Assembly: GCF_001194135.2 (NCBI RefSeq) | Contig: NC_068993.1 | Location: 43,819,024-43,868,850 of the forward strand | Reading direction: 5' to 3' | Length of the DNA: 49,827 bases | Source: Octopus bimaculoides | Taxonomy: Eukaryota | Shown: positions 1-49,827 of the stretch, piece by piece | Layout: each line of letters starts with the position of its first letter | How positions within the stretch are numbered: position 1 is the stretch's first letter | Translations under genes and position numbers: made by a program | Notes under the pieces: model-generated | What the model saw: the letters and a program-made list of their open reading frames with translations, nothing else | Database searches by the model: none | What the model was told of the DNA's origin: nothing

Positions 1-184
1 ATGAAATTGAAATTTTGAATTTGCGATTTTTGAAAAAACGTTATGAGGGAAAAATCGGATCTTGTGAATTTTCCGAAAGTCCTCCCCACCCCAGGTTCAT
101 TTGAGCCAATTTTTTTTTCATATTTGTTTTCTACAGTTGTTAACACCCAGCAGGCTGTTTTTTTTGTTGTTTTGTTTTCGTTAA
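1..184. mobile_element. MITE-like element, right part (ends gttttcg|TTAA)
   Basis: 127-180 is the imperfect inverse of 963-1013; TTAA at 181-184. Confidence 0.55.
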
Positions 185-436
185 TGGGTGAAACAATAAA
201 CTGGTGCTTGATGTACGAAATTAAAAACTATGCTTTTACTTGTTGCAGTCATTTGATTGTGGTCATGCTCGGGCACCGTCTTGACAGGTTTTAGTCGAAC
301 AAATCGATCCCGGGACTTGTTTCTTAAAGTCCAGTTCTTTTCTATTGTTCTCTTTTGCCAAACCGTTACCAGGATGTAAACACCAACAACGGTTGTCAAG
401 CGGTAGTGGGGGACCAACATGCACACACATTAATAA

Positions 437-509
437 TTAAGGGTACTAGCAGGCAGTACCAGCATGCTAAAATAGAAGCCAAAACACAAAGGTCTGTTAG
501 TACCCTTAA
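437..509. mobile_element. 65-bp Kolobok-like mini-MITE
   Basis: TTAA|GGGTACTAGCAG ... CTGTTAGTACCC|TTAA; TTAA TSD with RR...YY termini. Confidence 0.5.
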
Positions 510-588
510 TTATTGATAATTTTTACCTTTATGGGTTTTTTACGCATGCTAAGCCACTGATATTATAAACAATAATATCCTTTTTATA

Positions 589-620
<32 letters not shown>

Positions 621-958
621 NNNNNNNNNNGTTATACACAGCCTTGGTTCTTTATCTCACTACGAAATCCTTATATATATATATGGTAATCTTTCGGAGT
701 ATGTGTTATAATTATCGAATTAAAAATCACCTGTGTTATCAGTTGTTTTATCAGTAATTTACGGAAAGATATTTTTATTTCTTTAATTAGCCTTCGATCT
801 GTTCGGGAGAGCTGAATAGTTAGATACGCACACAAACATTGCACAACCGCTGGTTACGGTGTGTGTACAGTGTGTTTACACTGCTCAACGTACTTTTATC
901 AAATGCACTTGTGATAAACATTGTCTCTCACAACACATAATATAAAGATCGTCACCCG

Positions 959-1194
959 TTAACGAAAACAAAAAAAACCGGCGTGTTGGGTGTTAACAAC
1001 TGCGTAGAAAACGAATATGAAATTGAAATTTTGAATTTGCGATTTTTGAAAAAACGTTATGAGGGAAAAATCGGATCTTGTGAATTTTCCGAAAGTCCTC
1101 CCCACCCCAGGTTCATTTGAGCCAATTTTTTTTTCATATTTGTTTTCTACAGTTGTTAACACCCAGCAGGCTGTTTTTTGTTGTTGTTTTGTTT
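959..1194. mobile_element. MITE-like element, second copy (TTAA|cgaaaac...), runs into N-gap
   Basis: 1017-1194 nearly identical to 1-178; ~55-bp imperfect TIRs. Confidence 0.55.
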
Positions 1195-1937
1195 NNNNNN
1201 NNNNNNNNNNNNNNNNNNNNNNNNNNNNNNNNNNNNNNNNNNNNNNNNNNNNNNNNNNNNNNNNNNNNNNNNNNNNNNNNNNNNNNNNNNNNNNNNNNNN
1301 NNNNNNNNNNNNNNNNNNNNNNNNNNNNNNNNNNNNNNNNNNNNNNNNNNNNNNNNNNNNNNNNNNNNNNNNNNNNNNNNNNNNNNNNNNNNNNNNNNNN
1401 NNNNNNNNNNNNNNNNNNNNNNNNNNNNNNNNNNNNNNNNNNNNNNNNNNNNNNNNNNNNNNNNNNNNNNNNNNNNNNNNNNNNNNNNNNNNNNNNNNNN
1501 NNNNNNNNNNNNNNNNNNNNNNNNNNNNNNNNNNNNNNNNNNNNNNNNNNNNNNNNNNNNNNNNNNNNNNNNNNNNNNNNNNNNNNNNNNNNNNNNNNNN
1601 NNNNNNNNNNNNNNNNNNNNNNNNNNNNNNNNNNNNNNNNNNNNNNNNNNNNNNNNNNNNNNNNNNNNNNNNNNNNNNNNNNNNNNNNNNNNNNNNNNNN
1701 NNNNNNNNNNNNNNNNNNNNNNNNNNNNNNNNNNNNNNNNNNNNNNNNNNNNNNNNNNNNNNNNNNNNNNNNNNNNNNNNNNNNNNNNNNNNNNNNNNNN
1801 NNNNNNNNNNNNNNNNNNNNNNNNNNNNNNNNNNNNNNNNNNNNNNNNNNNNNNNNNNNNNNNNNNNNNNNNNNNNNNNNNNNNNNNNNNNNNNNNNNNN
1901 NNNNNNNNNNNNNNNNNNNNNNNNNNNNNNNNNNNNN

Positions 1938-1974
<37 letters not shown>

Positions 1975-3002
1975 TGACAGGCTTCTTTCAGTTTTCGTCT
2001 ACTATATGCACTCATAAGGCTGTGGTCAGCCCGAGTCTAGTGTATAATGTACTATATATGTGTTTGTGTGTGGAGCCTGGTGTAGCCACCTGGTTCACCA
2101 GTCCTCAATCAAATCGTCCCACCCATGCTAACATGGAAAGCGGACGTTAAACGATGATGATGATGATATATGCACACATGAACCCTTGCTCAAGGTGCCA
2201 TGCAGTAGGACTGAACTCAGAACCATGTGGTTGGGAAGTAAGTTTGTTACTAAACCTTTGTATTAATGATCTCTGAAATGGAATTGGCTATATATATAAA
2301 TTAGTAGCCGTATAGCTCCCCTATAGTAAGAAACCTGCTTTGCTCTGGCCACTTCTTACACACTTTAACCTCCCATTACCTAGCATAAAGCTTCCTCCCT
2401 CTCTACTGTATCTCTACTCAGTCGAAGGGGTTCTTTGTCTTGCAAGCTGCATAGCGATTTAATTACTGCTGGTGCTATGAAAAAAAAAGCACCCGGTACA
2501 CTCTGTACAGTAGTTGGCATTAAGAAGGGCATAGAAACCTTGCCATGCAAACATTGGAGCATGATGCACTACTTCAACCTGTCAGATCCTATCAAATCAT
2601 CCAATCTATGCCAGCATAGAAAGGAGACATCAAAAGATGATGTATATTATATAAATGTATATATTATTCCAAAATACTAATGTACTATATATATGTGTGT
2701 GTGTGTATGTATGTATATATATGCACACATAAACCTGTCCTTTTCTTTATATATATGCACACATAAACCTGTCCTTTTCTTTAGTGGCATGTGTTTTGGA
2801 AAATTTTTGAATCTTGAGGTTATCTCCCCTTCTCAAGTGGAATCAGTCAAAATGCTATTTGGTAATTACGATATATTCTTTAGAGACGGAGATGCTTTTA
2901 ATAAATCAACAATTTTTGTGGTAGAGTATATGCCATACAAGTTGTCTGTTATTCAAATACATGCTAATGGCCATTTTCAGTTATTTCTCTTAACTCATTT
3001 TT

Positions 3003-3038
<36 letters not shown>

Positions 3039-3564
3039 TGAATATATAGGGATTGACAATAACCTGCTTCTCCAACATACTGAGAATTCAGAAATAGCAG
3101 CCAAAGNNNNNNNNNNNNNNNNNNNNNNNNNNNNNNNNNNNNNNNNNNNNNNNNNNNNNNNNNNNNNNNNNNNNNNNNNNNNNNNNNNNNNNNNNNNNNN
3201 NNNNNNNNNNNNNNNNNNNNNNNNNNNNNNNNNNNNNNNNNNNNNNNNNNNNNNNNNNNNNNNNNNNNNNNNNNNNNNNNNNNNNNNNNNNNNNNNNNNN
3301 NNNNNNNNNNNNNNNNNNNNNNNNNNNNNNNNNNNNNNNNNNNNNNNNNNNNNNNNNNNNNNNNNNNNNNNNNNNNNNNNNNNNNNNNNNNNNNNNNNNN
3401 NNNNNNNNNNNNNNNNNNNNNNNNNNNNNNNNNNNNNNNNNNNNNNNNNNNNNNNATATATAATTTTGTATGTATCTGTTTTTGTTGTTAGGCCTCATTG
3501 AATTTTCTTGTTTATTTATTGCAAAGTCTCTCCAGATAAACTGATTATCAGACAATTACCAAAC

Positions 3565-29392
<25,828 letters not shown>

Positions 29393-29470
29393 CAACACAT
29401 ACACACACACACTCACACATGCAGACATACATACTTATTGAACAATTGATATGTTTTGTTATTCTACAAA

Positions 29471-29480
29471 AATAAATAAA
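29471..29480 (+). terminator. Candidate polyadenylation signal of SPATA5
   Basis: Overlapping AATAAATAAA ~80 nt after stop codon. Confidence 0.5.
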
Positions 29481-32400
29481 ACTACAAAGTTGAAGATTTT
29501 CTTTTCAAATGAATACCAAATGTTTATATATAATTCCATGTTCTCTCTGAAAACCATTGTTAATGTACTGTATGTTGTTGTCCCTGTCATTTTTGTTGTC
29601 TTTGCTTCATGTCACCACTGATTGAAGGGATTCTGATCAAAGGCATTTCAGACATGACCATCCAGTCACCAAATGTGTGTGTGTGTTTTTCCCTATCTGT
29701 GTGTGTGAGTGTGCATGAGAATGTGTATGTGTGTGTATGAGAGTGTGCATGTCTGTGTGAGAGTGCATGTCTGTGTGAAAGTGTGTATGTGAGAACATGC
29801 ATGTGTGTGAGTGTGCATGCATGTGAATTAATCACCAAAGGTATGTATGTATACATACTGTATTTTCTGGCATACAAGTCAAATTTTTCCAAACCAAAAT
29901 TTACAGCCAAAAAAAGATTAGTCAACTTATACACCAAGATGATTTTGGAGGACTAAAAGTTTCATGTGAAATGCAGCAGAATTTGGAAAGATAACGACAA
30001 TGTTTGAATGTTTGCGCTACATGTCTATACTATAAACAAGTCTATTTGTATGCTGGAAAATACAGTACCATAATGGCAATGCTCCAGTTTGGCCACTGCC
30101 TCTGGGCAGAACATATAAAATAATAAAGACTAAATACATAGATATGGTGATTCACTTGTACATTACACTGAGTTTTACATACATATAAAATATTTGTTTG
30201 ACAGATATACCCCAGGAATAGAAGTAAATACCAAAAGTTACTGATGAAACCAAACCATGTTGGTCATTAGTGCAGTCAGTTCTTATTGGTCAAGCCCCGT
30301 CACATGGTTGAAATCAAATTACTAAGATGTAATGGAGGTAACCTGGCTAAGGTCAAAATTCATTAACAAGAGAGACTACTTTACATGGCTTATATGATTG
30401 GCTTATGTGATTTCCAAATGTGAATGTTGCACATGTATGTATACATGTATGCATGCATGCATGCAAGTTCTATGTATCACGAATAGAAGGTTAGTGTAGT
30501 TACGTGTGATGTAAGCAATGAATTTGTGGATGGACTAATTGCAATAAAAGCACCTGGATGGGTAAACAATGGTATATAACAAAATAAATGTTCAGTGGAG
30601 GGTCTCATTGCTGGTATAAATGTTGCTTATTCCATAAGCATTTTCAAATTATGTGACTTGCCTTTAGACTATTTGATTTGTGTTTGCATCTATATTTTGC
30701 GAGTCAGAAACATTGGTTCACATAACCTTACTGCTCAGAGATACTAAATATGTTTTTCCTCATCCAATTCTTGTCTTTATTTCTATGGTGGTTTTTGCTT
30801 CTTAATAATGGATACCTTCACATTCCAGAGATTTATAGCATCTGAAGCTGTTGTCCAAAACCCGAGTTATTATATTTCTACCTATTTTCCGTCATTGGGA
30901 CTCATGGAGGCAATGAGAATTGACTGAAACCTTTGGCAATATGCTGTGCTTGAGAAGATTTGTCAAGCCAAGTGAAATTGTAGTTGTAGCCAATGTCAGT
31001 GTCACGTAATTGACACCTGTGCCGGTGGTACATAAAAAGCACCCATTACACTTTTGAAGTGGTTGGCATTAGGAAGAGCATCCATTGATAGAAACCATGC
31101 CAAATCAGATCAGAACTTGGTGCAGCTCTCCAGCTATCAGTTCCAGTCAAGCCATCTAACCCAGGCTAGCATGGAAAGCAGATGCTAAATGATGATGATG
31201 ATCATCATCTATCATCTATGCTCCATGCTAGCTTGGGTTGATGAGTTTGTCAGAATCTGATGGGCCCAAGGATTGCTTTGTGCTCTAGTGTCTGGTGGAT
31301 GCTGCTGTTCCTAATGCCAACCACTTTACAGTGTATATTGGGTGCTTTTTTTCATACCACCTGCACTAGTAAAGTCACTATGCAGCTATTGAGAATACAA
31401 ACCTCCAAGTGGGGAAGGGAAAACTTTTCGCTAGAAGAATAAGGAGTAAAGTATGAGAGAAAAGGTCTGGAGCAGACCAAGTCTCTTGCAGTAGGGGAGC
31501 TACATGATTTACTTATATTTTAGATGTTGTGCATTAGATACTGTGGATTTGTATTCTGATGTACAATTGTTATTGAACTGACCCATGTTTGAACTGTCAA
31601 TACAAGGTTTCAAAAATACCTCTGTGATCTTAGACAACTAAAAATCCACCCAGTTATCACAAGTACCAGATCTCTATTCCAGAAAATAGAAAGACAAGAG
31701 TCTTCTGTCATTGCTTTTTAAATAAAACACATTCACTCATGACAGTTGTCATACTAATACCGTAATATTGCCGTTTTTTTCAACCTTCCAATTTTTTTTT
31801 TTAAGATATCAATGGTGATATGCTTCTGATAATTTCCCACTCTTAGTTTGTGGTCATAATTCGAAAGAAAGACTTGNNNNNNNNNNNNNNNNNNNNNNNN
31901 NNNNNNNNNNNNNNNNNNNNNNNNNNNNNNNNNNNNNNNNNNNNNNNNNNNNNNNNNNNNNNNNNNNNNNNNNNNNNNNNNNNNNNNNNNNNNNNNNNNN
32001 NNNNNNNNNNNNNNNNNNNNNNNNNNNNNNNNNNNNNNNNNNNNNNNNNNNNNNNNNNNNNNNNNNNNNNNNNNNNNNNNNNNNNNNNNNNNNNNNNNNN
32101 NNNNNNNNNNNNNNNNNNNNNNNNNNNNNNNNNNNNNNNNNNNNNNNNNNNNNNNNNNNNNNNNNNNNNNNNNNNNNNNNNNNNNNNNNNNNNNNNNNNN
32201 NNNNNNNNNNNNNNNNNNNNNNNNNNNNNNNNNNNNNNNNNNNNNNNNNNNNNNNNNNNNNNNNNNNNNNNNNNNNNNNNNNNNNNNNNNNNNNNNNNNN
32301 NNNNNNNNNNNGGAACATTCACATCCTGAATGTTCCCAGACGCCTCACCGGAGCCAAGAAACAAAAGAAAAATAGTGTAATAGATTTAAAACGACTTGCT

Positions 32401-32483
32401 CTGAACGAATATGATAAAAAAAAATTTTTTAATGCGCTCCCGCGAAAGGCGGGGTGGGGAGAGGGCTCGGAACATTCATATCA

Positions 32484-32484
<1 letters not shown>

Positions 32485-32522
<38 letters not shown>

Positions 32523-32553
32523 CTCACAGACGCGCACACACACACACACACAC
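32485..32553. repeat. (CA)n microsatellite
   Basis: Direct reading; other simple repeats at 589-620, 1938-1966, 3006-3036, 13927-13954, 15526-15553, 15659-15688, 16164-16196, 27128-27158, 41461-41482. Confidence 0.95.
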
Positions 32554-33024
32554 AAAGAGAAATGGTTGTTTCACTGCAACATTTAAATCTCATTTCAATG
32601 TCAATATTTTCGTTGCTTTGAAACCGAGACTTGTTCACTGACAATTCTCAGGAAGTTGTTTTACACCTATTAGAATATTTAATTTTTTTATTTCCCACCG
32701 GGTCAAACCCTTTAGTTTGACCCTACTGTCTTAATAAATGAATGGCATTCTGTATAGTGAAGTCCTTGATGTAAATATGTCTAAATGAATGTTAAAATGG
32801 ACACCACTTCAACATCTTTCATCGTAAATCTGCGGCATCAGGGACAACCTCGGGGGAAGAAACAATACAAATTTTCACTAGTCAATTAGGCAGTCATCAG
32901 CAACTCGTGGCTCGTGGGCCTTTCTGAATGGCACACCTAACGAAAAATCAGCTTGATGTAGTGCAGCTCACTTGACAATAAGCCATGTTATATGCGACTC
33001 GCATGTCTGAAATTAGAAAACCTA

Positions 33025-33130
33025 AACATGGTCGCGCGGTGTCCTAGAAATAGCAGTAAAATCTCTTTCAAAAGTATATTTTACTGCATAAAAAAAAAAA
33101 AGAGCAAATTGACACATTGGATAGTCCGAG
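33025..33130 (+). promoter_or_regulatory. Candidate promoter / non-coding first exon of Tim8
   Basis: CpG-rich patch, AACATGG motif at ~33025, strong donor CGAG|GTGAGT at 33130/33131. Confidence 0.4.
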
Positions 33131-33177
33131 GTGAGTGTAAGAAAAACGACGAGATGGTCATTGTTGGAATGTGTTTA

Positions 33178-33574
33178 GTGGCTGTGTGGTAAGTAGCTTG
33201 CCTTCCAACCACATGGTTCCGGGTTCAGTCTCACTGCGTGGCACCTTGGGCAAGTGTCTTCTACTATAGCCTCGGGCCGACCAAAGCCTTGTGAGTGGAT
33301 TTGGTAGACGGAAACTGAAAGAAGCCCGTCGTATATATGTATATATATATGTATGTGTGTATATGTTGTGTATCTGTGTTTGTCTCCCCAACATCGCTTG
33401 ACAACCGATGCTGGTGTGTTTAGGTCCCAGTAATCTGGCGGTTCGGCAAAAAGAGACCGATAGAATAAGTACTAGGCTCACAATGAATAAGCCTTGGGGT
33501 CGATTTTCTCGACTAAAGGCGGTGCTCCAGCATGGCCGCAGTCAAATGACTGAAACAAGTAAAAGAAAGAAAGA
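33178..33574 (+). mobile_element. tRNA-derived SINE, family A, near full length and CpG-rich
   Basis: A-box-like tggctgtgtggt, B-box-like ggttcagtc; decayed copies at ~232-430(-), 4690-5070, 13420-13565(-), 18985-19385, 21420-21825, 22240-22570, 28380-28650(-), 35820-36310, 39020-39480, 48230-48345(-). Confidence 0.75.
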
Positions 33575-33639
33575 ATCGTAAATCAGTTCAACCAAGGACC
33601 TAGCTAGCTAAGATAAATAGCATCAATGTCAACGAACGG

Positions 33640-33798
33640 CATGGGATCGATGGGAGATAACTCGTTTATACTTCCGTTGTCAATGTGTAGGCATGTGCTT
33701 TTAGCTGAAACCTCCGGCAAGATTCGAACTAAACTCGCTGCGACTTTGTCGACACAGAAAACCGGCGTTTGTTATTTTCCTTTCAAATATATTTACAG
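33640..33798 (+). promoter_or_regulatory. Second candidate non-coding leader exon of Tim8
   Basis: CpG-rich, ends in CAG|GTAAGA donor at 33798/33799. Confidence 0.35.
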
Positions 33799-34030
33799 GT
33801 AAGAAGCGACGAAATATTTATCTCCCGATCTTATTTCGCCATTTTCTTTACACTATACAATATTTTCATACAAGCATATTTTGAAGAATATTTTATATGA
33901 CCTCTATCTTCAACTTATGTGGGAAATATTCACTGGAAGTGCTGTATGTGCGCTTATCTACCTATACATACATAAATACATATTTTCAATGCCTATATAC
34001 TGGCAAAACGCTGCTCTTCTAAATAGAAAC

Positions 34031-34211
34031 CTTACCTGTCATTGTGGTTTTGTGGAACGAAGCAAAGCAGGTCTTACCGTCCTTTCACGAAAACACAGTA
34101 AATGATCCCCAAGCACTCAAGCAAACTGAGTTCTCAACTTGTTCCATTTGTCAAAAGGTTTGCAAGGCACCAGCAGACCTCAAGAGACACATTCGTGTAA
34201 ATAAAACATGA
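34031..34211 (+). pseudogene. Frameshifted pair of degenerate C2H2 zinc fingers, probably a LINE (RTE-like) 3' end
   Basis: LTCHCGFVERSKAGLTVLSRKH then, after a 1-nt shift, TCSICQKVCKAPADLKRHIRVNK*. Confidence 0.5.
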
Positions 34212-37200
34212 TTAACCCATAAGGCGTTGGGATTTGCACTCATATAGCATGGACTTCTGAGCACATTTTATGAAAATGAGACTACCATGCACACATAAAA
34301 AACAAAAAAATAGTTAAAATATCTTCTTAGTATATAATGATGGCAAGTTTTACATTATCTGAAAAGTCATTAGTTTTACTATTAGTCCTCTTGCATTCTG
34401 TGGGGTATCAGAGCGTTTGAGTAACATTAGACCCCAACAAACGTCCATAAATTAAATGCATCTATCTGGGCCACGATCGTGGCCCGTCGCGCTTTATTTT
34501 ACCGAACCCTCATTTGTCGTTCACTACAAGAAAATCCATCACACACACATACACACTGTGTGTGTGTGTGTTTAGACAGATAAATATCATTTTATGTTCT
34601 TTATGCTAGCATGAGTTGCACAGGTTACAGTCCAATTAAGTTCTTATTCTGAGTTTACACACAGAGAGGCACACTATATTATTATTGTTGTCTGACTGGG
34701 TTGCACCTGATTGCTCTTTTTCTTCTTTTTAGCAATTGACATTTTGCTGAAAAGGGTAACCATTGGGAGTACTGTTGGGAAGGAAAAGAGAAAGGCTTAG
34801 TGATTTGGTCTTTGCATGAATGCCAGAATACAAAGGAGCCAAGAAAGGTATGTAGTGTGTATGGAAAATGACATGTTAAAAAAAAACGTACAGAATGGTG
34901 AAAGTGGACACAGCCTGTGGAAGAGGGTGTCAGAAGACAGAGGATGAAGTGATGAAGACTGATCTCTGGATGCAGAATCTCATAGAGGAGATGACAAAGG
35001 ACTGAGCTGATAGGCAACATGCAATTCTGGAGAAGAACCATTCACCAGAGCATGCATGGGGAAATAAGTGTTAAACTGAGTACATATCTCCTCTTAGGTC
35101 TCTTGCCCAGTATATCCCCGTCAAGTGCACATCTGCAGCATTCCCCGAGTCTTTGACTCTCATTCATCTCTCTATGACCCTTTCTCTACTCACATTCCTT
35201 TCTATTTGTTGTACTATGCTCCTCATGAAAATAGGAATGACAATAGAGCTGTCAAACCTCATCTCCCTGACAATGATCTGTCTCTTTACATTCTCCTCTA
35301 CAGCACCTTGGGCTCAGTGGTTTACTGTTATACTGTATAATTCAGATTGTTTGGATGCTCTCCCACTGTTGTGAATGTAGTGGGCTTGATGTCAGTGAAC
35401 TCACTGTCACTTATACCTCACTGAACATAGATTACTACAACATTGCTATTCTATAAAATTCCACACTAGCTCTGGGTTATCAGAACTGAAAAATTATGCT
35501 GACTGTCAGTCATCATGGCATGAAAGATATTGCTGTCCAAGAATTAGCACTTTTATGTTAACATACACACTTCACATACCTGATACCATGATCCACATCA
35601 ATGGCATAGGTATTTCTACCTGCACAATTCAGCTGTTTATCAGAATATGAAACAAATTTCCAGATACTACTGTTGGGAGCATTTCAGCTGAAAGAATACA
35701 AAACATTCAGGAATCTGGTGCACAAACAATTCCAGCATCATACTCCCTAAAAATGCAGTGAAACATTGATTGGTTCACCAGCCCACATTTTAAAATCAAA
35801 TGTCCAGTGATGTTTATATAAAGGTACAAGCTTGGCTCAGTGGTAAAAAGTTTGTTTCCCAACCATTTGGCTTCAGGTTTAATCCTAGTGCATGGCATCA
35901 GGGTTGGTAGTGTGCATGTGTGACTGTGATGAAAAGTTGCTTCCTAACCACATAATTTCGTTTGGGTTCAGTGGCAAGTTGGACAAGTGTCTTCTATCAT
36001 TGCCCTGAACCAAACAGGTCTTGTGAGTGGATTTGCTAGAGAAACTGAAAGAAGCCTGTTGTGTGCATGTGTGTGTATGTATTACTGTCTCTTTACTTTG
36101 ACATCAATTGATAGTTGTGAGCAAGTGTCACTATTATACAAGTTGTGTGCTTTGTTTCCAATCTTCCCAGAAAACATGTCTGACCTGAGGGAAATACCAC
36201 TTTGCTTGGAAACAGATGAGTGTTGGTGACAGGAAAGGAATCTGGTTATAGAAAACCCACTTCAAATTCTGTTTGGCCTATGTGAATATGGAAAAGGGGA
36301 CAGCAAAATGATGATAGATATATTGAATTATTGATTGATTGATTGACTGATAAATAGATAGATATGCATGTGTGTATAATTATTTATATTTCCTCTTTTT
36401 TTTGTAAATTTCTGAGCTACAAGCAGTGACATGTCATTTTCTTGTTAACAAATATCATCCACTAGCTTTCAAAGACATGTAGAATAAGAGATCTCTCACA
36501 TAAACAAAAGGTAAGGGTTAGCAGTAGGAGGGATATCCAGCTGTAAAATAATATCTCAATAATATATTTGTCTAACCCTTGCTAGCAAAGAAAAATAGAT
36601 GTAAAAAATGAATGAACACACTATAGAATTCCTATTTATTCCCTTTCTACATATTGAACATGGCTACTTCCCAGTTAGTAGTAGTTTCCTGTTTTTTTTT
36701 TCTACAAACAAATAGTTTCATATTTGCTAAATTGACCTTTTGGCCTATTAATCCTTTGACTTTATTTCTGCATAAGAAACTTATCATCTTATTCTTCAAC
36801 AGATTCAGCAATGAAAATTCGATTGTCATTACACATGAGTTTCATAGGCTGCATGTTTTTGGCTCTTTTGTCATGGCCTAGAGAACTGTAATAGACAGGA
36901 GTGGGAAGAGAGAGAACTGAGCCTTGATAAACTCTTATCTACATGCTAAATTTCTTACAAACTCTCACTTTGCTGACTACCCCCCCCNNNNNNNNNNNNN
37001 NNNNNNNNNNNNNNNNNNNNNNNNNNNNNNNNNNNNNNNNNNNNNNNNNNNNNNNNNNNNNNNNNNNNNNNNNNNNNNNNNNNNNNNNNNNNNNNNNNTC
37101 CCCCACTCTCACCCCACTCATCCCTCTTAGGATCTTTTCAAGGAGTTCTGGACATGACCACTCTTTCTTCTTTTCCCTTCTGAATTTTGTATCAAGGACT

Positions 37201-37539
37201 ACATCATCCAATGTGCCCTTCTCTTTTTTTAAAAGCATGACAGTAGGATTTAAGGAAGATTTGGTTGCTATTTCATTTCTAGCAGGTCAGTTGACCATGT
37301 AGAGGCCCCCATTGACTCAAACACTGTTTACACTATGTATTATTGACAGAGATGAATTATCTGTTTTATCTTTATTGTTCTATTAAAACAAAATGAGAAA
37401 AAAATTTAATTCTTTACTTCCAGATTTACTTTTTGTTGTGGAAAGGTTGCTTGCTGAGAAGGCTACATCGAAAGAACATTGTCAAATTTCTCCCTCTTCC
37501 TCTCATTTTATTGACGTCTGATTCTGACCAAGGAACAAG

Positions 37540-37806
37540 ATGTCTTTTGACTTTGATAGCAAAAAACTTGACAGCGACAAAGAACTGCAAGCAGCATTGC
37601 AACAGGAGCAGGCAAAGGCACAATTCCAGAGTCAGATTCATAAACTGACCGATATCTGTTGGGACACTTGCTTAGATAAACCACGTGATAAGATGGACAG
37701 TCGTACAGAGACTTGCATCTCAAACTGCGTCGATCGATTCATAGACACATCTTTGCTAGTGGCCAGTCGCTTTCAACAAATTCTACAAAGAGCTGCATCA
37801 CAGTAA
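37540..37806 (+). CDS. TIMM8: Mitochondrial import inner membrane translocase subunit Tim8 (TIMM8B-like), 88 aa
   Basis: Twin CX3C motifs (CWDTC, CISNC), DKP...DSRTETC, CVDRFIDTSL; upstream acceptor tttacttccag at 37423; AATAAA at 37985. Confidence 0.95.
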   Translation: MSFDFDSKKLDSDKELQAALQQEQAKAQFQSQIHKLTDICWDTCLDKPRDKMDSRTETCISNCVDRFIDTSLLVASRFQQILQRAASQ

Positions 37807-39481
37807 TGCTTTATATAATGTCTTAGATATTCATGCACAAATGATATAATACAAAACTCTTTGTGTGTGTGTTTTTGTTGTTTTTTTCTAGAAGTTAAAA
37901 AAAAATTGAATGTGTTTTGACACATCAAATAGGTGGGTTTTTTTTAAATTTTATTTTTGGTAGTCTTTTTTTTACCATTCCAAAAATAAAGAATTCCCAA
38001 GAACTTTTATTAGATTTCATCATCTAACTACCATGCAGTTTTTTTTTTTCTTTTATTCTTATTTTATTTTGTTTCATTTCATTTCATACAATAATTTCTA
38101 ATATTGGCATAAAGCCACATGGGAAAGGCTGCAATTAGATTACCTGCAGTATGTGACTGGTATATTATTTTTTCGACCCCAGGAAGAATGAAGAGCAGAA
38201 TCAATCTCAGTAGGATTTGAGCTTAGAACATAACATAAAAGAATAAATATCACAAGGCATTTAATCTATCACTCTACTGATTTTGCTATTGGAGTGGATA
38301 TTACAAAATGGTCCCGGGTCCCTCCACCCACAGAATGATATGATTCACCTTACTGTAAATTCTTTCTACTATAGGCACAAGGCTAGCCAATTACATTGAC
38401 TCCTGTGCTCAACTGGTACTTATTTTATCAACCCTGAAAGGATGAGAGTCAAAGTCTACTTTGATGTAATGAGAACTCAGAACATGTAGACAGATGAAAT
38501 GTCACTAAGCATTTTGTTCATTGTGCTAATGTTTCTACCAGCTCACTGCATTACACCTTAATTTAAACTGGTACTACAGTGGTACAATCTAGCTATTTAT
38601 ATACTACTATAGTATGATCCATTTTGCTGTAAATTGGTATCACAGAATAATACAGTCAAGCTATGTATCTGATAGATTGGTACAATTCAGTGGGATCATT
38701 GTAAAAATAACTGCTGCTGTTTATCCTCATAACATCCCTAAGATCTAGATGCTCCCGCCATGACTATCTGTTTTTTATTCAGCTATTGTATATCTTGATT
38801 ATATGGCAGGGTATGATTTGAGAGAGATCAGTTACTATTTCTATTAGTGCTGAGTAACCACACTGAGTAGTGATTCCTCGTCTTTTCTATGCCTTATTCT
38901 AGGAAATGTTTGATTAGTTTTTGCATCTACAAAAGTATTATCACATTTAAAGATGAAAATAGTTTTTTTTTTTTTTTAGTTGAACCACATTCAATGATTC
39001 AGTTTAATGCAAAAGAATGGTTTTTGTGGGTCAGTTCATTTTGCAGCTATGTAGTTCTGAGTTCAGTCACAGTACATGGCACCTTTGGCAAGTGTCTTCT
39101 ACTGTAGCCTTAAGTTGACCAAAAGCCTTGTAAGTGAATTTGGTAGACAAAAACTGAAAAAGAAGCTTGTTTTACATATATAGGCATGGCTCTATGGTTC
39201 TGTTCATTTTGCAGCCATGTGGTTTTAAGTCCAATCCCATTACATGGCATCTTTGGCAAGTGTCTTCTGTAGCCTCAAGCTGACCAAAACCTTGAGTGAA
39301 TTTGGTACATGTAAACTGAAAAAGAAGCCTGTTGTACATATATGTGTCACCTTGTCTAGACATCATGCACCACTATCATATAACCACTGATGTTTATTTA
39401 TGTTCTATGGAATCATATCCAGACTAGGGGAAAATATTACCTTGAAAACGGGTAATGATTGGCAACAGGAAGAGCATTTGG

Positions 39482-39860
39482 TCATAAAAAAGAGCATCTT
39501 TGTTCCTGCTTCTCATTCATGACTTTATCAAAACTTGGAACTTTTGTGCTGATTATAATTTGTAGGACTAGTGAATTCATATAATTCCTAAATTTTGTCT
39601 TCATTGACAAAAGAAAATTGAATCCAGAGTCATGCAAAGACAAGGTGCATTCCAGAATTTTGAGACTTTTACTGGAGAGACTATTTATTTCAAAGAAGTA
39701 CAAAACTAATTTCCTTCAAAGTAGGATAATCTGACTTCAATGCGCTTCTTGTATTGCTCCAGTCATTTCATGAAGGCCCTCTAAAGTGGTGTCCAGGACC
39801 TTTGTCACAGCTTCCTTCATCTTCAGCTGTAGATGTCTTGCTATAAACAAGACTCATGGC
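39482..39860 (-). mobile_element. hAT (Charlie/Buster-like) transposase C-terminal remnant
   Basis: SLSSKSLKIL...DSGFNFLLSMKTKFRN...PSFDKVMNEKQEQ resembles the hAT dimerization domain. Confidence 0.5.
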
Positions 39861-40209
39861 ATTCCTGCATTATATGAGTGGTGGGGAGATGGTTATGATG
39901 AGGTGTCACACACAAAATCACAAAATCTAAGATGCATTGAACTAATTCGTATGTATATTGTGTGCTCCGAAAGTTTAAAGATCTACAATTATTACACAAG
40001 TAAATACAGTAACATACAAACGTTCTAAAATGTAGCTAAAAACTGTAAGACACCTATTGTAACATCATCATCATCATTTAACATCCTTTTCCATGTTGGC
40101 ATGGATTATATGGTTTGACAAGGGCTATGCAAAGTTCTCTTGTCTGCTTTGGTATGGTTTCTATAGCTGGATACCTGCATGGACAAGCATTACCAAAGGT
40201 GATTTTTAG

Positions 40210-40482
40210 GATATCAATTATTCTGTGCTGGACCAGTCTTCTTGAGTACAGCAAAACACCAGTCATCTCAGTCCTTTGTCATTTCCTCTGTAAGGCTCAG
40301 TGTCTTGAGATTGGCCTTCAATATTTCATCCCATGTCTTCCTGGGTCTCCTTCTTCCACTATTTCTATCCACCTTAATTGATTGGTACTTCTTTATGCAC
40401 CCGCCTACCACAACAACTGATGTCCTGAAACCACCTTGGTAAAGCTTGCCCATGAGAGGCTCTACCTTGTCAATCTTCTTCC
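40210..40482 (-). mobile_element. RTE LINE 3' fragment
   Basis: GRRRPRKTWDEILKANLKTLSLTEEMTKD, typical RTE ORF C-terminus. Confidence 0.7.
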
Positions 40483-41096
40483 NNNNNNNNNNCAAGGCCA
40501 CATTTCATCTCCTGACATCCAAAAAGCACTGGTGTTGGTACCAAGTAAAAAAGAACTGGTGTTGATGCTGTGTAAAAGCACCTAGTACATTCTGTAAAGT
40601 AGTTGGCATTAGGAAATGCATCCAGTTGTAGAAACCATGCCAAAACAGGCATGGAGCCTGGGCAGCTTTTCAGTTGGCCAGCTCCTGTCAAACCGTCCAG
40701 CCCATGCTAGCATGGAAAACGGGCATTAAGTGATGATGATAATGATGATTTTCCCCAGGATTTATGACCATTTTCAAACTTCTGCAAAGTAATTTCTGCA
40801 TTTTCATGGTGGTGGTGGTGGTGGGGATTCTTTCATCCTCCAGGTTTTCCTTTTCCTAGTTAAGTTTATTTTCGTTTTCTTTTTCTTTGTATCGGAATAG
40901 CTCTTATTTTCAAGTCCCTCCACGGTAATCTATATTGAGTAGTACATTTTTCACGTGGGAAAAAACTCTCTCTCTCTCTCACACACGCACACACAATTTT
41001 TACTAATCCATACAAGTAGTAGTATAAAAAAAATAAAATAAGTTGAAAATGCACTGAGAGTGTATAAGATTTATATTAATACTAATATAAATCTTA

Positions 41097-41305
41097 AGGC
41101 GGTGAACGGGCAGAATAGTTAGCAATCCTAGCAAAACGCTTAACACCATCTGTCCGTCTTTACATTCTGGGTTCAAATTCCGCCAAGGTCGACTTATTCT
41201 TTTGGGATTGATAAAATAAGTACTAGTTGAACGCTGGGGTTGATGTAATCGACTTATTCCCTTCTCCCAAATTGCTGGCCTTGTGCCAGAATTTGAAACC
41301 AATAT
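41097..41305 (+). mobile_element. tRNA-derived SINE, family C, CpG-rich copy
   Basis: ggcggtgaacgggcagaa...gggttcaaattcc (B box)...gggattgataaaataagtact; decayed copies ~6278-6735 (tandem pair), 8055-8535 (pair), 23134-23270, 23415-23610, 38100-38545(-), 41360-41460(-). Confidence 0.7.
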
Positions 41306-43714
41306 TAAAGTAAATCTAATGCACTCTCAACAACGTTTATGATATATATATATATATATTCTTTTCTACTCTAGGCACAAGGCCCGAAATATTTTAGGGA
41401 GGGGGCCAGTCGATTAGATAGACCCTAGTACGCAACTGGTACTTAATTTATAGACCCCGATATATATATATATATATATATATGTCCTAGCATGGCCGTA
41501 GTAACTAAAATAAGTCAAAGACTATATACACACATAATATGTGTGTGCACGCTTGTACGTATAATTTAATGGAAATAGTTTATCGTTATAAACTCTAGGT
41601 TTAACAAGCAGAAATTAAGGAATAATGACTCCATATTATTGATAAACGTGAACATATTCTGCAGCTACCAACCTATATGCCTATTTTCGATTTNNNNNNN
41701 NNNNNNNNNNNNNNNNNNNNNNNNNNNNNNNNNNNNNNNNNNNNNNNNNNNNNNNNNNNNNNNNNNNNNNNNNNNNNNNNNNNNNNNNNNNNNNNTATAT
41801 ATATATATATCACAGAGTTAAATAACTTCGTGGCCGTCCTAAACGGATAGACAGATCGCACGAGTGCTACAGAAGGCATGCTGGGTAACAATCCTAGTTT
41901 TCATTTTCACTTTTAATCACGAAACACTAAATCCAAAACAAAATGAGAAAAGCTGAAATTGATGGTGAGTGTATATATATTTATTTGAAATGTAATCCAA
42001 ATTTTAACGCTACCCAATATGTATGTGTGTTAGTGTTTACATTTATATATATAAACACGTTTACACACTTTAAGTAACACCGGACAGATATAAGTTTTGC
42101 TTAAGGACTTCTAAGTTCTGTTTTCAAAACTAAATAAAGAACAGAGGTTTGTTCGATCTTTGTGAAATAACAGCCAATTCTCTCAAATCAGATCCTACCG
42201 TCTTAAAACAAAGGAAGCGGGATTTTAATAATGTAGTCCCTAATATTGTAGTACAAAATCTAGGATGGTCGTAACGAGCACGCCTATGTTTACATAGGCT
42301 CAATCACTAGGCTGTTCTGGGTTGCATCGGAACAACAATAAAGGAAAATTTGATAATTAAATGACGGAGAAGCACGTTTTCCATAACTTACGTTAGGTAT
42401 TTTGTATCTTCAGACTGGATTATCACACGGGGACGGAGCTAAGTATCAGTTTCGCACAATTTATCGGAAGTATTAAAGTTTTGTAATTTGTAATATTTTA
42501 GATACTTCTGTGTCTATAATATGTATACTTGTAAGTATACACTGCAAAATAAATATTGGTAAGTGGGTTTGAGATTTTGTCTATATATCTATTTACTTGC
42601 TTAACTGCTTTTTTTTTCTGTTTCGCCTCTACTCATATTCTTTTTCCATTATTCTCTCTCTCCATGTAGACAAATATCTTTGCACATAGATACACCATCT
42701 CCCTCCAAGTACAATGTCTTTACCATATTATTTTAACGAAAATATTATTGAAATTGAAACTGTAAATACACCAAGATGCGAACTTTTTGTTAAAGGGTGG
42801 AGGTTTATTGTTCCGAACACCTCATGTTACAAAGTACAGTAGCGCAGGAACACGCACATGTATACACACACCTTGTTTGCATATACTGTACTACTCTGAC
42901 TTCGTCAAACTTCATTCGCTATCAGTTTGTTTGGCAACCGTAGAATTTTTTTTTCCTTGACACTATGCTGTGGCCAATTATTTACCTGTCTTAAGGATAT
43001 TTTTGGTATAATTAAGGTTTGACTCTGCGTTGTTTTTAAGGGACGGGATTGTGTGTTTAAAGGGAGATTTGATGGTGGTTTCTATCGAATTGTCCGAACA
43101 GAGGTTTCTAACAACACAAAACAGGTCGTTACATTATACCTCAACTTAAATTTTTTCGACTTTTTAATTTTTTTAAAAAGAAATTAATGGAAAAATAATA
43201 AAAAATAAAACTCAACGTCACCCGATTTATTCTAGTTTATGTTGGTTTTTGCGAACATATTTAAAACCATAAAATCTTTAAGAAAAAAAAAACACACCTA
43301 AAATCAATACCGAAGTAGAAAATTAAACAGAATATGGGGAAATACGTACAAATCATTTATTAAAACAGATAAAAGCTTATAAATTTCTTTTAAAATGTTC
43401 ACAGTTATGGCTTTACGGGACCAAATAGTTCCAGCATTTCACCGCGAGGGAACGGTGTAGTACGTAGCAGGAAATTCAAATGTTAGGTTTGTGTTTGTTG
43501 TGTATTGATGTTCGTCCTTGATGTTTATGAAGATGATCACATCAGCAACAGTACTCCTTGTGGGTCCTGAGGTGGCATATTAGGTTTATACTGGCATTAA
43601 AATCCACAGTTATAGTAGAGACACGTAATAACAGAATCAGGACCCGGTGGAACTCTTGTTTTCCGTGTAGCCGTCTAATGTGTAAAAACTTGTGCTTTTT
43701 TTTTTACATATATT

Positions 43715-44581
43715 ATGCCCCGCAAGAAAGCTCCTGCTAAATCTAGTCCTGGTGGTCCTAAGCGCCATGCTATTTCTTTGGAGTATAAATTGGCAATGAT
43801 TAAACGTTATGAAAAAGGTGAACGAATGGTAGCGATAGCGCGTGCTTATGGCTTAAGTCGAACGACCGTATCTACAATTATTCATGACAAGGAAAGGATT
43901 TTAACTCATATCCAAGAGACTGCTCCCGGGATGAAGAGTACCGTAATCACCAAGAAAAGAGGTAAAATCATCCAAGAAATGGAACACCTTCTTTCCTTTT
44001 GGCTCGAACGGCAGACTCGTCAGCGCAACCCCATAAACCAGATGATAATTCAAGAGAAAGCGCTTTCATTGTTCAAAGACCTTAAGAAGAAGTATCCTGA
44101 CAATGCAACAGAGGATTTTAAGGCCAGTTCAGGATGGTTTATGCGATTCAAGCAGCGACACAATCTTTATAACGTTAAGGTCCAAGGCGAAAGTACATCG
44201 GCAGTAACTGATGCTGAAAAGCAACCGCTCACAAATGAGGAGCTGATGAAACTCCACGAACAGCAACAACAAGAGGAGGCCCAGCAACCGGAACCAGAAC
44301 TTAGGCACTTCACCATCAACAAAATGCAGCAAGCTTTTGTATATATGGAGAAATCACTAACCCTCTTCGAGGAGATGGATCCTAATGCTGAGCGCTTTGC
44401 TAAAATTATGGGAGCTGTTCACGACGCTTATGTTCCTTATAGGGTTATCCTGGAAGACATGAAGAGTAAAACCATTCAAGGTACTCTAGAGAAGTTATTA
44501 CTATACGTTGAAAGTCGACGGTCTGAATTGGAAACGTCTGATGATAAACCGATTCCTTCAACTTCAATGTCAACTCCATAA
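43715..44581 (+). CDS. pogo/Tigger (TIGD/CENP-B family) transposase-derived protein lacking the DDE domain, 288 aa
   Basis: Uninterrupted ORF; CENP-B-type N-terminal HTH (KRHAISLEYKLAMIKRYEKG...SRTTVSTIIHDKERI), Tc5-type HTH (EMEHLLSFWL...FKASSGWFMRFKQRH), GESTSA, then directly QPLTNEELM and the Tigger-type C-terminal helical tail; no DET/DNA/PMD catalytic motifs. Confidence 0.85.
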   Translation: MPRKKAPAKSSPGGPKRHAISLEYKLAMIKRYEKGERMVAIARAYGLSRTTVSTIIHDKERILTHIQETAPGMKSTVITKKRGKIIQEMEHLLSFWLERQTRQRNPINQMIIQEKALSLFKDLKKKYPDNATEDFKASSGWFMRFKQRHNLYNVKVQGESTSAVTDAEKQPLTNEELMKLHEQQQQEEAQQPEPELRHFTINKMQQAFVYMEKSLTLFEEMDPNAERFAKIMGAVHDAYVPYRVILEDMKSKTIQGTLEKLLLYVESRRSELETSDDKPIPSTSMSTP

Positions 44582-44804
44582 TCCACGCTTCTCCAACCTC
44601 CACTTCTGTCTAAATCAAGCTCATCGATATCATCAATCAGGTAAATGTTGCTTTTTTATTTTGTTATTTTTAGGGCTATTTAAAATAAAAATTCTTAACA
44701 TTATCTCTTTGAATCCTTGTTTAAATATTCAAAGTAGAGTATTTTTATAGCGACCGGAAGTCTTTTTTTTTTTACGATTTTCAATGAATTTTAAAATGTT
44801 TTCT

Positions 44805-44883
44805 TTTTTCGTGTTACGTCAGTTTTCAAGTTAGATCACATGTCTTGGAATCTTTTACCGACTTTAGTTGGGGTATACCTGTA
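44805..44883 (+). mobile_element. Right end (subterminal region + TIR + TA) of the pogo-like element
   Basis: ...gtcttggaatcttttaccgactttagttGGGGTATACCTG|TA; reverse complement TA|CAGGTATACCCC resembles pogo/Tigger termini; no matching left TIR seen upstream. Confidence 0.6.
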
Positions 44884-45187
44884 TATTGTGGGTCGGTTTT
44901 TCTACGCTGGTACTGGTTGGACGGGTACTTATTTGAAACTGTATTTTACTGTTGGATGCTCTTGTCGCCAACCCAATAAAGGATTATTTTTAAATCAATA
45001 TTTCGAGTGCAGAGCTATGGGATTTAATGTAATGCTCGCTGAGATTTTGTTTTTCTCAGACGATCCCATCTGATGGAGTGCGCCTATCCCCCGCCCACAG
45101 ATATGTATGCATGCATGTATATATAGATAATTCTATAGAGGTGGAAATTTAGTTTGTTCAAAACAGTAATTTTTTGGGGTGTATGTT

Positions 45188-45411
45188 TTAACCCTCTAGC
45201 ATTCAAATTACTCTGTCAAATGTAATGCTTATTTATTTATATTATTTTGAATTAAACATGCATTATCTCATTGCTTTGAGATTTCGACTATGTGATTGTT
45301 TACTTTTAGAATGATATTGTAGGATTGGTGTGAGAGGCCAGATCTGGCCAGTTTAGATGCAAAACAGAATATTTGGGCTGGATGTGGCCAATTTAAATGC
45401 TAAAGAATTAA
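45188..45411. mobile_element. piggyBac-like MITE
   Basis: TTAA|CCCTCTAGCATT ... AATGCTAAAGAA|TTAA; partial second copy at 47784-47985. Confidence 0.6.
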
Positions 45412-45559
45412 ACATTGGAGATTACGAATCTGCCCTTTTTTCAAAAATCTGTAGTTTTTGCTTTCCACCTACACCTTTCCTTAATTTTTCATGTTTGGAT
45501 CGTTTTTTGAATTTTTTTCAATAATTCTATAATAAAAGTATATTAAATAAGGAAAACAT

Positions 45560-45985
45560 TGGTAATCGAGGTAGTTAGAGTCTGCAATAGAATACTTAAG
45601 ATTAGATTAGTGCTACATTATGGGTTAGCAACCATTATCTCGGCCTATGCCCCTCAGAAAGACCTATCTCATGACACCCTCTTGCTGACGACCTCGTGGA
45701 CGAATGACAAGGACCTTCTCTTTGTGGCTGGTGATTTCATGTTGCACAACATGCAGGAGGCTTCCATGGCATACATGGAGGCTATGGTTTTGGTTCCCGC
45801 AATGAGGAGAGACCCAGGCTGCTGGAGTTCTGCGATGCAAATGATCTTATGGTTTGCAATACTAACTTCAGGAAACCTACCAGTCACCTAGTCACCTACC
45901 GTTCCAGCAGACACACTAGTCAGATTGACTATATCCTCACCAGGAAAAGGGAAAGATGGCTACTTATAAATGCCAAAACCTTAAA
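45560..45985 (+). mobile_element. RTE LINE apurinic endonuclease fragment
   Basis: IISAYAPQ, FVAGDF, GYGFGSRNEE...LLEFCDANDL..NTNFRK..HLVTY...SQIDYIL with frameshifts. Confidence 0.8.
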
Positions 45986-46339
45986 ACTCAAGACTGTAAT
46001 AATAACGTAAACAAAAATCGAGACGCCTTGTGAACATTCTCGCGAGTTCCAGAACTTTGAATTGTATTGGCTAGCGATCTCCACAACAGGATGAAGTCTA
46101 GCAGAGAGGAGACAGCATAGCTGGAGAAAGAAATGGTTCTGGAGGGAGGAGAGGAAAGGGGGCAATATGTAAGAGGGAATGTGAGTGCGTAGAATGTGTT
46201 TATTCTGCTTTCTGGTGATTATGGTAGCTGAATAATATCAGAGATAAAGAAGTGATGAGTATTGGGAATGAGATGTGGGGCAGAGCTTCACATGTACAAG
46301 CATTTACCAAGATGGTTTTAGGATATCAATTCTGTTATA

Positions 46340-47780
46340 ACGGGTAGGTTTTCTCAAGCACAGCAAGGCACCAGATGTTTTGGTCCTTTGTCAATCTCCT
46401 CTTTGAGACTGACCTCACTATTTCATCCTATGTCTTTCTGGAACTCCCTCTTTCACAAGTTCTTTCCACTTTAAATGACTGGCTCTTCTTTATGCAACTG
46501 CCCTCTTCTATACATATCACATGACTGTACCAGTGCAGTCTTCTCTCTTGTATACTACATCTTATACCTTTATACCTAACCTTTCTCTCAATATACTAAC
46601 ACTCTGTTATACAAATATACTGACATTGCACATCCAATGTCTAGTTTCATTCTTCTCTAGTCTTTGCATGTTCTACGCATTTAGGGATCACATCTCACTA
46701 CCATGTAGCATTGCAGTTTGTACACAAGTATCATATAATCTTCAATTCACTCAGAGAGAGAGAGCCTTCATTGTCAATAGAGGTAAAATCTCTGAATTTT
46801 TTTCATCCTATTATTATAACAATTACTCTTTCATAACATCCTCTTCTGCTGCTAATTAGGTCACCTAGGTAACAGAAACTATCAGCAACCTCTTGAGAGC
46901 TTCTGGGGTATTTGAGAAAATCAATTTCCCATGTATCTGTAGTTTTTATGGCACCTGTGCATCTTCCACACACAAACACTACTTCTCTGTTAACCTTCCT
47001 GCGATTCCACTGCACCTCTTGCATCTCCATACCTTGTACTGAGCACTCTGAATGGAATTCTTGCCTACATCTTCCTTATATATCAAGCAGGGTCATTTAC
47101 CTGAAGTGGGTTGAGTTTTCTTGCTAATCAGATCCTTGGTCTTTGCTAGTTTAACTATAAGCCCCTTTGATTCCAGGTTCTGCTATCATACTTGGTCCAG
47201 CAATTTGATACCTCTATAATTACTTCTATCAAAGACATCTCCCTTATCCTTATAACAGCTGACTATAATGCTGCTACACCAGTCATTGGGGATTATGCCT
47301 TTCTGAATAACCTGAATTAACTATACAGGTGATTGGGTCATATCCTATTCTACCCTCTTTTGTAACTCCTTATGGATCAGGGAGTTTCCCTGTCTTCATA
47401 TCTTTAATTGCCTTATCTATTGTGCTGCAGTCTGCTAGAGTAACTAATCTCTCTGTTGGGTTTACACAAAGAAGACCTCCTTTCTCCCATTCATTCTCTA
47501 CATTTAATAGCCTGTCACAGTAGCTCTTCCCTGTTCCTTTTTTCTCAGAATATCTAGGTGCAAGCATACCATTACCCATTCATGTACACTACTGTCCAAC
47601 ATCTTGATTCTTTCTGACATACCATCTAGCAATTCAGAACACCCCAAGTTTCTTATCTTCATACTGTAAGACATTAATAAACCTCTTCCTTTCTGCTTTT
47701 GCCCTAACTAGATAAACCTATCATCTAGCTTCCCTTTTATCTACCTGATATACTTCTTTGCTACCCTATCTTTTTGACTC
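46340..47780 (-). mobile_element. Fragmented RTE LINE
   Basis: LLNVENEWEK...IDKAIKDMKTGK (pre-RT), VVFVCGRCTGAI...DSFCYLGD (post-RT), many stops. Confidence 0.75.
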
Positions 47781-49514
47781 TTTCTGTCAAATGTAATACT
47801 TTTTTATTCATATTGTTTTCAATTAATCATGCATTATCTTGCAGCTTGGAGATTTCAGTGTTGTGATTGTTCATTTTTAGAATGACATTGTAGGTATGTT
47901 TGGGAGGCCAGATCTGGCCAGTTTGAATATAAAACAAGTAGAATATTTGGGCTCAATATGGCCAGTTTAAACACTAAAAAGTTAAATTACTGCACTCTTC
48001 CAGATTTAAATTGCTAGTTAATTCAGCATTCTTAATGTTCAAAACCATTTCAAGTGTTTGTCAACACCTTAGGTGGGCACATAGACCCCATCGACTAATG
48101 TAAGTTAGGTACTGATTCTGTTGATCAGATTTTTTGCTGTACTGCTAAATTATGGGGATCAATACAGCACACATCTCCCCTCTCTCTCAGAATTTCTATT
48201 TATGGAAATGTAGTTTTCATTTGTAAGATTCACTCACATGGCATGGGTTAGTTTGTGTTTATAGTAGAATACACTTGCCCAAGGCACTATACATTGGATT
48301 GAACCTGAAGCCATGTGGTTCGGAAGCAAACTTCCTAACCATATAGTCATTCTTGTGCTTACCACTGAGGAAATAACAAAAAATTTCACTTTTTCATGCA
48401 AAATGAAGTATTTCCTTTTTATTTCATCATCATCATCATACAACATCTATTTTCGATGCTGGCTTTTGTTGGGTGGATTGATAGGATCCGAGTTTAGATG
48501 TCTTCCTAATGTCAGCCCTTTCTCAGAGGGTACTGGATGCTTTATTCATGCTGCTGGCACTAGTGAGGTTGCCAAATAACTTGCAAAACAGTAAAAAAAA
48601 AAACAATGGAAAAAGTCCCTTTAACTATGTGGTGGGGTAGGTGATTGGGTTAGTTTTTGAGAAGAGGGGAAAGATGGCTTTATGTCAGGTGTTAGGAGAG
48701 TGAAAGTATGACAGAGGGACAAGAATAGGTGTCTTGCTATAATGAAGATACACAGCTACCCTGCATTATATAAGGGTGGGTGAAAGTGGGCAACATGATG
48801 ATAAGATGGCAGTGATGGGGGTACTGAGGAAGAACAATACCTATAACCAGTTTTCAAGGGATATTAATTGGGAGGAAGGGAGGGAGACCTGGCATGAATG
48901 CTTTCATTAAGATTAATCCCACTGAAGACATCCAAGGGCTTGAAGAAGGAGAGAATCCATAATTGTCATATCTTTTATTCAGACATAATGTATCTAGAAG
49001 TATCTTAAGCATCTTTTGTTTTTGATGACAAGAGAGTAGGGTTTGAGATTTGGTTGCTATTTCTAGCAGGTTAAGTTTTCTCTTAGAGGCTTTTTGTTGT
49101 TGTTGTATTTGTTTACAATAGAGCAATTTTTTTAATTGGAGTTTTGTTTAATTTTGCAGCTATGTTGGTGCTACAAAAACAACAATATTTTCATTGACAA
49201 CAACAAACAGTGCTCTGCATCAGTATTTGTTGATGACGACAACTGCAACAAGAACACAATAAATATTAGCAACAACAACAGCAAGAACAATGACAAAAAA
49301 TAGAAAAAAACGAACTACAACACTGAGTGCAGCAGCTGCAGAAAAGATAATATCAAGTGCAACAACAGCAATCAGGAAATCAGTAGCAACGACTGCAACA
49401 GTTGGAGTTAATAGTACTGATACTAATATTACCACTAATAATATTAATAATAATAATAATAATAATAATAATGATAACCACAACAGCAGCAGCAAGAATA
49501 GAAACAACAGCAAC

Positions 49515-49827
49515 AGTAAGAACAGTAATAACAACAGCAGCAGTAAGAACAGCAACAATAACAGTAGCAGTAAGAACAGCAACAATAACAGCAGCAGTAA
49601 GAACAGCAACAATAACAGTAGCAGTAAGAACAGCAACAATAATACCAGCAGTAAGAACAGTAATAACAACAGCAGCAGTAAGAACAGCAACAATAACAGC
49701 AGTAGTAAGAACAGCAACAATAACAGTAGCAGTAAGAACAGCAACAATAATACCAGCAGTAAGAACAGTAATAACAACAGCAGTAGTAAGAACAGTAATA
49801 ATAACAGCACCAGCAGTAAGAACAGTA
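49515..49827. repeat. 27-bp minisatellite AGTAAGAACAG(C/T)AA(C/T)AA(T/C)AACAG(C/T)AGC, about 11.5 copies, continuing past window end
   Basis: Direct reading; preceded by triplet-derived low-complexity sequence 49200-49514. Confidence 0.92.

What the first reader, a model, noticed from the sequence alone, without database searches (positions are those of the whole stretch)
43715..44581. Intact pogo-derived ORF with an in-frame excision of the entire DDE domain
Seen: 288 uninterrupted codons with two HTH domains, and GESTSA fused at ~44201-44224 to QPLTNEELM plus the C-terminal tail. Known: in Tigger/TIGD1-type transposases roughly 300 aa including the DDD catalytic domain lie between these motifs; CENP-B, JRK and TIGD genes are domesticated pogo transposases; truncated transposases such as the Drosophila KP element repress transposition. 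Inference: a DNA-binding-only protein, either a domesticated cephalopod transcription/chromatin factor or a dominant-negative repressor of its family. Every other TE-derived coding fragment in the window is broken by stops or frameshifts.
Basis: partly seen in the sequence, partly recalled or inferred. Interest (0 to 1): 0.7.

Follow-up and report, generated by a model that had tools for sequence, protein, structure and literature searches.

The report
Octopus gene from a gutted transposase
This is a real octopus gene made from a Tigger/pogo "jumping gene" enzyme that lost its DNA-cutting core but kept its DNA-binding head and its tail; evolution is clearly preserving it, but it is already annotated, already listed in a published catalogue, and has a close precedent in fruit flies.

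Summary
Window 43715-44581 (+) is an intact 288-codon ORF in Octopus bimaculoides. [quoted passage not shown] The protein runs from "GESTSA(VTDAEK)" directly into "QPLTNEEL" and the family's C-terminal tail, and DDE-bearing relatives carry about 277-300 residues between those points.

The ORF lies in a roughly 1.75-kb internally deleted Tigger-like element. The 3' TIR is good (44860-44881, then TA). A decayed 5' TIR is probable at 43130-43150.

An O. sinensis counterpart of the same length sits at a collinear locus. The 30 nucleotide differences include 24 at third codon positions. dN/dS is 0.04-0.10. The ORF has no indels, against about 12 expected from the flanks. An O. vulgaris transcriptome contig encodes the ortholog.

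The best reading is a host-retained, catalytically dead, probably dimeric DNA-binding protein. Whether it acts as a chromatin/transcription factor or as a repressor of its transposon family is unresolved.

It is not new. RefSeq annotates it (LOC106874186), and Mukherjee & Moroz 2023 list this exact protein as a pogo-derived "CENPB" factor. Drosophila CAG is a known DDE-less pogo domesticate made the same way. Interest is low to moderate.

The parts
43715..44581 (+). Intact 288-codon ORF (RefSeq LOC106874186 / XP_014777328.1); a DDE-less Tigger transposase derivative
   Evidence: Against O. sinensis: 30 nt differences, none of them indels, 6 aa differences, dN/dS 0.04-0.10.
43757..43906 (+). 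First helix-turn-helix, CENP-B_N (aa 15-64)
   Evidence: Pfam PF04218, E=1.8e-10. AF2 helices 22-33, 38-45 and 49-69, pLDDT about 86-90. Matches 1hlv.
43976..44173 (+). Second helix-turn-helix, HTH_Tnp_Tc5 (aa 88-153)
   Evidence: Pfam PF03221, E=5e-15. AF2 helices 84-102, 109-126 and 139-148.
44204..44221 (+). Deletion junction (aa 164-169, VTDAEK), where about 277-300 aa including all of DDE_1 are missing
   Evidence: Alignment A1 and tblastn to L003. It lies in a predicted disordered linker, aa 159-170, pLDDT below 50.
44228..44578 (+). C-terminal tail homologous to the post-DDE tail of Tigger transposases; predicted helical hairpin at aa 201-273
   Evidence: 46.8% identity to the L003 tail over 126 aa. 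Alignment. dN/dS 0.034 over aa 161-288. AF2 pLDDT about 80-85.
44477..44500 (+). PIP-box-position motif QGTLEKLL (aa 255-262); Q and L kept, aromatic pair replaced by Leu-Leu
   Evidence: Relatives have Qxx[ILMV]xx[FYW][FYWL] at this position in 24 of 74 tails scanned. PIP consensus and pogo/Tigger PCNA binding: PMC5371812 and PMC4231638.
44860..44881 (-). 3' terminal inverted repeat (CAGGTATACCCCAACTAAAGTC read inward), followed by TA at 44882-44883
   Evidence: 19 of 26 terminal bases (TA included) match the L003 5' TIR. Conserved in O. sinensis.
43130..43150 (+). Probable decayed 5' TIR with TA (TA CA-TTATACCTCAACTTAA); terminal CAGG destroyed
   Evidence: 17 of 21 matches plus one gap to the reverse complement of the 3' TIR. 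P=0.016 in 1.9 kb, and below 0.002 in the 300-bp zone predicted from the L003 5'-UTR alignment. Eroded further in O. sinensis.
42581..43714 (+). 5' UTR of the RefSeq mRNA model; it starts about 550 nt outside the element's 5' end
   Evidence: The first 399 nt of the published cDNA map without gaps to 42581-42979. The rest of the cDNA was cut in the stored file.

Best explanation
A Tigger-family (pogo superfamily) DNA transposon inserted at a TA site before O. bimaculoides and O. sinensis/vulgaris split. An in-frame internal deletion of about 830-900 bp removed the whole DDE_1 catalytic domain. It joined the linker after the second HTH to the linker before the C-terminal tail, and the ancestral start codon was kept. 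The element's ends then decayed, so the copy cannot move.

The host has since kept the 288-aa product under strong purifying selection. The protein cannot cut DNA. It most likely binds a specific DNA sequence through a CENP-B-like bipartite HTH, originally the family's terminal-repeat sequence. It probably pairs with itself or with partners through the constrained C-terminal helical hairpin. That would make it a chromatin or transcription factor.

Shown here: anatomy, orthology, selection and transcription. Inferred: DNA binding, dimerisation and the nuclear regulatory role. Whether it still binds PCNA is doubtful, because the two aromatic residues of the PIP box are now leucines.
For: Anatomy.

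Orthology: window 34000-45563 is collinear with the O. sinensis locus L001 at 85-93% identity.

Selection:
- 30 differences fall 2/4/24 across codon positions 1/2/3, and there are 6 aa changes.
- NG86 gives dN 0.0096, dS 0.142, omega 0.067, binomial p=8e-12.
- LWL85 gives 0.082, YN00 0.098 and ML 0.038.
- None of 20,000 neutral placements of the same 30 substitutions gave 6 or fewer aa changes with no stop.
- There are 41 indel events in 2,899 bp of flank and none in the 867-bp ORF. The expectation was 12.3, P=4.7e-6.
- Both halves are constrained: omega 0.119 for the HTH half and 0.034 for the tail.

Immobility: the terminal CAGG of the 5' TIR is destroyed.

Transcription: the RefSeq cDNA starts at 42581. 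O. vulgaris contig comp46413 encodes aa 89-155 with only synonymous differences from O. sinensis.

Benchmarks: accepted pogo-derived host genes have Ka/Ks of 0.055-0.21 (PMC7386202), and Drosophila cag has 0.195 (PMC13548663).
Against: - No functional data exist. DNA binding, the target sequence, dimerisation and nuclear localisation are all inferred.
- Selection rests on one full-length species pair plus a 201-nt fragment from a third, closely related species.
- No ortholog was found outside the genus Octopus, so the gene may be young.
- Genome-wide copy number could not be measured with these tools.
- The evidence for a host promoter is a computed RefSeq model, of which I could read only 399 nt.
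- dS is about twice the flank divergence, which is unexplained. Even with flank divergence as the neutral yardstick, dN/d(flank) is about 0.17.
Confidence: 0.8

Rival explanations
1. KP-type trans-dominant repressor. The DDE-less protein is kept because it blocks still-active Tigger relatives in octopus genomes, either by occupying their terminal repeats or by poisoning transposase oligomers through the shared C-terminal tail. This overlaps the best explanation, since it is also a host-selected, DNA-binding-only protein. It differs in the target and in the benefit to the host.
For: - The protein keeps exactly the parts a repressor needs: the TIR-binding HTH pair and the family tail, which is the most constrained part (omega 0.034).
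- Related DDE-bearing Tigger sequences are transcribed in O. vulgaris. comp23095 is 41/67 identical over the HTH2 region, and comp59238 carries a full DDE region.
- A 66%-identical DDE-bearing fragment exists in a public read set (P0009).
- Internally deleted copies are the usual by-product of pogo-family activity (PMC4231638).
Against: - No DDE-bearing protein more than 66% identical was found among 5.8 billion proteins. No intact autonomous partner from its own lineage was found in this database, which contains cephalopod proteins (octopus, Argonauta).
- Classical KP-type repressors are encoded by multi-copy mobile elements, whereas this is one fixed, immobile locus.
- No other copy of the family's TIR occurs in the 50-kb window. 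I did not scan the O. sinensis locus L001 for it.
Confidence: 0.2
2. An ordinary non-autonomous internal-deletion copy whose ORF is open by luck, mis-annotated as a gene.
For: - Internal deletions are common in this family: 35 of 44 D. melanogaster pogo copies have one (PMC4231638).
- Similar DDE-less ORFs turn up in a mite, a bee, a fish and monkeys.
- The locus still has recognisable element ends.
Against: - After insertion, orthologous TE copies evolve neutrally. Here 24 of 30 differences are at third positions, omega is 0.04-0.10, and there are no indels against about 12 expected.
- Under neutral placement of the observed substitutions, the chance of keeping the ORF open is 0.23. The chance of 6 or fewer aa changes was 0 in 20,000 trials.
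- The ortholog is transcribed in a third species.
Confidence: 0.03
3. An exon of a larger host gene (for example the upstream AAA-ATPase gene) or a retro-copied spliced transposase mRNA, rather than a stand-alone DNA-level deletion derivative.
For: - AAA-ATPase exons lie on the same strand upstream, for example 24949-25105.
- The junctions of DDE-less relatives cluster in the same two linkers, which could suggest splicing.
Against: - The gene index lists no other gene within 10 kb on either side in either species.
- The ORF keeps the family's own start (MPRKKAP... against MPPKKSP... in L003) and its own stop.
- The 3' TIR and a decayed 5' TIR flank the ORF. A retrocopy would not carry these.
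Confidence: 0.02

Closest known systems
Drosophila CAG (CG12346), a pogo-derived CENP-B-related host gene (Mateo & Gonzalez 2014, PMC4231638)
   Same: Both derive from a pogo-superfamily transposase. [quoted passage not shown]
   Different: This is an independent event in a different phylum and a different pogo lineage (Tigger, not pogoR). It is much younger and still flanked by recognisable element ends. PCNA binding is documented for CAG. In octopus it is untested, and the PIP aromatic residues are lost.
Mammalian CENPBD1, the source of the RefSeq name 'CENPBD1-like'
   Same: [quoted passage not shown]
   Different: Mammalian CENPBD1 is about 540 aa, retains DDE_1 (DD32G) and is restricted to therian mammals. 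The octopus gene is 288 aa, DDE-less and arose separately. The name reflects similarity, not orthology.
CENP-B, and fission-yeast Abp1/Cbh1/Cbh2
   Same: They share the bipartite HTH DNA-binding fold. 1hlv is the best sequence and fold match. They also share a transposase origin.
   Different: CENP-B keeps a DDE_1 relic and has a dedicated CENP-B_dimeris domain. Neither is detectable here. No evidence links the octopus protein to centromeres.
Drosophila P-element KP repressor (truncated transposase)
   Same: Both are internal-deletion products that keep the DNA-binding end and lack catalysis. The comparison rests on established knowledge and was not tested here.
   Different: KP belongs to a different superfamily and is carried by multi-copy mobile elements alongside active P elements. 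The octopus locus is fixed, immobile and conserved between species.
Published catalogue entry Ob_74186 (Mukherjee & Moroz 2023, PMC10027918)
   Same: The protein sequence is identical. It is listed as an O. bimaculoides pogo-derived 'CENPB' transcription factor next to O. vulgaris comp46413.
   Different: In the text and tables I read, the catalogue reports domains and trees. I found no mapping of the DDE deletion or the element ends, and no test of synteny or selection. The paper also says in general that no homologs occur in closest neighbours, whereas this gene has clear congeneric orthologs.

Membership tests
pogo/Tigger transposase-derived protein | N-terminal CENP-B_N plus HTH_Tnp_Tc5 DNA-binding domains | tested here: met
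   Pfam E=1.8e-10 and 5e-15, both above the gathering scores. 3,454 homologs at E<=1e-3, mostly Tigger-like.
pogo/Tigger transposase-derived protein | DDE_1 catalytic domain (DDD triad) | tested here: not met
   No DDE_1 hit at E<=1. The alignment shows the whole domain absent. It is therefore a derivative, not a transposase.
pogo/Tigger transposase-derived protein | Element ends: TA target duplication and CAGG... terminal inverted repeats | tested here: met
   The 3' end is clear. The 5' end is a decayed but statistically supported match (P=0.016 and below 0.002).
pogo/Tigger transposase-derived protein | C-terminal PCNA-interacting (PIP) box Qxx[ILM]xxF[FY] | tested here: inconclusive
   The motif position is conserved, but the sequence is QGTLEKLL, with no aromatic residues, in both octopus species. 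Binding was not testable.
Domesticated (host-co-opted) transposase gene | Orthologous copy at a syntenic locus in other species | tested here: met
   11.5 kb of flanks are collinear with O. sinensis. Shown only within the genus Octopus.
Domesticated (host-co-opted) transposase gene | Purifying selection on the coding sequence | tested here: met
   Omega is 0.038-0.098 by four estimators, and there are no indels.
Domesticated (host-co-opted) transposase gene | Loss of mobility | tested here: met
   There is no catalytic domain, and the terminal bases of the 5' TIR are destroyed in both species.
Domesticated (host-co-opted) transposase gene | Expression | tested here: inconclusive
   An O. vulgaris transcriptome contig and a RefSeq mRNA model exist. 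I could obtain no read-level, tissue or protein data.
Domesticated (host-co-opted) transposase gene | Single copy in the genome | tested here: inconclusive
   Each exact protein is on record at one place. Its 90% cluster has 2 members, one per species. There is no second copy in the window. No whole-genome BLASTN was possible.
Mammalian CENPBD1 ortholog | About 540 aa with DDE_1 retained; therian distribution | tested here: not met
   The octopus protein is 288 aa and has no DDE_1. The CENPBD1 description is from PMC7386202.
CENP-B proper | C-terminal CENP-B_dimeris domain and binding to the centromeric CENP-B box | tested here: not met
   No CENP-B_dimeris hit in Pfam. Centromere binding is not testable here.
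KP-type transposon repressor | Truncated transposase keeping the DNA-binding region, encoded by multi-copy non-autonomous elements alongside active autonomous elements | tested here: inconclusive
   The truncation criterion is met. The locus looks single and immobile. Only distant DDE-bearing relatives (66% identity or less) were found. Repression is not testable.

The most novel reading that the evidence does not exclude
The tail's PIP box has been converted from an aromatic pair to Leu-Leu, and the tail is the most constrained part of the protein. The protein may therefore have been uncoupled from PCNA and replication. It may have been re-purposed as a dimeric, sequence-specific factor that reads dispersed Tigger terminal-repeat relics, wiring an Octopus-specific regulatory or heterochromatin network. 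That would be a young domestication caught while the element ends are still visible.
Probability: 0.12. Interest if true: 0.55.

Novelty: already known. Interest (0 to 1): 0.3.

Why it matters
This is a clean, young example of how a transposase becomes a host gene. One in-frame deletion removes catalysis, and the DNA-binding head and the interaction tail stay under selection. The donor element's ends are still readable, so the starting material, the deletion junction and the transcript start outside the element can all be seen at one locus. That makes it a convenient model for the DNA-binding-only route of domestication in a lineage known for transposon-rich genomes. It does not open a new class. 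The gene is annotated and catalogued, and Drosophila CAG already shows the same route.

Tried and rejected
- The default inverted-repeat search (seed 9) and a first local alignment found no 5' TIR. I first concluded it was absent. A position-informed gapped search later recovered a decayed one.
- Deep orthologs are rejected. Argonauta hians P0008 is 52% identical, is a 177-aa HTH-only product at a different locus, and is not an ortholog. Nautilus comp65748 is only distantly related.
- No protein 60-97% identical exists among 5.8 billion clusters.
- The fold search found nothing informative for the C-terminal tail. Only the CENP-B DNA-binding domain, and then Pax paired domains, matched the HTH region.
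- The spliced-mRNA retrocopy idea is rejected because the TIRs flank the ORF. The idea of an exon of the AAA-ATPase gene is rejected because no other gene is recorded within 10 kb.
- I could not establish microhomology at the deletion junction. The nearest DDE-bearing DNA is only about 68% identical, and a string search for the L003 left breakpoint failed.
- L002 and L004 were returned by look-ups but were not available as files to scripts, so I used the window itself and did not analyse L004 further.

Full report
**Source and observation**

The window is Octopus bimaculoides chromosome CM046613.1 (GCA_001194135.2). The ORF is exactly as described: 43715-44581 on the + strand, ATG start, 288 codons. 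Apart from N-run and low-complexity artefacts, it is the longest ORF in the window.

Pfam finds CENP-B_N (aa 15-64, E=1.8e-10) and HTH_Tnp_Tc5 (aa 88-153, E=5e-15), and no DDE_1 even at E<=1. The crystal structure of the CENP-B DNA-binding domain (1hlv) is the best match both by sequence (5e-10) and by predicted fold (probability 1.00).

**The internal deletion is real**

The closest relatives that keep a catalytic domain match the octopus protein at both ends, with the DDE region in between.
- On an ENA contig (L003), aa 1-163 align to 818-1297 and aa 159-284 align to 2128-2496. That leaves 830 nt, about 277 aa, which carry DDE_1.
- L003 is a complete Tigger-like element of about 3 kb, bounded by TA|CAGGGATAACTC ... 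GAGTTATCCCTG|TA.
- In a 17-sequence alignment the octopus protein passes from GESTSAVTDAE directly to KQPLTNEEL, across about 300 columns. Pfam places DDE_1 inside that span, at aa 222-402 of the full-length relative P0021.

The junction lies at aa 164-169, nt 44204-44221. An AlphaFold2 model (mean pLDDT 69.7) shows two confident HTH modules and a disordered linker exactly at the junction (aa 159-170, pLDDT below 50). A confident C-terminal helical hairpin follows at aa 201-273. The family's own start codon is retained: MPRKKAP... in octopus against MPPKKSP... in L003.

**Element ends**

The 3' end reads TA|CAGGTATACCCCAACTAAAGTC on the minus strand and ends at 44881. Counting the TA, 19 of its 26 terminal bases match the 5' TIR of L003. 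It is conserved in O. sinensis.

My first searches missed a 5' partner. A weak alignment of the upstream region to the L003 5' UTR predicted an end near 43127. At 43130-43150 there is TACA-TTATACCTCAACTTAA, which matches the reverse complement of the 3' TIR at 17 of 21 positions with one gap. This is significant at P=0.016 across the 1.9-kb upstream region and below 0.002 within the predicted 300-bp zone.

The terminal CAGG is destroyed in O. bimaculoides and eroded further in O. sinensis. The locus is therefore an internally deleted Tigger-like element of about 1.75 kb (43132-44881), flanked by TA, that can no longer be mobilised.

**Orthology and selection**

O. sinensis encodes a 288-aa protein that is 98% identical (P0001 = XP_029644134.1). 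Its locus is collinear with window 34000-45563 at 85-93% identity. The insertion and the deletion therefore both predate the species split.

| Measure | ORF | Flanks |
|---|---|---|
| Aligned length | 864 nt (867 nt with the stop for the indel count) | 2,855 aligned bases (2,899 bp) |
| Substitutions | 30 (2/4/24 at codon positions 1/2/3); 6 aa changes | 157 (5.5%) |
| Indel events | 0 (12.3 expected, P=4.7e-6) | 41 |

The dN/dS estimates are 0.067 (NG86, binomial p=8e-12), 0.082 (LWL85), 0.098 (YN00) and 0.038 (ML). Both halves of the protein are constrained: 0.119 for the HTH half and 0.034 for the tail. When the same 30 substitutions were placed neutrally, the ORF stayed open in 23% of trials. 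None of 20,000 trials gave 6 or fewer amino-acid changes.

Orthologous transposon copies evolve neutrally after insertion. This pattern therefore indicates selection at the level of the host. The values fall within or below the range published for accepted pogo-derived host genes, which is 0.055-0.21 (PMC7386202), and for Drosophila cag, 0.195 (PMC13548663).

**Expression**

The exact protein appears in supplementary file 5 of Mukherjee & Moroz 2023 (PMC10027918) as Ob_74186 / XP_014777328.1 / LOC106874186, class CENPB.

The first 399 nt of the cDNA given there map without gaps to window 42581-42979. The modelled transcript therefore starts about 1.1 kb upstream of the ATG and about 550 nt outside the element's 5' end.

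The same table lists an O. vulgaris transcriptome contig, comp46413, that encodes aa 89-155. It differs from O. sinensis by three synonymous changes. It differs from O. bimaculoides by eight changes, seven of them at third codon positions. The ortholog is therefore transcribed in a third species.

**Likely mechanism**

The protein has no catalytic domain, so it cannot cut or join DNA. It keeps the bipartite HTH that pogo-family transposases use to recognise their terminal repeats. It also keeps the post-DDE tail, which is its most constrained part.

In the family, that tail ends in a PIP box (Qxx[ILM]xxF[FY]) at a fixed distance after a conserved YRxIYxEKK motif. Twenty-four of 74 scanned tails have a near-canonical motif. 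Pogo transposase and Drosophila CAG bind PCNA (PMC4231638, PMC5371812). In both octopus species the motif is QGTLEKLL: the Q and the L are kept, and the aromatic pair is replaced by leucines. PCNA binding is therefore doubtful.

I infer a sequence-specific, probably dimeric, nuclear DNA-binding protein. Whether it acts as a chromatin or transcription factor (my preferred reading) or as a repressor of related Tigger elements is unresolved. Related DDE-bearing Tigger transcripts do exist in O. vulgaris (comp23095, comp59238). However, no DDE-bearing protein is more than 66% identical to this one.

**Comparison with known systems**

- **Drosophila CAG** is the closest analogue. It is a pogo-derived host gene that also lost DDE_1 by internal deletion.
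- **Mammalian CENPBD1.** The RefSeq label "CENPBD1-like" reflects similarity only. Mammalian CENPBD1 is about 540 aa, keeps DDE_1 and is confined to therian mammals. Gao et al. state that all 12 vertebrate pogo domesticates retain the DDE domain.
- **CENP-B.** This protein is not CENP-B, because it has no CENP-B_dimeris domain.
- **Phylogenetic reach.** The event is independent and, on present evidence, limited to the genus Octopus. Argonauta and Nautilus relatives are not orthologs.

**Verdict**

The object is not new: it is annotated, it is in a published catalogue of pogo-derived octopus factors, and its mode of origin has a textbook precedent.

This analysis adds:
- the exact deletion junction;
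- both element ends;
- a transcript start that lies outside the element;
- synteny with O. sinensis;
- a strong selection signal;
- the loss of the PIP aromatic residues.

Interest is 0.3.

Noticed in passing
window 43715-44581 compared with 41798-43714 and 44582-45563: Synonymous divergence from O. sinensis (dS 0.10-0.14; 4-fold sites 10.7%) is about twice the substitution divergence of the flanking non-coding DNA (5.5%; Fisher p=0.03). The ORF has 43% GC and the flanks 33%. Possible causes are constraint on the long UTRs, a composition-dependent mutation rate, or estimator bias.
   Followed up: partly
proteins P0027, P0101, P0034, P0017, P0015, P0037, P0046 (alignment A1): DDE-less proteins with the same layout (two HTH domains plus the family tail, about 250-330 aa) recur in a house-dust mite, a bee, Arapaima, colobine monkeys and unnamed samples. 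Their junctions fall in the same two linkers as in octopus. Either independent in-frame deletions are tolerated only there, or some are gene models that splice out a decayed DDE region.
   Followed up: partly
L003:376-3354 (ENA ERZ25072293 contig): A complete Tigger-like element of about 3 kb with perfect 14-nt termini including the TA, and a frameshifted transposase. It is the closest DDE-bearing relative with DNA available (58% aa identity over the HTH part). The source organism was not identified. An O. vulgaris transcript (comp23095) resembles it.
   Followed up: partly
window 24949-25105 (+), and possibly 10138-10758 (+): An exon-like ORF with an AAA ATPase match (PF00004, E=2e-13). A host AAA-ATPase gene lies upstream on the same strand as the Tigger-derived gene.
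   Followed up: partly
window 9566-9952 (-): A 129-aa ORF with a weak match to the zinc-binding region of reverse transcriptases (zf-RVT, E=2.4e-4, below the gathering score); a retroelement fragment.
   Followed up: no
window 45116/45117 compared with L001:11408-11773: O. sinensis carries an extra 363 bp here. L001 11410-11765 matches window 33177-33566, in reverse orientation, at about 85% identity, so the extra segment is a dispersed repeat. Whether it was inserted in O. sinensis or lost in O. bimaculoides was not determined.
   Followed up: no
window 49482-49825: A tandem array of a 27-nt unit (12.7 copies, 87% matches) gives a long artefactual Leu-rich ORF on the minus strand.
   Followed up: no
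protein P0005 (Alligator mississippiensis): A 408-aa protein named 'C7orf50 homolog isoform X1' has a Tigger HTH head, a partly deleted core and the Tigger tail joined to a lysine/serine-rich C-terminus. It may be a transposase-host gene fusion model.
   Followed up: no
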